NCBI RefSeq assembly: GCF_050320075.1
Contig: NZ_CP190018.1
Origin: Escherichia coli
Lineage (GTDB): Bacteria; Pseudomonadota; Gammaproteobacteria; Enterobacterales; Enterobacteriaceae
Direction: 5' to 3' (one strand)
DNA length: 64,000 bases
Shown here: in pieces, positions 1-64,000 of the stretch
Position numbering within the stretch: position 1 is the stretch's first letter
Layout of the letters: every line of letters begins with the position of its first letter
Made by a program: the position numbers and the translations under genes
Notes under the pieces: generated by a model
What the model saw: the letters and a program-made list of their open reading frames with translations, nothing else
What the model was told of the DNA's origin: nothing
The model's database searches: none

Positions 1-95
1 CGTTGAGATTTTGCCTGCGGACGTCCTGGATACTTTTCATTTTCTGGAAAATCGCCTCATATATGAATCAGTAGATGATTCAATTTAAAGCAATA

Positions 96-158
96 TTACC
101 CAACAGGTAAATGCACCTCATGGGTAACTATCCTTGATTTTTGTTACCTTATGGGTGA
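96..158. promoter_or_regulatory. Operator cluster: three TTACC-N5-GGTAA type palindromes (96-110 perfect; 113-127 and 144-158 degenerate) upstream of Cro-like gene
   Basis: Read directly: TTACCCAACAGGTAA, GCACCTCATGGGTAA, TTACCTTATGGGTGA, spaced like a lambdoid OR region. Confidence 0.6.
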
Positions 159-194
159 ATATTTATTATCTGAAATAAATATCAGGCAATAGCT

Positions 195-425
195 ATGAGC
201 GATAACGGACATTTCGATTTCAAAAAGCACTGGCTTGCACTTACTCCGGATGAGCGTGAAGCCTTCGCACAGGAAGCCGGAACGACGAGTCACTATATCC
301 AGACTCACTTAACAGGTAAGCGCAAAATGCCAGGTAAAGTATTGATGAATGGGCTTTTTAAAGCCTGTAAAACAAGACAATGGCTGCGCTCAAAAGCAGA
401 ACTGGCATACTTCTTCTACTCATGA
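195..425 (+). CDS. Cro/CI-type helix-turn-helix regulator (Cro-like)
   Basis: 76 aa ORF; HTH-like segment AFAQEAGTTSHYIQTHLTGKRKMP; sits directly downstream of the operator cluster and upstream of the replication genes. Confidence 0.6.
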   Translation: MSDNGHFDFKKHWLALTPDEREAFAQEAGTTSHYIQTHLTGKRKMPGKVLMNGLFKACKTRQWLRSKAELAYFFYS

Positions 426-446
426 TATCCAGCTACAACCCTCTGT

Positions 447-470
447 AGACCGCCACCCGGCGGTCTTTTC
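447..470 (+). terminator. Rho-independent terminator after Cro-like gene
   Basis: Hairpin AGACCGCC-ACCC-GGCGGTCT followed by TTTT. Confidence 0.6.
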
Positions 471-480
471 ATATCTATTC

Positions 481-495
481 GTACCTCAAAGGTAA
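481..495. promoter_or_regulatory. Operator-like palindrome GTACC-TCAAA-GGTAA
   Basis: One-mismatch copy of the TTACC-N5-GGTAA motif, intergenic, followed by TAATAA. Confidence 0.5.
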
Positions 496-539
496 TAAAA
501 AACCAAATATGGTTGATATTTTTTTTGTGTCAGCACAAA

Positions 540-776
540 ATGACCGTAATCCCAATACTAATAACAGGGCTTACCATGGAAATCATTACACGTATTGATG
601 CCGCAAAGCGCGGACTTAAACGCTACTACACCGGAAAAACATGTAAGCACGGACATGACAGTGAACGCTGGGTTTACAACGGACACTGTGTTGAGTGCAC
701 CATGGAATCAAACCGTCGTATCAGGGCAGAGATTAAGCAGATCATGATTAATTCCTCCCCACAACATTCAAGCTGA
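540..776 (+). CDS. Hypothetical small Cys/His-rich (possible zinc-ribbon) protein; start uncertain (TTG 513, ATG 540 or ATG 576)
   Basis: ORF with CKHGHDSERWVYNGHCVEC segment; occupies the position between cro and the replication genes. Confidence 0.4.
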   Translation: MTVIPILITGLTMEIITRIDAAKRGLKRYYTGKTCKHGHDSERWVYNGHCVECTMESNRRIRAEIKQIMINSSPQHSS

Positions 777-791
777 TAGCGGAGATTAATC

Positions 792-1607
792 ATGAGCAGA
801 CATGCAACAGATTGGGCCTGGGAGACAGATCCAGGTAGCTCATCATTAAAGCTCATACTGCTCTCGATGGCTGACAGAGCCGATGAATATAACCTCTGCT
901 ACCCCAGCATAGAACGCCTCGTTAAAGACACTTGCCTGAATAAAAAAACCGTGCAGGCCGGGCTTATATCGCTCATGAAAATGGGGCTTATTTCAGATAC
1001 CGGAGAGAGAAAGGGAGCGACAAAAAGAGTGCGGGTTTTCTCTCTTAATATAACCAAAAACGGGAACATTAAAGGCAACCGGGAAGGGGGTAATGAACCC
1101 GAAATCGGTAATGTTACCGAAAACGGGAATATACCCAAAAACGGGATGTTGAATGATCCCAAAAACGGGATGTTGAATGATCCCAAAAACGGGATCCAGA
1201 ACCAGTCATATAACCAGTCATTTAACCAAGAGAGGGAGAGCAGGACAAAAAGCGGGGATTCTGTGCCTCATGACCCCGGAGCAAACAACGCCGTGATGAA
1301 TAACTTTGTTCCTCCTGGTGGGCCAGGGCAATTAGGCAAATTTGTCATGCATGAACAATGGCAGCCATCAGATGACTTTCTTCGGAAAAGCTCATTGCAG
1401 GGGATCTACCTGGACAGTCTGCCAACGGCACAGGAACTTGCAGAGTTCAGAATTTACTGGATGGCTGAGGGTAAGGCATACCATCAGGCACAGTGGGAGC
1501 AGAAGCTGGCAAGGCGGCTGCAGATTAGCAGACAGAAGCAATCAACATTACCTGATAACAACGTTCCGCACTGGAACAGCCCTGAAGCATGGGAGGATTT
1601 CTTGTGA
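792..1607 (+). CDS. Replication initiator, lambda O-like (N-terminal winged-helix DNA-binding domain, iterons inside the gene)
   Basis: 271 aa; GGAG RBS; repeated peptide PKNGMLND encoded by tandem DNA repeats; immediately followed by the P-like gene. Confidence 0.7.
   Translation: MSRHATDWAWETDPGSSSLKLILLSMADRADEYNLCYPSIERLVKDTCLNKKTVQAGLISLMKMGLISDTGERKGATKRVRVFSLNITKNGNIKGNREGGNEPEIGNVTENGNIPKNGMLNDPKNGMLNDPKNGIQNQSYNQSFNQERESRTKSGDSVPHDPGANNAVMNNFVPPGGPGQLGKFVMHEQWQPSDDFLRKSSLQGIYLDSLPTAQELAEFRIYWMAEGKAYHQAQWEQKLARRLQISRQKQSTLPDNNVPHWNSPEAWEDFL
1054..1200. repeat. Iteron array (probable phage origin): two perfect 24-bp units CCCAAAAACGGGATGTTGAATGAT (1134-1157, 1158-1181), a third truncated unit (1182-1200), and degenerate copies at 1054-1068 and 1116-1130
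   Basis: Direct tandem repeats read in the sequence, followed by the short direct repeat ACCAGTCATATAACCAGTCATTTAACC. Confidence 0.7.
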
Positions 1608-2389
1608 ACAACGTTTTTACCGCGATACAAAACCGTGACGGAGAAGCCCTTTCTCGCATGTCAGGTTATGAGCATCAGTACGTCAACAATGACAATGTGG
1701 TGAACATGTCAGCAGAGAGGCTTGTTGATGCCCTTTTTAAACAGCTGAAACAACTGTTTCCGGCGGCAGTGGTAACCAACCTGAAGACGCCAGAGCAGGA
1801 AGTTGCTGCAAAACAGCAGTGGATTGCTGCGTTTGCCGAAGGGGGGATCCGAACCCGTGAACAGGTTTCTGCTGGTATGCGCCACGCCCGCGCCAGTGAA
1901 TCTCCGTTCTGGCCGTCTCCAGGGCAATTTATCAAGTGGTGCAAAGACAGCAAGATGGTTCTTGGCGTCACCATTGACGATGTGATGGCGGAGTTTCACC
2001 GGTACAGCAAGGAAAAAAGTTTATATCCTGGTGGTCCCGAAAGATTCCCGTGGCGACATCCGGTTATGTACTGGGTCGTATGTGATACCCGCCGTGCAAT
2101 GTATCAGCGCCAGCTTAGCGAGATTGAGGTTGAGAAACACGCACGCAGGCTGCTCGATGATTGGGCGAAAAAGGTGGCTTCCGGACAGCAGATACCCGAT
2201 CCGGTGATCAGCATACAGGCAAAGCCAGAGCCCATGAGTACGCCTCCGGACACAGGGAGAGACGTTTACCATCCACCAGGGCGAAGTTTCGGGTGCATGC
2301 CTAACGCCGCCACCCTTGGGGGAATAACACCGGCGCAGTGGCTGATGGAGGAATACAGGCGGGGAAAGGCGGCAGGATTTATCAAGTAA
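1589..2389 (+). CDS. Replication protein P-like (DnaB helicase loader); start 1589 or GTG 1605
   Basis: Matches my recollection of lambda P, e.g. QQWIAAFAEGGIRTREQVSAGMRHARASESPFWPSPGQFIKWCKD versus lambda RQWVLAFRENGITTMEQVNAGMRVARRQNRPFLPSPGQFVAWCRE. Confidence 0.8.
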   Translation: MGGFLVNNVFTAIQNRDGEALSRMSGYEHQYVNNDNVVNMSAERLVDALFKQLKQLFPAAVVTNLKTPEQEVAAKQQWIAAFAEGGIRTREQVSAGMRHARASESPFWPSPGQFIKWCKDSKMVLGVTIDDVMAEFHRYSKEKSLYPGGPERFPWRHPVMYWVVCDTRRAMYQRQLSEIEVEKHARRLLDDWAKKVASGQQIPDPVISIQAKPEPMSTPPDTGRDVYHPPGRSFGCMPNAATLGGITPAQWLMEEYRRGKAAGFIK

Positions 2390-2426
2390 TACCAGCGCGA
2401 TAGCGCATTTTTTTACGTCTATATGA

Positions 2427-2503
2427 TTACCTGGAAGGTAATAAAATGTTCTAATCTCTATTGATTTCATGTCTTATGTGGTTTTTAATTACCTAAGGGG
2501 TAA
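2427..2503. promoter_or_regulatory. Two operator-like palindromes (2427-2441 TTACCTGGAAGGTAA; 2489-2503 TTACCTAAGGGGTAA) flanking a promoter region; the second abuts the start codon at 2507
   Basis: Perfect TTACC-N5-GGTAA copies read in the sequence. Confidence 0.6.
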
Positions 2504-2506
2504 ATC

Positions 2507-2854
2507 ATGAGAAAACAGATACAGGCTCTTGGTCGACTCAAAACAGGCCAGATGAACAAAACAGAATCTGCGTATTGCCAGCACCTTGAGCTGCGTAAAC
2601 GTGCAGGGGAAATCGCCTGGTATCGATTCGAGGGTATCAAGCTGCGGTTAGCTAATAACACGTTCTATACGCCCGATTTCGCTGTGATGCTCGCCACCGG
2701 CGAGATGGAGCTGCACGAAGTGAAAGGGGGATTCTGGACCGATGACGCCAGAGTGAAAACCAAAGTCGCCGCAGATCAGTATCCGTTCCGAATCATCGGG
2801 GTAACGGTTAAACCAAAGAAAGCAGGTGGTGGCTGGAACATCGAAGAGTTCTGA
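2507..2854 (+). CDS. DUF1064-like protein (putative PD-(D/E)XK-type nuclease of phage replication modules)
   Basis: 115 aa; motif YTPDFAV...ELHEVKGG resembles the DUF1064 signature as recalled. Confidence 0.5.
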   Translation: MRKQIQALGRLKTGQMNKTESAYCQHLELRKRAGEIAWYRFEGIKLRLANNTFYTPDFAVMLATGEMELHEVKGGFWTDDARVKTKVAADQYPFRIIGVTVKPKKAGGGWNIEEF

Positions 2855-2915
2855 ATCGACGATCTATTTAGTTATCAATGTAATCAATAAGTTATGTGGA
2901 TAAGCGAGGGTAAAG

Positions 2916-3482
2916 ATGGAAAGTAATATCAAAGGGTTAGTTGCCGCCGGGCATGAGATGGCTTCGGAACTGAAAGCAGAATGTGGTGCCGTTGATATGC
3001 GCAGTGTGGCAAAGCTGATCAGCGATTTGGCAACGCAACTGGAAGTGCAACTGGTGCGTGCTAATGCGCTGGCGGCGGAGAGTGCGGCAATGCATGAAAC
3101 TATTGAAGCCGTTCGGAGTGTTGCGGATAACTCCAGTGGAATTGCCGGATGGCATTTGAATGGCGATATCGCTACATGGGAAGAGATTCTTCCTGAAATT
3201 AACGATATCGAAACTCCAGCCACCGATGCTTTCCTGGCTGAAATTCGTGCGGAAGCACGCAACGAGGGGATTAACTATACCGCCAGCCGTCTTGCTGCTG
3301 CGTTCAATCACGGATTTATCAATAAATCTTTGCGTGAAGTTTTCGACGTTACACGCATGATTTTGTCAGCGAAAGAAGAGTTGGCTAATGAACCGCATCC
3401 GATTGATGGCCTGTCCGGTGAATATGCGGAGAAATCCCTTGAAGAATGGGCGGAACAGATTCGCAAAGGAGGCAAGCAGTGA
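2916..3482 (+). CDS. Hypothetical phage protein (nin-like region)
   Basis: 188 aa ORF, same strand, compact spacing. Confidence 0.5.
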   Translation: MESNIKGLVAAGHEMASELKAECGAVDMRSVAKLISDLATQLEVQLVRANALAAESAAMHETIEAVRSVADNSSGIAGWHLNGDIATWEEILPEINDIETPATDAFLAEIRAEARNEGINYTASRLAAAFNHGFINKSLREVFDVTRMILSAKEELANEPHPIDGLSGEYAEKSLEEWAEQIRKGGKQ

Positions 3483-3778
3483 GTGTATATCTTATTGATA
3501 AACGTCGACGTGGGCAACAAATACCACCTGTAGGAATTCCGAATCACACATGGTTTTGCGTACTTGATATCGATGGTATGGATGCGTTGGTTGACACTCG
3601 TCATTACTGCGATACCGCAACAGCTACTCCGGCGAAAGCAAAGAAAATGGCTGCTCTGATAGAAAACTGGACTCCACCTGATGGTTGGTGCAATGGGAAT
3701 GATCGAGATTGGCATGAAAAAATGAAGGGCTATATCTGCGATTTCTTACGTAAATGCAACGGATTCAGGGTGATGTGA
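3480..3778 (+). CDS. Hypothetical phage protein (GTG start)
   Basis: ORF overlapping the previous stop; start placement uncertain. Confidence 0.4.
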
Positions 3779-3779
3779 C

Positions 3780-4337
3780 ATGAACAAGATTGACTATCAG
3801 GCACTGCGTGAGGCGGCAGAGAAGGCAACGTGGGGAGACTGGGACTCATATAAACCACACCGTGGCGCACGTGGTTATGAGGTCCGACTAAGTAGTCAGG
3901 CCATTGCGCAACACGTTCTGAAAAACAACGCTGAATTTATTGCTGCCTTTAATCCAAAGATTGCTTTGGCACTACTGGATGAACGGGAAAGGAACCAGCA
4001 ATACATCAAATCCCGCGACCAGGAGAACGAGGATATTGCACTAACGGTAGGGAAGTTGCGCGTTGAGCTGGAAGCAGCAAAATCAAAACTCAACGAGCAG
4101 CGTGAGTATTACGAAGGTGTTATCTCTGATGGGAGTAAGCGCATAGCAGAGTTAGAAAGTGGTTCTCAGGCACAAAAGTTAGTTGAAGCAATCATTGTTG
4201 CGATAGAAAACGAACAGGAACGTCTTTTTGATGAAGATTACCTAATGGATTCGAAAGAATGCATTGACGTAATTCGTGAAGAAGTAAAGCGATGGGATGA
4301 TTCCCGCGCCGCTGGCATTGGCATCAAAGGAGAGTGA
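3780..4337 (+). CDS. ead/Ea22-like family protein
   Basis: 185 aa; N-terminus MNKIDYQALREAAEKATWGDWDSY resembles the lambdoid Ea22-like N-terminal signature; coiled-coil middle. Confidence 0.55.
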   Translation: MNKIDYQALREAAEKATWGDWDSYKPHRGARGYEVRLSSQAIAQHVLKNNAEFIAAFNPKIALALLDERERNQQYIKSRDQENEDIALTVGKLRVELEAAKSKLNEQREYYEGVISDGSKRIAELESGSQAQKLVEAIIVAIENEQERLFDEDYLMDSKECIDVIREEVKRWDDSRAAGIGIKGE

Positions 4338-4338
4338 T

Positions 4339-4602
4339 ATGGCAACTTTGACAAAAAAAGAACAAGCATGGTTGAGCGAATTACAGGACGTTCTTGATCG
4401 CTGCCCATCACCGAAAAAAATTGGTTTTTACACCATTGGCGATAAAAGCATTTACCTGTATGACCTGCGCCGCATGGATGAAATCATGGAGGCTCTTGAT
4501 AATCGTTCGTCAATGGATTGGTGTGTTGCTGTTCATGATATGAATGCCGGATTTGATGAAAAGATTTTATTCCCCTCATCAGTTGAAAGTACAGCAGGAT
4601 AA
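4339..4602 (+). CDS. Hypothetical phage protein
   Basis: ATG 4339 preceded by GGAGAG; 87 aa. Confidence 0.45.
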   Translation: MATLTKKEQAWLSELQDVLDRCPSPKKIGFYTIGDKSIYLYDLRRMDEIMEALDNRSSMDWCVAVHDMNAGFDEKILFPSSVESTAG

Positions 4603-4612
4603 GGACTAACAC

Positions 4613-5542
4613 ATGACCACTATTACCAAAGAGCGACTGCTGACAATCAGGCAGTGGCGCGAAACATACGGACCTGGTAGCAACGTTGTACTGCCAGCAG
4701 AAGAAGCGGAAGAACTGGCACGAATTGCTCTGGCATCGCTGGAGCAGAATGTACTATCGGGCAACTCTCCGCTTATTCCTGGTGAAGTGTTGTCCGCAAT
4801 CCGGGAGGTTGCCAGGATTCGTGCCGATTTCGATGATTTTGACGGTGACAGGCGAGGTATCGGTGATTGTCTGGATGAGGCCGAGCAAGAGCTTATCGTT
4901 ACCATTAACAAATATGCCAGTCAGTTGGCAGCAGAACCGATAGCGACTAATGACGTTCGAGAGCAGCAGACAGCCGTTCCGCCAGTTCCGGAAATACAGG
5001 ATGATGTCGCGCAAGCAATTGAAAATCTCAAGCAGAAGTTAGTGGAATGCAATCGCTATAACTACTGCGCAGATGCAGTTAAAGGCGTAGAGGATGCCTG
5101 CCATGCTGCCATGCTTCATAGTGCCGAACCTGCAAGTAATCATGAAGAGTTGCCGCTTGATTATCTCCAAGGTCAAAAAGATGGTCTTGAATGGGCTGCG
5201 CAGCTTGCAGAAGCAAATCACCCACAAACTGGCGACTGGCTTTACGATGACCCGCTGGAGGTGGCTAAAGCTATCAGAAAAGGTCCTGACATGCCCGAAT
5301 TCGATGGACCAACTCCGGCAACTCCGGATGGTTGGATAAGCTGTAGTGAGCGAATGCCGAACGATAAACAGTATGTTTGGTGTTGGGGTAAGTCTTACGG
5401 CTGGACTGAGTGCGATACCTTCGAAGGGTATTACGATTGGTCGAGAAACAAATGGTGGGCAGTTACTGACGATGGGGAAGAACCGGCATCGAAAGTAACC
5501 CACTGGATGCCGCTACCAGAACCGCCGCAGGAGGTGAAGTGA
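4613..5542 (+). CDS. DUF551 domain protein (nin-region type)
   Basis: 309 aa; C-terminal Trp-rich segment WCWGKSYGWTECDTFEGYYDWSRNKWWAV...THWMPLPEPP resembles DUF551. Confidence 0.55.
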   Translation: MTTITKERLLTIRQWRETYGPGSNVVLPAEEAEELARIALASLEQNVLSGNSPLIPGEVLSAIREVARIRADFDDFDGDRRGIGDCLDEAEQELIVTINKYASQLAAEPIATNDVREQQTAVPPVPEIQDDVAQAIENLKQKLVECNRYNYCADAVKGVEDACHAAMLHSAEPASNHEELPLDYLQGQKDGLEWAAQLAEANHPQTGDWLYDDPLEVAKAIRKGPDMPEFDGPTPATPDGWISCSERMPNDKQYVWCWGKSYGWTECDTFEGYYDWSRNKWWAVTDDGEEPASKVTHWMPLPEPPQEVK

Positions 5543-5548
5543 TGAACA

Positions 5549-5671
5549 AGTGCAACGCTCTGCTTTATGCCATGGTGATTGGTTTCGGCCTGGTTGCTGG
5601 TATCCGGGTTTATATTACCTGGGAGTCATTAATCAATCTGGCGTGGAGTGCGATTCGTGGCTAAATCCCCC
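5549..5671 (+). CDS. Small hydrophobic peptide, 40 aa (MNKCNALLYAMVIGFGLVAGIRVYITWESLINLAWSAIRG); not in the ORF track
   Basis: ATG 5549 preceded by strong SD GGAGGTGA; single predicted TM helix; translated by hand. Confidence 0.35.
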
Positions 5672-5995
5672 GCAGAACGCAAAGCCGCGCAGCGCGCTCG
5701 GCAGTCCGCCGCCGGTGAGCGCAAAATTGAACTGGTGCTGGATAAGCAGGAGCAGGAAATGCTGGAGCGTAACTGTGCCACGCGTCGCCCCGGGCGTGCG
5801 CCTTACGAATTTGGGGAGTATATAGCGTTACTGATCCGCCAGGATGATGCACGCGTGCGCGGGCGTATAAAATCGATTAGCAGAAAACGTTGCGGTAAGT
5901 GCGGCGAGAAAGTTCCCGTTAATTCATGCCCGTGTAATGGTGACTCGCAATGCTGGGTGACTAAAGGCTGGCATGAAACGAAATTAATAGTGTGA
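5657..5995 (+). CDS. Hypothetical protein with C-terminal Cys cluster (CGKCGEKVPVNSCPCNGDSQC); possible regulator
   Basis: ORF 5648..5995, likely GTG start at 5657; stop TGA lies inside the GTGACATGTCAC palindrome. Confidence 0.4.
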   Translation: MAKSPAERKAAQRARQSAAGERKIELVLDKQEQEMLERNCATRRPGRAPYEFGEYIALLIRQDDARVRGRIKSISRKRCGKCGEKVPVNSCPCNGDSQCWVTKGWHETKLIV

Positions 5996-6003
5996 CATGT
6001 CAC
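5992..6003. repeat. Perfect 12-bp palindrome GTGACATGTCAC (copy 1)
   Basis: Read directly; overlaps the stop codon at 5993-5995 and precedes the terminator at 6045. Confidence 0.9.
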
Positions 6004-6044
6004 GAGTAGATTATGCATGATGAATTTGATGGGTTTTGAATACT

Positions 6045-6070
6045 GCCGCCAACTATGGCGGCTTTATTTT
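6045..6070 (+). terminator. Rho-independent terminator
   Basis: Hairpin GCCGCC-AACTAT-GGCGGC followed by TTTATTTT. Confidence 0.6.
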
Positions 6071-6081
6071 GCATGGTACTA

Positions 6082-6114
6082 TTACCACAACGGTAACAAT
6101 TACCATGGTGGTTA
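6082..6114. promoter_or_regulatory. Operator-like palindromes at 6082-6096 (TTACCACAACGGTAA) and 6100-6114 (TTACCATGGTGGTTA, degenerate) upstream of terminase genes
   Basis: Read directly; they lie inside the over-extended track ORF 6036..6710. Confidence 0.55.
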
Positions 6115-6710
6115 TGATGCCTGCTGAACCTAAAACCTATAAACGCAAATCAACGCAATTTAAGCCACTAACCGCAATGCAGGAGGCTTATTGCCAGTCA
6201 TACATCAAAACGCCTGAAAACCAGACTCAGGCAGCGATTAACGCAGGATTCTCCCCAAATACAGCGGCAGTTAAAGCCAGTGTCATGATGCGCGATGAAC
6301 GCATTCAAAAACGGATTGCCGAGTTGATGGAGGAGCGCAACAAACGAATGCGCGTCAGTGCCGATTACGTTCTCATGCGCCTGGTGGAGATCGACCAGAT
6401 GGACGTGATTGATATCCTCAATGACGATGGGAGCCTTAAGCCAATCCGCGAGTGGCCGAAAATCTGGCGCACTACGCTTAGTGGCTTTGATCTGTCATCG
6501 ACCATCATGAACATGAACGAGGATTCGATAGAGACAATTCTCAAAAAAATTAAATGGCCTGACAAGGTGAAGAACCTCGAACTGATTGGTAAGCACGTCG
6601 ACGTCAATGCATTCAAAGAACGCCTGGATGTTAATGTGAATGTGACAATTGCTGATCGCATAGCGGCAGCCAGGAAGCGACTCAAAGAACGTCAGGATGG
6701 TAATCAGTGA
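6114..6710 (+). CDS. Terminase small subunit (start trimmed from track ORF 6036; true start 6105-6117 uncertain)
   Basis: Segment LTAMQEAYCQSYIKTPENQTQAAINAGFSPNTAAVKASVMMRDERIQKRIAEL resembles the terminase small-subunit DNA-binding domain; directly upstream of the large subunit. Confidence 0.6.
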   Translation: MMPAEPKTYKRKSTQFKPLTAMQEAYCQSYIKTPENQTQAAINAGFSPNTAAVKASVMMRDERIQKRIAELMEERNKRMRVSADYVLMRLVEIDQMDVIDILNDDGSLKPIREWPKIWRTTLSGFDLSSTIMNMNEDSIETILKKIKWPDKVKNLELIGKHVDVNAFKERLDVNVNVTIADRIAAARKRLKERQDGNQ

Positions 6711-8182
6711 CAGATACAGCGTTATCTCCTGAAGAGCAGTTGATCGAGGATATTGCAGGGTTCACTCACGATCCGCTTGGCTATGCCCTCTATGCGTTCC
6801 CGTGGGGGGAAGAGGGGACTGAACTGGCACATGCTACCGGCCCACGTCAGTGGCAGGCTGATGCGTTCCGAGAGATACGTGATCACCTGCAGAATCCAGA
6901 GACGCGCTATCAGCCGCTTATGCTGGCACGCGCTTCTGGTCACGGTATTGGTAAATCCGCATTCATCTCAATGCTGATCAACTGGGGCATGTCCACTTGC
7001 GAGGATTGTAAGGTCGTGGTGACCGCCAACACCGACAACCAGCTACGAACGAAGACCTGGCCGGAAATTATCAAGTGGTCGAACCTTGCTATCACGAAAG
7101 ACTGGTTTACCTGTACCGCTACTGCGATGTACAGCAATGATCCTGGGCACGACAAGCGGTGGCGAGCTGACGCAATCCCCTGGTCTGAGCACAACACTGA
7201 GGCATTCGCCGGACTACACAACGAGCGCAAACGCATCATCGTGGTATTCGATGAAGCGTCGAACATTGCGGATCTGGTGTGGGAAGTTGCTGAGGGTGCG
7301 CTTACGGACGAAGACACTGAGATTATCTGGGTGGCGTTCGGAAACCCTACACGTAATACCGGGCGTTTTCGCGAATGTTTCCGCAAATACAAACACCGCT
7401 GGAAAACTGCGCAGATTGACAGCCGGACGGTGGAAGGTACTAACAAACAGCAGTTGCAGAAATGGGTTGATGACTACGGGGAAGACAGCGACTTCGTTAA
7501 AATCCGTGTGCGCGGCATATTCCCTGATGCATCTGAATTGCAGTTTATCCCTACCGGTCTTACTGATGAGGCAATGAAACGGGTGGTAACCGCTGCGCAG
7601 GTTGCACATGCTCCGGTGATAATCGGCGTTGACCCGGCATACTCCGGAGTTGATGACGCTGTGATATACCTGCGGCAGGGGCTGCACAGTAAGGTGCTGT
7701 GGACTGGCAACAAGACCACTGACGATCTGATAATGGCGAAGCGTATCGCTGACTTTGAAGACCAGTACCAGGCTGACGCAGTGTTCATCGACTTCGGTTA
7801 CGGAACTGGTCTGAAGTCAATCGGTGACGGCTGGGGTCGTACATGGCAACTTGTTCCGTTCGGTGGCGCGTCTACTGACCCGCAGATGCTCAACAAGCGT
7901 GGGGAGATGTTCAACTCATGCAAGACATGGCTGAGGCTGGGCGGGATGCTGGATGACCAGGAAACAGCAGACGACCTGTCGACGGCAGAGTACAAAGTTC
8001 GCGTGGACGGTAAAATCGTTATCGAACCGAAGGAAGATATCAAGGAGCGGCTTGGGCGTTCGCCGGGTAAAGGCGATGCGCTACTGCTGACGTTTGCGTT
8101 CCCTGTGTCTAAGCGTCTGCGAATTCCCGGGCAGCAGAACCAGCAAGGCAAGGCCATTACAGATTACGATCCCTATGCTTAA
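6707..8182 (+). CDS. Terminase large subunit
   Basis: 491 aa; P-loop-like ASGHGIGKSAF; overlaps the small-subunit stop; typical size and position. Confidence 0.8.
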   Translation: MTDTALSPEEQLIEDIAGFTHDPLGYALYAFPWGEEGTELAHATGPRQWQADAFREIRDHLQNPETRYQPLMLARASGHGIGKSAFISMLINWGMSTCEDCKVVVTANTDNQLRTKTWPEIIKWSNLAITKDWFTCTATAMYSNDPGHDKRWRADAIPWSEHNTEAFAGLHNERKRIIVVFDEASNIADLVWEVAEGALTDEDTEIIWVAFGNPTRNTGRFRECFRKYKHRWKTAQIDSRTVEGTNKQQLQKWVDDYGEDSDFVKIRVRGIFPDASELQFIPTGLTDEAMKRVVTAAQVAHAPVIIGVDPAYSGVDDAVIYLRQGLHSKVLWTGNKTTDDLIMAKRIADFEDQYQADAVFIDFGYGTGLKSIGDGWGRTWQLVPFGGASTDPQMLNKRGEMFNSCKTWLRLGGMLDDQETADDLSTAEYKVRVDGKIVIEPKEDIKERLGRSPGKGDALLLTFAFPVSKRLRIPGQQNQQGKAITDYDPYA

Positions 8183-8232
8183 TCCGTTAGCGGGGATAAT
8201 GACGGAGATATCCTCTGGTGAGGATAAAACAA

Positions 8233-8259
8233 AGCCAGCTCATCGGCTGGCTGTTTGTG
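8233..8259. terminator. Bidirectional terminator hairpin
   Basis: AGCCAGC-TCATCG-GCTGGCT flanked by T-rich runs on both strands; ends + strand terminase transcription and the minus-strand gene 8273..8644. Confidence 0.6.
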
Positions 8260-8268
8260 ACATGTCAC
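8257..8268. repeat. Perfect 12-bp palindrome GTGACATGTCAC (copy 2)
   Basis: Read directly; between the stop of minus gene 8273..8644 and the terminator hairpin. Confidence 0.9.
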
Positions 8269-8272
8269 GGTG

Positions 8273-8644
8273 TTATTGCTCGCTTAACTTCTGCTTCAGC
8301 AAGTAACCTTCAAGCATCCAGATTTTGTTTACAGCATTCTGCCGGGCAATCTTCCGACCAATTTCCGCATCAAAGTTTTCCGGGCTTGCACAGGCGCTCT
8401 CTCCGGTGACGGTGAAGCCGTTGCGCAGCACCAGAACGCAGAACGTCAGCAGAGAAAGTGATTCGTGCGGCTGGTAGTTTACCTCTCCGCCAGTATGTTT
8501 CGCTTTTATGGCTACGCCAAAGACACCATCTTCTGCTGTGAAATATGCCTCCTGAGCAATAATGCTCTCGATATGGTCTGGCGTAACGCGCGGCGCGGCT
8601 AAACCTTTAGCCTGAATTTCAGATTCAATGTCTTTGTCACTCAT
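8273..8644 (-). CDS. Hypothetical protein, opposite strand (moron-like)
   Basis: 123 aa ORF on the minus strand between terminase and the tRNA, with its own terminator; family not recognised. Confidence 0.5.
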   Translation of the reverse strand: MSDKDIESEIQAKGLAAPRVTPDHIESIIAQEAYFTAEDGVFGVAIKAKHTGGEVNYQPHESLSLLTFCVLVLRNGFTVTGESACASPENFDAEIGRKIARQNAVNKIWMLEGYLLKQKLSEQ

Positions 8645-8761
8645 AGTCTAATCTCACCTTAAAAAAATGCCCGGCGAACCGGGCGAACTGGAAGCAATGA
8701 GTTATGCCTTCCGTGGCTGTACTGGTTTACAGCATGAAGTCATCGCAATGGCGTCCTGCTG

Positions 8762-8803
8762 TAAAAAGGGCGGTGATAGTCCTTCAAGGGAAACCATCAC
8801 CGC
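8762..8803 (-). terminator. Possible terminator downstream of the phage tRNA
   Basis: Imperfect hairpin GGCGGTGAT...ATCACCGCC followed on the minus strand by CTTTTTA. Confidence 0.4.
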
Positions 8804-8847
8804 CAAGCACCTGGAACTTCTGGCATCACGGTCCTTAGGCGTGATTC

Positions 8848-8924
8848 TGGCGTGGCATGCAGGATTCGAACCTGCGACCAACCGCTTAGAAGGCGGTTGC
8901 TCTGTCCAACTGAGCTAATGCCAC
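8848..8924 (-). tRNA. tRNA-Arg (anticodon UCU, reads AGA), phage-borne
   Basis: Hand-folded cloverleaf: 7-bp acceptor stem GTGGCAT/ATGCCAC, D-stem GCTC/GAGC, anticodon stem ACCGC/GCGGT with loop CUUCUAA, T-arm GCAGG-TTCGAAT-CCTGC, encoded 3' CCA. Confidence 0.9.
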
Positions 8925-9247
8925 AACGCTGAGAGCACTTAGCCTGTTAAGTGCGCCACACTTTGTCGCAGCTCCATAAATGCTCTCATCGTTGTACCCT
9001 CGTCTCTTCCGAGGCGTCACACCGAATCGCCGGGATGGTGAATCCCCGTGCGCGGAATAAAACCGCTCGACTTGCACATTCCGGCTACCTGGTTCGTTTG
9101 CCCGAGCAAGGGAGGGTGCCCCTTAAACGTATCCAGACCGCTATCGGCGCATGTGCCATACGCCGTACTGCTCAAAATAAAAGCTCACTCCACCTGTTCA
9201 ATTTAACGACAAGCCAGTCAGGTTAATAACCGGAATGAACCATTTAC

Positions 9248-9262
9248 TTACCTGAAAGGTAA
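9248..9262. promoter_or_regulatory. Operator-like palindrome TTACCTGAAAGGTAA upstream of the portal operon
   Basis: Perfect copy of the motif, followed by TAATAA. Confidence 0.6.
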
Positions 9263-9352
9263 TAATTCGTGCGTTAAATGTCAACTACCTACGATAAATA
9301 AATCATATGTGGTTAAATTGGTAATAATTTAATTGCGTACGGAGTCATTGAT

Positions 9353-9559
9353 ATGTGCATGGGTAGCTCACCATCAGTGCCTGCAACACCAGAAGTTCAG
9401 GCAGCACCACAGGAGCAGGATGCCGCCGTTGTTGATGCCCGCGACGAAGAAACACGTCGCCGTCGCGCTGCTGCTGGTCGTAGTTCTACGCTGCTTACCG
9501 GTTCTCAGGGCGACACATCAACTGCTAATACCAGCGGTAAAACGCTGCTTGGTCAGTAA
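9353..9559 (+). CDS. Small low-complexity protein (68 aa)
   Basis: GGAG RBS; its translation initiation region (CGGAGTCATTGA + ATG) is nearly identical to that of the portal gene. Confidence 0.45.
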   Translation: MCMGSSPSVPATPEVQAAPQEQDAAVVDARDEETRRRRAAAGRSSTLLTGSQGDTSTANTSGKTLLGQ

Positions 9560-9573
9560 CCGGAGTCATTGAA

Positions 9574-11253
9574 ATGGCGGAAACAACTAAAGAGCGATTG
9601 AGCAAACAGTTCGCACAACTTGAAAGCGAGCGTCAGTCGTTCGAGCCGCACTGGCGCGAGTTGAGTGATTACATCAACCCGCGTGGTTCCCGCTTTCTGA
9701 CTTCTGAGGCCAACCGTAACGATCGGCGCAATACACACATTATTGATTCGACCGGGACTATGGCGGCGCGCACTCTCGCCAGCGGCATGATGTCAGGCAT
9801 CACAAGCCCCGCGCGTCCGTGGTTTCGCCTGGCTACGCCAGATCCTGAAATGATGGATTATGGCCCTGTTAAGTTGTGGCTTGAGGCGGTGCAGAACCGC
9901 ATGAACGATATGTTCAATAAGTCGAATCTCTATCAGTCGCTGCCGCAGTTATACGGAAGCCTCGGCACATACAGCACCGGTGCAATGGCGGTACTGGAGG
10001 ATGATGAGGACATCATTCGCACAATGCCATTCCCGATAGGCAGTTACTACCTGGCTAACTCACCTCGTGGCAGTGTTGACACCTGTTTTCGCAAGTTCTC
10101 TATGACTGTTCGTCAGCTTGTTCAGGAGTTCGGGCTAAATAACGTCAGCGAATCCGTAAAAAGCATGTGGGAAAGCGGCATCTACGAGAAGTGGATTGAC
10201 GTGATGCATTCGGTTTACCCGAACATTGACCGCGATACATCGAAGCTGGATAGCAAGAACAAGCCATTCAAATCGGTTTATTACGAGGTTGGTGGCGATA
10301 ACGACAAGTTGTTGCGTGAGTCCGGATTCGATGAGTTTCCAATTATGGCTCCGCGCTGGGAAGTTAACGGTGAAGATGTTTATGGATCATCATGCCCGGG
10401 CATGCTGGCGCTTGGACCTGTTAAGGCATTGCAGCTTCTCCAGAAGCGCAAGTCGCAGTTGATTGATAAAGCCACCAATCCGCCGATGGTTGCTCCGACT
10501 TCCCTCAAGAATCAGCGCGCCTCCCTTCTTCCTGGCGACATCACGTATATCGATCAGATTACTGGTCAGGATGGCTTCAGGCCTGCTTATCTGGTTAACC
10601 CCAGTACAGCAGATTTGGTGGCAGACATTCAGGACACTCGTCAAATCATTAACAGCGCCTACTTTGTCGATCTGTTCATGATGTTGCAGAACATCAATAC
10701 CCGCTCGATGCCTGTTGAAGCGGTGATCGAAATGAAAGAAGAAAAACTTCTGATGTTGGGGCCGGTTCTGGAGCGTCTGAACGACGAATGTCTTAATCCT
10801 CTCATTGACCGCGCTTTCTCGATGATGGTGCGTAAAAACATGCTGCCGCCACCGCCTGACGCGATGGAAGGCATGCCCCTGAAGGTCGAATACATTTCCG
10901 TCATGGCTCAGGCGCAGAAGTCTATCGGCCTGTCCAGTCTGGCGTCCACGGTTAACTTCATTGGTCAACTTGCGCAAGCGAAACCAGAAGCTCTCGACAA
11001 ACTCAACGTTGATCAGGCGATCGATGCATTCGCTGATATGTCCGGAGTGTCTCCAACCGTCATTGTTCCGCAGGAACAGGTTGAGCAGGCTCGCCAGCAA
11101 CGGGCACAGCAGCAACAGCAGCAACAAATGATGGCGATGGGGATGGCGGCGGCACAGGGGGCCAAGACGCTAAGCGAAGCTAAAACTTCGGATCCGAGTG
11201 TTTTGTCAGCTATGGCGAATGCAGTTAGTGGTCAGGGTGGGCAATCACAATGA
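9574..11253 (+). CDS. Portal protein
   Basis: 559 aa, immediately after the terminase region; size and position typical. Confidence 0.7.
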   Translation: MAETTKERLSKQFAQLESERQSFEPHWRELSDYINPRGSRFLTSEANRNDRRNTHIIDSTGTMAARTLASGMMSGITSPARPWFRLATPDPEMMDYGPVKLWLEAVQNRMNDMFNKSNLYQSLPQLYGSLGTYSTGAMAVLEDDEDIIRTMPFPIGSYYLANSPRGSVDTCFRKFSMTVRQLVQEFGLNNVSESVKSMWESGIYEKWIDVMHSVYPNIDRDTSKLDSKNKPFKSVYYEVGGDNDKLLRESGFDEFPIMAPRWEVNGEDVYGSSCPGMLALGPVKALQLLQKRKSQLIDKATNPPMVAPTSLKNQRASLLPGDITYIDQITGQDGFRPAYLVNPSTADLVADIQDTRQIINSAYFVDLFMMLQNINTRSMPVEAVIEMKEEKLLMLGPVLERLNDECLNPLIDRAFSMMVRKNMLPPPPDAMEGMPLKVEYISVMAQAQKSIGLSSLASTVNFIGQLAQAKPEALDKLNVDQAIDAFADMSGVSPTVIVPQEQVEQARQQRAQQQQQQQMMAMGMAAAQGAKTLSEAKTSDPSVLSAMANAVSGQGGQSQ

Positions 11254-11546
11254 CAGATTACGAAGACGATCAACTGAAAGAAGAAAACGCCCGTAAGCAA
11301 CGTGACATGGCACAGCGTGAAATTGATGACATTCGCTTTGTCATGAGCTGTGAACAGGGGCGTCGGGTTGTCTGGTCGGTACTGGAGAAAGGCCGTGTGT
11401 TTTCCGCTATCTCGCCGATGGACGCTATGGCAATGGCATTTAATGAGGGGCAACGCAATCTGGCGCTGGAACTGTTTCAGCGCGTTATGGCGCATTGCCC
11501 TGAACAGTATTTGAAGATGGCCAAAGAGGCCAGTGAACAGGAGTGA
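11250..11546 (+). CDS. Hypothetical head-morphogenesis protein
   Basis: 98 aa ORF overlapping the portal stop. Confidence 0.45.
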   Translation: MTDYEDDQLKEENARKQRDMAQREIDDIRFVMSCEQGRRVVWSVLEKGRVFSAISPMDAMAMAFNEGQRNLALELFQRVMAHCPEQYLKMAKEASEQE

Positions 11547-11548
11547 TC

Positions 11549-12244
11549 ATGAATTTATTTGAGCGTTTGCTGTATAGCCGTCTTTGCAATGAGCAACCAG
11601 TCGATGGTGGAGCAGCTCCGGCTGCGTCAGAACCGTCAGCGCCTGCAGGTGATAACCCTGCTCCAGTTGGTGATCCATCACAACAGGAAGGTGATAAGCC
11701 ACAACCTGTTGCTGATGGCGATAAACCTGCTGATGACAAAAAGCCTGAAAACGATAAGCAGGATGAAAAAAAGGACGGCGATAAACCAGAGGGTGCGCCT
11801 GAGAAGTACGAGTTTCAGGCTGCCGAAGGCGTAGAGCTGGATACAGAAGCGTTGAAGGAGTTCGAGCCGGTGGCGCGAGAACTTAACCTGACCAACGAGC
11901 AAGCGCAAAAGCTGGTTGATGCTTATCCGAAAATTCTGGCAGGTGTTCAGCAGCGCCAGGCAGAAGCCTGGCAGAAAACAACCGAGCAGTGGGCTGCGGA
12001 TGTAAAAGCTGACAAAGAAATCGGTGGCGACAAGTTGATTTCTAACCTTAGCGCCGCACAGCGTGCGCTTGACCAGTTCGGGACACCTGAACTCAAAGAA
12101 TATCTGAACACCACCGGGCTGGGTAATCACCCTGATCTGGTCAAAACGTTCGTGAAAATCGGAAAGGCTATGTCTGAAGATGGCATGGTCACCGGTGGTA
12201 ATGAAGGCCAGCGTAGTGCGGCCGAAGTGCTCTATGGCAAATAA
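11549..12244 (+). CDS. Scaffold-like protein (acidic, Pro/Asp/Lys-rich N-terminus)
   Basis: Low-complexity acidic region with GDKP repeats; position between portal and capsid. Confidence 0.5.
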   Translation: MNLFERLLYSRLCNEQPVDGGAAPAASEPSAPAGDNPAPVGDPSQQEGDKPQPVADGDKPADDKKPENDKQDEKKDGDKPEGAPEKYEFQAAEGVELDTEALKEFEPVARELNLTNEQAQKLVDAYPKILAGVQQRQAEAWQKTTEQWAADVKADKEIGGDKLISNLSAAQRALDQFGTPELKEYLNTTGLGNHPDLVKTFVKIGKAMSEDGMVTGGNEGQRSAAEVLYGK

Positions 12245-12258
12245 GAGAGGAGATAACA

Positions 12259-13245
12259 ATGTCTGTTAAAGGCTTAACTGCGCTAACGCTGGCTGACTGG
12301 GGTAAGCGCGTCGATCCAAATGGGAAAGTCGATAAGATTATCGAGCTTCTCAATCAAACTAACCCAATTCTTCAGGATATGCCTTTTGTTGAAGGAAACC
12401 TTCCTACCGGACACCGAACCACCATTCGTTCTGGTTTACCTTCTGCTACCTGGCGTTTGCTGAACTATGGCGTACAGCCAAGCAAATCAACCACAGTGCA
12501 GGTCACCGATTCCATTGGCATGCTGGAAACCTATGCTGAAGTCGATAAGTCTCTGGCTGATCTGAACGGTAATACTGCCGAATTCCGTCTGTCTGAAGAC
12601 CGAGCATTTATTGAAGCGATGAATCAGGCGATGGCGCAGACACTGTTTTACGGTGATTCCAGCGTTAACCCTCAGCAGTTTATGGGACTGTCCTCCCGCT
12701 ATTCCAGCCTGTCTGCGGGTAATGCTCAGAACATCATTGATGCTGGTGGCACGGGTACAGATAACACTTCAATCTGGTTAGTGGTGTGGGGCGAAAACAC
12801 CGTGCATGGCATCTTCCCGAAAGGACAGAAGGCTGGCATTCAGATGGAAGATAAAGGCCAGGTGACACTGGAAGATGCTAAAGGCGGCAAGTACGAAGGT
12901 TATCGTACCCATTATAAGTGGGACAACGGGCTGACATTACGTGACTGGCGCTATGTAGTTCGTATCGCAAACATTGATGTCAGTAATCTTGACGCTCCTT
13001 CTACTGCCGCGAATATCGCAAAACTGATGATTCGTGCCCTTCATCGAATCCCAAATCGTGGGATGGGACGTCCTGTTTTCTACATGAACAGAACCATTAA
13101 CGAAGTGCTTGACCTGCAATCTCTGGAGAAGAGTTCTCTGGCGATCAGCGTGAAAGAGACAGAAGGCGAATGGTGGACAGCACTTCGTGGTGTGCCGATT
13201 CGTGAAACTGACGCACTTCTGGAAACAGAAGCCCGCGTGGTGTAA
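12259..13245 (+). CDS. Major capsid protein
   Basis: 328 aa; strong RBS GAGAGGAG; position after the scaffold-like gene. Confidence 0.65.
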   Translation: MSVKGLTALTLADWGKRVDPNGKVDKIIELLNQTNPILQDMPFVEGNLPTGHRTTIRSGLPSATWRLLNYGVQPSKSTTVQVTDSIGMLETYAEVDKSLADLNGNTAEFRLSEDRAFIEAMNQAMAQTLFYGDSSVNPQQFMGLSSRYSSLSAGNAQNIIDAGGTGTDNTSIWLVVWGENTVHGIFPKGQKAGIQMEDKGQVTLEDAKGGKYEGYRTHYKWDNGLTLRDWRYVVRIANIDVSNLDAPSTAANIAKLMIRALHRIPNRGMGRPVFYMNRTINEVLDLQSLEKSSLAISVKETEGEWWTALRGVPIRETDALLETEARVV

Positions 13246-13296
13246 CGCCTGTTATTAACCTGTGGGCCGCAACAGGCCCACTAATGGAGAAAGAAG

Positions 13297-13734
13297 ATGA
13301 TCACCGACAAACTGTTGATGTTCTCCGAAGCACAGGCGGTAACTGATACCGCGGCTTCTACTGACGTAATCGATCTCGGTCCAATTGACGGAAACCGTCG
13401 CGATATCGGTGTGGGTTACCCGCTTGAGTTTTGGGTGCTGGTTAACGAAGCCGCCACGGCAAGTGGTGAGGCAACTGTAAACATCCAGTTGCAGACGAGT
13501 GAGAATAACAGCTCATGGTCCACTATTTATGATAGTGGCGCACTGGCAAAGGCCACCCTGACAGCAGGTAAGCGAGTTGTTTCTGCAAAGGTGCCTGCCG
13601 GTGTTCAGCGATATCTGCGTGTTAACTACTCCGTCGCAACTGGCCCACTAACGGCTGGCAAATTCACTGCGGGTATCAATCTTGATGTTGATGCCAATAC
13701 GCCGTATCCGATCCGCTCAAAAGTAACTGGTTAA
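13297..13734 (+). CDS. Hypothetical virion protein (possible capsid decoration)
   Basis: 145 aa, GGAGAAAG RBS, directly after the capsid gene. Confidence 0.45.
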   Translation: MITDKLLMFSEAQAVTDTAASTDVIDLGPIDGNRRDIGVGYPLEFWVLVNEAATASGEATVNIQLQTSENNSSWSTIYDSGALAKATLTAGKRVVSAKVPAGVQRYLRVNYSVATGPLTAGKFTAGINLDVDANTPYPIRSKVTG

Positions 13735-13744
13735 GGTGATATTG

Positions 13745-14080
13745 ATGTCAGGTGAGAAACCAAGATACCGCGTTCTGCGCCTCTCTCATATCCATAACAC
13801 TCTGTGGCCGGAGGGGGCAGAAATCGAATACGAAGGTGAGCCTGGTAGCGCACTGGAACCTGTTAACGATGCAGCCAGACAGGCAAAAGCAAAAGTTGCA
13901 GGAAAGGTGTCAATGGCAGCAACCAGCACCAAAATCATCAACGATGTGTCAGATGATGGTGAACTGGATAAGCTCCGTGAAGAGTACGAATTGCTCTTTA
14001 ACGAGAAGCCACACCATAACGCCAAAGCCGAAACGCTCCGCGAGAAGATCGCAGATAAGCGTAAAGAACTGGGCGTGTAA
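13745..14080 (+). CDS. Hypothetical protein
   Basis: ORF 13736..14080 with ATG at 13745. Confidence 0.4.
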   Translation: MSGEKPRYRVLRLSHIHNTLWPEGAEIEYEGEPGSALEPVNDAARQAKAKVAGKVSMAATSTKIINDVSDDGELDKLREEYELLFNEKPHHNAKAETLREKIADKRKELGV

Positions 14081-14136
14081 GCCTCGCGAATCAGACAAGG
14101 GGCTTCGGCCCCTTTATTGCAGGAGTATAGAAACTT

Positions 14137-14742
14137 ATGGCCTCTGTAGTAGAGATCTGCAATCGTGCGCTGTCCAATATTGGCAACAGCCGCAGTATTA
14201 ACAGCCTGACGGAAGCCAGCAAGGAAGCGGGGGAATGTTCGCTGCACTTTGAGGCCTGCCGTGATGCTGTGCTTTCTGATTTTGACTGGAACTTTGCTAC
14301 CAAACGCGTGGCGCTTGCAGATACGAGCAATCCACCGCCTGACTGGGAATATGCGTACCAGTACCCGTCCGATTGTCTGCGCATTACTGAAATTATGCTT
14401 CCTGGTGTACGCAATCCAACAGCAGCAATGCGCGTTCAGTACGAAGTTGGTGCAGACACCAACGGAACAGGAAAGTTGATCTACACAGACCAGCCGCAGG
14501 CATGGCTCAAGTATGTATCTCGCGTTTCAGATGTGAACATGTTTGATGCCATTTTTATGGAGGCGTTGGCCTGGCGTCTTGCGGCAGCCATTAACATGGC
14601 GCTGACTGGGAATGCAGACCTCGGTACGTTTGCCCTCAATATGTACAATCGCGTGATTCTTAGTGCTGGCTCGCATAGCCAGAATGAATCACAGGAACCA
14701 CAGCCACCGGTTGACGAGTTTACCATTGCGAGGTTGTCCTGA
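14137..14742 (+). CDS. Hypothetical virion/connector protein
   Basis: 201 aa, preceded by a hairpin at ~14097-14118. Confidence 0.45.
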   Translation: MASVVEICNRALSNIGNSRSINSLTEASKEAGECSLHFEACRDAVLSDFDWNFATKRVALADTSNPPPDWEYAYQYPSDCLRITEIMLPGVRNPTAAMRVQYEVGADTNGTGKLIYTDQPQAWLKYVSRVSDVNMFDAIFMEALAWRLAAAINMALTGNADLGTFALNMYNRVILSAGSHSQNESQEPQPPVDEFTIARLS

Positions 14743-17213
14743 TGGCTATCAGTTGGATCCAGCCCAGCTTTGCCGGTGGTGAGATTGGACCGTCGTTGTA
14801 CGGACGTATCGACATGGCGAAGTACCAGGTGGCATTGCGCAAGTGCGATAACTTTATCGTGCGGCAGTATGGCGGCGTTGAGAATCGACCAGGTACGCGT
14901 TTTGTCGGTGCCGCAAAATACCCAAATCGGAAATGCCGCCTGATCCCGTTCCAGTTCTCGACGGTTCAGACCTATGCTCTGGAGTTCGGACACCAGTACA
15001 TGCGCGTTATCAAAGATGGTGCGTTGGTGCTGAACAGCAGCAATGTTATTTATGAAATTGCCACGCCATATACTGAAGCCGATCTGTTCCGAATTAAATT
15101 CACGCAAAGCGCCGACGTGCTTACGCTGGTTCACCCGGCATACCCGCCGAAAGAGTTGCGCCGCTACGCGCATGACAACTGGCAACTGGTTGATGTGGTA
15201 ACGAAGAACGGGCCATTTGAAGATATCAATATTGACGAGTCAGTGACGGTTTATGCCAGCGCCAGCACCGGGACAATTACGTTAACGGCAAGCGCCTCTA
15301 TTTTTGGCGCGGAGCAGGTAGGCAAATTGTTCTATCTGGAACAGCCTGCAGTGGATTCAGTGCCGGTATGGGAAACCAGTAAGAGTACGTCGATTGGCGA
15401 TATTCGCCGTGCAGACAGTAATTACTATCGCGCCGTTACAGCAGGCAAAACAGGCACTTTGCGCCCTTCGCATACAGAAGGCACATCATGGGATGGCTGG
15501 GGCGGCTCCGGTGATGATGATACTGGCATTGAGTGGGAGTATCTGCACAGTGGTTTTGGCATTGCCCGTATCACTGCTGTAAACGGCACTACTGCAACTG
15601 CCGAGGTGATTTCCTATATCCCTTCGCAGGTCGTTGGCGAGGATAATGCCAGCTATAAATGGGCTAAATATGCCTGGAACAGTGTTAATGGTTATCCTGG
15701 CACTGTTGTTTATTATCAACAACGTCTTTACTTCGCCGCATCGACTGCGTTCCCTCAGACTATCTGGGCCAGCCGTACCGGGGATTATAAGGATTTTGGC
15801 AAAAGCAATCCTACGCAGGATGACGACAGAATTATCTACACCTATGCCGGGCGTCAGGTTAATGAGATCCGCCACCTGATTGATGTTGGTTCGCTGGTGG
15901 CGCTGACTTCCGGAGGTGAGTACGTCATCACCGGCGACCAGAACAAAGTGTTAACCCCATCATCATTTGCATTCAGCTCTCAGGGATCAAATGGCTCAAG
16001 CAACGTCCCACCAATTGCTGTGGCGAATATTGCTCTGTTCGTCCAGGAGAAAGGCAGTGTTGTCCGTGATCTGGCCTACTCATTCGATGTTGACGGCTAT
16101 CAGGGGAACGACCTTACTATCCTTGCCAATCATCTTTTTCAGAAGCACAGCATTGTTGACTGGTGCTTCTCTATTGTCCCTTACTCCAGCGCCTTCTGCA
16201 TTCGTGATGACGGTAAATTACTGGTGATGACCTATTTGCGTGATCAACAGGTTTTTGCATGGGCACCACAGTCCAGTACCGGAAAATATGAAAGCACATG
16301 CAGTATCAGCGAAGGCAATGAAGATGCGGTGTATTTCGTCGTTAACCGAACCGTTAACGGGCAAACAGTGAGATACATCGAGCGGCTGTCCAGCCGTTTA
16401 TTTACCAGCGATGAAGATGCTTTCTTTGTTGATTCTGGCCTTAGCTATGATGGAAGAAATACGTCTGACAGAACGATGACCATCACTGGTGGTTCTGGCG
16501 AATGGGATTATCGCGCGGAATATACAATCAGTGTTTCTGGTGGTGCGTACTTCACCAGTAGTGATGTCGGCGCGCAACTACAGTTCCCTTATGCCGGAAC
16601 TGATCCTGATACTGGCGATGAAGTGTCAAAGGAATTACGTTGCGACATTATTTCTGTAACCAGCAATACCGCTGTAGTGGTTCGTGCCAACAGGAACGTC
16701 CCGCCATCCCTCAGGAATACGGCCACCACGAACTGGCAGATGGCGCGCCGGACATTTGGAGGCCTGTCTCATCTTGAAGGACAGACCGTAAACATTCTTT
16801 CTGATGCGAATGTTGAGCCACAGAAAGTTGTTTCCGGAGGTGCCGTCACACTGGAATCTCCGGGGGCTGTAGTGCACATCGGCCTGCCAATAACTGCTGA
16901 ATTCGAAACACTGGATATCAACATTAACGGACAGGAAACGCTGCTGGACAAAAAACAGGTGATCCCCTCCGTTACTCTGGTTGTGAATGCCAGTCGCGGC
17001 ATCTGGGCGACTACGCCCGGCGGTAAATGGTACGAATATCCACAGCGTGAATTCGAGTTCTACGATGATCCTGTTGATGATGCTACCGGAAAAGTAGAAG
17101 TGAAACTGGACAGTAACTGGGGCAAAAACGGACGTGTAAAAATCCGTCAGCTTGACCCGTTGCCGCTGTCTGTTCTTGCCGTTATTCCTCGCCTTACTGT
17201 TGGGGGATTCTGA
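14742..17213 (+). CDS. Large structural protein (putative tail hub/tube)
   Basis: 823 aa, translationally coupled. Confidence 0.45.
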   Translation: MAISWIQPSFAGGEIGPSLYGRIDMAKYQVALRKCDNFIVRQYGGVENRPGTRFVGAAKYPNRKCRLIPFQFSTVQTYALEFGHQYMRVIKDGALVLNSSNVIYEIATPYTEADLFRIKFTQSADVLTLVHPAYPPKELRRYAHDNWQLVDVVTKNGPFEDINIDESVTVYASASTGTITLTASASIFGAEQVGKLFYLEQPAVDSVPVWETSKSTSIGDIRRADSNYYRAVTAGKTGTLRPSHTEGTSWDGWGGSGDDDTGIEWEYLHSGFGIARITAVNGTTATAEVISYIPSQVVGEDNASYKWAKYAWNSVNGYPGTVVYYQQRLYFAASTAFPQTIWASRTGDYKDFGKSNPTQDDDRIIYTYAGRQVNEIRHLIDVGSLVALTSGGEYVITGDQNKVLTPSSFAFSSQGSNGSSNVPPIAVANIALFVQEKGSVVRDLAYSFDVDGYQGNDLTILANHLFQKHSIVDWCFSIVPYSSAFCIRDDGKLLVMTYLRDQQVFAWAPQSSTGKYESTCSISEGNEDAVYFVVNRTVNGQTVRYIERLSSRLFTSDEDAFFVDSGLSYDGRNTSDRTMTITGGSGEWDYRAEYTISVSGGAYFTSSDVGAQLQFPYAGTDPDTGDEVSKELRCDIISVTSNTAVVVRANRNVPPSLRNTATTNWQMARRTFGGLSHLEGQTVNILSDANVEPQKVVSGGAVTLESPGAVVHIGLPITAEFETLDININGQETLLDKKQVIPSVTLVVNASRGIWATTPGGKWYEYPQREFEFYDDPVDDATGKVEVKLDSNWGKNGRVKIRQLDPLPLSVLAVIPRLTVGGF

Positions 17214-17677
17214 TGATCGATGTTCAAATTATTCCCGCTACCGAAGAGCATCTTCAGATGATTTTGCCGGATGTTCGTCAGGCTGATATTGACGAACTGT
17301 ATGCGGTATCACTGATGACTACCGAAGATGCGCTGCGTGTTGGTCTGCGTACTGCGACTATGGCCTGGTCAGGATTTGCGAACGGAGAACTGGTAACCAT
17401 GTTTGGTGTATCTCCGGCGTCAATGATCGGTGGCAATGGTACGCCCTGGCTGGTCGGAACCAGCCGTATTGAAAAATATCAGAAGACATTTCTTCGCCAC
17501 TGCCGCCCTGTATTGCAGCAGATGCTGGCAGTTTATCCGCGCCTGGAAAACTACGTCGACGAGCGAAACCATGTTGCCAAAGCATGGCTGCACTGGCTTG
17601 GATTCAGGCTTGAAGAAGCCGCGCCTTATGGTGCTCTTGGTCTTAATTTCCACAGATTTCACATGGAGAGAAAATAA
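17213..17677 (+). CDS. Hypothetical virion protein
   Basis: 154 aa, coupled. Confidence 0.45.
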   Translation: MIDVQIIPATEEHLQMILPDVRQADIDELYAVSLMTTEDALRVGLRTATMAWSGFANGELVTMFGVSPASMIGGNGTPWLVGTSRIEKYQKTFLRHCRPVLQQMLAVYPRLENYVDERNHVAKAWLHWLGFRLEEAAPYGALGLNFHRFHMERK

Positions 17678-18222
17678 TGTGCGATCCGGTTATTGCTGGT
17701 GGCGCAATGCTCGCCATGAGTGGCATTCAGGCATACACCCAGTACCAACAGGGAAAGTATGCCTCGAAGGTTGCAGAAGCGAACGCAGATATAGCCACAG
17801 CTCAGGCAAATGATGCAATAAACAGAGGTAACGCTGAAGCTGAGCAACGGCGCAGAGAGACCCGACAGCGGCTTGGTACACAGGCGGCGACAATGGGGGC
17901 TACCGGCGCTGATTTATCTACAGGTAACGCGCTGGATATATTTGGTGACACTGCTCAGTTTGGCGCTCTTGATTCGCTAACGACGGTGAATAACGCGCAA
18001 CGCGAGGCTTACGGTTATCAGGTTCAGGCTGCCAACTATAAAGCAGAAGCCAGATCAGCCCGTAAACAGGGGAATGTGGGAGCAGCAACAACATTGCTCA
18101 CTGCGCCTCTGAAGGCATACGGTGCGTACCAGATGTTTGGTGGGACGTGGAGTCCGTTTACTCAAAGCACTCCTGCGCCAATCGGGGCAGCAGCAGGAAC
18201 CAGATTACCCGGAGGATTATAA
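17677..18222 (+). CDS. Hypothetical internal virion protein
   Basis: 181 aa, Ala/Gly/Gln-rich. Confidence 0.45.
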   Translation: MCDPVIAGGAMLAMSGIQAYTQYQQGKYASKVAEANADIATAQANDAINRGNAEAEQRRRETRQRLGTQAATMGATGADLSTGNALDIFGDTAQFGALDSLTTVNNAQREAYGYQVQAANYKAEARSARKQGNVGAATTLLTAPLKAYGAYQMFGGTWSPFTQSTPAPIGAAAGTRLPGGL

Positions 18223-20843
18223 TGCCAGTCGTACCAACAGTATCCGGACGTCAGGTTGAGAGCCGTGGAGTTCAGTCAGCAGGCTTGCAGATGTTTTCTC
18301 AGCCAGGTATTGGTGATGCTTTTGTTCTGGCAGGGGCAGAGGCTATTGATGTTCTGGGTCAGGCAAAACAGCGTGCCAATATTGCCTTGGTTCAGGAGGC
18401 ATCCCTTAAACTCAGTCAGACAGGCAGCGATCTGCTGAATAACCCTGAAACAGGTTTGCTTAACCTGAAAGGGAAAAATGCTATTGGAAAAGGTCAGGAG
18501 TATACGCAGCAGTTTGATGCTCAGGTCGAACAACTGGCTATGTCGCTGCCGGATGAACAGGCTCGTAATGCTTTCATGCAGCAGGCGCAGCAGCAGCGCA
18601 TTCAGTTCACTACGCAGGCCGGGAGGTACGAAATAGGACAGGTTCGCCAGTATGAGGCGGATATGCAGGATGCGACACTAAAAAACCTATCGATGCAGTT
18701 CCGTAACCCGACAATGGCAAACCAGGCAGGATTGAAGGCATATCATAGCATCATCGCTTACGGAGAAGCCCACGGCCAGAGTCAGGAAGAGATCGAACAG
18801 AACTGGGTTTCGTGGCGCGAGAATGCCGCGAACGGTGCGGCGGAGGCGTGGTATGTGCCGATGTATCAACAGATGATGGGTCCGAACGGCAAGATTGAGG
18901 TAACCGATACACCGAGTGAGGCGCAGTTATTCTCTGCAATAATCTGGCAGGAGAGTGGCGGAAATCAGTACGGAAAGGACGGAACACCTCTGGTGTCGCC
19001 AAAAGGCGCTGTTGGCGTAGCGCAGGTGACGGAAGATACTGGCCCCGAAGCTGCCCGCCTTGCTGGCGTGCCGTGGGACCGCGATAAATGGTTGAATGAC
19101 CCGCGCTATAATGCCCGCTTGGGGCAAGCTTATTTCGGCGCGCAGATGAAGAAATACGACAATAACCCGGTTCTGGCAGTAGCTGCCTATAACGCTGGCC
19201 CAGGAAAGGTTGACGGCTGGATTAAACAGATTGGCGATCCGCGCACAGGCGAAGTCAGTAACGCCCAGTTTGCCGCAGCTATCCCATACGACGAGACGCG
19301 CAATTATGTGGCAAAAGTAACTGGCAGTGCTGGAGCTATTCCTGGATCTGCGACGATGGAAAACCTCATCGCACAGCCATTCTGGAACGCCATGAGTCCG
19401 GACAAAAAGTCGCAGATGATGAGCAAGGTTGCTGGCATGTACGACATGCAGGCTTCAGCCGGTCGCGTTGCGCTACAGAGTCGAATGCAGGACGACCTAT
19501 CCAAAATTGAGGCCGGTAAGCAGGTGACGCCTATTTCAGCGCACGAATGGGCCGCCGTTATGCCGCTTCAGGCAGCGCCTGCCGAGCGCCTGCAGATGGA
19601 AAAAACCTTCCAGCAATACCAGCAGGCAATGACGCTACAACCTGTTTATCAGACCATTATGCAGGGCAACGTCCAGCAGGGTACCGCCGCCGTGCAGGCA
19701 ATGGCACCGCAGGAAAACGACCCTGACTTTAAATACAAAGCAGAGCTTTATGCATCGGCAAAGGTCAAGCTTGGGCAGGTACTGAAGGCGCGGGAAGCGG
19801 ATCCGGGGGCATGGCTGCAACAAAACTCTCCGGTTGTGCAGGCTGCATTCCAGCAGTACCTGAATGACCCTTCATCTGGTGAATACCTAGTTTCCCGCAT
19901 ACAGTCTGAAAAAGACCGCCTGGGGATAATGAGCAAAAAAGTTTTACCGGAGTCCATGGTCAACGACGTACTGCAGCGTATTGACAACACGCAGGAATCT
20001 AGCGTAAAGGCCATTCAGTCGGTGGCGCAGTCGTTCGGCAAATACTCGGATCAGGTGATGCGGCAGGTGCAAAATAAAGCATTCCCAGCTTTAAAGGTTG
20101 TAATGTCTACAGAAAACCAACGGGCAGCAGATGCGTTGTGGCAAATACGGAATGTACCTACTTCTGATTTGAGATCTGGTTTGGATAAAAACCAGGCAGA
20201 CAGTGCAGACTCATCGTGGACAGATCAATTTAAAGATTTTTCTTCAACTCTTATTCCTCAGAGAAATGGTGCTGAAAACTGGACTATTTATAACGAGCAG
20301 GGAAAACGCTTGACCTACAACTACATGCAGCGCGGAATGTCGGCGTCTGATGCAGCAAAACAGGCGTATCAGGACCTTCTCGGCGAGCAGTACCAGACCA
20401 ATGGCACTTGGCGGCTACCTAATCGTGCAGGGGTAGATATTCGTGACGTTAACGATGGTGCCAATGCGTATCTGAAAAACCTGTCAGCAGATCAGATTAT
20501 GCCGCTTATTGGTGACCCAAGGCTACCTGATGAGGTCAACCGTGAGCAGAGTATCTCCCGCATTCGTGATAATGCGCAGTGGGTTACCAACAGCGACGAA
20601 ACAGGACTTACCCTGATGCTCAACGGGCTGATCGTCAACGGTGCCGACGGCAACTCGATTACGGTGACGTTCAACGATCTGGCGAAACTGGGAACAACCA
20701 ACCGATCAGTATGGAACCGCATTACCAAGTTCATTGATACTCCGGTGAAATATACTCCCGGACAGTCTAAGGAATACAGCGCAGAAAGTCAGCGCGACAA
20801 CCTGATTAACATTTTCCAGAACGGCCAGCAATCAGGACGATAA
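18222..20843 (+). CDS. Ejection/internal virion protein with lytic transglycosylase (SLT-like) domain; start moved to ATG 18222
   Basis: GGAGG RBS before MPVVPTV; region AIIWQESGGNQYG...VGVAQVTEDTG...AYNAGPGKV resembles the SLT active-site region. Confidence 0.65.
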   Translation: MPVVPTVSGRQVESRGVQSAGLQMFSQPGIGDAFVLAGAEAIDVLGQAKQRANIALVQEASLKLSQTGSDLLNNPETGLLNLKGKNAIGKGQEYTQQFDAQVEQLAMSLPDEQARNAFMQQAQQQRIQFTTQAGRYEIGQVRQYEADMQDATLKNLSMQFRNPTMANQAGLKAYHSIIAYGEAHGQSQEEIEQNWVSWRENAANGAAEAWYVPMYQQMMGPNGKIEVTDTPSEAQLFSAIIWQESGGNQYGKDGTPLVSPKGAVGVAQVTEDTGPEAARLAGVPWDRDKWLNDPRYNARLGQAYFGAQMKKYDNNPVLAVAAYNAGPGKVDGWIKQIGDPRTGEVSNAQFAAAIPYDETRNYVAKVTGSAGAIPGSATMENLIAQPFWNAMSPDKKSQMMSKVAGMYDMQASAGRVALQSRMQDDLSKIEAGKQVTPISAHEWAAVMPLQAAPAERLQMEKTFQQYQQAMTLQPVYQTIMQGNVQQGTAAVQAMAPQENDPDFKYKAELYASAKVKLGQVLKAREADPGAWLQQNSPVVQAAFQQYLNDPSSGEYLVSRIQSEKDRLGIMSKKVLPESMVNDVLQRIDNTQESSVKAIQSVAQSFGKYSDQVMRQVQNKAFPALKVVMSTENQRAADALWQIRNVPTSDLRSGLDKNQADSADSSWTDQFKDFSSTLIPQRNGAENWTIYNEQGKRLTYNYMQRGMSASDAAKQAYQDLLGEQYQTNGTWRLPNRAGVDIRDVNDGANAYLKNLSADQIMPLIGDPRLPDEVNREQSISRIRDNAQWVTNSDETGLTLMLNGLIVNGADGNSITVTFNDLAKLGTTNRSVWNRITKFIDTPVKYTPGQSKEYSAESQRDNLINIFQNGQQSGR

Positions 20844-20844
20844 C

Positions 20845-22542
20845 ATGCCAATTTACACAGATGATCCGGGACAGGGCATTAACCAGCCAATTGGCAACGC
20901 GCCAGCAGGGCTTGGCGAATCGCTGCTTTCTTCCCTTAAGCAGGGATTTGAAGAGGGGCCGGTCATGTCCGGCTACCGCTTTGCGCAGGTCGACTCGCTG
21001 GCGAATGACCCAAACTCTACAGTTATCAGTAAGCAGGACGCAGATGAGCTCCTGAAGCAGTACGGCGTAAAGAGCATAAACGTGCCAGATTCTGGCGTTA
21101 CGCAGGCTTTTCTCGATCATGTTATTGCCGAACGCAAAGATTCTCTGGCACGCCAGCAGATTGCGATGTCGGCACCGAGCGGGTGGGTAGCCACGCCGCT
21201 TAATTTCGCAGCCAGCCTAGCTGGTTCAATGGCAGATCCTGGTAACGTGGCGCTGGCGCTGGTTCCGTTCGCTGGAGAAGCAAAGGCAGCTTCTGTGCTT
21301 GGCCGATTTGGCGAGCGATTTGTTGCGGGTGCACGCATGGGGGCAGCGCAGGCGGTGGTGACCGTGCCGTTTACCGGGCTGGCAGCGGCGGCGGAAGGTG
21401 ACGACTTCACCTATAGCAACGCGTTGGAAAGTACTTTCTTTAACACGATGGCTGGCGGTCTAATGCATGCCGGCGGCGGCCTTATCGCCGATATCGTGCG
21501 ACCGCGTCGCGTTCCCGATGCTGCAACGGGAGAGTCCCCGGCGTTTTCTGGCGATGCGCAGCCAACCCCGGTGATAACGCCTGACAACATTCCGGCGGGC
21601 GTGAATATCCCTGAGGTTGGCGCTAACGCAGATCTGGCGGCGGCCATTTCCAGTGAAGCGGAGAGCTACGCATACAGCCGGGCTTATGACGACGTGGTTC
21701 CTGACTATATGGCGCGCCAGCAGGAGTTACAGAGCGGACAGATCGGTAACGTTGCCGACCTGCGTGCCGAGCTTGCGGCTAATCAACGTCATGCTGACTC
21801 GCTTGATGCGACTCTGCAGCAGCGCACCAAAAAGTATCAGGGGCAGCGGATGAAGTTTAAGGATGCGCGCTCTAGGGCACTGAAAGAGATTCAGGCCGAG
21901 AAAGACGCCATCGCTGCACGCAATCAGGAGATCAACACATCGCTGGAGCAGAACGCGACAGCAGAGCAGGCGCGCTGGCACCAGTCTCAGATTTCCCGCG
22001 GCGAGATCCCCGACGACCTGAAAGTCACCATTTCCGAGCGTGCGCAGCAGATCCTGGACGGCATGCAGATGTCGCCGATCGCTGGCGCAGTTCGCACTGC
22101 CGCAAGCGCCATCAGGGATGCTGACTGGAGCGTGAACCAGCAGGCGTATCGCGCTGCGCTGGCACACATGATGGAAGGACGTAGCCCAGATGTTGAGCCC
22201 TTCTATGAACTGCACAAATCGGCACTGCGTGAACGCGCCATCCATCGCATACAGAACCCGGCACGGCAGGTTGATGAAACGGCTCGCCCAGTAAGCGAAA
22301 CAGCCGATCGGGTTTATCAAGAAACGCAAAAGGCAGATCATGAAATTACCGCTGCCGCTGCAGACCTTGATAACGAGCTCAACCTGAGTAACGCCCTGCT
22401 TGACGATATCGCTGTCGATAACCCTGATCTTGCGACCACGTTGCGCCAGAAACTCAATGATATTCGTGCCGACGCCAGCGACAATAGCATGAGCAACGCT
22501 TTCCGGGCATTTGCCGCCTGTATGATTAACCGGGGGATGTGA
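20845..22542 (+). CDS. Putative ejection/internal virion protein
   Basis: 565 aa, Ala-rich, coupled. Confidence 0.45.
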   Translation: MPIYTDDPGQGINQPIGNAPAGLGESLLSSLKQGFEEGPVMSGYRFAQVDSLANDPNSTVISKQDADELLKQYGVKSINVPDSGVTQAFLDHVIAERKDSLARQQIAMSAPSGWVATPLNFAASLAGSMADPGNVALALVPFAGEAKAASVLGRFGERFVAGARMGAAQAVVTVPFTGLAAAAEGDDFTYSNALESTFFNTMAGGLMHAGGGLIADIVRPRRVPDAATGESPAFSGDAQPTPVITPDNIPAGVNIPEVGANADLAAAISSEAESYAYSRAYDDVVPDYMARQQELQSGQIGNVADLRAELAANQRHADSLDATLQQRTKKYQGQRMKFKDARSRALKEIQAEKDAIAARNQEINTSLEQNATAEQARWHQSQISRGEIPDDLKVTISERAQQILDGMQMSPIAGAVRTAASAIRDADWSVNQQAYRAALAHMMEGRSPDVEPFYELHKSALRERAIHRIQNPARQVDETARPVSETADRVYQETQKADHEITAAAADLDNELNLSNALLDDIAVDNPDLATTLRQKLNDIRADASDNSMSNAFRAFAACMINRGM

Positions 22543-25091
22543 TGGCAGCAAACGAATTTTTGACGCAGTGCGAGCGCAGTGTAAATGCTGCCGCTGGTCG
22601 CGAGCTTTCTTCCGATGAGATGGAGTCGCTGGTGCGTGACATGAACGACACCACTAGGCGAATTCTGGCGACCAATGAGGCGCTGTCTCTGGAAGAGGCC
22701 GCGATGCGCGCAGCGGAAGAACTGAGCAATGCCGATATGCTGGCAAAACAGATTGAGTCCCGCAATAAGGCAATCAACACCCGTATTGCCGCACAACGAC
22801 TTAGAGAGCTTCGTACTATCTGGAAAGACCGCCCGGATATCGGGCTTGAAGCAATGCTGGTTGGCCGCAACGATGCGCGTACCGGCGCCCGCCGGTCGGT
22901 ATCTTCGGAGGTGGCGCAACTGCGCGGCAAGTATCATTCCGGTATCAACTACGATTTTGACCGTGCCGGGCTGGTGCAATTCATCGCCAGCGGCAGCAAT
23001 GACAGGGAAATTGCCGATGCAATGTGGCGCATAGGGCGCGGGCAGTCAACTGACGGTATGACAAGGCAATCCGTAAGCGCTGCACAAATCATCATGAAAT
23101 GGCAGGAAACTGCGCACATTGATGAGAACCGCGCCGGGGCATGGATACGCAAAGAGCCGGGCTATATAGTGCGCCAGTCACACGACATCATGAAGATCCG
23201 CGCCGCAGGTTATGAAGCATGGCGAAATGCTATTCTCCCGCGCCTTGATGAGCGCACTTTTGACGGCGTGGCTGACCGCGAGCAGTTCATGCGTAACATT
23301 TATAACGGGCTGGCTTCCGGCGTGCATCTTACATCTGAAAAGCCCGATTGGATGAATGGCTTTAAGGGATCGGCGAACGCAGCTAAACGCGCCAGCCAAG
23401 AGCGAATTTTGCACTTCAAAGATGGTATCTCGTGGCACGAGTACAACCAGCAATTCGGCACCGGCAGCCTGCGAGAGGCGCTGTTTGGTGGCTTAAACAG
23501 CGCTGCCCGCACAACGGGCATGATGCGCGTACTGGGCACTAACCCACAGAACATGTTTAAGTACCTGACGGACACCATTGCTGAAGATATCAGCAAATCC
23601 GGAAGACCGGCAGCGTTGGCTGACTACATGACGAAGGTGCGTCGCATTAACCGTACCGTAATGCCGCAGGTTGACGGCTCGCTAAATATTCCTGGCAGCG
23701 TAGGCTGGGCCAATGCGTCGGCGGCTGTACGCGGCTGGTTGCGTATGAGCCAGCTTGGTGGCGCGGTAATCTCATCGTTTAACGACGTGCCTATCGCCGC
23801 TACCGAGATGCGCTACCAAGGGCAGAATTTTATGCAGGCGTTGCTTGGTGCTATGAGAGGCCGCTTCACGCGTTACAACAGCGCGGAGCAGAAAGAGATC
23901 CTTTCCTCTATCGGAGTTTATTCCGACTCCATGACGCAGGAAATCATCCGGCGTATATCTGGTGATGACACGCTGAATGGAAAACTTGGTCGCGCGCAGC
24001 AGCTTTTCTTTAAGTACAACCTCATGAACTTCTGGACCGAGAGCGGTCGCAACAGCAACGCCATGATGATAACCAACTGGCTTGCAAAGAATGCTGACCA
24101 GCCTCATGCGCGGCTACCGGAAGACCTGCGACGCGTGCTGGATCTGCACGGTATTGGCGAACGTGAGTGGGAAATTTTTCGCAACATGGACATGGCCGAT
24201 AGCGAAGGTCGTAAGTTCATGACGACCAGCGGCATCCGCGGCGTGCCTGACGAAGTGATTGCCGGTTATGTAGAGAGTAAGGGGATCAAGCCAACGCAGC
24301 GCGCTATCGCTGACGCACGCGATCAATTGGAAGGGCAGTTGCGCGGCTACATCCTTGACCGCCTGAATATCGCCATGTCAGAGCCTGGCGATCGCACGCA
24401 GGCGTTTATGAAGATGGGCACGGTGCCAGGAACGGTGGCTGGGGAAGCAATACGATTCGCTGGTCAGTACAAATCGTTCACTGCAAGCTTCATGCAGAAC
24501 GTACTAGGACGCGAAGTATTCGGGCGTGGTTATATTCCTGCTGGGCTTGGTGAGTCGAAAACCGGATCGCTGACGAATGCTCTGCTGCGTAACGGGAAGG
24601 GGGCTTTCCTTGGTGCTGCAAACCTCTTTGTCTGGGCGACTATGTTTGGTTATATCTCCATGCAGTCAAAACTCATGCTGAAAGGGCAAACACCACGCCC
24701 GGCAGATGCCAAGACGTTTCTCGCAGCCGCATCTCAGGGGGGCGGTCTTGGCATCTTGGGTGACTTCATGTTTGGCGAGGTCAACCGCATGGGGGCCGGG
24801 CCGGTTACGTCGCTAATGGGACCGGCAGCATCGAACGCTGACAGCATTATCACGCTGCTCCAGCAGACCACGAGAGGGGATGCAGATTTGGGTGACTGGT
24901 ATCGCACGGCACTTGACAATACGCCATTCCTCAACGTGTTCTGGCTTCGTACGGCGATGAATGGTTTAATATTGAACCGGATACAAGATGCCCTTGACCC
25001 AGGCTCTCTTGAGCGTTATCAGCGCCGTGTTGAGCGTGAGCAGGGTAACGAATTTCTGATCCCACCATCGCAGTTCATGCTAGGGAAGTAA
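22539..25091 (+). CDS. Putative ejection/internal virion protein
   Basis: 850 aa, coupled. Confidence 0.45.
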   Translation: MMAANEFLTQCERSVNAAAGRELSSDEMESLVRDMNDTTRRILATNEALSLEEAAMRAAEELSNADMLAKQIESRNKAINTRIAAQRLRELRTIWKDRPDIGLEAMLVGRNDARTGARRSVSSEVAQLRGKYHSGINYDFDRAGLVQFIASGSNDREIADAMWRIGRGQSTDGMTRQSVSAAQIIMKWQETAHIDENRAGAWIRKEPGYIVRQSHDIMKIRAAGYEAWRNAILPRLDERTFDGVADREQFMRNIYNGLASGVHLTSEKPDWMNGFKGSANAAKRASQERILHFKDGISWHEYNQQFGTGSLREALFGGLNSAARTTGMMRVLGTNPQNMFKYLTDTIAEDISKSGRPAALADYMTKVRRINRTVMPQVDGSLNIPGSVGWANASAAVRGWLRMSQLGGAVISSFNDVPIAATEMRYQGQNFMQALLGAMRGRFTRYNSAEQKEILSSIGVYSDSMTQEIIRRISGDDTLNGKLGRAQQLFFKYNLMNFWTESGRNSNAMMITNWLAKNADQPHARLPEDLRRVLDLHGIGEREWEIFRNMDMADSEGRKFMTTSGIRGVPDEVIAGYVESKGIKPTQRAIADARDQLEGQLRGYILDRLNIAMSEPGDRTQAFMKMGTVPGTVAGEAIRFAGQYKSFTASFMQNVLGREVFGRGYIPAGLGESKTGSLTNALLRNGKGAFLGAANLFVWATMFGYISMQSKLMLKGQTPRPADAKTFLAAASQGGGLGILGDFMFGEVNRMGAGPVTSLMGPAASNADSIITLLQQTTRGDADLGDWYRTALDNTPFLNVFWLRTAMNGLILNRIQDALDPGSLERYQRRVEREQGNEFLIPPSQFMLGK

Positions 25092-25092
25092 T

Positions 25093-25464
25093 ATGAACAG
25101 AATTATATTAATGATTATTCTTATGCTTTTAGCTGTAAAATCTTTTGCAGATACTACCTCACCGTTAATGATTCAGCCTAAAAATGGGGAAACACTGGAG
25201 GACTCTAAAAAGCATACAATGGAATATTTTGGATGTATAAAAGGGCAGGCCGTAAAATACGCTAAGACAGGAGAAAGTGTTGATTCTATATCCAAAGCTT
25301 CGGTTGTGTCATGCGAGTCGTACATACAAAAGATTGCTGAATCAAATATATACTATTTAAATTCCTCTCAAGACGGTAAGCGGAAATTTATTGGAAGGCT
25401 TAAATCAGATGGTGAAAATTTAGCAACGAAATTTGCTATGGATGAAAAGCTAAAAAATAAATAG
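25093..25464 (+). CDS. AT-rich moron: small secreted/periplasmic protein (signal peptide MNRIILMIILMLLAVKSFA)
   Basis: 123 aa; visibly lower GC than flanking genes; N-terminal signal-peptide-like segment. Confidence 0.55.
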   Translation: MNRIILMIILMLLAVKSFADTTSPLMIQPKNGETLEDSKKHTMEYFGCIKGQAVKYAKTGESVDSISKASVVSCESYIQKIAESNIYYLNSSQDGKRKFIGRLKSDGENLATKFAMDEKLKNK

Positions 25465-25471
25465 GTGACAC

Positions 25472-25768
25472 ATGCAAGCGATAGGATTCATTGTTTATAT
25501 CGTCGTTGGTCTTTTTCAGTTGGCAGCAATTATGGCTGGGCTTGAATCATGGTGGGGATTGCACTGGATAATTGCAGCCCCCATTGCTTTCATCGTGAGC
25601 TATATTCCATTTGTTGGAGCGATTGTTGGTATGGTTGGTGCTGTGGATGTATGGCGGTGGGAGTGGTGGCAGGCTGGCCTTCTCTTCTTTGGTGGGATCA
25701 TCTTTGCTATTGTCTGCGGTGGAATGTCATCATTTTTCGAACGGCTATCATTCAGAAAAGGAACGTGA
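25472..25768 (+). CDS. Small integral membrane protein (about 3 TM helices)
   Basis: 98 aa, hydrophobic segments; stop TGA inside the GTGACATGTCAC palindrome. Confidence 0.55.
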   Translation: MQAIGFIVYIVVGLFQLAAIMAGLESWWGLHWIIAAPIAFIVSYIPFVGAIVGMVGAVDVWRWEWWQAGLLFFGGIIFAIVCGGMSSFFERLSFRKGT

Positions 25769-25776
25769 CATGTCAC
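25765..25776. repeat. Perfect 12-bp palindrome GTGACATGTCAC (copy 3)
   Basis: Read directly; overlaps stop 25766-25768; followed by a terminator. Confidence 0.9.
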
Positions 25777-25800
25777 AGGCCGCTTTCGCGGCCTTGTTTT
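25777..25800 (+). terminator. Rho-independent terminator
   Basis: AGGCCGC-TTTC-GCGGCCT followed by TGTTTT. Confidence 0.65.
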
Positions 25801-25961
25801 TAACGAATGCCACCGCCACCCGGGCGGGAATCCGCAGAACGCCCACCGCAGCGGGAGCCGTCAGCGGCAGTATCGCTGTCGTGCTGACAACGACCGGCAA
25901 AGGCCTGAGTTGAAGCTACCAGAGACAACAAAACGAACAGTGCAGCAAATGCTTTTTTCAT
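25800..25961 (-). CDS. Candidate small secreted peptide, 53 aa (signal peptide MKKAFAALFVLLSLVASTQAFA + 31-aa Gly/Ser/Asp-rich part with 2 Cys)
   Basis: Internal ATG of track ORF 25800..26033; sigma70-like promoter on the minus strand (TTGACG 26002-25997, 16-nt spacer, TATAGA 25980-25975); weak RBS. Confidence 0.3.
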   Translation of the reverse strand: MKKAFAALFVLLSLVASTQAFAGRCQHDSDTAADGSRCGGRSADSRPGGGGIR

Positions 25962-26030
25962 TGTGAAATTTCCATCTATAAGCCACCTCAATGTGGCGTC
26001 AATGAGTGTAGCACTGACTTTTGTTTCGTC

Positions 26031-26054
26031 CACAAAAAAGCCCGCAGCGCGGGC
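26031..26054 (-). terminator. Rho-independent terminator ending the minus-strand accessory operon
   Basis: GCCCGC-AGC-GCGGGC immediately after stop 26055-26057, followed on the minus strand by CTTTTTTGT. Confidence 0.7.
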
Positions 26055-26603
26055 TTACTTTTCTTCAGGTTTGTTGTCTTCAGATTTCTTCTTGATGCTT
26101 GGTTTTTGTCTAAGAACGAAAATACCAGCCACTGCAACAACTGTACCGATCACTGTGCCAGCTAGAACTTCATGACCTGTTAAACCTAATAATGTTGCAC
26201 AAGCTACTGTAAAAATAGTTGCACTCAGGCCAAACCACTGCCCACGTTTATCTCTATTAATAGCCCCGTCAAGTGCCTTTTCCTCCATTTTCTGGCGGTG
26301 AGCAAACTCCTTCTCCGTCAGCTGGAAGATGCGTTCGGGGGCATCAGGTAAAATATCCTGATACCCGCGAAGCAGATAGGGGGGAGGAAGCGGACCCTGA
26401 AACGCATGGTGAGCGACAACTATCTCCTGAATTTCAGGGCGATCAAGAACTCTTGTGAAGGCATCTGGGTGTTGAATGATCTCGTTACTTAGCCCTTCCT
26501 CAACTTCCTCGAACTCAGTTTCTTCGTTATCACTTGGTTGCCCAATAGATTTTTGCATATTTGTCGAAGGACATTCCTTTAGCTTCTGGTTTTCCTCTTG
26601 CAT
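26055..26603 (-). CDS. Membrane protein: acidic N-terminal soluble domain plus C-terminal TM helices (possibly DUF2335-like)
   Basis: 182 aa; hydrophobic stretch WFGLSATIFTVACATLLGLTGHEVLAGTVIGTVVAVAGIFVL near the C-terminus; start 26603 or 26558. Confidence 0.5.
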   Translation of the reverse strand: MQEENQKLKECPSTNMQKSIGQPSDNEETEFEEVEEGLSNEIIQHPDAFTRVLDRPEIQEIVVAHHAFQGPLPPPYLLRGYQDILPDAPERIFQLTEKEFAHRQKMEEKALDGAINRDKRGQWFGLSATIFTVACATLLGLTGHEVLAGTVIGTVVAVAGIFVLRQKPSIKKKSEDNKPEEK

Positions 26604-26856
26604 TTGAGTTTTTCCCTGTCACTATTGCCCATTTTCCGCCAGCAGGCGCTGCAATTTTTTTTCCGTTCTTTACTATATATTCAGCATAAACACGATTTTC
26701 TGACCGTCTGAGATCGTCTCCGACCATATTCATGTCTCTTGATATAACTTTGACGACAGAGTCTCGGTTTAAAGCCTTGGCATAGTTGGAGCCAGGAACG
26801 ATACCCAAAGGGGTGCCAGACTCTATAGCCAGCTCCTTGACATATCTTCTGCTCAT
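26530..26856 (-). CDS. Hypothetical small protein (108 aa from ATG 26856)
   Basis: GAGG RBS before MSRRYVKELA; overlaps the 5' end of the downstream membrane-protein ORF. Confidence 0.45.
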   Translation of the reverse strand: MSRRYVKELAIESGTPLGIVPGSNYAKALNRDSVVKVISRDMNMVGDDLRRSENRVYAEYIVKNGKKIAAPAGGKWAIVTGKNSNARGKPEAKGMSFDKYAKIYWATK

Positions 26857-26977
26857 ATGAACCTCAACCAATCGACTTTACCAATCGGGTAATTTTAAAC
26901 ATGAGTATAATGCTTTTAACTGCAACGAGTGTAAACAATTATTGATAATTGTAGGCACATCCCTGTGCCGCCGCCCG

Positions 26978-27664
26978 TCAGAAGAACCCTGCTTTGTCGT
27001 TGATGTACTCCGCGTGCGTCTGGATATCACGCAGGCATTTACTCACACCGACGATGTAGCAGAACATGGTGGTCAACTCCGCCGCCGCGCCCGATACGTC
27101 GTGCCCGTCGTCCTGTAACTGGTTCAGCAAATTCATCAGCAGTGAGTTCTCCGTCAGGCCGAGAACACCAGACGGCGAATGAATCAGGCTACGGTAGCCG
27201 GGCTTCAGTGGGGCGCTGTAGGTTTTGTTCTCTATCTTCATTGCCTGCATCACTGCTGATGCTGTGGCGTTGGCTACCTGGTCGGCAACCATCTTTATGC
27301 GTTCTTCCTGCGGGAGCGAGTTTTTAATGTAACTTCCGGTGCGGCGGATCTGAGGAAGAACCTCACCTGTAACCCATTTGCGAAAGCGGTAGGGGATAGT
27401 GCCTGGTGTTACTGCATCGCGGCAGCGGAGGATCAGTGTGTAGAGGCCTGACTCGTTGATAATATTGGTTTCGCCTTGACGGCCTAAGTTAAATTTAGCC
27501 CTTTCATCATCATCAAGAGATTTTATTGACATAGTGGGGTTTGTCAGTTGAAGAGCTTTAATAACGTCTTTGGCAACAAACCAAGGATTTCCATCAATAA
27601 CAATGGCTCGAATGGTTGCTTCTGATTCAAAATGAAAAACAGATGGGGTTACGTTAGCAGTCAT
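26978..27664 (-). CDS. Bro-N domain antirepressor-like protein (start trimmed to ATG 27664)
   Basis: N-terminal FHFESEATIRAIVIDGNPWFVAKDVIKAL...NIINESGLYTLILRCRDA resembles Bro-N; SD AAGGTGA before ATG 27664. Confidence 0.6.
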   Translation of the reverse strand: MTANVTPSVFHFESEATIRAIVIDGNPWFVAKDVIKALQLTNPTMSIKSLDDDERAKFNLGRQGETNIINESGLYTLILRCRDAVTPGTIPYRFRKWVTGEVLPQIRRTGSYIKNSLPQEERIKMVADQVANATASAVMQAMKIENKTYSAPLKPGYRSLIHSPSGVLGLTENSLLMNLLNQLQDDGHDVSGAAAELTTMFCYIVGVSKCLRDIQTHAEYINDKAGFF

Positions 27665-27932
27665 AGTGATCACCTTTGTAGTTAGGTTAATCACCACTAC
27701 CGACGCCAATCGGTTGGTGGTGAACTGTGCAGGGTTGGCGTAACCGGCTACAAAGGACCCGGCGCACCTTTCGGTGCCCCCACACAGCCCACCATAGAAT
27801 AGGTGCGCTTTACACATAAAAAAAACCGCTTATGCGGCATATGTGCCTCTGTAGTAACTCGGGACGCCAATCCCGGCACTGGATTTTGCCAGTGCCCGAT
27901 TACTATGGCACAAGAGGAGTGCGTTGTAAATT

Positions 27933-27947
27933 TACCGCAAAGGTAAA
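27933..27947. promoter_or_regulatory. Operator-like palindrome TTACCGCAAAGGTAA upstream of the Bro-N gene
   Basis: Perfect copy, intergenic. Confidence 0.6.
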
Positions 27948-27977
27948 TATAAGCACTCCACTTGGCAATTGCAAACC

Positions 27978-28235
27978 TTATCTGGTTTGTTTTCGTAATT
28001 GTTCGGCACAATAGTCGAGATGTGTTTGCAGATCCCGCATAGACATCTGTGAGCTGGTGACGTAGTTAATCAGTGCAGTCAGTTCGGCAAGTGGGCCATC
28101 GACATTAAATCCATCCTTATCGAGATCCCGGAGTAATTTCATCAAGTGCGATCCCTCCACCAGTGACCTGACGCCTCCCGGCGTGTGAATCCTTTCGGTA
28201 AATCCGTCTTCCAGTGGATAGTGATACTGCTGCAT
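27978..28235 (-). CDS. Small protein paralogous to the C-terminal domain of the adjacent Bro-N protein
   Basis: HTPGGVRSLVEGSHLMKLLRDLDKDGFNVDGPLAELTALINYV...MRDLQTHLDY aligns with Bro-N C-terminus HSPSGVLGLTENSLLMNLLNQLQDDGHDVSGAAAELTTMFCYI...LRDIQTHAEY. Confidence 0.5.
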   Translation of the reverse strand: MQQYHYPLEDGFTERIHTPGGVRSLVEGSHLMKLLRDLDKDGFNVDGPLAELTALINYVTSSQMSMRDLQTHLDYCAEQLRKQTR

Positions 28236-28312
28236 CTTAATCTTCTCCATGCAATAACTGTATATTTATACAGTATCAAATAATTTGTTTGCTATCCAGC
28301 ACGTTTTGCAAA

Positions 28313-28327
28313 TTACCTGAAAGGTAA
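28313..28327. promoter_or_regulatory. Operator-like palindrome TTACCTGAAAGGTAA in the divergent region before the tailspike gene
   Basis: Perfect copy; identical to the copy at 9248. Confidence 0.6.
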
Positions 28328-28431
28328 TATCTATTCATATTCACAGTCTTTCTATCCATATATGGTTTTTTGGGTAATAGAATAACCAGATATGCGGCGC
28401 AACGGGTGCTGCGACTATCTGGAGATTTAAC

Positions 28432-31275
28432 ATGACGGTCTCAACCGAAGTTGACCACAACGAATACACAGGTAACGGCGTTACGACATCGTTTCCGTAT
28501 ACTTTTCGAATTTTCAGAAAATCAGACCTGGTTGTTCAGGTGTCTGACCTGAACGGGAACGTAACAGAATTGGTTCTGGATACCGGTTATACGGTAACTG
28601 GGGCGGGCACTTATAGTGGCGGTTCAGTGGTTCTGCCGTCTCCGCTTGCTGCTGGCTGGCGAATTACGATAGATCGTGTGCTTGATGTAGTGCAGGAGAC
28701 AGACCTCCGCAATCAGGGAAAGTTTTTCCCCGAAGTGCATGAAGATGCCTTTGACTACCTGACGATGCTGATCCAGCAATGTTTTGGGTGGTTCAGACGT
28801 GCATTGATGAAGCCCTCTCTGCTTGCAAAATATTACGATGCAAAGCAAAACAGAATTTCTAACCTTGCAGATCCATCACTTGAGCAGGACGCTGTAAATA
28901 ATCGCTCAATGCGTAATTATGTCGATGCTGCAATCGCCGGAGTTGTTGGTGGTTTTGGTTGGTTTATTCAGTATGGTTCTGGGGCAGTATATCGCACCTT
29001 CCAGGACAAGATGCGAGATGAAATAAATGTTCATGATTATGGTGCTATAGGTGATGGAAATTATCACCCGCTTTCTGAACGTTATTCATCGTTGGCTGCT
29101 GCGCAGCAACAATATCCATTTGCTACTTCCCTTGGTCAGTCTATTGACTGGGCTGCAATACAGGCAGCGATCAATGCCTCACAAGGCAGAAAGGTAAAAT
29201 TATTAGCAAAAACATACATTTCTACTGATGGATTCACTGGCGTTGATGGTCTTTGTTTAATTGGTGAAGGTGCTACCCCTTTTTACCTTAACTTTCAGGA
29301 CATTCCATACACCAACAATGGTGGTACTGACATTCTTTTCTATGGTACAGGCCAAAAGAACAGAAGCATTTATGGTATTTCGGATATGCAGCCATCCGGT
29401 GGTGTGAGGACAGATCCTGATTTAGGCGTGACTCATGCATTAACCAATATGACGAATGGAGACGCCAGCACTTCGGCGGCTGCAACCCCTCGAGCAGTAA
29501 GCGCTGGCTTATACCTTGAGCATTGCAAAGGCTGGCAAATTGAGGGAATCCGATTTGCTCCATATTTTAACGGGGTCGAATCATATACAGACCAGACTAA
29601 CTTAGGGCTGGCTGATGAATGGGATATCGGAATTCTCATCAATAGTTCTTATGATGGTGTAATGCGCGATGTTCGCGCGGTTGGGCACTGGCGAGTTGCT
29701 GGCCTGGCTGTGTTTGCAGGCGAAAATCCTTTCAACACAGGCGCGTCATCTTCATGTGAACGAAACAGATTTTTTTCCTGTCAGTTTAATGGAAAGTCTG
29801 GCGTTCTTATTCGCGGCGGGGATGCCTACCGGTGTACAGCAGTAACAGCTGACACTGTCGAAATTCCATGGCACGATTCAAACCCGTTCCGGCATACCGG
29901 TGGGGTATTTCTTGGGGCCTTTGGTGGCGCAACCTCTGCAAGCTATACCTATACCAGCGCAACGGTTACCGGTGATAAGCTGACGCTCCACGGAGTAAGC
30001 CCTAACCCTTTATCGAATGGTATGACAACATCTTCAGGGGTGTATACCGGTAGAAGTTATGGGTTCCAGGGTACGCAATTCTTTGGTTGTTACTTTGGCG
30101 GCCTTGAGCATCAGACTAACCGAGTGGCTACAGACCCGGCGCTTACCTCACCATTCCCTACGTCGTCAAAACCTGTCGAAATTTCAGGTGTTCCGGCAGG
30201 AAATATCAGGTTCTATGGTTGTACGCACATGACCCGGGAAGACTGTGTGTGGATGATCCATAACGCCTCAAATATCTACGACTTCGGAGGCTATTTTGAG
30301 GCCAAGCGAGCGATCACTGCTACTGGCGGCGGCTCGCGCATGGTAGCCATCGGTAATTGGCCTGATTACACCCCGACTGCAGAATCACCATATCCGTTTG
30401 GTACGGTCAGTAACATAAATATGTTCGGTTCGCAGGCTCTTAATTTCGTTGATATGTACCCTGTAGTTGCCCGTTCTACAGGTGTAACGCGCTTTACCTC
30501 CGGGATGTGGGATTGTAAGACCCTCTATAGCTCCGAGGCATTTCAGGATCTTGCTGACACCAACAACTATGTAATAAAGGGTTTACGAAACGAAAGCATA
30601 AGGTTCGAGGACGGAGCCGGCGGCCATCTTATGACCATGCAGAATATTGGCAATCTCCTGCTTGGTAAGCGCGCCAGATTTAACACCTCAACAGAGGATC
30701 GTTATCAGTTCTATCGACTCGATGGAACAACCATTTTCTTATCCCTCGATGGCACGATGTCCACGCCAGTAATGACTCTGGATGGAAACTTTGTCCCTGC
30801 AGTTGCCAATACAAGGTTGGTCGGAACTGCGGCCAAGCCCTTCTCGGGAGGTAATACCCAGACAGCTTATAACATCACTTCTGACCGGAACTACAAAACT
30901 GACTTTGGTGAAATTCCTGACGCCGTTCTGGATGCATGGGAATTGGTGCAGTATTCACAATATAAACTCAGGGATGCAGTTGCGTTGAAGGGGGAAGGCG
31001 CCAGATTACATGTCGGTGTTGTTGCACAGCAGGTGAAAGAGGCATTTGAATCAGTAGGGGTCGATCCTTTTGCATATGGCGTACTGTGCTACGACGAATG
31101 GTCTGGTCAGGAAGAAGTTATTGAGGACGGTGTCATTACGCAGCAAAAAGTGGAAGCAGGGAAGCGTTACAGTGTGCGCTACGAAGAGGCATATGCAATA
31201 GAGTCCGCCTTGCTTCGGAGAACTCATACCAGATTGGAGCAGCGCTTATCTTCTCTTGAAGAAAAATCAAAATAG
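28432..31275 (+). CDS. Tailspike/tail fibre protein with C-terminal intramolecular chaperone (peptidase S74-like) domain
   Basis: 947 aa; GGAG RBS; N-terminal virion-binding-like region; C-terminal region containing SDRNYK and GVVAQQVKEAFESVG resembles autocleaving chaperone domains. Confidence 0.7.
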   Translation: MTVSTEVDHNEYTGNGVTTSFPYTFRIFRKSDLVVQVSDLNGNVTELVLDTGYTVTGAGTYSGGSVVLPSPLAAGWRITIDRVLDVVQETDLRNQGKFFPEVHEDAFDYLTMLIQQCFGWFRRALMKPSLLAKYYDAKQNRISNLADPSLEQDAVNNRSMRNYVDAAIAGVVGGFGWFIQYGSGAVYRTFQDKMRDEINVHDYGAIGDGNYHPLSERYSSLAAAQQQYPFATSLGQSIDWAAIQAAINASQGRKVKLLAKTYISTDGFTGVDGLCLIGEGATPFYLNFQDIPYTNNGGTDILFYGTGQKNRSIYGISDMQPSGGVRTDPDLGVTHALTNMTNGDASTSAAATPRAVSAGLYLEHCKGWQIEGIRFAPYFNGVESYTDQTNLGLADEWDIGILINSSYDGVMRDVRAVGHWRVAGLAVFAGENPFNTGASSSCERNRFFSCQFNGKSGVLIRGGDAYRCTAVTADTVEIPWHDSNPFRHTGGVFLGAFGGATSASYTYTSATVTGDKLTLHGVSPNPLSNGMTTSSGVYTGRSYGFQGTQFFGCYFGGLEHQTNRVATDPALTSPFPTSSKPVEISGVPAGNIRFYGCTHMTREDCVWMIHNASNIYDFGGYFEAKRAITATGGGSRMVAIGNWPDYTPTAESPYPFGTVSNINMFGSQALNFVDMYPVVARSTGVTRFTSGMWDCKTLYSSEAFQDLADTNNYVIKGLRNESIRFEDGAGGHLMTMQNIGNLLLGKRARFNTSTEDRYQFYRLDGTTIFLSLDGTMSTPVMTLDGNFVPAVANTRLVGTAAKPFSGGNTQTAYNITSDRNYKTDFGEIPDAVLDAWELVQYSQYKLRDAVALKGEGARLHVGVVAQQVKEAFESVGVDPFAYGVLCYDEWSGQEEVIEDGVITQQKVEAGKRYSVRYEEAYAIESALLRRTHTRLEQRLSSLEEKSK

Positions 31276-31366
31276 GGGATGGTAATAATTATCCGTATAT
31301 GGTTTATTGTGTATGATGAACTCACCAACTAAGGGGGTTCTTTATGCACAATAAACGGTGGTCATC

Positions 31367-31771
31367 ATGTCGCACTCGTTAACTACGGAGTCGCTAAATC
31401 AGGGGCTTAGCCTGAGCGCGCTGGTTTCCGTATTGGCAGGTGTGCCGCCAGAAGTGGCTTTAGGGGCGCTGGCCGGTGCGGTAATTTTTGTTACCTCTGC
31501 GGTCGAGTACCCCATAAAGCGGCGTTTACTTCTGGCGTTCCTCAGCTTCTTCTGCGGCCTTCTTTTTTATAAACCAGCAGCATCAATTCTTATCGGCATC
31601 GCCAGCCTGATCCCTACTATCACGCAGGACTCTTTTGAAAAAGGGATTGTTTTCTCTGCTGGCGCATTCGTGTCAGCAATTGTTGCTGTGCGTATTGGTA
31701 TATGGCTCTACCACCGTTCCGATAATCCACGCGAGTTAATTCCGGGGAGAAAAGACGATGGTAACGCATGA
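31367..31771 (+). CDS. Holin-like membrane protein
   Basis: About 135 aa, several hydrophobic helices, first gene of the lysis cassette. Confidence 0.45.
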   Translation: MSHSLTTESLNQGLSLSALVSVLAGVPPEVALGALAGAVIFVTSAVEYPIKRRLLLAFLSFFCGLLFYKPAASILIGIASLIPTITQDSFEKGIVFSAGAFVSAIVAVRIGIWLYHRSDNPRELIPGRKDDGNA

Positions 31772-32066
31772 GTTTTTTTTGCTTATCACCAATGCAGTTA
31801 TTTGTACTGGCATAGCAATTCGCGTTGTCACATTCCGGCGTAACGGATCTCAATATCGAAGATTGGGGGGATGGCTTGCTTATTTCCTGATTGTCGCTGC
31901 GGCAAGTATTCCTGTTCGTGTCGTCTATGCAATCTGGTTACGCACGCCAATGGCTGTGGATTTATCCGAGGTCATTATCAATGCTGTCATGCTTGCTGCG
32001 GTTATTAAAACGCGCGGTAACGTCGTTCAGATTTTCAAAATAACGAGGTCTAAACATGGAGATTAA
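31758..32066 (+). CDS. Second small membrane protein (holin/antiholin-like)
   Basis: 102 aa, 2-3 hydrophobic helices, overlaps its neighbours. Confidence 0.4.
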
Positions 32067-32685
32067 ACAATTCCAGCGAGCTGCTGATATTAGTGAGGCG
32101 CTGACCGCCCGATGGTTCTCGCATATAACTTCTGCGATGAAAGAGTTTGGTATTAGCAAAGCAGAAGATCAGGCTATGTTTATTGCTCAGGTCGGGCATG
32201 AGTCTGGTGGCTTCACCAGGTTGCAGGAGAATTTCAATTACAGCGTCACCGGACTGGCTAACTTCGTTCGTGCCGGTCGTCTCACTCAGGGACAGGCCAA
32301 CGCACTGGGTCGCCGTGCTGGTGAACCGCCATTACCACTCGAGCGCCAGCGCGCGATCGCAAATCTGGTGTACAGCAAACGCATGGGTAACAATGCTCCT
32401 GGCGATGGATGGAACTACCGTGGGCGCGGACTTATCCAGATTACCGGTTTGAATAACTATCGTGACTGTGGAAACGGCCTTAATGCTGACCTGCTGGAGA
32501 GTCCTGAACTGCTGGCGCAGGACGAATACGCGGCTCGTAGCGCGGCGTGGTTCTTCTCCAGCAAAGGCTGCATGAAGTATACCGGAGATATTGCACGTGT
32601 AACTCTGATTATCAATGGTGGCCGGAACGGCATCGACGACCGGCGCGCGCGGTACATCACTGCCAGTAAGGTGCTGGCTGTATGA
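32056..32685 (+). CDS. Endolysin, glycoside hydrolase family 19 (chitinase-like lysozyme)
   Basis: 209 aa; [12 protein letters not shown] and [13 protein letters not shown] segments resemble the GH19 catalytic region; GAGG RBS. Confidence 0.7.
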
Positions 32686-33164
32686 TCTTGGCATTCGCAA
32701 AAGCATACTGGAAACAGTTGGTTATCATGGCGATGATTGCTGTTCTGGTCATATCAGGAGTTGTAGTCTGGAATGCACACGGCAGTCGTCAGTACGATGC
32801 CGGGTATGCGCAGGCGGAAGAAGACCGCAAAGACGAAGAAGACAAATTTCGTCAGTACTACGAACAGGAGAAAGTGACCAATGAACGTGAAGCGCAGCAG
32901 AGGATCGATCAGGCGCGCAGTGATGCTCTTGATGCTGCCGCTCGCGCTGGCAGGTTGCAGCAACAGCTCGTTGCCATCCGTGAGCAGCTCAGGCAGTATA
33001 ACGCCATTGTCGGCGCTGGGACGTCAGCCGCAGACACCGGAGTTTTGCTTGCCGACGTGCTCAGCAAATCTCTCGAGAGAAACAGACAACTGGCAGAGTA
33101 TGCTGACCGGGCAGCCGAAGCAGGAAGAGTCTGCGAAAAACAGTATGACACCCTGACCAGATAG
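32682..33164 (+). CDS. Rz-like inner-membrane spanin (i-spanin)
   Basis: 160 aa; N-terminal TM helix then coiled coil; start overlaps the endolysin stop. Confidence 0.6.
32923..33156 (+). CDS. Rz1-like outer-membrane lipoprotein spanin (o-spanin), embedded in Rz in the +1 frame
   Basis: [12 protein letters not shown] lipobox followed by a Pro/Ser-rich short protein, wholly inside the Rz gene. Confidence 0.6.
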   Translation: MLLMLPLALAGCSNSSLPSVSSSGSITPLSALGRQPQTPEFCLPTCSANLSRETDNWQSMLTGQPKQEESAKNSMTP

Positions 33165-33314
33165 CATGGCATTTTCATGGCACTGATTTCCTGTGACGGT
33201 ATATAAAACGGTACGAGGAAAATTTGGTTTTGGAAAAGTGTTATCACTCAATTGGTTATGGTGTCCGTAAATAATTGAGTGGGAATGATTTTGATCCCTG
33301 CACTATGAATGAAC

Positions 33315-33345
33315 AAAACCCTCTGTTACTACAGAGGGTTTTTTA
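33315..33345. terminator. Bidirectional rho-independent terminator (host yfgI 3' end; limit of prophage transcription)
   Basis: CCCTCTGT-TACT-ACAGAGGG flanked by A-run and T-run. Confidence 0.7.
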
Positions 33346-33382
33346 TCTTCAAGAATTATAGGCTTGAAGTTACTTACATCGA

Positions 33383-33922
33383 TTAATTAAACCAGCTGTC
33401 CGATTTGTTCTCTTCTGCTTTGCCCACGCTTTTCATCAGATCGCGACCGCCCTCAGTCATATTCCTGTTTGCGTCAGCTTCAGATTGCACCACATCGGTT
33501 TGCGCAGCTTTGTGCTTCAGTTCCTGATCGATAAATTCGTTTTCTCGCTTAACGCGGGCTTCTTCTTTCGCCAGCGCCAGTTTTTGTTTCTGAATCTCTA
33601 AGCTGCGTAGCTCATCTTCATAACTTTGATCGCGTTTTTTGTCCGCAGTGGCTTCGGCGTCCAGTTTATCCTGACGAGCTTTCTTATTTGCCGCTGCCGT
33701 TGCCGCTCTTTTGTTAGCGGCGGCCTGGGCGTTTGCGCGACGTTGCTTCTCTTGCTGGATTTCCCTGTTGCGCTCCGCGACCCATTCGTCATGCTGCCTT
33801 TGCTCTTCATTTTTACCTTGCTGTTCCGCTTCTGCGACAGCAGAGAGTTGATCCTGCAATGATGAGGCGATAGCCGGATAGCTTAAGGAGGTTAAGATGG
33901 CGCAAAGAAAAACTTTCTTCAT
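33383..33922 (-). CDS. yfgI: YfgI, secreted protein
   Basis: 179 aa with signal peptide and coiled-coil; matches E. coli YfgI in size and context. Confidence 0.75.
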   Translation of the reverse strand: MKKVFLCAILTSLSYPAIASSLQDQLSAVAEAEQQGKNEEQRQHDEWVAERNREIQQEKQRRANAQAAANKRAATAAANKKARQDKLDAEATADKKRDQSYEDELRSLEIQKQKLALAKEEARVKRENEFIDQELKHKAAQTDVVQSEADANRNMTEGGRDLMKSVGKAEENKSDSWFN

Positions 33923-33937
33923 GACTCCTCCTGATCA

Positions 33938-34456
33938 TTAGCTCTTTTCAGGACATTTCGTATTTGGCTGAATACGCGTTTCGTTATACGTCGTGGTAAT
34001 AACAACGGCTAAACCTGTCGTAAACTGGCACTCTTTACCCACCTGGGTAGAGGTATACACTTTGGTGCCTTCCTTATACGTTAGAGAAACACCTTCCACT
34101 AAGGTTTTATCATTCACCATAGAACCCGCTGCCGCGCCAACAGCTCCGCCGCCAACTGCACCTGCCGTCGTTCCGGAATTGCTGCCAGACCCCACGTTGT
34201 GGCCGATTACACCGCCAGCGACTGCACCAATAAGCGCGCCGAAGGCTTGTGCGTTCCGTTTATTTTGGGAGTTGTCTACGGCAACTTTTGCGGGAAGAAT
34301 GGAAATAATATTAACGGTTTTAGTTTCTTGTTTGGTATTCAGTTGATCGGTTTGATAAACATCGGCGGCATGATCATCAGCATTTGACTGGCATCCTGCC
34401 AGAGTGAATGACGCTAACATTGCCACAGGCAGAAGACATTTTTTAAATTTCATCAC
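33938..34456 (-). CDS. yfgH: YfgH, glycine-zipper outer-membrane lipoprotein
   Basis: 172 aa; lipobox LAGC; Gly-rich GAVAGGVIGHNVGSG segment. Confidence 0.75.
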   Translation of the reverse strand: MMKFKKCLLPVAMLASFTLAGCQSNADDHAADVYQTDQLNTKQETKTVNIISILPAKVAVDNSQNKRNAQAFGALIGAVAGGVIGHNVGSGSNSGTTAGAVGGGAVGAAAGSMVNDKTLVEGVSLTYKEGTKVYTSTQVGKECQFTTGLAVVITTTYNETRIQPNTKCPEKS

Positions 34457-34766
34457 TATTCCTTGTTATACACATTACTAAAAATAAGACATTTAAGATC
34501 ATCAAAAGAAGAAAGTAAATGTATTGCGTATAAAGGAATAGATTAAATTTATTAAAATTCATGTGGGAAATAATTTATAAAAATACATCATTAAAATATA
34601 TGTATTAATTTTATATTTATTTCGCAGCCAAACAGGATAAACATCTGTCAGGACAAAGACGTAAAATTTAAGATGAAAGAATATCTGCCGCTTTGATAAT
34701 CCCAAAGAGCAAAAGCATCCGACAGCGAGGTGCCGTTATGTTCTGTGAAAGTGGAGAAGGTAACCG

Positions 34767-34958
34767 CTAACGTTGTACCGGTGATTCGACGGAGAGTGTG
34801 GATTGCTGAGCTTCTTTTTTGCTCTGATGGTGCTGCCATGCACCGACGGACGAGTAGATAAAACGGCCAAAGAAGAAGATAAAGCTGATGAGCAGTACGA
34901 TACGGGTCATGCGACTGTTAAATCGGTGTCGTTTTCGCATACTGGTTGCCTGACTCAC
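34767..34958 (-). CDS. yfgG: YfgG small membrane protein
   Basis: 63 aa, one TM helix; conserved position upstream of pdeF. Confidence 0.65.
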   Translation of the reverse strand: MSQATSMRKRHRFNSRMTRIVLLISFIFFFGRFIYSSVGAWQHHQSKKEAQQSTLSVESPVQR

Positions 34959-35309
34959 AAAAGGTTCCTTGAAGTATGTCCCACGCTGTGGACGGTACTT
35001 ACATTAAGGCACAACAGGACAAAATGGTCAATTCTTCGTTATGTAAAAAAGCGTCAGTGGATACATATTTTAATGTTATGGAAGTTAATTTAATTATTTA
35101 CAATGATGATGTAATAATGATGAATTAACATGATAAACGTAATAATTCATTAATCAGGGTTATTTTGTTTGATATATATCAATTGGAACTTTCATATGAC
35201 ACTTAGAATCAATGCTCTCTATAGTGATGAATAATCATCATTCGAAGTCAGGTGGGATGCCTGTCTGAATACACCTCCTTCAGGATGTGGGGGATTCTGC
35301 TGAGCATCT

Positions 35310-37553
35310 ATGAAACTGAATGCAACTTATATAAAAATACGTGATAAATGGTGGGGGCTTCCGCTGTTCCTGCCTTCTTTAATCTTGCCCATTTTCGCCC
35401 ACATTAATACTTTCGCGCATATTTCTTCCGGTGAGGTTTTTCTCTTTTATCTGCCTCTGGCTCTGATGATCAGCATGATGATGTTTTTCAGCTGGGCGGC
35501 ATTGCCAGGGATCGCCTTAGGGATTTTTGTCCGCAAATATGCAGAGCTGGGTTTTTACGAAACGCTCTCATTAACGGCTAATTTTATTATCATTATCATT
35601 CTCTGTTGGGGCGGTTACAGGGTCTTTACTCCCCGGCGTAACAACGTTTCACATGGTGATACCCGTTTAATTTCCCAGCGTATATTCTGGCAGATTGTGT
35701 TTCCTGCAACGCTGTTTCTGATACTTTTCCAGTTTGCTGCGTTTGTAGGATTACTGGCGAGCAGAGAAAATCTGGTCGGCGTCATGCCTTTTAACCTCGG
35801 GACCTTAATCAATTATCAGGCCTTACTGGTGGGCAATCTGATTGGTGTCCCGCTGTGCTACTTCATCATTCGTGTAGTGCGAAATCCGTTTTATTTACGT
35901 AGTTATTATTCGCAATTAAAACAGCAGGTTGATGTCAAATTCACCAAAAAAGAGTTCGCACTCTGGCTACTGGCATTAGGTGCGTTGTTGTTGCTGTTAT
36001 GCATGCCGTTAAATGAAAAAAGCACAATTTTTAGCACCAATTATACCTTGTCATTATTGCTGCCCCTGATGATGTGGGGAGCCATGCGCTATGGTTATAA
36101 GCTGATTTCGCTGCTCTGGGCGGTCGTGTTGATGATCAGCATCCACAGCTATCAAAATTACATTCCCATTTATCCTGGCTATACCACGCAGCTGACCATA
36201 ACCTCCTCCAGTTATCTGGTATTCTCTTTTATTGTCAATTATATGGCTGTACTGGCAACCCGTCAGAGAGCGGTAGTCAGACGCATTCAGCGGCTTGCGT
36301 ATGTGGACCCGGTGGTTCATCTGCCAAATGTTCGCGCCCTGAATCGCGCGTTGCGTGATGCCCCCTGGTCTGCGCTTTGTTATTTACGCATCCCTGGCAT
36401 GGAAATGCTGGTTAAAAACTATGGCATCATGCTACGGATTCAATACAAGCAAAAACTTTCTCACTGGCTGTCACCATTGCTGGAACCGGGTGAAGATGTT
36501 TATCAGCTATCGGGTAACGATCTCGCGCTGCGACTGAATACAGAATCGCACCAGGAGCGCATTACCGCACTGGATAGCCATCTCAAGCAATTTCGTTTCT
36601 TTTGGGATGGAATGCCGATGCAACCGCAGATTGGCGTCAGTTACTGCTATGTGCGCTCGCCAGTGAATCATATCTACTTACTGCTGGGAGAGCTAAATAC
36701 GGTCGCCGAACTTTCCATCGTGACCAACGCCCCAGAAAATATGCAGCGTCGCGGGGCAATGTATTTGCAACGCGAATTGAAAGATAAAGTCGCGATGATG
36801 AATCGGCTACAGCAGGCGCTGGAACACAACCATTTTTTCCTGATGGCCCAGCCGATTACCGGTATGCGTGGCGATGTCTACCATGAAATTCTTCTGCGTA
36901 TGAAAGGTGAGAATGATGAACTGATCAGCCCCGACAGCTTCTTGCCGGTCGCGCACGAATTTGGTTTATCGTCGAGTATCGACATGTGGGTCATTGAGCA
37001 TACGCTGCAATTTATGGCTGAAAACAGAGCGAAGATGCCCGCTCACCGTTTTGCGATTAATCTGTCGCCAACCTCGGTATGTCAGGCTCGTTTTCCCGTT
37101 GAAGTCAGTCAGCTGCTGGCTAAATATCAAATTGAAGCGTGGCAACTTATTTTTGAAGTCACCGAAAGTAATGCTCTGACAAATGTTAAGCAGGCGCAAA
37201 TCACCTTGCAGCATCTTCAGGAATTAGGCTGCCAGATTGCGATTGATGATTTCGGCACCGGCTATGCCAGCTATGCGCGGCTTAAAAATGTGAATGCCGA
37301 TTTGCTTAAAATTGACGGCAGTTTTATCCGCAATATTGTGTCAAATAGTCTGGATTATCAGATAGTGGCGTCGATTTGCCACCTGGCGCGAATGAAGAAA
37401 ATGCGGGTAGTGGCAGAGTACGTTGAAAACGAAGAGATCCGCGAGGCGGTGCTCTCTTTGGGGATCGATTATATGCAGGGTTATCTTATTGGTAAGCCGC
37501 AACCGTTAATTGATACGCTGAATGAAATCGAACCCATTCGCGAAAGTGCCTGA
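35310..37553 (+). CDS. pdeF: c-di-GMP phosphodiesterase PdeF (YfgF): membrane domain plus degenerate GGDEF and EAL domains
   Basis: 747 aa; N-terminal multi-TM region, C-terminal EAL-like region; context beside ppx. Confidence 0.8.
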   Translation: MKLNATYIKIRDKWWGLPLFLPSLILPIFAHINTFAHISSGEVFLFYLPLALMISMMMFFSWAALPGIALGIFVRKYAELGFYETLSLTANFIIIIILCWGGYRVFTPRRNNVSHGDTRLISQRIFWQIVFPATLFLILFQFAAFVGLLASRENLVGVMPFNLGTLINYQALLVGNLIGVPLCYFIIRVVRNPFYLRSYYSQLKQQVDVKFTKKEFALWLLALGALLLLLCMPLNEKSTIFSTNYTLSLLLPLMMWGAMRYGYKLISLLWAVVLMISIHSYQNYIPIYPGYTTQLTITSSSYLVFSFIVNYMAVLATRQRAVVRRIQRLAYVDPVVHLPNVRALNRALRDAPWSALCYLRIPGMEMLVKNYGIMLRIQYKQKLSHWLSPLLEPGEDVYQLSGNDLALRLNTESHQERITALDSHLKQFRFFWDGMPMQPQIGVSYCYVRSPVNHIYLLLGELNTVAELSIVTNAPENMQRRGAMYLQRELKDKVAMMNRLQQALEHNHFFLMAQPITGMRGDVYHEILLRMKGENDELISPDSFLPVAHEFGLSSSIDMWVIEHTLQFMAENRAKMPAHRFAINLSPTSVCQARFPVEVSQLLAKYQIEAWQLIFEVTESNALTNVKQAQITLQHLQELGCQIAIDDFGTGYASYARLKNVNADLLKIDGSFIRNIVSNSLDYQIVASICHLARMKKMRVVAEYVENEEIREAVLSLGIDYMQGYLIGKPQPLIDTLNEIEPIRESA

Positions 37554-37558
37554 ATAAT

Positions 37559-37585
37559 GCGGGCCGACATTTCTCGTCGGCCCGC
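37559..37585. terminator. Bidirectional hairpin between convergent pdeF and ppx
   Basis: GCGGGCCGAC-ATTTCTC-GTCGGCCCGC; no strong T-tract. Confidence 0.5.
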
Positions 37586-37591
37586 AAAGCA

Positions 37592-41204
<3,613 letters not shown>

Positions 41205-41331
41205 TACCACTTTTACTCCGTTTTATTCACGGGACACTGCCTGGATATTATGGCGAGCAATATTGGCAGATGTCCAACTATGCCAGAAAAGGGGGAAAAA
41301 AACTGCTGGAGCTTGCGATTTACAGGTGAAT

Positions 41332-41358
41332 TGAAAAACGCCAGCGGCAGAGCTGGCG
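41332..41358 (-). terminator. Rho-independent terminator after purN
   Basis: CGCCAGC-GGCAGA-GCTGGCG followed on the minus strand by TTTTT. Confidence 0.6.
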
Positions 41359-41374
41359 CTTTAACTACGGGGCA

Positions 41375-42012
41375 TTACTCGTCGGCAGCGTAGCCCTGCG
41401 GCGGCAGACGTTGACCATCCAGCCACGCGGCGTTTTCGTGCATTTTCAGACGACCATCGGCAAACCAGCTAATCACCAGTGGATAAATAGCGTGTTCCTG
41501 GGTTTGCACGCGGGCGGTGATGTCATCCTCCGTATCACCAGCAAATACCGGGACTTTCGCCTGTAAAATAACCGGGCCACCGTCCAGTTCATCGGTGACG
41601 AAATGCACCGATGTACCGTGCTCTTCATCGCCATTTTCCAGCGCCTGACGATGGGTGTGTAATCCGGGATATTTCGGCAGCAGAGAAGGGTGAATGTTCA
41701 GCAAACGCCCGGCATAGTGGGAGACAATCGCCGGGCTGAGAATGCGCATAAAACCAGCCAGTACGACCACATCGGGTGCGTACATGTCGATTTCATGAAT
41801 CAACTCCCGGTCATAGGCTTCACGACTGTCAAACGCGCTGGCGATGAGCGTATGCGTTGCAATACCCGCCTGGCGGGCGCGTTCAAGGCCGAACGCGTCG
41901 GCCTTATTGCTGAAAACTGCCCGTACGGTGCCTTTAATTTTATTGGTTTTGCAGGCGTCAATAATTGCCTGCAAATTACTTCCGTTGCCGGAAATAAGCA
42001 CCACAATATTCA

Positions 42013-42013
<1 letters not shown>
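41375..42013 (-). CDS. purN: Phosphoribosylglycinamide formyltransferase
   Basis: 212 aa starting MNIVVLISGNGSNLQAII; overlaps purM stop. Confidence 0.9.
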
Positions 42014-43068
<1,055 letters not shown>

Positions 43069-43113
43069 TTACTTGCGGTAGAAAAATAAAATTCGGCGCA
43101 ATTCTAACAGGGA

Positions 43114-43129
43114 AAGCAAACGTTTGCGA
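43114..43129. promoter_or_regulatory. PurR operator (pur box) in the purM / upp divergent region
   Basis: AAGCAAACGTTTGCGA read directly; matches the PurR box palindrome. Confidence 0.7.
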
Positions 43130-43374
43130 GACTGCTTTACACAACCTTTTTGCACGTCTTTTCCCCAGGCGCGCGGCGAAAGAATACTTGTACCAGGGCA
43201 AAGGATCGTTTTCGGATGGAATAATCTTCTTCTATAACCATTTGAATATAAAATAACTTTATCTCAAACCGTTATCATTTTGACTAAAGTCAACGAAAAT
43301 AATATTGCCGCCTTGAAGAAAGGAGGTATAATCCGTCGATTTTTTTTGTGGCTGCCCCTCAAAGGAGAAAGAGT

Positions 43375-44001
43375 ATGAAGATCGTGGAAGTCAAACACCC
43401 ACTCGTCAAACACAAGCTGGGACTGATGCGTGAGCAAGATATCAGCACCAAGCGCTTTCGCGAACTCGCTTCCGAAGTGGGTAGCCTGCTGACTTACGAA
43501 GCGACCGCCGACCTCGAAACGGAAAAAGTAACTATCGAAGGCTGGAACGGCCCGGTAGAAATCGACCAGATCAAAGGTAAGAAAATTACCGTTGTGCCAA
43601 TTCTGCGTGCGGGTCTGGGGATGATGGACGGTGTGCTGGAAAACGTTCCGAGCGCGCGCATCAGCGTCGTCGGTATGTACCGTAATGAAGAAACGCTGGA
43701 GCCGGTACCGTACTTCCAGAAACTGGTTTCTAACATCGATGAGCGTATGGCGCTGATCGTTGACCCAATGCTGGCAACCGGTGGTTCCGTTATCGCGACC
43801 ATCGACCTGCTGAAAAAAGCGGGCTGCAGCAGCATCAAAGTTCTGGTGCTGGTAGCTGCGCCAGAAGGTATCGCAGCGCTGGAAAAAGCGCACCCGGACG
43901 TCGAACTGTATACTGCATCAATTGACCAGGGACTGAACGAGCACGGATACATTATTCCGGGCCTCGGCGATGCCGGTGACAAAATCTTTGGTACGAAATA
44001 A
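43375..44001 (+). CDS. upp: Uracil phosphoribosyltransferase
   Basis: 208 aa from [20 protein letters not shown]. Confidence 0.9.
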
Positions 44002-44018
44002 AGAATAAAAATAATTAA

Positions 44019-44047
44019 AGCCGACTTTAAGAGTCGGCTTTTTTTTG
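44019..44047 (+). terminator. Hairpin plus T8 between upp and uraA (terminator/attenuator)
   Basis: AGCCGACT-TTAAG-AGTCGGCT followed by TTTTTTTT. Confidence 0.6.
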
Positions 44048-44086
44048 AGTAAAGCGCCTATAACACATAATACAGAGGATAATACT

Positions 44087-45376
44087 ATGACGCGCCGTGC
44101 TATCGGGGTGAGTGAAAGACCGCCACTTTTACAGACAATCCCGCTTAGTTTGCAACATTTGTTCGCCATGTTTGGTGCAACCGTCCTGGTGCCCGTCTTA
44201 TTTCATATTAACCCGGCGACTGTACTGTTATTTAACGGTATAGGAACACTGCTGTATCTCTTCATCTGTAAAGGGAAAATTCCGGCTTATCTTGGTTCCA
44301 GCTTTGCCTTTATTTCACCGGTATTGTTACTGTTGCCGTTGGGGTATGAAGTCGCGCTGGGCGGCTTTATTATGTGCGGCGTGCTGTTCTGCCTGGTTTC
44401 TTTTATCGTGAAGAAAGCGGGGACCGGCTGGCTGGACGTGCTGTTTCCACCTGCGGCAATGGGCGCAATCGTTGCCGTCATCGGTCTGGAGCTGGCGGGC
44501 GTAGCTGCCGGTATGGCAGGTTTACTCCCGGCTGAAGGGCAAACTCCAGACTCCAAAACCATCATCATCTCCATTACCACCCTGGCGGTTACGGTTTTAG
44601 GTTCCGTGCTGTTTCGTGGTTTCCTGGCAATTATCCCGATTTTAATTGGCGTGCTGGTGGGCTACGCGCTCTCTTTCGCAATGGGAATTGTCGATACCAC
44701 GCCGATTATTAATGCTCACTGGTTTGCGCTGCCAACTCTCTATACGCCGCGCTTCGAGTGGTTTGCCATTCTGACTATTCTGCCAGCGGCGTTAGTGGTT
44801 ATTGCCGAACACGTAGGGCACCTGGTGGTAACGGCTAATATCGTCAAAAAAGATCTGCTGCGCGATCCAGGTCTGCACCGTTCGATGTTTGCTAACGGCT
44901 TGTCGACCGTGATCTCCGGCTTCTTTGGCTCCACGCCAAATACCACCTACGGGGAAAACATTGGCGTGATGGCGATCACCCGTGTTTACAGTACCTGGGT
45001 TATCGGCGGGGCGGCGATTTTCGCTATCCTGCTTTCCTGCGTCGGTAAACTGGCTGCTGCTATCCAGATGATCCCATTGCCGGTGATGGGCGGCGTTTCG
45101 CTGCTGCTTTATGGTGTCATCGGTGCTTCCGGTATTCGTGTTTTGATCGAATCGAAAGTGGATTACAACAAAGCACAGAACCTGATCCTGACTTCCGTGA
45201 TTTTGATCATCGGTGTCAGTGGCGCGAAGGTAAACATCGGCGCGGCGGAGCTGAAAGGTATGGCGCTGGCGACCATCGTCGGTATCGGCTTAAGTTTGAT
45301 CTTCAAACTGATTAGTGTGCTGCGCCCTGAAGAAGTGGTGCTGGACGCAGAAGACGCGGATATAACAGACAAATAA
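44087..45376 (+). CDS. uraA: Uracil permease
   Basis: 429 aa from [28 protein letters not shown]; multi-TM. Confidence 0.9.
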
Positions 45377-45470
45377 TGTACCGACCGGGCAGTGTTGCTG
45401 CCCGGTTCAAACATCATGGGATTCTGTGGTAAACTTCTCGCGATTTTGTGAAATCCTGGTTGAGGTATCT

Positions 45471-46172
45471 CTGAACACACCGGCACAGCTCTCTTTGCCA
45501 CTTTATCTTCCTGACGACGAAACCTTTGCAAGTTTCTGGCCGGGGGATAACTCCTCTTTACTGGCCGCGCTGCAAAACGTGCTGCGTCAGGAACATAGCG
45601 GTTACATCTATCTCTGGGCACGCGAAGGCGCGGGGCGCAGCCATCTGCTGCACGCGGCTTGCGCGGAATTGTCGCAGCGTGGCGATGCGGTGGGCTATGT
45701 CCCGCTGGATAAACGCACCTGGTTTGTTCCGGAAGTGCTCGACGGTATGGAGCATTTGTCGCTGGTCTGTATCGACAACATTGAGTGTATTGCAGGCGAT
45801 GAGTTGTGGGAGATGGCGATTTTCGATCTCTACAATCGAATTCTGGAATCGGGCAAAACACGGTTGTTAATCACCGGCGATCGTCCACCGCGGCAGTTGA
45901 ATCTGGGATTACCGGATCTCGCGTCGCGTCTCGACTGGGGGCAGATCTACAAATTGCAGCCACTTTCTGATGAAGATAAGTTGCAGGCGCTACAGTTACG
46001 CGCGCGTTTGCGTGGTTTTGAACTGCCGGAAGATGTGGGGCGTTTCTTGTTGAAGCGGCTCGACAGAGAGATGCGCACGTTATTTATGACGTTGGATCAG
46101 TTGGATCGTGCGTCGATTACCGCGCAACGTAAGCTGACCATTCCGTTTGTGAAAGAAATTCTGAAACTGTAG
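45471..46172 (+). CDS. hda: DnaA-inactivating protein Hda (CTG start at 45471 assumed; track ORF begins 45426)
   Basis: AAA+ DnaA-like sequence; conserved uraA-hda context; start per K-12 reannotation, from memory. Confidence 0.75.
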
Positions 46173-46184
46173 ACAAGACGTTTA

Positions 46185-46248
46185 TTGTCGGATGCGCACC
46201 CATAGTATTCGTCGGCCGGATAAGACGCGGCAAGCGTCGCATCCGGCA
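46185..46248. repeat. REP (repetitive extragenic palindromic) element(s)
   Basis: GTCGGATGCGCACCC...GCCGGATAAGACGCGGCAAGCGTCGCATCCGGC, the typical E. coli REP consensus. Confidence 0.65.
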
Positions 46249-46277
46249 ATGTGCTTCAACTAGCGATGGAGCACTTC

Positions 46278-46637
46278 TTAACCCACGATTTCCAGCACCT
46301 GCTCCGGTGGACGACCAATTCGCGCTTTGCCATTCGCGACCACAATCGGGCGCTCCATTAGCTTCGGATTATCCACCATTGCCTGAATCAGCGCCTCTTC
46401 GCTAAGCGAACTGTCAGCCAGGTTCAGTTCTTTATAAAGATCCTCTTTCTGGCGCATCAATTCACGAGCGCTATTCATCCCCAGCATTTTCAGCAAATCA
46501 CGCAGCGTTGCCGCATCGGCGGGTGTCTCAAGGTAGAGCACCACTTCTGGCTCCACGCCGTTTTCTTTCAGCAGGTTCAGCGTTTCCCGGCTCTTTGAAC
46601 AGCGTGGGTTATGGTAGATTTTTACCTGTTTGGTCAT
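46278..46637 (-). CDS. yfgD: ArsC-family reductase YfgD
   Basis: 119 aa; N-terminal MTKQVKIYHNPRCSKSRETL with CxxS motif. Confidence 0.8.
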   Translation of the reverse strand: MTKQVKIYHNPRCSKSRETLNLLKENGVEPEVVLYLETPADAATLRDLLKMLGMNSARELMRQKEDLYKELNLADSSLSEEALIQAMVDNPKLMERPIVVANGKARIGRPPEQVLEIVG

Positions 46638-46657
46638 TGTTCTTCCTTTAATGCGAA

Positions 46658-48121
46658 TTACATCTTGGTATAAGGCTTAAAGCGTTCCTGCAGCTGGCGC
46701 AACTGGTCGATGCGCGCATCGTAACGTGCTTGTTGCAGGCTGCCTAATTTCACCTGCGAACTGGCGCTACTCAACAAGGAAATAGCCTGATCGAGTCGCC
46801 CGGCGAGCGCATAACCTTCTGCTCGCGCAGCCAGTTCCTGATCGCGGTTATTTAGCGCGGCTTCCGCCTGTGCCAGCAAATCCCAGCCGTTGCTGTCATC
46901 TTTATTATTAAAGGTGTAGCGATTCAGAATATTGGCCGCTTCTTGTGGTTGACCGCCTTGCAGATAAGCGTTCGCCAGGTTGAGCTGCAACACCGGATTG
47001 GTGCGTAAATCACGGGCATTTTTCAGACGATTGATAGCGTCATTGGCTTTGTTTTGCCCAAGATCGATATCAGTAGCCAGATCGAGATACCATGCGTTGC
47101 CAGGTTCTGCCGCCAGTAACGGTTGCAGCGTTTTACGCGCCTCGTCGTATTTATTGGCTTCCATCGCCTGTAAAGCACGACCATATTGTGCTGCTCGTTG
47201 CTGACGAACGTTTCCTTTCGCCCATTCATCCAGCAAATCACTGGTGAGCTGGTTACGTCCGGAATTATACATCCCCAGTGTGCGCGCTTTCGCCAGATAG
47301 AAATCTTCCGACGACTGCACCACCATCGGACGCATCTGATTAGCACGGTTGCGGGCATCTGCCAGACGACTTTCCGGCAACGGGTGAGTCAATAAAATTT
47401 CCGGCGGACGCGAGGAGTAACGCGCCTGATCGAGCAATTTTTCGAGGAAGGTCGGCATCGCCTGCGGATCGAATCCCGAGCGTTGCAGCACCTGAATACC
47501 AATGCGGTCCGCTTCCTGTTCATTTTGCTGGGTGAAACTGATCATCCCCTGGCGCGTTCCCGCCAGTGTACCGGTCAGCGCAGCCATCCCCGCCTGCGGA
47601 CTGGCCATCGCCAGTAAAATAGAACCTAATGCGCCGACCCAGGTCAGCGGCGCGCTGCGCTGCTGATCTTCCATCGCTCGCGCCAGGTGACGTTGGGTGA
47701 CGTGGGAGATTTCGTGCGCCATAACTGAAGCCAGTTGACTTTCGTTATCGGAATAACGGAACAGGGCAGAGTGCAGCACCACGTTGCCGCCAAAGAAAGC
47801 AAAGGCGTTAATTTCGTCGTTGTTGATCAGAAAGAAATGAAACGGTGTCTTAACCGAATTGGCATGCGAAACCAGACGCATACCCAGCGAATTAATATAT
47901 TGCGTTAACAGCGGGTCATTAATTAACGGCGCGCTGCCGCGTAGCTGGCGGACATAATAGTCGCCCATCTGCATTTCCTGGCCAATGGAAAGCGTGCTTC
48001 CTGCGGAGGTTCCCATATCCGGCAAGGTGTCTGCGCTGTCGGCAAACGCCGGGGCTACCTGACCAATGGTCATAGCAGCAATGAGGGTTGCAACCAGGTT
48101 TTTTTTCAACTGCCTGAACAT
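46658..48121 (-). CDS. bepA: Periplasmic beta-barrel assembly-enhancing protease BepA (YfgC), M48 peptidase with TPR repeats
   Basis: 487 aa; signal peptide; HEISH zinc motif; TPR-like C-terminus. Confidence 0.85.
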
Positions 48122-48333
48122 AACCTCTATCCTGTATTTCTGAAGATAGTCATTTGACCGATACTGTGAAATATCGTTCCCACCGCGCCGCCTTTGAGTG
48201 TAACGGCGAAGATTAGCCCACTCAAATGACTTTTCAGTTTCCTGAATCCGTCATAAAAAGCGAAGTCTTTTTTGTGACATTTCGATACAATTGCGGATCG
48301 CAATCCCGCTCTTGAGGTTCAGGGAAGGTCTTT

Positions 48334-49395
48334 ATGCTCGAAATGTTGATGCAATGGTATCGCCGCCGTTTTAGCGACCCGGAAGCGATTGCCTTGCTGG
48401 TTATTTTAGTTGCCGGATTTGGCATTATCTTTTTCTTTAGTGGCCTGCTTGCTCCGTTGCTGGTGGCTATTGTGCTGGCCTATTTGCTGGAATGGCCAAC
48501 CGTGCGCCTGCAATCTATTGGCTGCTCCCGCCGCTGGGCGACGTCGATTGTATTGGTGGTTTTCGTCGGTATATTGCTACTGATGGCGTTCGTGGTATTG
48601 CCTATCGCCTGGCAGCAGGGCATCTACTTAATTCGCGATATGCCGGGGATGCTCAATAAGCTTTCTGACTTTGCCGCCACGTTGCCGCGCCGCTATCCGG
48701 CGTTGATGGATGCGGGCATTATTGATGCAATGGCCGAAAATATGCGCAGTCGGATGCTGACCATGGGCGATTCGGTGGTGAAAATTTCCCTCGCCTCGCT
48801 GGTCGGTTTGCTGACCATTGCCGTCTATCTGGTGCTGGTACCATTGATGGTCTTCTTCCTGCTAAAAGACAAAGAGCAGATGCTGAACGCCGTTCGCCGG
48901 GTGCTGCCACGTAACCGTGGACTGGCAGGACAGGTGTGGAAGGAGATGAATCAACAAATCACCAACTATATCCGCGGCAAAGTGCTGGAGATGATCGTGG
49001 TGGGGATCGCCACCTGGCTGGGATTCTTACTCTTCGGGCTGAACTATTCGCTGCTGCTGGCGGTGCTGGTCGGCTTCTCGGTACTTATTCCGTACATTGG
49101 CGCATTTGTGGTGACCATTCCGGTGGTTGGCGTGGCGCTATTCCAGTTTGGTGCTGGCACGGAATTCTGGAGCTGCTTCGCGGTGTATCTGATCATTCAG
49201 GCGCTGGACGGCAACCTGTTAGTACCTGTGTTGTTCTCCGAAGCGGTTAACCTGCATCCGCTGGTCATTATTTTATCGGTGGTGATCTTCGGTGGTTTGT
49301 GGGGATTCTGGGGCGTATTCTTCGCCATTCCGTTGGCGACGCTGATCAAAGCCGTGATTCATGCCTGGCCCGATGGGCAAATCGCGCAAGAATAA
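48334..49395 (+). CDS. perM: Inner-membrane protein PerM (YfgO), AI-2E-family-like
   Basis: 353 aa multi-TM protein; conserved context. Confidence 0.8.
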   Translation: MLEMLMQWYRRRFSDPEAIALLVILVAGFGIIFFFSGLLAPLLVAIVLAYLLEWPTVRLQSIGCSRRWATSIVLVVFVGILLLMAFVVLPIAWQQGIYLIRDMPGMLNKLSDFAATLPRRYPALMDAGIIDAMAENMRSRMLTMGDSVVKISLASLVGLLTIAVYLVLVPLMVFFLLKDKEQMLNAVRRVLPRNRGLAGQVWKEMNQQITNYIRGKVLEMIVVGIATWLGFLLFGLNYSLLLAVLVGFSVLIPYIGAFVVTIPVVGVALFQFGAGTEFWSCFAVYLIIQALDGNLLVPVLFSEAVNLHPLVIILSVVIFGGLWGFWGVFFAIPLATLIKAVIHAWPDGQIAQE

Positions 49396-49399
49396 TCTT

Positions 49400-49434
49400 C
49401 AGCCCGACGAACTGTTTCGCCGGGCTGATTTTTT
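49400..49434 (+). terminator. Rho-independent terminator after perM
   Basis: CAGCCCG...CGGGCTG hairpin followed by ATTTTTT. Confidence 0.6.
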
Positions 49435-50281
49435 AGGGTTCCTGACGTAAATAAATAGCCCGATAACAAATACTCACCAGCACTGCACCGCCGATAATAT
49501 TACCCAGCATCACCGGGAGCAGATTGGCGGTAATAAAATGGCTGACCGTCAGTGCCGGAAAATTGTCTGCGCTACTGTGCGCCAGTTGCCAGAAGGGGGG
49601 AGGGGCGAAATGGCGAATGGCAATGGCGAACGGAATCACAAACAAATTGGCGATACAGTGCTCAAAGCCACTTGCGACAAACAGGGTGATGGGCAAAATC
49701 ATGGCGACGATTTTGTCGCATAATGAACGTCCGCAATAACTCATCCACAGCGCCAGGCAAACCATCACATTGCACATAATGCCGAGGCTGACTGATTCAG
49801 TAAATGTATGATGCATTTTGCCCTCGGCGCAGTGTAAAACCGCGACTCCCCACATCGCGTTTTCACTCATCACCAGCCCGGAAAACCAGATTAACAAACT
49901 GAAACAGGCAATACCTGCCAGATTACCGCAGGCCACCAGAAGTGCATTAATCAGCCATGTTCGCCAGCTAATAACGCCCCGACTTTTTGCCATCACCGTC
50001 ATTACCGACGAGGTGAACAGGCTGGTGCCGCAAACCGCTAGCAAAATAAAGCCGAGTGTAAAGCAAAGGCCGCCCACCAGATGGGTTAATGCCTGTGAAG
50101 ACGGGGCATCGGCGATAACGGAAAGGTAAAAAGTAAATCCAATCGCCATAAACACGCCAGCGGACATCGCCATTAAAAAGACCGATACTTTGCTGCGGGC
50201 AATTTTATGGGCAGCAATCCGTTCAGCGATTGCCGCTTTTCTGGCGCTCAACTGCAAGTCGAAAGAGAGTTTGTTTCTCAT
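49433..50281 (-). CDS. focB: Formate channel FocB
   Basis: 282 aa, formate/nitrite transporter-like membrane protein next to hyfR. Confidence 0.85.
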   Translation of the reverse strand: MRNKLSFDLQLSARKAAIAERIAAHKIARSKVSVFLMAMSAGVFMAIGFTFYLSVIADAPSSQALTHLVGGLCFTLGFILLAVCGTSLFTSSVMTVMAKSRGVISWRTWLINALLVACGNLAGIACFSLLIWFSGLVMSENAMWGVAVLHCAEGKMHHTFTESVSLGIMCNVMVCLALWMSYCGRSLCDKIVAMILPITLFVASGFEHCIANLFVIPFAIAIRHFAPPPFWQLAHSSADNFPALTVSHFITANLLPVMLGNIIGGAVLVSICYRAIYLRQEP

Positions 50282-50302
50282 GCATACTCCTGCAAAAACA
50301 GA

Positions 50303-52318
50303 TTACAACACCTCGCGAACCGAGATCCCCAGCCGCTGCATTCGTGACAGCAGCGTGGTGCGCTTCATCCCTAATCGCGTCGCCGCGCCACGGGGCCCGG
50401 CAACAATGCCATTGGTTTCTCGCAATACCTGAACAATGCGCTGACGTTCTTCTTCGTCATTCTCTGGCGTCGTCGGGTGCAGCAACTGTGCCATTGAACT
50501 GCGAAGCGCTGAATCTTCATTTAGCGTCGGCAGTAAACGGCTTTGTCGGACATTAAGATGTAAATTCAGACTGTTACCGCGAGTCAGTAGTACCGCTCGC
50601 TCAATCACGTTTTCCAGCTCGCGCACGTTGCCCGGCCAATCCCACGACATCAACTGGCGTAGTGCCTCGGTCGGGATGGCGTCAATTGCGCGATTCATAT
50701 GGCGCGCCATTTTTTGCGTGAAATGTTTTGCTAAAAGAGGGATATCTTCCGGACGGTCGCGCAGCGGCGGCAATTCCAGTGGGAAGACATTCAGGCGATA
50801 AAAGAGATCGCTGCGAAACTGGCGATCTTCAACCATTTGCCACAAATCACGGTTGGTGGCGGCAATGACTCTGACATTCACCGGGATCGTTCTACTCCCG
50901 CCGAGACGCTCAATCTCCCGTTCCTGCAATACGCGCAGCAGTTTAGGCTGAAGTTCTAACGGCAGATCGCCAATTTCATCGAGAAACAACGTGCCGCCAT
51001 CGGCAATTTCAAAACGACCACGATGGGTATTAATCGCACCAGTAAATGCCCCTTTGTCATGACCGAATAACTCACTTTCCAGAAGACTGGCGGGGATGGC
51101 AGCGCAGTTGATTTTGACCAGTGGCTTGTCGCGTCGTGGGCTAAGTTGATGGATCGCTCTGGCGATCACCTCTTTGCCGGTTCCGGTTTCACCACAAATC
51201 AACACCGTACTGACGCTCTTCGCCACAATATCTACCTGCTGGAGCAAATCTTCCATTGCCTGGCTTTGATAGATAATGTCACCGACGCCCAGATTCGAAA
51301 GGAGCTGCTCGCTAAGCTGGTGGTTTTCTTGCTGCAAGCTTTCCTGCAAATCGGTCATGCTGCGCCAGGCATCGGCATTGCCAACGGCAATAGCGATGCG
51401 ATCGGCAATATGTTGTAGTAGCTGGCAGTTTTCCTCACTAAAGAGAGTGGAAGAGGTATGCGCCAGCAACAATGCGCCCGGTGTATGGTTGCCAAAGGTG
51501 AGCGGTATCAGGAGCGCAGATTCGCAGCCGTTAGATGCAAGTAAGTGTAATAACGGGTCGCGTTGCCAGAGAAACAGATCGTCTGCACGGTGCGTCAAGG
51601 TCGGTTGTCGGGTTTGTAGCGTTTGTGTCAGCAATACACTTTCGCCAGGCATACAGCGTGGCAGACACGCACAATGTGAGGCAGAAAGATCGCTGCACCA
51701 CAGGCTGAACTTCTCGTTCTTTCGATGATCGCCCAGTACCATACTGACTGAAGCCAGACCGAAAAAATGATGGATCTCACGAGCGACGTCAGCGATCAGA
51801 TCGTCGAGATCAAGATGTGACAACACTGCATTAGTGATATCCACCAGTACCCGATGATGATCGCGATCTTTCTCCAGCAAACGCAGCGCCACCTGCTGTT
51901 CTTCATCATTGAGCCATGATTGCAGAACCGGAGTGATTATGTGTGCCAGCCAGTTAAACAGTGTGCAATCCTGGGGAGTAAAACGGCTGCCGTGAGTGCG
52001 AATAAAGCGTAGCTCCGCCATTCCACTACTGCCGAGAAGGACGGCGTGACGCGAATAATCGACCATCTCACCCTGATACTCTGTTGTTGCCGTCACATCG
52101 CTGCCATCATCATGGTAGCGGTAATAGAAGTTGCTTTTGAGAACATGCAGTTCAATAAGTTGTACCGGGCTGAACGGCGGCGGCAGCGGGATGAAGGCGC
52201 GTAATAAAGACGCCTTGCCGTGTTTCTGCGCTAACCGCTCCGCGAGCATTCCGTTTACCGCTTCAATTGTTATTCCTTGCGGCGGGGCAAACATCGCCTC
52301 GTCTGACATAGCCATCAA
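50303..52318 (-). CDS. hyfR: Sigma54-dependent transcriptional activator HyfR
   Basis: 671 aa; AAA+ sigma54-interaction region with GETGTGKE and GAFTGA; C-terminal HTH. Confidence 0.85.
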
Positions 52319-52344
52319 CAGTCCTTATTAATGAGAAATCCTTC

Positions 52345-52758
52345 TCACGCAATTTTTCTGGCCATCAGATAGATGGCCGGTTCCTGCACAATTTCATCCA
52401 ACAGATGAATGAATTGAATGCTACGCGCCTGCCACGCCGACGTCGCGTCATCTGCCAGTGGCGCGAATGCCCGGGTCAACAGGGCGGTGTGGCTGGCGTC
52501 AATAACAATCTCACCAAAAGTCATCACCCCCAGCATCTTACGTCGGGCTTGCTCCTCTTCGACCAGTGCAAGCCAATCTTCGTATTCCGTCAGTGGGCAG
52601 CGGAAGGCGACATTCAGACAATCAATCACGCCAACGTGATGGCCGATAGCCAACGAGTAATACATTACCTGGGAGCTGTGTTCCGGCATCTCGTCGCTAC
52701 TGGCGATAAATTTTTTTCGCAGCATCCAGAAAACAATTTCCCTGCACTCCTCAGCCAT
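52345..52758 (-). CDS. hyfJ: Hydrogenase-4 component HyfJ
   Basis: 137 aa; position at the operon end. Confidence 0.75.
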
Positions 52759-53509
52759 GTAACCCCCGGAGAACGCGAAAGAGTTGCTGAACGATACTAT
52801 TGAGACGCGGATCGTCGGCTTCGCGCAACCAGGTGTTAACCCGATTTCCTGTGGGATCGTCGCTTAAATGGCGCAGGAGTCGATCGCAAATTTCTCGCCC
52901 TTGACGATAGCCCGCCAGCCGCCTCGCTTCTCGCTCAATGGCGATACGCTGTGATGGCGGGATCTGCGGCCACAGCGGTTGCATGGTCACCCCGGTGGGA
53001 TCGCGATAATCCACCGCGTGAATCTTCTGTTGCAGCAAACCGAGCGCCACGGCGAAACCGTGAATGGTGGCGGCCGGTGTTGGCGGGCAGCCGGGGATCC
53101 AAACATCAATGGGGACAATGGTGTCGCTGCCGCCCCAGACGCTGTAGAGATCGTGGAAAATACCGCCGCCGACACCACACGCGCCGTAGGAAACACAGAT
53201 TTTATGATCGGGGGCAGACTCATATGCCCGAAGTGCAGGCATACGCATCGCCCGGGTGACTGCGCCAGTAAATAACAAAATATCGGCGTGACGCGGTGAT
53301 GAAACAACCTTAATGCCAAAACGTTCTGCGTCGAATACGGGTGTGATGGCGGCAAAAATTTCGATTTCGCAGGCGTTACAGCCGCCGCAATCGACGCGAT
53401 AAACGTAGGCCGAGCGACGGATATCCTGTAGCAAATGCTGCTTCATCTTTTGCGTTTGCTCGTCCAGCGTTATGGGCTGGCTGACATGTTGCGTAAGCAC
53501 TGGACTCAT
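52751..53509 (-). CDS. hyfI: Hydrogenase-4 small subunit HyfI
   Basis: 252 aa; Cys motifs typical of a NuoB-like small subunit. Confidence 0.85.
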
Positions 53510-54051
53510 AGCTGCTCCTTAGCCACCAGCGGTTCATCTGTGTCGTCGTTGATCAGCGTCGCGCGTTGTTTGCATTCCGGGCAGACGCTCGCTTGCGCCC
53601 GCAACATTTCGCGGTTTTGTGGTGCATTTTGTTGCTGTGCCAACAGTTCTGCAGCCAGTGCGACGGTTTTTTGCGGGGCAAACGGGCGTTCGCAACGGCT
53701 GCAACGTTGTAGATGGAACGTCGCGCGGGTATAGAGATCGGCTTTATTGGTGACGGTCAGTTCAAAGTTATTGGTAAGCTGAATGGCTCTGGTCGGGCAC
53801 ACTTCTTCACAACGTCCGCAGTAAATACAACGTCCCAGATAGAGCTGCCAGGTGCGCGTATTTTGCTGGTAGTCGGTCTGGATAGTCAGCGCATTTGCCG
53901 GACAAGCACAGGCGCAGGCACCGCAGGCAATACATTGGCTGGGCATCAGGTCCGGTTTCCCGCGAAAGCCTGGGCTGACCTCCAGTGGTGCGAAGGGATA
54001 TTTCACCGTCGCGGTTCCGGCGCGCATAATAGTTTTCAGTAACTTCAGCAT
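53506..54051 (-). CDS. hyfH: Hydrogenase-4 ferredoxin-like subunit HyfH
   Basis: 181 aa with two CxxCxxCxxxCP motifs. Confidence 0.8.
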
Positions 54052-54060
54052 CTTCTGTCC

Positions 54061-55776
54061 TTACTTCAGCGGCGAACGGTTACGATCAATGCCGTAGCGT
54101 TCGATCTCTTTATACGGCACGATTTTTGACTGGCGCTTGCGCACATCAACCAGCGTCACACGGTCGGTACAGGAGTAGCAGGGATCAAGGCTACCGATAA
54201 TTAGCGGTGCGTCAGAAACGGTATTGCCGCGCAGCATGTAACGCAGCACTGGCCAGTTGGCGTAGGTGGCGGCACGACAGCGCCAGCGGAACAATTTTTG
54301 GTTATCACCGAGCATGCTCCAGTGCACGTCTTCACCACGTGGCGCTTCAACAAAGCCCAGCGCGAATGCGTGAGGTTTATAGCTAAAGCCTTCGGTCAGC
54401 AGTGGGGTATCTGGCATGTTGTCGAGGGCAAATTCCAGCATTGCCAGCGAATCAAACGTCTCTTTGACACGGACCATCACGCGGGAGAAGACATCGCCGC
54501 CGGTAAAGGTAAACAGCGTTTTTGGAATATTGCCGTAGTCGGCGTAGGGGTGATCAAAGCGCAAATCACGGGCAAAACCACTGCCGCGGATCAGCGGCCC
54601 GACAGGGCTATAATCACGGGCGATTTGTCGGTCGAGAATGCCAATGCCCTGAGTGCGTTGTTCCATATTCGGCGTGGCAAGCAGCATCTCTACCAGCTCC
54701 GACACGTCGGCGCGCATCTCGCGCACTAGTTTCAGCGTTTGCAGACGTTGCTCTTTGAGAATATCGCGGCGAACACCACCAATCAGATTCAGACCGTAGG
54801 TTTTACGCGACCCGGTCAGCAATTCCGCCATCGTCATCGACTTTTCCCGCACGCGGAAAAATTGCATAAAGCCGGTATCAAAACCAACAAAATGACAGGA
54901 GAGGCCAAGGTTGAGCAAATGACTGTGCAGCCGTTCGACTTCCAGCAGAATCGAGCGAATAGTATGCGCTCGTTGCGGCACCTCAATCCCCAGTGCATTT
55001 TCAACCGAGTTGGTATAGGCCACACTGTGGGCAAAACCACAAATCCCACACACGCGGTCGGATAAGAAGGTCACTTCGTTGTAGCCCATCCGCGTTTCTG
55101 CCAGTTTCTCCATGCCGCGATGGACATAAAACAGGCGGTAATCAGCATCGACAATTTGCTCGCCATCCACAAACAAGCGGAAGTGACCTGGTTCATCGGA
55201 GGTGATATGCAGCGGGCCGACAGGGATCACCCGCGCATCGCTGTTGCCCTCGTTGATAAACGGATACGTTTCGGTATCAGTCGTCGGTTCTGGGCGCAGT
55301 CGATAATCCATCGCGTCTTTGCGCAGCGGATGCATATCTTCCGGCCAGTCATCGGGCAACACCAGCCGACGCTGATCCGGCAGGCCAACCGGAATCAGCC
55401 CGTACATATCGCGAATTTCTCGCTCGCCCCAGACCGCGGCAGGGACGCGCGGTGTGACTGACGGAAACTCCCGACTGTCGGCATCGACCAGTGCCTTCAC
55501 CACGATCCAGCATTTTTCGGCCCCTTCCATAGAAAGGGCGTAATAAACCGCGTAATGACCGTTAAGTGTCCGCTCGTCGTTGCCAAACAGGACCGGAAGC
55601 CAGCCATCATGTTGATAATAAAGATAATGTACAACGTCAGGCAGCAGATTGATTTTCACCGTAATGGTGACCTGTTCAGGCGTTTGTCGCTCTTCATCCA
55701 GCACCGCGCCGGGGAACTGCGTTTTCAGGGCGGCGAGAATCGCTTCGCCACGATTTGACGATGAATTAACGTTCAC
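54061..55776 (-). CDS. hyfG: Hydrogenase-4 large subunit HyfG (start set to GTG with GGAGAA RBS)
   Basis: NiFe large-subunit-like; N-terminal CGICGFAH motif and C-terminal DPCYSCTDR motif. Confidence 0.85.
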
Positions 55777-57346
55777 TGTGTTTCTCCGAAACAGATGCGG
55801 TGCCTGAAGGCAAAAAATCATGCCAGGTGCTACGTTGTGCAGGCAGGTCGTGCGTCCCTGAGAGGACTATAGTGGAAGCGCCCGCCAGGATCCTGATGAC
55901 AGGTTGTGGAATATGCGTTCCCATCGCCAGCATCATGACCAGCAGAATCACCATTGGCGAGGTGGTCAACCAGCCAAGTTCACCCCGGTTAACGGCCTGC
56001 GGCGGTTTCGCCATTAATACCCGTGCAGCCATCCGTACCAGGCCCGCCAGCACCAGCGTTAACAGCAATAACAGCAGGACGATAAGCAGCAGATGATTAC
56101 GCGCCAGTCCGGCGGTAACGGTCATAAATTCGCTAAGAAAAATGTTGAAGGGCGGCATCCCGGCCAGCGCCAGCGCACCGCCGCCAAACAACACGGCGGT
56201 AAATGGCATGATTTTGAGCATCCCACAGACGACGTTGAGATCGCGCGTGCCGTACTTGAGCAGTACATTGCCGGAACCGCAGAACAACAGCGTTTTGGCC
56301 AGACTGTGGTTTAAGGTGTGCAGCAGCGCGGCAAAAATTCCCAGCGGCCCGCCAATGCCTAACGCCGCCGCGACCAGTCCCATGTTCTCCACGCTGGAGT
56401 ACGCCAGCAGACGCTTAATGTCCCGCTGTACCAGAATGAAAAATGCCGCCACGGCAACCGACAACATGCCGAAGATGAGCAACAACCGGTTGGGGAAATC
56501 GCTGCCGATGGCCTGGCAAATAATGATGTAATAGCGAATAAGCACCAACAGCGCGCAGTTCAGCAATACGGCGGAGAGCAGGGCGCTGACCGGACTCGGC
56601 GCTTCACTGTGAGCATCTGGCAGCCAGGCGTGCATGGGGAATAGCCCGGTTTTGGTGCCAAAGCCAATTAGCACAAACACAAAGGCCAACAGCATTAATG
56701 TTGGGTCAAGCAAGGACGATTGCTTAAGAACCTCGCTCCAGAATATCGCCATTTCTGCCTGCGGCATAACGCTGGCGGCGTTGGCGTATACCAGCACGGT
56801 ACCGAACAGACCAAAAGCGACACCAACAGTACAAATAATGATGTACTTCCATGCAGCTTCCAGCGATGAACGCTGACCGTAAATGCCTACCAGAAACGCC
56901 GAGCTTAAGGTGGTGGCTTCAATTGCCGCCCACATCACAATCAGGTTATTGCTGGTAACAACCAGCAGCATGGTGAACAAAAACAGATGGAAGAAACCGT
57001 AGTAATCGCACAGCGTAACGGGTGAAAGCTCGCCGTGTGCCACTTCATGACGCATGTAGCCAATCGAGTAAACACCGGTGAGAAAGCCAATCACACCAAG
57101 AATGGCGAGGAACAAACCGCCCAGACCATCAATGTGAAGCCACAGTCCCGCAGCGAATATTTCTCCCGCATCAGCGGCAGTTTGGACCACCCACAGTGCC
57201 AGAATCAGCAGCAGTGTGATCCCTAAGCCATGTAGTACTGTCACCGTGCGAGTCGCAGAGTGCCCCCGTTTCCGGCAGGCAAAACAGAGCAGCGAAAAAA
57301 GCAGCGGCGTGAGCAGGAGTAAAGCGAACATCACAGAATAACTCAT
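55766..57346 (-). CDS. hyfF: Hydrogenase-4 membrane subunit HyfF
   Basis: 526 aa multi-TM antiporter-like subunit. Confidence 0.85.
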
Positions 57347-57350
57347 CTCA

Positions 57351-58001
57351 TTATCCCTTCAGCGCGGTCAAGTTATTCACGTCCAGCGTGCCGTGGGTAC
57401 GCCATATTTTTCTTGCCAGTAACACCATCACAATGACGGCGAAGATGGCGTCGGTAGCGATACCTATTTCCACCAGTTCCGGTGCTCGCCAGGCAAGAAG
57501 CGCCAGCACCAGATGGGAGCCGTTTTCCATCAGGCAGTAACCAAAAATTTGCCGCAGGATATTGCGCTGGCTGACAATGCACAGCAGGCCAAGCAGAAAA
57601 TGACCTAACGCCACCGCCAGCGCCGGTTTCAGCCCGGTAGCCATCGGTAGCTTCACGGGCTGAACGACAAATGCGCAAAGCAGGACAATTAACGCCGCGA
57701 GCAGTGTCATCATTGCCGGACCGAATAACGCTTTTTCCGGGATGTTCTGGGGAATATTTCGTGCAGCGTAAGTCATGATTAACGGTACCAGCAGCACTTT
57801 GGTGATAAAGGCGCTGGCGGACCAGATCAGCAGTTGCTCTGCGACGAACAGGCACGAGAGGGTGGCGAAAATAGACACCAGCACCAGCGACTGGCAGGCG
57901 TAAAATCCGCATGACAGGCGATAGCTTTTGACGCTAATCACAAACAGCGATGTCAGCATCATCAGTCCCGCCAGATTATTTACGATCATAGAACCGGTCA
58001 T
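57351..58001 (-). CDS. hyfE: Hydrogenase-4 membrane subunit HyfE
   Basis: 216 aa multi-TM. Confidence 0.8.
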
Positions 58002-58012
58002 TCATCATCTCC

Positions 58013-59452
58013 TTACTGCAACCAGGTCGCGGCGATTACGCTGGAAATCAGCGACATCACAATCAGTACAATCAACACCAGGCGCATTGATCCTGGCAGC
58101 GGTGCGGCATCGGCGACGGCCTCGCTCGGTTTGCCAGGCACGACGCGACCAAACCAGCGAATAAACCAGGCGAAACTGGCGACCGATTCAATCATCAGCA
58201 GAATCATGGCGGGCAGCAGGATCCAGTACTCCACTGACAACGCAAAACCGGCGGCAAACAGCGGGAATTTACTGAAGAAGCCGTTGAACGGCGGTACGCC
58301 GGTAATCGCCAGCGCTGCCACGCAGAAACCCACGCCTGGCAACGGCAGGGTGTGCAATACGCCACGCAGACGCGGCAACAAGCGCGTGCCGCAGCTGTAA
58401 CTCAGCGCACCTGCTACAAGGAAAAATAGGCTTTTAGCGAACGCGTGGTTGACGATGTAGGCGATGCTGCCCTCCAGCGCCAGCCGCGAGCCGAAGATGG
58501 AGAGCGACAAGCCGAAAAACATCCAGCCAAGTTGAGTGATGGTCGACCAGGCCAGCAACCGCTTCATATCCTGCTGTGGCAAATACATCAGGAAGCCATA
58601 AAGAATGGTGACCAGTGCCATAACCATGCCAACGCCGCCAATCACATGCGGGATATTGCCGCCGTCGATAATGGCGCGGGCAAAAATGTAAACGCCCACT
58701 TTCACCATCGATGCGGCGTGGAGATAGGCGCTGATCGGTGTTGGCGCTTCCATTGCATCCGGTAGCCACGCTTGCATCGGTAGCTGGGCCGATTTCCCCC
58801 ACGCGGCAAACAGGATGCCACCATAAACCAGATAGCGTGCGTCGCCGTGTAACTCGCTCATCGCGCTGAGCGCGAACGTTCCGGTCTGCAAAAACAGCGT
58901 GGCGGCGGCAAGATACAACCCCAACGAACCGATATGAGTGATAAGCAACGCTTTTAGTGCTGAACGCTGCGCTTTATCGCTCTGGTAATAACTGATCAAC
59001 GCCCAGGAGCAGCCGCCCGTAATTTCAAAAAACAACAACTGACCGAGCAGCGTCGAGGAGAGTACCAGTCCCGCCATCGCGCCGATAAAAACCAGCAAAA
59101 ATGCGTAATAACGATTCGTGCCGTTATGCGGGTGTTCGCGATTTTTATCCGTCAGATAACCCGTGGAGTAGATCGTGACCAGCAAACCGAGAAACACCAC
59201 CACAAACAGAATCAGCGTACTCACGCGATCAATGACCAGGCCAAACAACGCCACACCCCCCACGTTGACCAACGTCAACGTGACGGCAACTTTATCGGCC
59301 TGATAAAACGCGGAGATCAGTGACAACATGCACAGCGTGGTCAGCGCGGCGAACAAAACCCCCCATTCGGCGGCCCGACGTTGTGGCGAAAACGAAACGA
59401 CCAGTGCGCCGATAAAAGGCAGCAATAACGTCGTCAGAGCAAGATTTTCCAT
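58013..59452 (-). CDS. hyfD: Hydrogenase-4 membrane subunit HyfD
   Basis: 479 aa antiporter-like. Confidence 0.85.
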   Translation of the reverse strand: MENLALTTLLLPFIGALVVSFSPQRRAAEWGVLFAALTTLCMLSLISAFYQADKVAVTLTLVNVGGVALFGLVIDRVSTLILFVVVFLGLLVTIYSTGYLTDKNREHPHNGTNRYYAFLLVFIGAMAGLVLSSTLLGQLLFFEITGGCSWALISYYQSDKAQRSALKALLITHIGSLGLYLAAATLFLQTGTFALSAMSELHGDARYLVYGGILFAAWGKSAQLPMQAWLPDAMEAPTPISAYLHAASMVKVGVYIFARAIIDGGNIPHVIGGVGMVMALVTILYGFLMYLPQQDMKRLLAWSTITQLGWMFFGLSLSIFGSRLALEGSIAYIVNHAFAKSLFFLVAGALSYSCGTRLLPRLRGVLHTLPLPGVGFCVAALAITGVPPFNGFFSKFPLFAAGFALSVEYWILLPAMILLMIESVASFAWFIRWFGRVVPGKPSEAVADAAPLPGSMRLVLIVLIVMSLISSVIAATWLQ

Positions 59453-59468
59453 ATTCCGTCAGTGCTCC

Positions 59469-60416
59469 TTACAGACCGGTTAACCAGAAGACCCATGCAA
59501 GCGCAGCAAGGCTGAAGCCAAGCCAGGTCACATGGTGAATGAGTAAAAATCGCCCGCGTGCCAGCGTGTTTTCTGCGATTGAGGCCAGTACAAAAATCAG
59601 CAAAACCTTGAGCAGCGTAACGACAAGTGAAGTCAGCAGGCAGGCGAGAGAAAGCTCTTGCGCGCGCCCAAAGGGCAGAAACAGGGCCACAAACAGTGAT
59701 GCCATCACGACCTGTTTCAGCCCCAGCCCCAACTTCGCCAGCGCCAGCCCGGCACCGGAATATTCGGTCAGCGGGCCTTCCTGTAATTCCTGTTCTGCTT
59801 CAGCAACATCAAAGGGAATTTTTCCCATCTCAATGAAGCAGGCAAAACCACAGGCCAGTAACGCCAGTACGGTGGTTAGCGGCGAGTTCCAGCCCGTCGC
59901 CAGCGTCTTGCTGATCATCTCGATATGCGTGGAATCCGCTATCAGCGCCAATACCAGCAGTGAGAGAATGAGCATGGGTTCGACCAGAATGCCGAGCGTC
60001 AACTCGCGACTGGCACCGACTCCCGCAAACGGGCTTCCGGTATCCAGCCCGGAAAGAGCAAAGAAAAAATGAAACAGGGCAAGAAGATAGATAAGGGTGA
60101 TCAGATCGCCGCCGCCCGCAAAAGGGGAAACAGTAATAAATAGTGGCAGGGCCATCGCCAGCACCAGCATGCTGCTGATTAATACCCACGGCATCAGGCG
60201 GAACATCAGACCTGAAGATGTCGGCGCAACTTCCTGGCGTTTAAACAGTTTGTGGATATCGCGATAATCCTGCCAGAACCCCGGTCCGCGACGGGAGTGC
60301 ATTCGCGCGCGTATCTGCCGGGAAATCCCCGTAAAAAGCGGGGTTAGCACCAGCAGAGTCACGGCCTGTGCTAACGCAAAAATGACCAGATATCCGTCGC
60401 AAAGAGTTTGTCTCAT
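59469..60416 (-). CDS. hyfC: Hydrogenase-4 membrane subunit HyfC (NuoH-like)
   Basis: Start set at MRQTLCDGYLVIFALAQ; multi-TM. Confidence 0.8.
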   Translation of the reverse strand: MRQTLCDGYLVIFALAQAVTLLVLTPLFTGISRQIRARMHSRRGPGFWQDYRDIHKLFKRQEVAPTSSGLMFRLMPWVLISSMLVLAMALPLFITVSPFAGGGDLITLIYLLALFHFFFALSGLDTGSPFAGVGASRELTLGILVEPMLILSLLVLALIADSTHIEMISKTLATGWNSPLTTVLALLACGFACFIEMGKIPFDVAEAEQELQEGPLTEYSGAGLALAKLGLGLKQVVMASLFVALFLPFGRAQELSLACLLTSLVVTLLKVLLIFVLASIAENTLARGRFLLIHHVTWLGFSLAALAWVFWLTGL

Positions 60417-60426
60417 GGTGATTTCC

Positions 60427-62445
60427 TTAGACGGCAATAGCGATTAGCAGCACAACCAGTGCGGCGACCACATACAGGCAATAGAGACGAAAGTCGCCAC
60501 TTTGCAGATGCTGTATTTCTTTGGCCAGCCGTTGGGTGGCGCTCACGATGGGGCGGATCACCCGCTCATCCCAGAAGGGTTCTGTGCTCTGAGCCCTGGC
60601 GGTGACGTGCGCAAGACCTTTGTTCAGCCTCAGCGTAGGGTCGAGCTGTTGTCGTAGACGAAATAGCGCACAAAAGACCACACGCAGCGGCTGCATCACG
60701 CCATTGCCTGACGGGGCCATCGCATGTTCCCAGCCGTAGCCGCATGCCCAGGCATCTCCAGTGCGACGAAACGCTGCGCGGCGCGAACGACACCACAGCC
60801 AGTAAAGGCCAGGCAGCAAAGGCATCGCCAGTAGTAACAGCAACAGTAATGAGGGAGTGACCCGTGTATGAAACGTGCCGGGTACAAGTGCTATTCCGCT
60901 GGTGACAGTGACGGGAGGGGTATTGGTAAACGCATGGGCAATGTGCATTATCTTCGGTGCCAGCCAACTGGCACTAAGCGCAATGAATACGCAGAGTGCC
61001 GCGAGCAGTAGCATGGCGACGATCATCGTATTTGGCACTTCCTGTGCCTCTTCAGCGTGTGTACTGCGCGGCGCGCCACAGAAAGTAATACCGTACATTT
61101 TGACGAAGCACATTACTGCCAGCCCACCAGTGACTGCCAGCATCACCATAGCAATAGGACCCGCAAGTTGTAGCGCTACGGCTTCCACACGACTTAGTGA
61201 GAACAGCGACTGCCAGGTGTACCATTCGCTGATAAAACCATTCAGCGGAGGAATGGCTGATATCGCGAGGCAACCAATCAGGCATGCTGCGGCTGTCCAC
61301 GGCATCCGTTTCGCCAGTGCCCCCATTTTTTCCATGTCGTGGGTATGCAAACGCGAAATAATCGCACCCGCGCCGAGAAACAGCAGCCCTTTGAACAGCG
61401 CATGGTTGAGCAGATGAAACAGCGCGCCGAGCAGTCCAACAACGGTGAGCAGCGGGTCGTGCAGTGACAGACCGACCATCGCCACACCGACCGCCAGCAA
61501 AATAATGCCGACGTTTTCGACGGTGCTCCAGGCCAGCAGCCGTTTGATATCCTGTTCCGCCAGCGCATACAGCACGCCCAGGAGCGCGGAGATTGCGCCG
61601 ATCGCCATCACCAGAATGCCCCACCACAGCGGCAAACCCGTTTGCGCCAGCAGATCAATCGCTACTTTCAGGATGCCGAAAATACCGATTTTGACCATTA
61701 CGCCAGACATCAACGCCGAAGCGTGCGATGGTGCGGCAGGGTGAGCGCGTGGCAACCAGCTGTGCAACGGCATCATCCCGGCTTTCGCGCCAAAACCGAA
61801 AAAGGCCAGCAGGAACACCGCCGACGCCAGCCCCGGAGAAAGTGAAAGCGTGCGGAAACTGGCAAAATCGAGGCTGCCGCTTTCGCGCCCCATCAGCAAG
61901 AAGGCGATCATAATCAGCACCGATCCGGCGTGGGCGATAAAAAAGTAGAGCATGCCAGCGTTGATCGACGTTTTATCCTGCCTGGCAATGACCAGAAACC
62001 AGGAAGACAGCGACATCATTTCAAACAGCACGATGAACCAAAAAGCGTTGTCCATCACCAGCAGGGCAACCATCGATGCGATGAAAAGATTCATAAAGAA
62101 GCCCATCGCCGCCGCGCCTTTACCCTCGTATTCGCGCATATAAGTCAATGAATAGAGCGAACAAACCACCACCAGCAAGGAGATAACCATCACCATAAAT
62201 GCCGAGAGGCTATCCATTCGCAGTGTTAAATCGGCAAAGTCAAAAGGCGTGGCAAAACGGGCGACTAAAGTTACGCCTGCATGTAATTGCGTAATTCCGC
62301 TGATGATGCCAATCACGCCACCCACCAGCGATGTGATGCCGGAAAGCTTAATAGCCAGTCTGTCCAGACCGAGTAAAAACAGCGAAGCCAGACTGGCAAA
62401 CAGATAGAGGATCAGTGACCAGGTTAATAATTGCAGGGCATCCAT
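60427..62445 (-). CDS. hyfB: Hydrogenase-4 membrane subunit HyfB
   Basis: 672 aa antiporter-like. Confidence 0.85.
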   Translation of the reverse strand: MDALQLLTWSLILYLFASLASLFLLGLDRLAIKLSGITSLVGGVIGIISGITQLHAGVTLVARFATPFDFADLTLRMDSLSAFMVMVISLLVVVCSLYSLTYMREYEGKGAAAMGFFMNLFIASMVALLVMDNAFWFIVLFEMMSLSSWFLVIARQDKTSINAGMLYFFIAHAGSVLIMIAFLLMGRESGSLDFASFRTLSLSPGLASAVFLLAFFGFGAKAGMMPLHSWLPRAHPAAPSHASALMSGVMVKIGIFGILKVAIDLLAQTGLPLWWGILVMAIGAISALLGVLYALAEQDIKRLLAWSTVENVGIILLAVGVAMVGLSLHDPLLTVVGLLGALFHLLNHALFKGLLFLGAGAIISRLHTHDMEKMGALAKRMPWTAAACLIGCLAISAIPPLNGFISEWYTWQSLFSLSRVEAVALQLAGPIAMVMLAVTGGLAVMCFVKMYGITFCGAPRSTHAEEAQEVPNTMIVAMLLLAALCVFIALSASWLAPKIMHIAHAFTNTPPVTVTSGIALVPGTFHTRVTPSLLLLLLLAMPLLPGLYWLWCRSRRAAFRRTGDAWACGYGWEHAMAPSGNGVMQPLRVVFCALFRLRQQLDPTLRLNKGLAHVTARAQSTEPFWDERVIRPIVSATQRLAKEIQHLQSGDFRLYCLYVVAALVVLLIAIAV

Positions 62446-63062
62446 TAGCGTTGCTCCTGAGTGAGGGAAAGGGGATCCTCCCCGCCATTGGCAAACCAGC
62501 TTGCGGCAAGGCGCTGTTTTTCTTTCATCTGACGTTGCAGGCTATCGTCGGTGATCAGCCGTAACGCCTGATTCGGGCAAGCGCGAACGCAGGCCGGACC
62601 TTCTGGCAAGAAATCACACAGGTCGCATTTCACCGCGACGGTCTGGACACCCGGTTCCCAGCGCAGCAAAGCATGTTGGGTCGGCGCGTTTTCTTCGCCG
62701 TCTTTGAGTGAGCCGTCAGCCTGAAAAACATATTGCGCAGGGGCATTCACCGGACGGCTTCCTGAAGCGCTGATTGCGCCAAATGGGCAGACCACGGCGC
62801 AAAGCTTGCAGCCAATACAGAGGCTTTCGTTGAGTTGGATCGCATCGTCCCTCTGGGAGATGGCATTGACCGGGCAGACCTGCAGGCAAGGGGCTTCCTC
62901 ACAGTGATGACACACGACAGGGGCAGTGAGTGTTGACGTCTTCGCCAGGGCCAGGCGCGGGTGTTGCTGTAAACCTTGCGTTTTATGCACGTCCGAACAG
63001 GCAGCGAGACAGGTATTACATCCTGTACACCACAGTGGTTCGGCCACCACAAAGCGGTTCAT
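62445..63062 (-). CDS. hyfA: Hydrogenase-4 4Fe-4S ferredoxin subunit HyfA (start at MNRFVVAEPLWCTGCNTC)
   Basis: Multiple CxxCxxC ferredoxin motifs; first gene of the operon. Confidence 0.8.
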   Translation of the reverse strand: MNRFVVAEPLWCTGCNTCLAACSDVHKTQGLQQHPRLALAKTSTLTAPVVCHHCEEAPCLQVCPVNAISQRDDAIQLNESLCIGCKLCAVVCPFGAISASGSRPVNAPAQYVFQADGSLKDGEENAPTQHALLRWEPGVQTVAVKCDLCDFLPEGPACVRACPNQALRLITDDSLQRQMKEKQRLAASWFANGGEDPLSLTQEQR

Positions 63063-63103
63063 GTCGGCTCCTTGAAAATGATATGAAACATTGCATTTCA
63101 TAT

Positions 63104-63119
63104 TGCATAAAGGATGCCA
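63104..63119 (-). promoter_or_regulatory. Sigma54 (-24/-12) promoter of the hyf operon
   Basis: Minus-strand sequence TGGCATCCTTTATGCA matches TGGCAC-N5-TTGCA; about 40 bp upstream of hyfA. Confidence 0.6.
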
Positions 63120-63314
63120 GTCTGATTAATTTAATGTATTCAATAAGTTATGAATTAACTGTATTCTGAACGGTACAAAAATGATGGTCATTAACGTTCA
63201 GCAAAAAATGAATTCGACACCCGTGTCGCAGGGGAAAGCGAGAATGTGATCTTGATCACGAGAAGTGAGGTGTGCTGACCGCAAGCGCAGCCAGCACGGA
63301 ATGGAGCAAAGTAA

Positions 63315-63785
63315 TCAGGCGTGTTCTTTCAGCCAGTTCAGCACAACGTCGTGGTGATTGCTGGTTTTGAAATCGTCAAAGACATGTTCGATTTTGCCAT
63401 CAGCGTCAATCAGGAAGCTGATGCGATGAATACCATCGTAGGTTTTGCCCATGAAGGACTTTTCACCCCAGACGCCGAATTGTTCGCACACCTGGTGGTC
63501 CTCATCAGACAGGAGCGTAAAGTTAAGCAGCTCTTTTTCCGCAAAACGGGAGAGTTTTTCGGGTTTATCGGTGCTGATACCCAGCACATCAACGCCCGCT
63601 TTTTTCAACTCATCCATGTTATCGCGTAAGCCGCAGGCCTGTACGGTACAGCCGGGGGTCATGGCTTTCGGGTAGAAATAAACCAGAACACGCTGTCCCT
63701 GGAAGTCGGTCAAATTAACTTGTTCTCCGTCTTGATCCGGCAAGCTAAATTTCGGTGCGATATCACCGGCTTTCAGTGGATTCAT
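63315..63785 (-). CDS. bcp: Thiol peroxidase / bacterioferritin comigratory protein (peroxiredoxin)
   Basis: 156 aa; peroxiredoxin motif PGCT; conserved bcp-hyfA context. Confidence 0.9.
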   Translation of the reverse strand: MNPLKAGDIAPKFSLPDQDGEQVNLTDFQGQRVLVYFYPKAMTPGCTVQACGLRDNMDELKKAGVDVLGISTDKPEKLSRFAEKELLNFTLLSDEDHQVCEQFGVWGEKSFMGKTYDGIHRISFLIDADGKIEHVFDDFKTSNHHDVVLNWLKEHA

Positions 63786-64000
63786 TACTTAACTCCATCC
63801 TGTTCATCATGTTGGGAATAATTGACGACGTTAATACTGCCTTGTGCATTGAGTTCTGTACATAGGGCTTTGAACGCTTGCTCAATATTTGCTGCGTCCG
63901 CAGATGCGGGGCTGTGGGCGGTTATCTGAATATGCAACTGCGCAGCCCGTTCATTTTCAGCAGGTTGCGTGCGCGACACCAGCTCCGCAATGTTCATATG
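63785..64000 (-). CDS. gcvR: Glycine cleavage system regulator GcvR, 3' portion only (truncated by window edge)
   Basis: ORF running off the window end, stop overlapping bcp start; K-12 gene order gcvR-bcp-hyfA. Confidence 0.55.
   Translation of the reverse strand, partial: HMNIAELVSRTQPAENERAAQLHIQITAHSPASADAANIEQAFKALCTELNAQGSINVVNYSQHDEQDGVK

Follow-up and report, generated by a model that had tools for sequence, protein, structure and literature searches.

Five overlapping plus-strand genes lie at positions 31367-33164 of a 64,000-nucleotide stretch of Escherichia coli DNA (the window; NZ_CP190018.1), and these coordinates agree to the base with those of an earlier sequence-only reading. 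They encode two membrane proteins, here called mp1 and mp2, a GH19 endolysin, an Rz-like spanin, and, nested within the Rz gene, an Rz1-like spanin (Table 1). Neighboring genes overlap by 14 nt (mp1/mp2), 11 nt (mp2/endolysin start), and 4 nt (endolysin/Rz). All five proteins match PHROGs of the "lysis" category with E values of 1e-34 or lower, which, along with annotated phage homologues, bears out the proposal of the sequence-only reading that this is a lysis cassette. NCBIfam models gave no match to any of the five proteins.

Table 1. Features of the lysis region (positions in the window)
Feature	Position	Strand	Basis
Leader RNA hairpin, ~23 bp (15 + 6 + 2)	31302..31356	+	Folding, covariance model
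Mini-ORF MHNKRWSSCRTR, 12 codons	31344..31382	+	Strong SD 6 nt upstream
mp1, membrane protein, 134 aa	31367..31771	+	Pfam Phage_holin_8 (PF16931)
mp2, predicted holin, 102 aa	31758..32066	+	Pfam Phage_holin_3_7 (PF05449, formerly DUF754)
GH19 endolysin, 209 aa, soluble, without signal or SAR	32056..32685	+	PF00182, 4OK7
Rz i-spanin, DUF2514, 160 aa	32682..33164	+	PF10721, phrog_312
Rz1 o-spanin lipoprotein, 91 aa	32881..33156	+	phrog_11621, lipobox, nested in Rz
attR core ATTGAGTGGGAATGATT, right prophage end	33274..33290	+	Window sequence, attP-region alignment with phages
Rho-independent terminator hairpin at the end of the lysis operon	33315..33342	+	Terminator scan

The presence of two consecutive membrane proteins ahead of the endolysin, as claimed earlier, was confirmed by hydropathy and profile analysis, with three to four hydrophobic segments in mp1 and three in mp2. 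mp1 matches its Pfam family with an E value of 3.5e-12 (47 bits; cut-off, 26.4) and phrog_198, labeled "holin," with 5.8e-40. Hydropathy places its segments at about residues 13-45, 54-85, and 94-115, followed by a charged C-terminal tail, while the AlphaFold model has helices at 7-24, 28-44, 50-66, 68-81, and 92-119, and the annotation of phage phiV10 gives three transmembrane (TM) helices for the counterpart. The helix count of mp1 is therefore method dependent, from 3 to 5, and AlphaFold confidence is moderate for both proteins (mean pLDDT of 72 for mp1 and 63 for mp2). Proteins of the mp1 type are usually annotated as "antiholin" or "membrane protein."

mp2 matches its Pfam family with an E value of 5.2e-26 (90.9 bits; cut-off, 25.4) and belongs with phrog_217, "holin." Its TM segments lie at about residues 5-25, 36-59, and 68-83 by hydropathy, with AlphaFold helices at 2-25, 35-61, 69-84, and 89-100, and it has a basic loop at 26-35 (RRxxxxxxRR) as well as a basic C terminus. 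The predicted topology is class I, with three TM helices and the N terminus out and the C terminus in. Profile, three helices, basic tail, and endolysin adjacency are together those of a class I holin of the PF05449 family. Paralogy of mp1 and mp2 was considered and rejected, as BLASTP (E value of 0.99) and hhalign (probability of 1.8%) detect no relation between them.

The assignment of the third gene to GH19 endolysins holds, with a PF00182 score of 36.0 bits (cut-off, 25.5) and an E value of 3e-113 over residues 1-208 against the endolysin structure of Salmonella phage SPN1S, PDB 4OK7; the match to phrog_181 has an E value of 5.6e-89. The SPN1S enzyme has the same GH19 fold and the same length, aligns end to end, and differs from the window endolysin by scattered substitutions only. 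PaGH19Lys (PDB 9EOI; E value of 8.6e-32), an experimentally established muramidase, shares the fold and the catalytic Glu pair: residues H48, E49, and E58 of the window protein match active-site residues H50, E51, and E60, so that a His stands directly before a Glu-x8-Glu pair. For PaGH19Lys, both the catalytic residues and the muramidase activity have been described (PMC12329726), and muralytic activity is reported for the SPN1S enzyme, epsilon15 LysSA05, and PaGH19Lys (PMC12391199 and PMC12329726). By sequence, the window endolysin is thus a GH19 muramidase-type enzyme of putative activity. It has no hydrophobic segment; the maximum 19-residue Kyte-Doolittle mean is 0.42, the N terminus is hydrophilic, and hydropathy reveals no N-terminal signal-anchor-release (SAR) domain.

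Rz matches PF10721 (E value of 3.5e-42) and phrog_312, "Rz-like spanin" (3.2e-57). It has one N-terminal TM anchor, at about residues 12-30 within hydrophobic residues 1-35, a single Cys at 151, and a periplasmic part that is proline free, with 69% helix-favoring residues and a heptad bias. A single TM segment and a helical periplasmic domain in the last gene of the cassette are the hallmarks of an i-spanin. Rz1 lies wholly inside Rz in the +1 frame [(32881-32682) mod 3 = 1], just as the sequence-only reading had it, with its end 8 nt upstream of the Rz stop codon. It spans 0.41 L to 0.98 L of Rz, a geometry typical of embedded spanins (PMC6139136), and has an SD, AGGAG, 10 nt upstream. Its signal peptide ends in the lipobox LAGC, with Cys26 as the predicted lipidation residue. 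The residue at +2 is Ser (CSN) and not the Lol-avoidance Asp, as expected of an o-spanin, and would imply sorting to the outer membrane. The mature part, 66 aa, is rich in Ser and Pro and includes Cys56 and Cys60. The embedded "Bcep176" spanin family includes epsilon15, phiV10, TL-2011b, and SPN1S (PMC6139136).

The Rz/Rz1 label proposed earlier stands for the functional class and fails for kinship with lambda, as the i-spanin is of the DUF2514 and not the PF03245 family. The lambda families PF03245 and PF06085 are unmatched here, and Pfam searches at E values up to 0.1 identify Rz as DUF2514 and return no relevant family for Rz1. Rz and Rz1 are functional analogues of the lambda pair and not members of its families.

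Is the nested Rz1 frame a gene, or an alternative frame that happens to be open because stops are scarce in it? Length does not decide, as 11.5% of codon-shuffled Rz genes contain a +1 open reading frame (ORF) of 91 codons or more. The NCBI pipeline (PGAP) leaves the frame unannotated in both identical E. coli chromosomes described below, and Pfam and NCBIfam models do not match it. However, length plus an N-terminal lipobox arises in only 0.4% of codon shuffles, and the third frame of the Rz region averages 7.9 stops. The match to phrog_11621, "Rz-like spanin," has an E value of 3.6e-40. Among 88 related loci, representing 52 distinct sequences, the Rz1 ORF is intact with its start and lipobox in all 88, exact LAGC being kept in 86, and relatives with 34 to 51% Rz identity still retain it. 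Nucleotide diversity is ~2.5-fold lower in the Rz/Rz1 overlap than in the nonoverlapping part of Rz. Control ORFs on the antisense strand (32332-32706, 32909-33247, and 31620-31853) are frequently broken by stops (in 14/85, 41/88, and 23/83 relatives) and were rejected as genes for lack of conservation. The conservation data effectively refute a chance frame, the probability of which we consider negligible, and on comparative sequence grounds nested Rz1 is a real gene.

This leaves a gap in annotation. Rz1 is annotated in phiV10 and epsilon15, while the E. coli records that are 100% identical over the region name only "putative holin," "phage holin family," "GH19," and "DUF2514." Among the other E. 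coli matches, four product names are likewise listed, with the o-spanin absent.

We compared the region with phage and chromosomal records. Its DNA has 100% nucleotide identity with two E. coli RefSeq chromosomes. The cassettes of phiV10 and TL-2011b are 88 to 90% identical to that of the window, and those of SPN1S and epsilon15 are 80 to 81% identical. Phage ZX5 aligns over 93% of the cassette region used as query, with 92.6% identity. The gene order in the phage records is that of the window: membrane protein, holin, endolysin, Rz-like, and Rz1-like. phiV10 (PhiV10p27-30a), TL-2011b, and epsilon15 (gp23-26 plus Rz1), of the genus Uetakevirus, share all five genes with the window, along with their order and overlaps, the nested Rz1, and the upstream hairpin, at 81 to 90% nucleotide identity. 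In these phages, as here, the cassette sits between the tail fiber region and attP or attR. The window differs in that the cassette directly follows the tail fiber gene after a 91-nt gap, whereas opposite-strand O-antigen-conversion genes intervene in phiV10 (oac), epsilon15 (genes 21 and 22), and SPN1S (gtrA). The prophage layout runs from guaA and the integrase through terminase, portal, capsid, tail fiber, and lysis genes to attR and yfgI. The att core, ATTGAGTGGGAATGATT, is that given for phiV10, epsilon15, and ZX5 (PMC9782041). An identity of 81 to 90% over the cassette, synteny, and the guaA att core place the prophage in the epsilon15-like genus Uetakevirus. The terminator hairpin is also annotated in phiV10 and epsilon15; in the integrated prophage, the copy found past the att core is that of the host. 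A scan of the window found no sigma-70 promoter for the lysis operon.

Very probably, the cassette is an undamaged lysis operon belonging to a complete ~39-kb epsilon15/phiV10-like prophage, which is integrated at the guaA 3' end. The early region of this prophage does contain a few short stretches annotated as pseudogene fragments, which could instead point to a decaying, nonfunctional remnant in a cryptic element. We judge this improbable, as none of the five lysis ORFs is shortened by comparison with phiV10 and epsilon15, and the prophage keeps its integrase, repressor, replication, terminase, portal, capsid, and tail genes and both att sites. In addition, its close relative ZX5 is spontaneously induced, at 10^7 PFU/mL (PMC9782041). 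All five genes are already annotated in phage records, and the spanins appear in a published list of embedded families (Kongari 2018); the cassette is therefore an ordinary, previously catalogued five-gene host-lysis module. It is textbook-style, with annotated homologues, catalogued spanins, and a crystallized endolysin, and brings no new biology. Its practical value is small and lies in the o-spanin annotation gap, the genetics of the holin pair, and a candidate regulatory leader.

The two membrane proteins were found to be inherited together. All of the phage lysis cassettes sampled have a PF16931 gene followed by a PF05449 gene. All four distant phages reached via mp2 carry the pair (lambdoid mEp390, Pseudomonas phi_D3, P2-like Ralstonia RsoM1USA, and N4-like Klebsiella Pylas), as do four of the six distinct contexts reached via mp1, with a fifth probable where the contig is cut. 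Such pairs occur with varied endolysins (GH19, GH108, and others) and varied spanins. Phage_holin_8 and Phage_holin_3_7 are thus a fixed two-gene module across unrelated phages, making the identity of the hole-forming partner a tractable genetic question. At one bacterial locus, a PF16931 protein without a PF05449 partner adjoins a signal-less M15 peptidase, which suggests that mp1-type proteins may be hole formers themselves and not pure inhibitors.

The searchable literature yielded no experiments on the mp1 and mp2 families or on DUF2514-type spanins, and for PF05449 no paper with experiments on any member; the two roles are thus assigned by analogy, through annotation. The "holin plus antiholin" of the sequence-only reading agrees with the current, putative annotation of such pairs by curators: the notes on Klebsiella phage Pylas read "Antiholin paired with adjacent holin" and "conserved holin," and Burkholderia phages KS5, KS14, and KL3 are given the same description (PMC3091744). 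Serratia ChiW was rejected as an experimental proxy for PF16931, being lambda-S-like. The most likely role of mp1 is that of an antiholin or co-holin modulating the timing of mp2; by analogy, we put an antiholin proper at an even chance. The conserved pairing is compatible with an antiholin yet not specific to one. A two-component holin, in which both proteins are needed or both are independent holins and neither is inhibitory, is a more doubtful but still serious reading. The pair is inherited as a unit in podo-, sipho-, and myovirus cassettes with unrelated endolysins and spanins, PHROGs and Pfam label both members "holin," and the Pylas notes predict three TM helices and an N-out/C-in topology for both. 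Moreover, the PF16931 protein is the only holin candidate beside the cytoplasmic M15 peptidase at the chromosomal locus. Strict co-occurrence would, however, be expected equally of a holin with a dedicated antiholin, as in P2 Y and LysA or P1 LydA and LydB, and the curators of Pylas and the Burkholderia phages picked "antiholin."

The pinholin option of the sequence-only reading is disfavored. Small multi-TM proteins placed before an endolysin could be pinholins that merely depolarize the membrane, as in phage 21. Pinholins serve membrane-tethered SAR endolysins, whereas the enzyme here lacks an N-terminal TM or SAR segment and is a soluble, globular two-module enzyme of the 4OK7 type. Being soluble and without a SAR segment, a folded 23-kDa endolysin would need large holes, and we hold a pinholin in either position to be very improbable. 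The "TM helix 39-54" described for the epsilon15 enzyme (PMC12391199) spans catalytic residues H48 and E49 in the globular fold and is not an N-terminal anchor.

The lambda S-R-Rz/Rz1 cassette, the paradigm for a holin, an endolysin, and embedded spanins, follows the same logic and gene order; it too embeds Rz1 in Rz at +1, has a three-helix holin of the class I type, and starts its holin message with an RNA stem-loop. There is no sequence homology, however, with a PF05449 holin in place of S, GH19 in place of a transglycosylase, and DUF2514 in place of PF03245. The candidate antiholin of the window is a separate gene, whereas that of lambda is a dual-start product, and the mature o-spanin has 66 aa and three Cys residues, versus 40 aa and one Cys in lambda. 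Pylas has the two Pfam families in an identical arrangement, immediately ahead of the endolysin gene; for KS5, KS14, and KL3, which are P2-like, the documented match is to the DUF754 holin family alone. In both cases, three TM helices, the N-out/C-in topology, and the roles are predicted, and the endolysins and spanin architectures differ from those here. P2 Y and LysA offer the concept of a holin with a separately encoded multi-TM antiholin, but homology was rejected (mp1 versus LysA, E value of 1.1; mp2 versus Y, no alignment), Y is in PF04550, and in P2 the endolysin gene lies between Y and LysA.

From homology and established phage-lysis knowledge, we infer the identities of holin and regulator, their topologies, and the timing of lysis. 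The five genes would be cotranscribed late in the lytic cycle and, given the overlaps between adjacent genes, translationally coupled. mp2, as a class-I-type holin, would build up in the inner membrane and form large holes at a set time, with mp1, its fixed genetic partner, tuning that time. The holes would let out the soluble cytoplasmic GH19 muramidase, which would cut MurNAc-GlcNAc bonds of the murein. Rz in the inner membrane and Rz1 in the outer membrane would form a periplasm-spanning complex that, once the murein is gone, would fuse or disrupt the outer membrane.

For the leader of the operon, per-sequence folding and covariance-model alignment were used in place of RNAalifold, which gave no consensus structure on MAFFT-aligned leaders because insertions and deletions in the apical stem throw the alignment out of register. 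The window leader folds into a hairpin (-38.3 kcal/mol; z = -5.5) that sequesters an SD, AAGGGGG (31331-31337), and the ATG of the mini-ORF. Its sequence is near-invariant among the window, phiV10, epsilon15, SPN1S, and a Klebsiella prophage, and 33 of 46 distinct leaders fold at z < -2. The covariance model matches once per locus, directly upstream of mp1, in 76 loci. In the resulting alignment, the paired share of cells is 87.7%, versus 33 to 57% with the partners slid, and 11 of the 23 hairpin pairs have changes on both sides. G.U combinations number 175 and A.C combinations 15, placing the structure on the sense RNA. Rfam had no match in 31000-33500 at E values up to 1. The hairpin is absent from distant phages carrying the same holin pair and is therefore lineage specific.

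The mini-ORF extends across the start codon of mp1 and is read in a different frame. A mini-ORF with SD and ATG is present in 44 of 52 distinct leaders; the peptide is not conserved in one leader subgroup, and the mini-ORF is missing in another, where a canonical AGGAG precedes mp1. A sigma-70 promoter was rejected as a conserved feature of the hairpin, since the -10 element is lost in leader variants that keep the hairpin; the phiV10 hairpin holds TTAACC-17-TATAAT, and promoter scoring is blank in the window and epsilon15. Hairpin and mini-ORF are a candidate lysis-timing control element. We tentatively propose that they could be a posttranscriptional switch of lysis timing, from an uncharacterized cis-regulatory RNA class attached to the two-component PF16931/PF05449 holin, although we think this less probable than its converse. 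Under such a switch, the class may be limited to epsilon15-like prophages and related ones in Klebsiella and Enterobacter, and RNase III cleavage or ribosome-driven unfolding of the hairpin would set the output of the two-protein holin module. The equivalent hairpin site in epsilon15 is annotated as putative "RNaseIII, mRNA processing."

The lysis cassette consists of five plus-strand genes lying exactly where the sequence-only reading had placed them (31367-33164), and PHROGs searches assign all five proteins to 'lysis' families. Successive genes overlap by 14, 11, and 4 nt, the pattern characteristic of an operon with translational coupling. The same five genes, nested Rz1 included, are annotated in the RefSeq records of phiV10 and epsilon15, and none of the five proteins has a model in NCBIfam. 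The earlier observation is confirmed, its interpretation is supported, and the cassette is an already known system.

Features of the cassette and its surroundings in the window
Feature	Position	Strand	Length	Basis or remark
Putative tRNA-Arg	~8848-8924	-		inside prophage, between terminase and portal genes; position from RefSeq annotation of NZ_CP123240, 1477634-1477710
Tail-fibre gene	28432-31275		947 aa	
Leader hairpin	31302-31356		23 bp	
Leader hairpin and mini-ORF	31302-31382			
mp1	31367-31771	+	134 aa	ORF list and raw sequence
mp2	31758-32066	+	102 aa	ORF list and raw sequence
Endolysin	32056-32685	+	209 aa	ORF list and raw sequence
Rz-like	32682-33164	+	160 aa	ORF list and raw sequence
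Rz1-like	32881-33156	+	91 aa	ORF list and raw sequence
attR core	33274-33290			window sequence
Bidirectional terminator hairpin	33315-33342			3' of attR core; copy also on phage, beside attP
yfgI, yfgH (host)	33383-34456	-		beyond terminator

Two E. coli chromosomes, NZ_CP123240 (YZLc1-3) and NZ_LR890536 (MSB1_8B), match the 1951-bp region at 100% identity, and a search of 5426 complete E. coli genomes found it at ≥80% coverage in 372. Among phages, all of the genus Uetakevirus, cassette identity is 88-90% to phiV10 and TL-2011b, 81% to epsilon15, and 80% to SPN1S. The attR core, ATTGAGTGGGAATGATT, is the att core reported for phiV10, epsilon15, and ZX5 (PMC9782041), and the YZLc1-3 prophage (~39 kb) runs from guaA and the integrase gene to the lysis genes and yfgI with a full morphogenesis gene set. 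Opposite-strand O-antigen-modification genes separate tail fibre and lysis genes in phiV10 (oac), epsilon15 (genes 21 and 22), and SPN1S (gtrA), whereas they are missing in the window, leaving a 91-nt gap. With no terminator in this gap (31276-31366), transcription of the tail-fibre gene may run on into the lysis genes.

The Rz1 ORF begins 199 nt downstream of the Rz start (199 mod 3 = 1) and its stop precedes that of Rz by 8 nt, so the entire gene is nested in the +1 frame. Rz, a DUF2514 protein by Pfam search, has a single N-terminal anchor in its hydropathy profile, while Rz1 matches phrog_11621 (E 3.6e-40) and has a signal peptide closing with the lipobox LAGC (Cys26, Ser at +2). By itself, the length of the nested ORF is not convincing evidence for a gene, since 11.5% of codon-shuffled Rz genes have a +1 ORF of ≥91 codons; adding an N-terminal lipobox reduces this to 0.4%. 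Conservation was assessed in 88 loci (52 distinct sequences) drawn from 80 IMG/VR contigs, from reference phages, and from the E. coli record with the identical region. The ORF is open, with start codon and lipobox, in 88/88, including siphoviruses at only 34-51% Rz identity that keep the core ...ALxxQPxxPxxCxPTCSxN.... The third frame averages 7.9 stops, nucleotide diversity is ~2.5 times lower in the overlap than in non-overlapping Rz, and three antisense ORFs of 77-124 codons, serving as negative controls, are broken in 14/85, 41/88, and 23/83 relatives. Judged by sequence comparison, this conservation is decisive that nested Rz1 exceeds chance, and the proposed embedded arrangement stands.

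Kongari et al. 2018 placed epsilon15, phiV10, TL-2011b, and the SPN1S group together in a family of embedded spanins that takes its name from Bcep176, and the placement of Rz1 here, spanning 0.41-0.98 of Rz length, is typical of embedded spanins in that survey (PMC6139136). With no PF03245 match in the Pfam search, the spanins are analogous to lambda Rz/Rz1 but unrelated to them in sequence. The E. coli RefSeq record with the identical region leaves Rz1 (L003, 21582-21857) unannotated, and product names in the E. coli genome matches cover only the other four genes.

The expected GH19 endolysin is borne out by an above-threshold match to PF00182 and by end-to-end alignment with 4OK7, the crystal structure of the SPN1S endolysin (E 3e-113). 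It also aligns with PaGH19Lys (9EOI), a demonstrated muramidase (PMC12329726), with H48, E49, and E58 corresponding to active-site H50, E51, and E60. The hydropathy profile contains zero hydrophobic segments (maximum 0.42), and a soluble endolysin without signal sequence requires a large-hole holin. The pinholin offered as an option by the sequence-only reading does not fit, since the pinholin/SAR-endolysin scheme is at odds with such an enzyme.

That two membrane proteins precede the endolysin is upheld by hydropathy, with 3-4 hydrophobic segments in mp1 and three in mp2. By Pfam search, mp1 is Phage_holin_8 (PF16931) and mp2 is Phage_holin_3_7 (PF05449; 90.9 bits); no experiment on either family was found in the literature. 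The three helices of mp2, its strongly basic first loop, and its basic tail imply an N-out/C-in topology of the class I holin type. In mp1, helix-break-helix pairs are followed by a long last helix and charged tail; the phiV10 annotators predicted three TM helices for its counterpart. No relationship between mp1 and mp2 as paralogues is detectable, and neither resembles P2 LysA or Y.

The mp1 family is small (56 clusters at 50% identity among 1.84 billion proteins). A PF05449 gene lies 3' of distant members (26-40% identity) in 4 of 6 distinct contexts, with a fifth probable on a cut contig, and their cassettes hold GH108 with lambda-type Rz, GH19 with DUF2570, or unassigned genes. Reciprocally, PF16931 genes lie directly 5' of all four distant mp2 homologues (lambdoid mEp390, Pseudomonas phi_D3, P2-like Ralstonia RsoM1USA, and N4-like Klebsiella Pylas). 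The pair is thus a mobile two-gene module. The upstream member is labelled 'antiholin' in the Pylas record notes and likewise by the curators of Burkholderia KS5, KS14, and KL3 (PMC3091744). Our leading assignment, at roughly even odds, is that mp2 may be the holin and mp1 the antiholin. Its main rival, a two-component holin formed by both, is possible at lower probability. At one chromosomal locus, a PF16931 protein without PF05449 partner stands beside a signal-less M15 peptidase, which hints that PF16931 proteins may make holes themselves. This unit (L098 3001-3754, GCA_005491205.1, CP028035.1; also L099), whose peptidase is a 129-aa Peptidase_M15_4, is divergent from a LysR regulator, adjoins an Rhs-repeat gene, and looks like a type-10-secretion-like holin/peptidase pair. 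At another bacterial locus (L091 3001-3695), the PF16931/PF05449 pair sits alone amid housekeeping-type genes (GAPDH, phosphoesterase, NUDIX, PAS-GGDEF-EAL), with no adjoining peptidoglycan hydrolase or spanin.

The ~70 nt 5' of the mp1 start are better conserved than the cassette genes and fold as a hairpin (-38.3 kcal/mol, z = -5.5). In its 3' arm, a strong SD, AAGGGGG (31331-31337), and the start codon of a 12-codon mini-ORF (ATG at 31344) are sequestered; the mini-ORF overlaps the start of mp1 and ends 13 nt inside that gene. Inner-stem sequences differ among leaders, yet 33 of 46 distinct ones have z < -2 with the same geometry, and a covariance model finds one hairpin per locus in 76 loci. 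In an alignment fitted to the structure itself, pairing holds in 87.7% of cells versus 33-57% for slid partners, both-side changes affect 11/23 pairs (reached by 2/500 shuffles), and 36 cells are changed on both sides versus 17.7 expected (0/500). Non-Watson-Crick cells are G.U in 175 cases versus A.C in 15, placing the hairpin on the sense RNA rather than in a DNA palindrome. The mini-ORF, present in 44/52 leaders without conservation of its peptide, is absent where mp1 carries its own AGGAG. Lambda S provides a precedent for a stem-loop governing holin translation (PMC3369941). We tentatively suggest hairpin and mini-ORF as a candidate lysis-timing switch for the co-inherited two-protein holin module. 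Rfam has no family for the hairpin, distant phages with the same holin pair lack it, and the epsilon15 record marks the site only as 'RNaseIII, mRNA processing' (putative). In phiV10, a near-consensus sigma-70 promoter, TTAACC-17-TATAAT (L001 2990-3018), lies within the 5' arm, its -10 element not conserved among other leader variants; a transcript starting there would be without the 5' arm, leaving the mini-ORF ribosome-binding site free.

What the first reader, a model, noticed from the sequence alone, without database searches (positions are those of the whole stretch)
33165..33345. Prophage-host junction (attR region) next to yfgI
Phage genes end at 33164 and the host yfgI terminator lies at 33315-33345, so the attachment-site core must lie in about 150 bp. 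In K-12 gene order, yfgI neighbours guaA, which places the prophage in the yfgI-guaA interval.
Basis: inference. Interest (0 to 1): 0.35.

Follow-up and report, generated by a model that had tools for sequence, protein, structure and literature searches.

The report
Known phiV10-type prophage attR junction
This is the right-hand junction of a phiV10/epsilon15-type prophage integrated at its published 17-bp attachment site in the 3' end of the E. coli guaA gene, so it is real, precisely mappable and ordinary.

Summary
The finding is correct and already explained. Window 33165-33345 is the attR junction of a 39,184-bp phiV10/epsilon15-like (Uetakevirus) prophage.

The attachment core is the 17-bp sequence ATTGAGTGGGAATGATT at 33274-33290. 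The same 17 bp occur once each in:
- the left junction (attL), 5.9 kb left of the window start, recovered from the matching genome NZ_CP123240.1;
- the empty site of K-12, where it covers the last four codons and the stop of guaA plus 2 bp;
- the attP of phiV10 and epsilon15.

It is the published core of phiV10, epsilon15 and vB_EcoP_ZX5 (PMC9782041).

Phage DNA does not stop at the last gene (Rz, 33164). It continues as the attP P arm through 33273, with an integrase arm-type site and an IHF-like site. Host DNA starts at 33291. The hairpin at 33315-33342 is the terminator shared by the convergent genes guaA and yfgI, not yfgI's alone.

guaA is rebuilt intact at attL, where the phage supplies a look-alike terminator. 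About 18% of 5,425 complete E. coli genomes have this site split exactly at the core.

Novelty: already known. Interest: low.

The parts
32682..33164 (+). Rz-like i-spanin (DUF2514), the last prophage gene. The Rz1 o-spanin frame is embedded at 32881-33156.
   Evidence: ORF list. Pfam DUF2514, E = 3.5e-42. phiV10 and epsilon15 annotate the homologous positions as Rz/Rz1 spanins.
33165..33273 (.). P arm of attP, retained at attR. This is phage DNA, not host.
   Evidence: Phage genomes match the window continuously up to 33290. Ungapped identity of the 115 bp left of the core (which includes the last 6 bases of Rz): 92/115 to phiV10 attP, against 33/115 to K-12 attB.
33193..33202 (+). Arm-type integrase binding site GTGACGGTAT.
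   Evidence: Same position as the 'integrase' protein_bind feature annotated in epsilon15 (L003 3694-3703). Repeated in the P' arm at attL, directly at L001 7018-7027 and inverted at 7048-7056. Occurs once in the whole window. Binding was not tested.
33242..33254 (+). IHF-like site TATCACTCAATTG. It has one mismatch to the consensus WATCAANNNNTTR.
   Evidence: Pattern scan: about 0.04 matches expected per 181 bp from the window-wide frequency. It coincides with the IHF feature annotated in epsilon15 at L003 3743-3765. This is a consensus match only.
33245..33281 (.). Imperfect inverted repeat CACTCAATTGGTTATGG / CCGTAAATAATTGAGTG. Its right arm runs into the left half of the core.
   Evidence: the repeat finder on phiV10 attP (I1, 82% complementary). 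The same sequence is read in the window. Function unknown; it may be extra core-type or accessory binding sites.
33274..33290 (.). attR core ATTGAGTGGGAATGATT. It is a 17-bp identity between phage and host and contains the displaced guaA codons I-E-W-E-stop plus TT.
   Evidence: Exact single copies in the window, attL (L001 6877-6893), K-12 attB (L002 5957-5973), and epsilon15 and phiV10 attP (L003/L004 3775-3791). The flanks diverge immediately on both sides. Identical to the published core (PMC9782041).
33291..33382 (.). Host guaA-yfgI intergenic DNA (the B' side of attB).
   Evidence: 316/317 identity (core + 300 bp) to the empty site of strain C4. Collinear with K-12 apart from a 2-bp indel allele.
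33315..33345 (.). Bidirectional intrinsic terminator of the convergent genes guaA (+) and yfgI (-). In the lysogen it lies downstream of the phage lysis cassette.
   Evidence: Terminator scan on the + strand, 12-pair stem plus T run. Both strands fold into the same hairpin: -20.1 and -21.1 kcal/mol, z about -5.5, with a U-rich tail on either strand. Present unchanged in the K-12 empty site between guaA and yfgI.
33383..33922 (-). yfgI (DUF5384 family), the first host gene to the right of the prophage.
   Evidence: ORF. RefSeq annotation under the match. K-12 gene order.

Best explanation
Window 33165-33345 is attR, the right junction of a 39.2-kb phiV10/epsilon15-type (Uetakevirus) prophage.

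How it arose (inferred from the four-way att comparison):
- A phage tyrosine integrase with an N-terminal arm-binding domain recombined the phage attP with the bacterial attB.
- Both sites share the 17-bp core ATTGAGTGGGAATGATT, which covers the last four codons and the stop codon of guaA.
- Strand exchange within this core left one copy at each end of the prophage.

The two junctions:
- attL consists of guaA, the core, the P' arm, a phage terminator and int. It restores an unchanged guaA reading frame.
- attR consists of the lysis genes, the P arm, the core at 33274-33290, the original guaA/yfgI bidirectional terminator and yfgI.

The P arm (33165-33273) carries an arm-type Int site (GTGACGGTAT) and an IHF-like bend site. 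Together with their partners in the P' arm, these would assemble the intasome for excision. This step is inferred from lambda-type systems and from the epsilon15 annotation; it was not tested here.
For: - The core occurs exactly once in each of the window, attL, K-12 attB, phiV10 attP and epsilon15 attP.
- Flank swap: attR-left matches attP-left (92/115) and not attB-left (33/115). attL-left matches attB-left (114/115). attL-right matches attP-right (208/215).
- attR-right matches an empty site of the same allele, 316/317.
- In about 960 of 5,425 complete E. coli genomes the attB query splits into pieces 1-159 and 143-301. The overlap is exactly the 17-bp core.
- In non-lysogens the attL query stops at base 134, which is the end of the core.
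- A tyrosine integrase lies 190 bp right of attL. It has Arm-DNA-bind_3, Phage_int_M and Phage_integrase domains.
- The prophage measures 39,184 bp core to core, against 39,104 bp for phiV10 and 39,672 bp for epsilon15. It is collinear with these phages at 95-98% identity over the shared modules.
- guaA at attL has 525 aa and ends ...PPATIEWE*, the same as in K-12.
[quoted passage not shown] The epsilon15 integrase cluster targets the guaA 3' flank (PMC8138268).
Against: - Nothing in the sequence contradicts it.
- Not shown here: that this particular prophage is still excision-competent; where within the 17 bp the strands are cut; and that Int and IHF bind the marked sites. Those sites are consensus or annotation matches only.
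- The left junction comes from a public genome identical to the window over the 3,214-bp overlap, not from the window itself.
Confidence: 0.97

Rival explanations
1. The boundary is at the end of the last phage gene (33164/33165). On this reading the whole of 33165-33345 is host intergenic DNA, with the core elsewhere, for example at the terminator.
For: None beyond the absence of an ORF in 33165-33382.
Against: - 33165-33273 is absent from the K-12 and C4 empty sites and is present in free phage genomes.
- The K-12 guaA-yfgI intergenic region is only 92 bp.
- The terminator is on the host-only side.
Confidence: 0.01
2. The element is a non-phage genomic island (CMGI-3-like) or a phage satellite that uses the same guaA 3' target, rather than a Uetakevirus prophage.
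For: Integrases of the epsilon15 cluster also mobilise non-phage islands into the guaA 3' flank (PMC8138268).
Against: - The DNA left of attR is a full holin/holin/GH19 endolysin/Rz-Rz1 cassette, a tailspike and a structural module, collinear with phiV10-like phages.
- The core-to-core length equals a complete phage genome.
Confidence: 0.01
3. attR is a fossil: the prophage is defective and the junction no longer takes part in recombination.
For: Inducibility was not tested. Mosaic regions differ from the reference phages, since only about 55-58% of the 24.8-kb query is covered at megablast level.
Against: - Both cores are perfect.
- The arm-type sites are conserved.
- The integrase ORF is full length with all domains.
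- The prophage length is that of a complete genome.
- A close relative (ZX5) is spontaneously induced from this site.
Confidence: 0.12

Closest known systems
[quoted passage not shown]
   Same: - Identical 17-bp core ATTGAGTGGGAATGATT.
- Same target (last codons of guaA).
- Same orientation: lysis cassette, attP, then int.
- Same arm-type repeat GTGACGGTAT.
- Same phage-borne terminator in the P' arm.
- Same integrase architecture.
   Different: - Only allelic differences. The P arm is 92/115 identical to phiV10 and 82/115 to epsilon15.
- The tailspike and accessory genes differ.
- There is no O-antigen-modifying gene between the tailspike and the lysis cassette.
Lambda-type heterobivalent tyrosine-integrase att sites (core plus arm-type sites plus IHF bends)
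   Same: - A short core of phage-host identity.
- Flanking AT-rich arms with repeated arm-type sites on both sides.
- An IHF-like site.
- An integrase with a separate arm-binding domain.
   Different: - The integrase belongs to the P4/SXT-like group, not lambda Int's own subfamily (note).
- The core lies inside the 3' end of a protein-coding gene, which the phage reconstitutes.
- The cleavage positions are not mapped.
Phages and islands that integrate into the 3' ends of tRNA or essential genes and carry a replacement 3' end (P4, Sf6, SXT/prfC)
   Same: The target gene's 3' end is duplicated in attP, so the gene stays intact after integration.
   Different: The target is guaA, a protein-coding gene. 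Only 15 nt of the coding sequence including the stop codon are duplicated.

Membership tests
Uetakevirus (phiV10/epsilon15) guaA-targeting att site | Core sequence ATTGAGTGGGAATGATT at the junction | tested here: met
   Exact match at window 33274-33290. Published core in PMC9782041.
Uetakevirus (phiV10/epsilon15) guaA-targeting att site | The same core as a direct repeat at the other prophage end, abutting guaA | tested here: met
   L001 6877-6893 in NZ_CP123240.1, which is identical to the window over the 3,214-bp overlap. The core forms the end of the guaA CDS.
Uetakevirus (phiV10/epsilon15) guaA-targeting att site | An uninterrupted attB with the core at the 3' end of guaA in genomes without the prophage | tested here: met
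   K-12 and strain C4. 4,463 of 5,425 genomes carry the intact site.
Uetakevirus (phiV10/epsilon15) guaA-targeting att site | attP of the free phage equals attR-left + core + attL-right | tested here: met
   Against phiV10 attP: 92/115 identity on the left, 17/17 in the core and 208/215 on the right.
Uetakevirus (phiV10/epsilon15) guaA-targeting att site | Adjacent P4/SXT-type tyrosine integrase with an arm-binding domain | tested here: met
   CDS at L001 7084-8334. Pfam Arm-DNA-bind_3, Phage_int_M and Phage_integrase.
Uetakevirus (phiV10/epsilon15) guaA-targeting att site | Prophage genome collinear with Uetakevirus genomes | tested here: met
   95-98% identity over 55-58% of a 24.8-kb query, in the same order, ending at attP. 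Core-to-core length 39,184 bp.
Lambda-type intasome site | Int binds the arm-type sites and IHF bends the arms | not testable with these tools
   Only sequence repeats and a consensus match are available: GTGACGGTAT in three copies across P and P', and TATCACTCAATTG. epsilon15 annotates the same positions.
Lambda-type intasome site | Defined 6-8 bp overlap region with staggered cleavage inside the core | not testable with these tools
   My reading of the core: CATT/AATG inverted tetramers flank GAGTGGG in attB. This is a guess from the sequence only.

The most novel reading that the evidence does not exclude
Integration swaps terminators between host and phage.
- guaA loses its own bidirectional terminator to the phage lysis operon. 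At attL it receives a phage-borne look-alike with the identical stem CCCTCTG...CAGAGGG, preceded by a hairpin made of the core and an inverted copy of it.
- This suggests that the P' arm is an ancient captured copy of a host guaA 3' region, kept under selection to insulate int from guaA read-through and to preserve guaA mRNA 3'-end formation.
- If so, lysogeny could subtly change guaA and yfgI expression in the ~18% of E. coli that carry an element here.
Probability: 0.3. Interest if true: 0.25.

Novelty: already known. Interest (0 to 1): 0.08.

Why it matters
It matters little beyond correct annotation.
- It fixes the prophage's right boundary to the base: phage DNA runs through 33273, the shared core is 33274-33290, and host DNA starts at 33291.
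- It shows that guaA is not damaged.
- It identifies the element as a Uetakevirus prophage at its canonical, published site.
- The one useful by-product is a population figure. About 18% of complete E. coli genomes have this attB split exactly at the core, so the guaA 3' end is a heavily used integration hotspot.

Tried and rejected
- Looking for attL inside the window: not possible. The window starts inside the prophage early region. attL lies at window-equivalent -5910 and was taken from NZ_CP123240.1.
- Rfam scan of 32500-34000 at E <= 1: only two sub-threshold chance hits. His_leader scored 21.9 bits against a gathering score of 49, driven by the terminator hairpin; the other was adapt33_3. 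I found no known RNA family at the junction.
- Promoter scan of 32600-34000: none found.
- The 2-bp difference right of the core (TTGATCCC in the window, TGACCC in K-12) could have been a footprint of integration. I rejected this because the same allele occurs in the empty site of strain C4.
- The original epsilon15 genome paper (PMC2698709) is not held in the library. The primary description of attP is therefore cited second-hand through PMC9782041 and PMC8138268.
- The strict IHF consensus (WATCAANNNNTTR, or WATCAR...) gives no hit in the region. Only the relaxed pattern matches.

Full report
**Observation**

The region was read directly and the ORFs listed.
- The last phage-type ORF is a DUF2514/Rz spanin at 32682-33164 (Pfam E = 3.5e-42). 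An Rz1 frame is embedded at 32881-33156.
- Upstream of it lie a GH19 endolysin, two holins and a 947-aa tailspike.
- yfgI lies at 33383-33922 on the minus strand, followed by yfgH, yfgG and pdeF, in K-12 order.
- A strong hairpin with a T run lies at 33315-33342/5.

**Identity of the element**

- The lysis cassette and the DNA to its right match phiV10, typing phages 9 and 10, vB_EcoP_ZX5, phiv142-3 and HEMP4 at about 93%, and epsilon15 at 82%.
- In every free-phage genome the match stops at query base 1291, which is window 33290.
- The 24.8 kb to the left are collinear with the same phages at 95-98% identity over 55-58% of the length. The rest is mosaic.
- The genus is Uetakevirus according to the records' taxonomy.

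**The left end**

- The window is base-for-base identical to E. coli YZLc1-3 (NZ_CP123240.1). This was checked over 801 bp at the junction and over a 3,214-bp overlap at the window start.
- In that genome, guaB and guaA are followed by a tyrosine integrase and phage early genes that run into window position 1.
- attL is therefore outside the window, at window-equivalent position -5910. The prophage measures 39,184 bp from core to core, compared with 39,104 bp for phiV10 and 39,672 bp for epsilon15.

**The core**

A four-way comparison of attR (window), attL (L001), attB (K-12 and strain C4) and attP (phiV10, epsilon15) shows a single block common to all. It is ATTGAGTGGGAATGATT, present once in each sequence. 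In the window it is 33274-33290.

The flanks swap exactly as site-specific recombination predicts:

| Comparison | Ungapped identity |
|---|---|
| attR-left vs phiV10 attP-left | 92/115 |
| attR-left vs attB-left | 33/115 |
| attL-left vs attB-left | 114/115 |
| attL-right vs attP-right | 208/215 |

- K-12 differs from the window by a 2-bp indel just right of the core. This is a host allele, because the empty site of strain C4 matches the window 316/317 over the core plus 300 bp.
- The core encodes the last four guaA codons and the stop (I-E-W-E-*) plus TT.
- guaA at attL remains 525 aa with the same C-terminus.

**Population check**

| Query | Result |
|---|---|
| 301-bp K-12 attB | Intact in 4,463 of 5,425 complete E. 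coli genomes |
| 301-bp K-12 attB | About 960 genomes split into pieces 1-159 and 143-301; the overlap is exactly the core |
| guaA-attL-int | Complete in 568 genomes; ends at the last core base in non-lysogens |
| Rz-attR-yfgI | Complete in 362 genomes |

An occupied site with a diverged Rz (strain UMNK88) has the same holin/holin/GH19/DUF2514 cassette next to yfgI and the same core.

**Anatomy of the arms**

- The integrase has Arm-DNA-bind_3, Phage_int_M and catalytic domains.
- The decamer GTGACGGTAT occurs once in the window, at 33193-33202. epsilon15 annotates an integrase site at the same position.
- Its partners lie in the P' arm at attL, one direct and one inverted.
- A near-consensus IHF site, TATCACTCAATTG, sits at 33242-33254 under an annotated epsilon15 IHF feature.
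- attP also holds inverted partial copies of the core on each side. The left pair is kept at attR (33245-33261 / 33265-33281).
- Binding and cleavage positions are inferred, not shown.

**The terminator**

- The 33315-33342 hairpin is present unchanged in the empty site, between the convergent genes guaA and yfgI.
- It folds equally well on both strands with U-rich tails: -20.1 and -21.1 kcal/mol, z about -5.5.
- It is therefore the shared bidirectional terminator, not yfgI's alone.
- In the lysogen it follows the phage lysis operon.
- guaA at attL instead uses a phage-borne terminator at L001 6938-6961. Its stem, CCCTCTG/CAGAGGG, is the same as the host's.

**Comparison with what is known**

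- PMC9782041 reports the same 17-bp sequence as the attP/attB core of vB_EcoP_ZX5, verified by PCR and sequencing of attB, attL and attR. [quoted passage not shown]
- PMC3293862 reports a phiV10-related prophage inserted in guaA.
- PMC8138268 places epsilon15-cluster integrases as guaA 3'-flank specialists.

Every testable membership criterion is met.

**Verdict**

The finding is real. The feature is already known, and interest is low.

Noticed in passing
window 33274-33290; E. coli genome collection: About 18% (roughly 960 of 5,425) of complete E. coli genomes have the guaA attB split exactly at the 17-bp core. Only 568 show a megablast-level match to this integrase junction and 362 to this Rz junction. 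Roughly 400 occupied sites therefore carry more diverged elements.
   Followed up: partly
L001 6938-6961 (attL, outside the window) vs window 33315-33342: The phage P' arm carries its own terminator, whose stem (CCCTCTG...CAGAGGG) is identical to that of the host guaA/yfgI terminator. After integration guaA uses the phage copy, and the host copy ends up behind the lysis genes.
   Followed up: partly
window 33291-33299: There is a host allele polymorphism immediately right of the core: TTGATCCC in the window and strain C4, TGACCC in K-12 and UMNK88 (a 2-bp indel). It occurs in both empty and occupied sites, so it is not an integration scar.
   Followed up: yes
phiV10 attP L004 3746-3824; window 33245-33281: Partial inverted copies of the core flank it in attP: CACTCAAT on the left and TCATTCCTATTCA on the right. 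At attL the right-hand pair would form a hairpin directly at the guaA stop codon. Function unknown.
   Followed up: no
window 8848-8924 (-): There is a tRNA-Arg(TCT) gene inside the prophage. A tRNA-Arg is also annotated in the related O157 typing phages 9 and 10.
   Followed up: no
window 26055-31275: The tailspike (28432-31275, 947 aa) ends in a Peptidase_S74 intramolecular-chaperone domain. It is followed directly by the holin genes. There is no O-antigen acetylase or polymerase gene between the tailspike and the lysis cassette, unlike phiV10 (oac) and epsilon15. Upstream on the minus strand are Bro-N (antirepressor-like) and DUF2335 proteins.
   Followed up: partly
phage records JQ011317.1 / NC_019445.1 (TL-2011b), 39976-41377: The deposited 'phage' record matches the window through attR into host DNA and annotates a DUF5384 (yfgI) protein. 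The record therefore includes bacterial flanking sequence beyond the true phage end.
   Followed up: no
L005 (E. coli UMNK88) 8035-11054: In this other lysogen the neighbouring host gene pdeF (yfgF) is interrupted by an IS1A element.
   Followed up: no
window 33241-33347 (+): There is a weak Rfam His_leader hit (21.9 bits against a gathering score of 49, E = 0.77) over the core and terminator. I judged it a chance match driven by the terminator hairpin.
   Followed up: yes

What the first reader, a model, noticed from the sequence alone, without database searches (positions are those of the whole stretch)
43114..43129. PurR box in the purMN / upp-uraA divergent region
AAGCAAACGTTTGCGA matches the PurR operator palindrome, consistent with known purine-repressor control of purMN. 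This is expected host regulation, included for completeness.
Basis: established knowledge. Interest (0 to 1): 0.1.

Follow-up and report, generated by a model that had tools for sequence, protein, structure and literature searches.

The report
Known PurR operator of purMN
This 16-base palindrome is the well-known binding site through which the E. coli purine repressor PurR shuts off the purine-synthesis genes purM and purN; it is identical to the experimentally verified site in strain K-12 and is ordinary host regulation.

Summary
Window 43114-43129 reads AAGCAAACGTTTGCGA, which is TCGCAAACGTTTGCTT on the purM strand.

- **Location:** it lies in the 324-bp gap between purM-purN (minus strand) and upp-uraA (plus strand).
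- **Match to K-12:** the box and about 140 bp around it are identical in K-12 MG1655. That exact 16-mer is the PurR motif reported by ChIP-chip for purM-purN. Deleting it from a high-copy clone weakens a PurR-titration phenotype.
- **Chance:** one site within 2 mismatches of the consensus is found in the window, against 0.02 expected.
- **Conservation:** in 80 purM loci from other species, 65 carry a PurR box within 300 bp upstream, against 22 of 1,343 control segments. In 42 Enterobacterales sequences (41 species plus the window) the box is 94% conserved and the rest of the intergenic region about 25%.
- **Geometry:** the box always sits exactly 7 nt upstream of an invariant extended -10 (TGnTAGAAT). 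It therefore covers the -35 and spacer region.
- **Target gene:** the box stays with purM where upp is not the neighbour, so it serves purMN and not upp-uraA.

Most likely mechanism: PurR bound to hypoxanthine or guanine occludes the purMN promoter. A higher-scoring PurR-like site inside uraA proved to be a by-product of coding sequence.

The parts
43114..43129 (-). PurR operator (PUR box) of the purMN promoter. TCGCAAACGTTTGCTT on the purM strand; palindromic core GCAAACGTTTGC.
   Evidence: Sequence read. Within 2 mismatches of the consensus, 0.02 expected. Leave-one-out matrix score 17.4 bits. Identical to K-12 and to the ChIP-chip motif. 94% conserved in 42 Enterobacterales sequences.
43101..43109 (-). 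Extended -10 element of the purMN promoter: TG (43109-43108), one base, then TAGAAT (43106-43101). It starts 7 nt after the box.
   Evidence: Read. The hexamer is 100% conserved and TG is conserved in 41 of 41 Enterobacterales, always with a 7-nt gap from the box. Assigning it as the -10 is inference from conservation and consensus. The simple promoter scan did not call it because no good -35 exists.
43124..43129 (-). Weak -35-like hexamer TCGCAA (3 of 6 to TTGACA), 17 bp upstream of the -10. It lies entirely inside the PurR box.
   Evidence: Inference from spacing in the sequence. Consistent with the statement that PurR sites generally lie between the -35 and -10 elements (PMC3159470).
43092..43100 (-). 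GC-rich discriminator TGCGCC and the predicted transcription start (about 43094-43093).
   Evidence: Inferred as 7-8 nt after the -10. [quoted passage not shown] The start site was not measured here.
43059..43066 (-). Conserved ribosome-binding block CGTGGGGA, 8 nt upstream of the GTG start codon of purM.
   Evidence: 80-100% conserved in the Enterobacterales footprint. The Shine-Dalgarno role is inferred.
42013..43050 (-). purM (phosphoribosylformylglycinamidine cyclo-ligase), first gene of the repressed operon. GTG start at 43050.
   Evidence: Annotation of identical genomes. 344 of 345 residues identical to K-12 PurM.
41375..42013 (-). purN (phosphoribosylglycinamide formyltransferase), second gene of the operon. 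Its start overlaps the purM stop.
   Evidence: Annotation.

Best explanation
The 16-bp palindrome is the operator of the purMN operon for the LacI-family purine repressor PurR. When purines are plentiful, a PurR dimer loaded with hypoxanthine or guanine binds the box. The box ends 7 nt before an extended -10 element (TGnTAGAAT) and covers the weak -35 hexamer and most of the spacer, about -35 to -20 from the predicted start. Bound PurR therefore keeps RNA polymerase off the promoter and lowers synthesis of PurM and PurN.

Shown here: the sequence, its identity to the K-12 site, its statistical and phylogenetic conservation, and its fixed geometry relative to the -10.

Taken from the literature on the identical K-12 sequence: PurR occupancy in vivo, its increase with adenine, and the corepressors.

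Inferred: the exact transcription start and steric occlusion as the mode of repression.
For: 1. The site is present exactly as described.

2. It is the only site in the window within 2 mismatches of the consensus, with 0.02 expected. It scores 17.4 bits on a matrix that excludes it.

3. It is identical to K-12 MG1655 across the box and the whole core promoter.

4. The K-12 ChIP-chip peak for purM-purN carries the motif TCGCAAACGTTTGCTT. Its log2 enrichment is 2.08 with adenine and 0.98 without (PMC3159470).

5. Deleting AAACGTTTGCTT from a high-copy clone of this intergenic region reduces the phenotype attributed to PurR titration (PMC3266220).

6. The 60-bp core is 100% identical in 5,308 of 5,424 E. 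coli genomes. purR itself is present in 5,424 of 5,426.

7. Across 80 species, 65 have a box of at least 12 bits within 300 bp upstream of purM, against 22 of 1,343 control segments.

8. In the Enterobacterales footprint, identity is 0.94 for the box, 1.00 for the -10 and 0.25 for the remaining intergenic DNA.

9. The box-to--10 gap is 7 nt in 41 of 41 Enterobacterales.

10. The box is retained upstream of purM in lineages where upp is not adjacent: 4 of 4 Enterobacterales and 10 of 12 Pasteurellales.

11. Reviews describe PurR blocking RNA polymerase at purMN, with hypoxanthine and guanine as corepressors (PMC10912719; PMC3159470).
Against: Nothing found contradicts it. There are four limits.

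- No binding or expression experiment exists for this particular strain.
- The transcription start was not measured here, and the primary operator paper (He et al. 1990) could not be read.
- Matrix score alone is not significant across a whole 64-kb window (44 of 300 random windows reach it).
- The window does not contain purR, so the repressor's presence in this strain rests on its near-universality in E. coli.
Confidence: 0.96

Rival explanations
1. The palindrome is a chance match with no regulatory role.
For: By matrix score alone, 15% of random 64-kb windows contain an equal or better site. An even better-scoring site inside uraA turned out to be non-functional-looking.
Against: It lies in the 324-bp promoter region of a purine gene. 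It is identical to a ChIP-bound K-12 site. It is 94% conserved where flanking intergenic DNA is 25% conserved. It is present upstream of purM in 65 of 80 species against 22 of 1,343 controls.
Confidence: 0.01
2. The box mainly controls the divergent upp-uraA operon, or both operons, rather than purMN alone.
For: It sits in a shared divergent intergenic region. PurR is known to regulate some pyrimidine genes such as carAB, pyrD and codBA.
Against: - The box is about 210 bp upstream of the upp promoter (TATAAT 43327-43332).
- It sits a fixed 7 nt from the purM -10.
- It is kept with purM in 4 of 4 Enterobacterales and 10 of 12 Pasteurellales loci that lack a upp neighbour.
- upp is not mentioned at all in the PurR regulon paper, where the peak is assigned to purM-purN.
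Confidence: 0.03
3. The site is used by a different LacI/GalR-family repressor with a similar palindrome (GalR, GalS, CytR or RbsR), instead of or in addition to PurR.
For: Family members recognise related 16-bp palindromes with a central CG. GalR overlaps PurR operators at the purR gene itself (PMC5110547).
Against: GalR ChIP-chip found 15 regions, and none is purMN. The box matches the PurR-specific half-site GCAAAC rather than the GalR type GTG-AA-C. PurR occupancy here is at the top of the ChIP scale (2.08).
Confidence: 0.03

Closest known systems
E. coli K-12 purMN operator (PUR box) of the PurR regulon. Credited in the papers read to He et al. 1990 and Meng et al. 1990; mapped in vivo by Cho et al. 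2011 (PMC3159470).
   Same: It is the same element. The 16-mer TCGCAAACGTTTGCTT, the -10, the leader and the start codon are identical base for base, in the same gene context.
   Different: Nothing in the element itself differs. The host strain is not K-12: PurM differs at one residue (R at the position where K-12 has H). A prophage lies about 10 kb away, between yfgI and guaA.
Other promoter-overlapping PurR operators of the pur regulon, such as purF, purT, purL, purHD, purC and purEK.
   Same: Each is a 16-bp palindrome with a central CG, located between -35 and -10, and represses initiation with hypoxanthine or guanine as corepressor.
   Different: The purMN box has T at position 1 and T at position 15 where most sites have A and G. 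Its matrix score (17.4 bits) is in the lower-middle of the known range, compared with 25.3 for purT.
Intragenic 'roadblock' PurR operators of purB and purR.
   Same: Same repressor and same motif.
   Different: Those sites lie inside the transcribed region and block elongation. The purMN box is upstream of the predicted start. The PurR-like site inside uraA (44463-44478) resembles this class superficially but is not conserved.

Membership tests
PurR (LacI/GalR-family purine repressor) operator of the enterobacterial pur regulon | 16-bp imperfect palindrome matching ACGCAAACGTTTGCGT, with a central CG step. | tested here: met
   14 of 16 matches, with a perfect 12-bp palindromic core. One site in the window against 0.02 expected. 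17.4 bits on a leave-one-out matrix of 27 ChIP-supported sites.
PurR (LacI/GalR-family purine repressor) operator of the enterobacterial pur regulon | Sequence identity with an operator shown experimentally to be occupied by PurR. | tested here: met
   Identical to K-12 MG1655. That K-12 sequence is the motif of the purM-purN ChIP-chip peak, and its deletion weakens PurR titration.
PurR (LacI/GalR-family purine repressor) operator of the enterobacterial pur regulon | Position overlapping the promoter of a purine or nucleotide-metabolism gene, typically between -35 and -10. | tested here: met
   The box ends 7 nt before an invariant extended -10, 63 nt upstream of the purM start codon. The -10 assignment and the start site are inferred, not measured.
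PurR (LacI/GalR-family purine repressor) operator of the enterobacterial pur regulon | Site conserved upstream of the orthologous gene in related species (phylogenetic footprint). | tested here: met
   65 of 80 species against 22 of 1,343 control segments. Box identity 0.94 against 0.25 for flanking intergenic DNA. By taxonomic order: present in Enterobacterales, Pasteurellales and Vibrionales and in one of two Aeromonadales; absent from Alteromonadales-like and Orbales loci.
PurR (LacI/GalR-family purine repressor) operator of the enterobacterial pur regulon | Cognate repressor gene purR present in the same genome. | tested here: inconclusive
   purR is not in the window. It is present in 5,424 of 5,426 complete E. 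coli genomes, so it is almost certainly present in this strain, but that was not checked directly.
PurR (LacI/GalR-family purine repressor) operator of the enterobacterial pur regulon | Corepressor-dependent (hypoxanthine or guanine) binding by PurR, and PurR-dependent repression of the downstream genes. | not testable with these tools
   Literature only, for the identical K-12 site. Occupancy rises from 0.98 to 2.08 (log2) with adenine. purMN is listed among the IMP-pathway units repressed by PurR-hypoxanthine. Corepressors are reviewed in PMC10912719.

The most novel reading that the evidence does not exclude
The operator's distance from the -10 element may be constrained by helical phase rather than by simple overlap. 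It is exactly 7 nt in 41 of 41 Enterobacterales and in most Pasteurellales. In 9 of 12 Vibrionales it is 18 nt, a shift of 11 bp or one helical turn. If real, PurR would have to sit on one particular face of the DNA relative to RNA polymerase at purM. That would hint at a more specific repressor-polymerase geometry than plain occlusion.
Probability: 0.12. Interest if true: 0.2.

Novelty: already known. Interest (0 to 1): 0.05.

Why it matters
It matters little beyond correct annotation. This is a textbook operator of the E. coli purine regulon, unchanged in this strain. Confirming it shows that this part of the window, unlike the prophage about 10 kb to its left, is ordinary conserved host chromosome with intact purine feedback control. 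The cross-species footprint, with a fixed 7-nt box-to--10 spacing and an invariant extended -10, illustrates how tightly the purMN promoter architecture is conserved.

Tried and rejected
- **Primary operator paper:** I tried to read He et al. 1990 by PubMed id and by PMC id. It is not held, so it is cited only through papers that describe it.
- **Expression data:** the supplementary tables of Cho et al. 2011 are not held.
- **guaBA operator:** I searched for it as a second known site. It is absent because a prophage separates yfgI from guaA in this strain and guaBA falls outside the window.
- **Site inside uraA:** the best matrix hit in the window is inside uraA (44463-44478, 18.1 bits, also in K-12). 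I considered a purB-like roadblock operator and rejected it. The encoded peptide GAIVAV is invariant, but synonymous positions drift, and only 5 of 32 species keep a site of at least 12 bits. In addition, the K-12 ChIP peak does not extend to it.
- **Matrix score alone:** it is not window-wide significant, so I did not rest the case on it.
- **Promoter scan:** the simple sigma-70 scan found only the upp promoter and not purM's. I attribute this to purM's weak -35 and used conservation instead.
- **An error corrected:** my first upp translation was off by one base and was corrected.
- **GalR cross-binding:** considered and not supported.

Full report
**Observation.** Window 43114-43129 reads AAGCAAACGTTTGCGA on the plus strand. 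On the minus strand, which is the purM strand, it reads TCGCAAACGTTTGCTT. The inner 12 bp, GCAAACGTTTGC, are a perfect palindrome. The site lies in the 324-bp gap between purM (42013-43050, minus, GTG start at 43050) with purN (41375-42013, minus) and upp (43375-44001, plus) with uraA (44087-45376, plus). These coordinates come from the annotation of genomes identical over this stretch. The mechanical ORF list starts purM 15 nt further upstream, at an earlier GTG. The annotated start at 43050 matches K-12.

**Chance.** Against the ideal palindrome ACGCAAACGTTTGCGT the site has 2 mismatches, both in outer positions. It is the only such site in the window, with 0.02 expected. I built a weight matrix from the 27 other PurR motifs of the K-12 ChIP-chip study, leaving purMN out. 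The site scores 17.4 bits, within the 12-25 bit range of known sites and second in the window. However, 44 of 300 random 64-kb windows reach that score somewhere. Score alone is therefore not decisive. Restricted to the purM-upp intergenic region, the expectation is about 8e-4 (my arithmetic). The stronger evidence is comparative.

The region is E. coli chromosome; 5,424 of 5,426 complete genomes match it. Aligned with MG1655, the box, the promoter, the leader and the start of purM are identical. The only differences lie further upstream, toward upp. The refuting condition, 'site absent in K-12', is not met.

**Literature on the identical sequence.**
- Cho et al. 2011 (PMC3159470) list a PurR ChIP-chip region for purM-purN with the motif TCGCAAACGTTTGCTT. 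Its log2 enrichment is 2.08 with adenine and 0.98 without, and purMN is among the previously characterised targets.
- The same paper states that PurR sites generally lie between -35 and -10 and act on initiation.
- Liu et al. [quoted passage not shown] They show that deleting AAACGTTTGCTT from a high-copy clone of the upp-purM intergenic region reduces a phenotype attributed to PurR titration.
- A 2024 review uses purMN as its E. coli example of PurR blocking RNA polymerase, with hypoxanthine and guanine as corepressors (PMC10912719).
- The primary 1990 operator paper is not held.

**Conservation within E. coli.** The 60-bp core (43092-43151) is 100% identical in 5,308 of 5,424 genomes. purR is present in 5,424 of 5,426.

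**Conservation across species.** One scan of species-representative genomes with the PurM protein returned 80 loci. They span Enterobacterales, Pasteurellales, Vibrionales, Aeromonadales, Alteromonadales-like taxa and Orbales.
- The 300 bp upstream of purM contain a PurR box of at least 12 bits in 65 of 80 loci, against 22 of 1,343 size-matched control segments from the same loci.
- In an alignment of 42 Enterobacterales upstream regions (41 species plus the window), identity to the window is 0.94 over the box, 1.00 over TAGAAT, 0.25 over the remaining upstream intergenic DNA and 0.56 over the leader.
- The box core is present in 41 of 41 Enterobacterales, 11 of 12 Pasteurellales, 12 of 12 Vibrionales and 1 of 2 Aeromonadales. 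It is present in 0 of 11 Alteromonadales-like and 0 of 2 Orbales loci.

**Anatomy and mechanism.** On the purM strand the sequence is TCGCAAACGTTTGCTT-tccc-TG-t-TAGAAT-tgcgcc-G/A.
- The hexamer TAGAAT (43106-43101) is preceded by TGn, which makes it an extended -10. It is invariant, and the gap from the box to the hexamer is exactly 7 nt in all 41 Enterobacterales and in most Pasteurellales.
- Seventeen bp upstream of the hexamer is TCGCAA, a poor -35 that lies inside the box.
- A start 7-8 nt after the -10 (about 43094-43093) puts the box at roughly -35 to -20 with its centre near -28. This agrees with the '28 nucleotides' of Liu et al..
- I therefore infer that PurR with its corepressor occludes the -35 and spacer region and prevents RNA polymerase from binding.
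- The geometry is shown here. The transcription start and the occlusion mechanism are inferred and literature-based.

**Which operon is controlled?** The box is about 210 bp from the upp promoter (TTGCCG-16-TATAAT, ending at 43332). upp lies divergently upstream of purM in 54 of 80 loci. Where it does not, the box is still present upstream of purM in 4 of 4 Enterobacterales and 10 of 12 Pasteurellales. upp is not mentioned in the PurR regulon paper. The operator belongs to purMN.

**Other regulators.** GalR ChIP-chip found 15 regions, none at purMN, and the GalR half-site differs. Use of this site by another family member is not supported.

**Side observations.**
- The best matrix hit in the window lies inside uraA (44463-44478, ACGGCAACGATTGCGC, 18.1 bits) and is also present in K-12. 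It encodes the invariant peptide GAIVAV. Its synonymous positions vary freely, and only 5 of 32 species keep a site of at least 12 bits. I read it as a coding by-product.
- The ChIP-listed yfgO/yfgC motif CCGGAAGCGATTGCCT is present at 48379-48394.
- The FNR box of Liu et al. is at 43280-43293.
- The part of the window up to about 33.3 kb is a podovirus-like prophage between yfgI and guaA. It is 100% identical to E. coli YZLc1-3 and carries C4 antisense RNA, isrK and a tRNA-Arg. This is why the guaBA operator is not in the window.

**Verdict.** This is the already known purMN operator of PurR, unchanged from K-12. Interest is very low. The only mildly new point is that the box-to--10 spacing is fixed at 7 nt in Enterobacterales and shifted by 11 bp in most Vibrionales.

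Noticed in passing
window 44463-44478 (minus strand ACGGCAACGATTGCGC), inside uraA: This is the highest-scoring PurR-like site in the window (18.1 bits). It is one base different from the ChIP-bound yieG operator and is also present in K-12. It encodes the invariant peptide GAIVAV, but only 5 of 32 species keep a site of at least 12 bits, and the K-12 ChIP peak does not reach it. It looks like a coding by-product, not a purB-style roadblock operator.
   Followed up: yes
window 48379-48394 (+), between bepA (yfgC) and yfgO/perM, 45 nt inside the annotated yfgO ORF: CCGGAAGCGATTGCCT is an exact match to the PurR motif that Cho et al. list for the yfgO/yfgC ChIP-chip peak.
   Followed up: partly
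window 43280-43293: TTGACTAAAGTCAA is the FNR box (TTGAT-N4-ATCAA type) that Liu et al. describe in the upp-purM intergenic region. It is poorly conserved across Enterobacterales in the footprint.
   Followed up: partly
window 43327-43348 (+): The upp promoter -10 (TATAAT, 43327-43332) is followed by GATTTTTTTTG (43338-43348). From my own knowledge, not checked here, this resembles the initially transcribed T-run used for UTP-sensitive start-site switching and reiterative transcription at upp-uraA.
   Followed up: no
window 43094-43100 (minus strand TGCGCCG): A GC-rich discriminator between the purM -10 and the predicted start is largely conserved in Enterobacterales and even in Vibrionales (tagaatAGCGCC). 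This could indicate stringent (ppGpp/DksA) sensitivity of the purMN promoter.
   Followed up: no
loci L046-L077 (Vibrionales), about 75 nt upstream of purM: In 9 of 12 Vibrionales the PurR box sits 18 nt from the same TGnTAGAAT -10, compared with 7 nt in Enterobacterales. That is a shift of 11 bp, about one helical turn.
   Followed up: partly
window 1 to about 33300; junction between 33165 and 33382: A podovirus-like prophage is inserted between yfgI and guaA. It encodes a terminase, portal, major capsid protein, T7 gp14-family core protein, SLT transglycosylase, a 947-aa tail fibre, holins and a GH19 lysin. It is 100% identical to E. coli YZLc1-3 (chicken, China), and only 44 of 5,426 genomes cover at least 80% of it. 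H1, a genome identical at purM, lacks it and has guaA-guaB there instead.
   Followed up: partly
window 27713-27799 (-), 27819-27895 (-), 8848-8924 (-): Inside the prophage there are a C4 antisense RNA (79.5 bits) and an isrK Hfq-binding RNA (74.2 bits) next to a BRO-N/antirepressor-like region, and a tRNA-Arg(tct).
   Followed up: no
window 45998-46013 (in hda) and 28483-28498 (start of the prophage tail-fibre gene): Two weaker PurR-like matches, at 13.7 and 14.8 bits, lie inside coding sequence. They are at the level expected by chance for a 64-kb window.
   Followed up: no
window 43059-43066 (minus strand CGTGGGGA) and GTG at 43050: A strongly conserved ribosome-binding block and a conserved GTG start codon for purM are seen across Enterobacterales. 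PurM differs from K-12 at a single residue (R where K-12 has H, in NVERHEMY).
   Followed up: no

What the first reader, a model, noticed from the sequence alone, without database searches (positions are those of the whole stretch)
63104..63119. Sigma54 promoter upstream of hyfA
TGGCAT-N5-ATGCA on the coding strand matches the -24/-12 consensus, consistent with the sigma54/HyfR-dependent hyf operon. Expected host feature.
Basis: established knowledge. Interest (0 to 1): 0.1.

Follow-up and report, generated by a model that had tools for sequence, protein, structure and literature searches.

The report
Known sigma-54 promoter of hyf operon
This is the already characterised sigma-54 (-24/-12) promoter of the E. 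coli hydrogenase-4 (hyf) operon, identical to the K-12 element and sitting in a conserved enhancer-type regulatory region, so it is an ordinary, expected host feature.

Summary
TGGCATCCTTTATGCA lies at 63119->63104 on the minus strand, the hyfA coding strand, 41 nt upstream of the hyfA ATG (63062). It has the GG-N10-GC spacing of a sigma-54 promoter.

The 16-mer is identical to E. coli K-12. There, published ChIP-seq maps sigma-54 to exactly this motif (EcoCyc status "confirmed"). In vitro genomic SELEX puts one of the strongest RpoN-holoenzyme peaks in the bcp-hyfA spacer.

A weight matrix built from 134 other ChIP-bound sites ranks this site first in the 64-kb window (16.3 bits). The motif alone is only weakly above chance (0.53 such sites expected per window). 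Position, orientation and conservation carry the argument.

32 of 43 hyfA-homologue loci from other genera have a strong sigma-54 motif 38-136 nt upstream of the gene. Around it is a full enhancer-dependent architecture:
- a TCGNCA-N4-TGNCGA palindrome at about -130, a likely HyfR/FhlA site
- an IHF-like site at about -52
- a CRP-like site at about -160
- an unassigned invariant block at about -90

hyfR, encoding a sigma-54 activator with GAFTGA, is intact in the window. Verdict: interpretation supported, already known, low interest.

The parts
63104..63120 (-). Sigma-54 -24/-12 promoter element CTGGCATCCTTTATGCA (GG at 63118-63117, GC at 63106-63105)
   Evidence: Top weight-matrix score in the window, 16.26 bits. 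The 16-mer is identical to K-12, where sigma-54 ChIP-seq and gSELEX peaks lie on it. Homologous motifs lie upstream of hyfA in other genera.
63092..63093 (-). Expected transcription start (+1)
   Evidence: 63093 is the start predicted by the rule of Bonocora 2015 (19 nt downstream of the motif centre; distance 31 to hyfA). 63092 corresponds to the primer-extension start '30 bp upstream of hyfA' of Skibinski 2002, recalled from memory because the paper is not held. Not measured here.
63063..63091 (-). Short 5' leader with Shine-Dalgarno AAGGAG (63073->63068)
   Evidence: Read directly from the sequence. CAAGGAGCC is conserved in Citrobacter and Kosakonia.
63138..63150 (+). IHF-like site ATTCAATAAGTTA (WATCAANNNNTTR with 1 mismatch), centre about -52
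   Evidence: Conserved block in alignment A2, and a perfect consensus match in three Citrobacter loci. 24 of 32 hyf-type loci have a site with at most 1 mismatch in the 100 nt upstream of the promoter, against 5.6 in shuffles, nearly always on the same strand and at the same distance. Binding is inferred.
63175..63190 (-). Invariant block TGACCATCATTTTTGT, centre about -90, no factor assigned
   Evidence: 15 of its 16 columns are identical (one T/C column) across window, K-12, 4 Citrobacter and 2 Kosakonia, while the flanks diverge. In E. coli it sits in the centre of a 24-nt imperfect inverted repeat.
63214..63229 (.). Palindrome GCGACACGGGTGTCGA (TCGNCA-N4-TGNCGA type), centre about -130: candidate upstream activator site for HyfR/FhlA
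   Evidence: 31 of 32 loci with a hyfA-proximal sigma-54 motif have this palindrome with at most 1 mismatch, against 0.11 in shuffles. In 14 loci of four genera its centre lies 101-103 nt upstream of the GG doublet. The same pattern occurs upstream of K-12 hydN (0 mismatches) and fdhF (1 mismatch), both known FhlA targets. Which protein binds is inferred.
63245..63260 (.). CRP-like palindrome CGTGATCAAGATCACA, centre about -160
   Evidence: The aligned Citrobacter sequences are perfect TGTGA-N6-TCACA. Binding is inferred.
63272..63297 (-). GC-rich hairpin just after the bcp stop codon (probable bcp 3' hairpin, upstream limit of the hyf control region)
   Evidence: Inverted repeat I2. It forms an 11-bp stem in the RNA fold, z = -2.8 for the 121-nt stretch. 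Genomes without hyf share sequence with the window only up to about here.
62445..63062 (-). hyfA, first gene of the operon (4Fe-4S ferredoxin-type subunit)
50303..52315 (-). hyfR, sigma-54-dependent activator encoded at the end of the same cluster
   Evidence: Pfam Sigma54_activat 2.9e-74, plus GAF, AAA lid and HTH_8 domains. GAFTGA at residue 423. K-12 annotation agrees.

Best explanation
The element is the sigma-54 (RpoN) promoter of the hyfABCDEFGHIJ(-hyfR-focB) hydrogenase-4 operon, the orthologue of the K-12 hyfA promoter.

How it most likely works:
1. RNA polymerase carrying sigma-54 binds the GG (63118-63117) and GC (63106-63105) doublets as a stable closed complex. This binding is shown in K-12 on the identical sequence.
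2. The closed complex cannot open DNA on its own.
3. A hexameric AAA+ enhancer-binding protein binds the TCGNCA-N4-TGNCGA palindrome about 100 nt upstream. The protein is HyfR, encoded in the same cluster, or its paralogue FhlA.
4. An IHF-induced bend at about -52 brings the activator to the polymerase.
5. ATP hydrolysis by the activator drives open-complex formation, and transcription starts at about 63092/63093, 30-31 nt before the hyfA ATG.

A CRP-like site at about -160 and an unassigned invariant block at about -90 probably add further inputs.

Shown here or in the papers read: the sequence, its identity to K-12, sigma-54 binding in K-12, the cross-genus conservation of all these blocks, and the presence of an intact activator gene. 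Inferred: which protein binds which upstream block, and the start site in this strain.
For: - Motif, strand and spacing.
- Best weight-matrix score in the window.
- Window spacer 98% identical to K-12, identical from -27 to the ATG.
- Sigma-54 ChIP-seq peak on this motif in K-12, EcoCyc 'confirmed'.
- Top-ranking gSELEX RpoN-holoenzyme peak in the bcp-hyfA spacer.
- No sigma-70-type consensus anywhere in 62900-63500.
- 32 of 43 hyfA-homologue loci from other genera have a site of at least 12.5 bits on the coding strand 38-136 nt upstream of the gene. These include Citrobacter, Kosakonia, Atlantibacter, Sodalis, Morganella, Providencia, Dickeya, Pectobacterium, Photobacterium and Burkholderiaceae. 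Scores on the opposite strand are mostly low.
- Conserved UAS palindrome at fixed distance. The same pattern lies upstream of K-12 hydN and fdhF.
- Conserved IHF-like site.
- Intact HyfR with a sigma-54 interaction domain and GAFTGA.
- In Proteus mirabilis, hyf promoter activity falls in rpoN and fhlA mutants (PMC7658346).
Against: - Nothing was measured in this strain.
- The motif alone is not statistically compelling: 0.53 equally good sites are expected per window.
- The primary paper with the mapped start and the HyfR gel shifts could not be read.
- Native expression of E. coli hyf is reported as poor (PMC7384014), so the promoter may rarely fire.
- The palindrome pattern was derived by eye from the same related loci in which it was then counted, so that enrichment figure is inflated.
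- The published FhlA matrix consensus (TGWC-N6-GWCA) shares the half-site core but not the arrangement I derive.
- The hycA-hypA spacer has no match to my pattern at 2 mismatches or fewer.
Confidence: 0.95

Rival explanations
1. Sigma-54 holoenzyme does bind here, but the site is in practice non-productive. On this view the operon is 'silent', and the bound closed complex is a poised or vestigial site rather than a working promoter in natural conditions.
For: E. coli Hyd-4 work is said to be hindered by poor native expression (PMC7384014). A cited paper calls hyf a 'silent operon' in its title (Self et al. 2004). Replacing the hyf promoter with the hyc or T5 promoter did not yield Hyd-4 activity (PMC7654741). 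Bonocora 2015 stress that most sigma-54 sites are transcriptionally inactive in any one condition. About a fifth of complete E. coli genomes lack the whole cluster.
Against: EcoCyc lists the promoter as experimentally confirmed. The promoter, UAS, IHF-like site and their spacing are conserved across genera in which Hyd-4 is functional, e.g. Pectobacterium. Every base from -27 to the ATG is identical between window and K-12, while the spacer upstream carries 10 substitutions. This fits purifying selection.
Confidence: 0.03
2. hyf is really transcribed from somewhere else: a sigma-70 promoter in the spacer or read-through from bcp. The -24/-12 match would then be incidental.
For: bcp is co-directional and only 252 nt upstream. 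The hairpin after bcp has no U-tract, so some read-through is conceivable.
Against: No sigma-70-like -35/-10 pair was found in 62900-63500. Sigma-54 is physically on this motif in K-12. The motif is conserved upstream of hyfA in loci where the upstream sequence differs.
Confidence: 0.01
3. Chance resemblance to the -24/-12 consensus with no function.
For: About 0.5 sites of this quality are expected per 64 kb. Loose consensus matches are not enriched in the window.
Against: Position and orientation (roughly a 0.001 chance of such a site in this 252-nt spacer on this strand). Binding data in K-12. Cross-genus conservation.
Confidence: 0.01

Closest known systems
E. coli K-12 hyfA promoter (hyfAp; Skibinski et al. 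2002; site OS23 of Bonocora et al. 2015)
   Same: Same locus (bcp-hyfA spacer), the same 16-mer TGGCATCCTTTATGCA, the same distance to hyfA, and identical sequence from -27 to the ATG.
   Different: The base just 5' of the TGGCA is C here and A in K-12, which raises the matrix score from 14.9 to 16.3 bits. Nine more substitutions lie further upstream in the spacer. The window's haplotype is the minority among complete E. coli genomes: 330 against about 2,950 K-12-like.
Other promoters of the E. coli formate regulon (hycA, hypA, hydN, fdhF), activated by sigma-54 and FhlA
   Same: Sigma-54 -24/-12 element close to the gene. Upstream palindromes built from TGWCG/CGWCA half-sites: hydN has TCGTCACTAGTGTCGA and fdhF has ACGTCAAAACTGACGA. 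AT-rich DNA separates the UAS from the promoter.
   Different: hyf has its own paralogous activator gene (hyfR) in the cluster. It has a single clear palindrome rather than the clustered sites of hyc-hyp. It also has a conserved CRP-like site and an unassigned -90 block.
hyf promoters of other Enterobacterales (e.g. Proteus mirabilis hyfA, shown to depend on RpoN and FhlA; PMC7658346)
   Same: Sigma-54 motif 38-83 nt upstream of hyfA, a TCGNCA-N4-TGNCGA palindrome, and an IHF-like site at about -50.
   Different: The UAS sits closer to the promoter in Morganella and Providencia, with centres about 58-71 nt upstream of the GG doublet against 101-103 nt in Escherichia, Citrobacter, Kosakonia and Atlantibacter. 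The upstream gene also differs.

Membership tests
Sigma-54 (RpoN) -24/-12 promoters | GG and GC doublets exactly one helical turn apart (GG-N10-GC) within a TGGCAC-N5-TTGCW-like sequence | tested here: met
   TGGCATCCTTTATGCA, 2 mismatches to TGGCAC-N5-TTGCA, neither in the GG or GC doublet. 16.26 bits on a matrix of 134 ChIP-bound sites, the best in the window.
Sigma-54 (RpoN) -24/-12 promoters | Located upstream of, and oriented towards, a gene, with the start about 12 nt downstream of the GC | tested here: inconclusive
   Position and orientation are met: the motif ends 41 nt before the hyfA ATG on the coding strand. The start site was not measured. The rule-based prediction is 63093, and the published primer-extension result (30 bp upstream of hyfA) is recalled from memory only.
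Sigma-54 (RpoN) -24/-12 promoters | Physical binding of sigma-54 holoenzyme | not testable with these tools
   Published for the identical 16-mer in K-12: ChIP-seq FAT 16 and gSELEX 92-100% of the top peak.
Sigma-54 (RpoN) -24/-12 promoters | Dependence on a bacterial enhancer-binding protein acting from an upstream site | tested here: met
   At the sequence level only. HyfR, with a Sigma54_activat domain and GAFTGA, is encoded in the cluster. A conserved palindrome lies 101-103 nt upstream of the GG doublet. Activation itself was not tested.
Sigma-54 (RpoN) -24/-12 promoters | No need for a sigma-70 -35/-10 pair | tested here: met
   0 sigma-70-like sites in 62900-63500.
Formate-regulon (FhlA/HyfR-activated) promoters | Upstream activator sequence of the FhlA type | tested here: inconclusive
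   GCGACACGGGTGTCGA fits a pattern also present upstream of hydN and fdhF and in 31 of 32 hyf-type loci. It does not fit the arrangement of the published FhlA matrix consensus, and no hycA-hypA site matches my pattern.
Formate-regulon (FhlA/HyfR-activated) promoters | Induction by formate, low pH and anaerobiosis through FhlA or HyfR | not testable with these tools
   Known from Skibinski 2002 and Self 2004, which are cited but not held.
Orthologue of the K-12 hyfA promoter | Same flanking genes and near-identical sequence | tested here: met
   bcp upstream and hyfA-hyfB downstream. 98% identity over 291 nt, and 100% from -27 to the ATG.

The most novel reading that the evidence does not exclude
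The promoter itself is known. The least-explained part of the region is the invariant 16-nt block TGACCATCAYTTTTGT at about -90. It is conserved in Escherichia, Citrobacter and Kosakonia while its flanks diverge, and in E. coli it is embedded in a 24-nt imperfect inverted repeat. It could be the operator of a regulator not yet assigned to hyf, for example the factor that keeps the E. coli operon nearly silent, or the HyfR-specific site as distinct from the FhlA-type palindrome. I could not check whether the 2002 or 2004 papers or RegulonDB already assign it.
Probability: 0.15. Interest if true: 0.3.

Novelty: already known. Interest (0 to 1): 0.05.

Why it matters
It matters little beyond correct annotation. 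The finding confirms that the window's right end is ordinary E. coli chromosome, carrying an intact hyf operon with its textbook enhancer-dependent promoter.

The by-products may be mildly useful to people working on why hydrogenase-4 is so poorly expressed in E. coli. These are a cross-genus footprint of the hyf control region (UAS palindrome at fixed phase, IHF-like site, CRP-like site, unassigned -90 block) and the observation that this strain carries a more consensus-like base just 5' of the TGGCA.

Tried and rejected
- **Primary papers.** I tried to read Skibinski et al. 2002 and Self et al. 2004. Neither is held. Further text searches for the mapped start or for CRP dependence found nothing usable.
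- **Consensus counting.** Counting matches to the consensus with 2 mismatches shows no enrichment, so it was replaced by a weight-matrix scan.
- **RefSeq annotation.** The K-12 record carries no promoter feature at this position.
- **Published FhlA consensus.** TGWC-N6-GWCA does not align in register with the hyf palindrome. I therefore call the palindrome a candidate HyfR/FhlA site, not a proven one.
- **Palindrome as a terminator.** The scan flags CGACACGGGTGTCG plus its T-rich tail as an intrinsic terminator for bcp. I reject this as the main role. The pattern recurs at a fixed distance from the sigma-54 motif in loci with unrelated upstream sequence, often with non-complementary central bases such as TCGTCA...TGTCGA. 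A much stronger hairpin follows bcp directly.
- **The -90 block.** I compared it by eye with the IHF, FNR, Fur, ArcA, NarL and ModE consensus sequences as I remember them, and found no convincing match.
- **Upstream in-frame ATG at 63101.** It extends the ORF to 218 aa, but it lies upstream of the expected start site and is not the annotated start.

Full report
**What is in the sequence**

On the minus strand, 63119->63104 reads TGGCATCCTTTATGCA. The minus strand is the coding strand of the gene immediately downstream, a 205-aa 4Fe-4S protein at 62445-63062. That gene is annotated hyfA in thousands of E. coli genomes and in K-12. The gene upstream is bcp (63315-63785, minus strand).

The GG doublet (63118-63117) and the GC doublet (63106-63105) are separated by ten bases, the spacing that defines sigma-54 promoters. 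The motif ends 41 nt before the hyfA ATG (63062).

**Is it more than chance?**

Taken alone, only modestly.
- The exact pattern is expected 0.12 times per window.
- Loose matches to TGGCAC-N5-TTGCA are not enriched: 23 seen, 30 expected.

I then built a weight matrix from the 134 other sigma-54 sites that Bonocora et al. 2015 found by ChIP-seq (motifs copied, hyfA left out).
- The 17-mer CTGGCATCCTTTATGCA scores 16.26 bits. This is the highest score of any position on either strand of the 64-kb window and above the 75th percentile of the genuine sites.
- Shuffled windows still yield 0.53 such sites on average.

The case therefore rests on context. The chance of such a site in this particular 252-nt spacer, in this orientation, is about one in a thousand. 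The independent evidence below adds to that.

**Identity with the known promoter**

The window's bcp-hyfA spacer is 98% identical to K-12 MG1655. All ten differences lie upstream of the TGGCA, and every base from there to the ATG is the same.

Two published data sets place sigma-54 on this sequence in K-12.
- Bonocora et al. [quoted passage not shown] The predicted start is 31 nt upstream of hyfA, and the EcoCyc flag is "C", experimentally confirmed.
- Shimada et al. 2021 (PMC8743547) find the bcp>hyfA spacer at 92% of the maximum in genomic SELEX with RpoN holoenzyme alone. It is the highest peak of all when NtrC is added.

The primary study is Skibinski et al. [quoted passage not shown] Several held papers cite it, but it is not itself held. 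From my memory of its abstract, primer extension placed the start 30 bp upstream of hyfA, with appropriately placed -24 and -12 boxes. That corresponds to the A at 63092, 13 nt downstream of the C of the GC doublet.

**Conservation outside E. coli**

A scan of one genome per species for HyfA relatives returned 45 loci.
- In 32 of the 43 loci with upstream sequence, the best matrix hit in the 400 nt upstream is at least 12.5 bits. It lies on the coding strand, 38-83 nt (in one case 136 nt) from the gene start. The opposite strand mostly scores low.
- The closest relatives are Citrobacter, with HyfA 68-72% identical. They carry ATGGCATCCTTTGTGCA at 38-41 nt.
- The loci without a hit (Serratia, Pseudescherichia and others) appear to have coding sequence upstream, so the homologue there is probably not the first gene of its operon. 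I did not check this.
- Bonocora's own conservation table also shows high scores for this site in some species and low scores in others.

**The surrounding control region**

I aligned the spacer of the window, K-12, four Citrobacter and two Kosakonia (alignment A2). The alignment shows sharply conserved islands in otherwise diverged DNA. Positions are given relative to +1 = 63092.

1. **CRP-like palindrome, centre about -160.** CGTGATCAAGATCACA, 63260->63245. The Citrobacter versions are perfect TGTGA-N6-TCACA.
2. **UAS palindrome, centre about -130.** GCGACACGGGTGTCGA, 63229->63214.
3. **Unassigned block, centre about -90.** TGACCATCAYTTTTGT, 63190->63175, invariant apart from the one T/C position.
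4. **IHF-like site, centre about -52.** The block CAYAAC-N3-TTGA has as its complement ATTCAATAAGTTA (63138-63150, plus strand). This matches the IHF consensus WATCAANNNNTTR with one mismatch, and perfectly in three Citrobacter loci.
5. **The -24/-12 element.**
6. **The ribosome-binding site.**

The palindrome generalises. A TCGNCA-N4-TGNCGA pattern with at most one mismatch is present in 31 of the 32 loci that have a hyfA-proximal sigma-54 motif, against 0.11 expected from shuffles. In the 14 loci from Escherichia, Citrobacter, Kosakonia and Atlantibacter its centre is always 101-103 nt upstream of the GG doublet.

That enrichment is inflated, because I derived the pattern from these same related sequences. 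An independent check supports it. The K-12 promoters of hydN and fdhF, both classical FhlA targets, carry TCGTCACTAGTGTCGA and ACGTCAAAACTGACGA in their upstream regions. Only 0.34 hits at two mismatches or fewer are expected over the four regions searched. The hycA-hypA spacer has related half-sites but no match to this exact arrangement.

The IHF-like site is present with at most one mismatch in 24 of 32 loci (5.6 expected), almost always on the same strand and at one of two distances.

No sigma-70-type promoter is detectable in 62900-63500.

The cognate activator gene hyfR (50303-52315, minus strand) is intact. It encodes GAF, Sigma-54-interaction, AAA-lid and HTH_8 domains and the GAFTGA loop.

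**Mechanism**

The anatomy is that of a standard enhancer-dependent promoter.
1. Sigma-54 holoenzyme sits on the -24/-12 element as a closed complex. This is shown in K-12.
2. HyfR or FhlA binds the palindrome about 100 bp upstream. This is inferred.
3. IHF bends the AT-rich DNA between them. This is inferred.
4. ATP hydrolysis by the activator opens the promoter.
5. Transcription starts 30-31 nt before hyfA. This comes from the literature and from the prediction rule.

In Proteus mirabilis, hyf promoter activity drops in rpoN and fhlA mutants (PMC7658346), which supports the same logic for the family.

**Rivals**

- **A bound but effectively silent site.** This is the only rival with some substance, since native E. 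coli hyf expression is poor. But it concerns how often the promoter fires, not what the element is. The conservation of the promoter together with its UAS and IHF-like site argues for function.
- **Transcription from a sigma-70 promoter or by read-through from bcp.** This has no positive support.
- **Pure chance.** This is excluded by the binding data.

**Comparison and verdict**

This is the K-12 hyfA promoter in another E. coli strain. The only difference within the 17-mer is C instead of A just 5' of the TGGCA, which is closer to consensus: 16.3 against 14.9 bits. The window's spacer haplotype is the minority among complete genomes: 330 are at least 99% identical over 63075-63140, and about 2,950 are K-12-like.

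Novelty: already known. Interest: very low, as the first reader itself judged.

Noticed in passing
window 50478-50494 (minus strand): The second-best sigma-54 matrix hit in the window is ATGGCACAGTTGCTGCA (15.3 bits). It lies inside the 3' end of hyfR, 196 nt upstream of the focB ATG. K-12 has TGGCGCAGTTACTGCA there. The site is absent from the ChIP-seq tables and supplements of Bonocora 2015. It could be an internal promoter for focB or a chance match.
   Followed up: partly
window 63175-63190 (minus strand), within inverted repeat 63152-63175 / 63192-63215: An invariant 16-nt block TGACCATCAYTTTTGT lies at about -90 of the hyf promoter. It is conserved across Escherichia, Citrobacter and Kosakonia while its flanks diverge. 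In E. coli it sits at the centre of a 24-nt, 75%-complementary inverted repeat. No regulator could be assigned.
   Followed up: partly
window 63081-63103: A perfect 8-nt inverted repeat, ATATGAAA-N7-TTTCATAT, is centred exactly on the expected transcription start at 63092. It is identical in K-12 but not conserved in Citrobacter or Kosakonia. It may be an AT-rich coincidence or a species-specific operator.
   Followed up: no
window about 49400-63270 versus L050: The whole hyf-focB cluster, including this promoter, is missing from roughly 1,130-1,240 of 5,426 complete E. coli genomes. In those genomes the similarity stops about 50 nt after bcp, and bcp is followed directly by yfgO.
   Followed up: partly
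window 63214-63229 plus tail to about 63205 (minus strand): The UAS palindrome, followed by AATTCATTTTTT, is also flagged as an intrinsic-terminator-like site. It might double as a weak terminator for bcp read-through. The stronger hairpin directly after bcp (63272-63297) has no U-tract.
   Followed up: partly
window 26133-26149 (minus strand): The third-best sigma-54 matrix hit is TCGGTACAGTTGTTGCA (15.25 bits). It lies inside an ORF at 26055-26603, far from the hyf locus. Not examined.
   Followed up: no
L015, L016, L018, L023 (Sodalis, an Enterobacterales MAG, Dickeya): In these loci the region upstream of the hyfA homologue also has a strong sigma-54 motif on the opposite strand (16-18 bits). 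This suggests divergent sigma-54 promoters sharing one control region, as at E. coli hycA-hypA.
   Followed up: no
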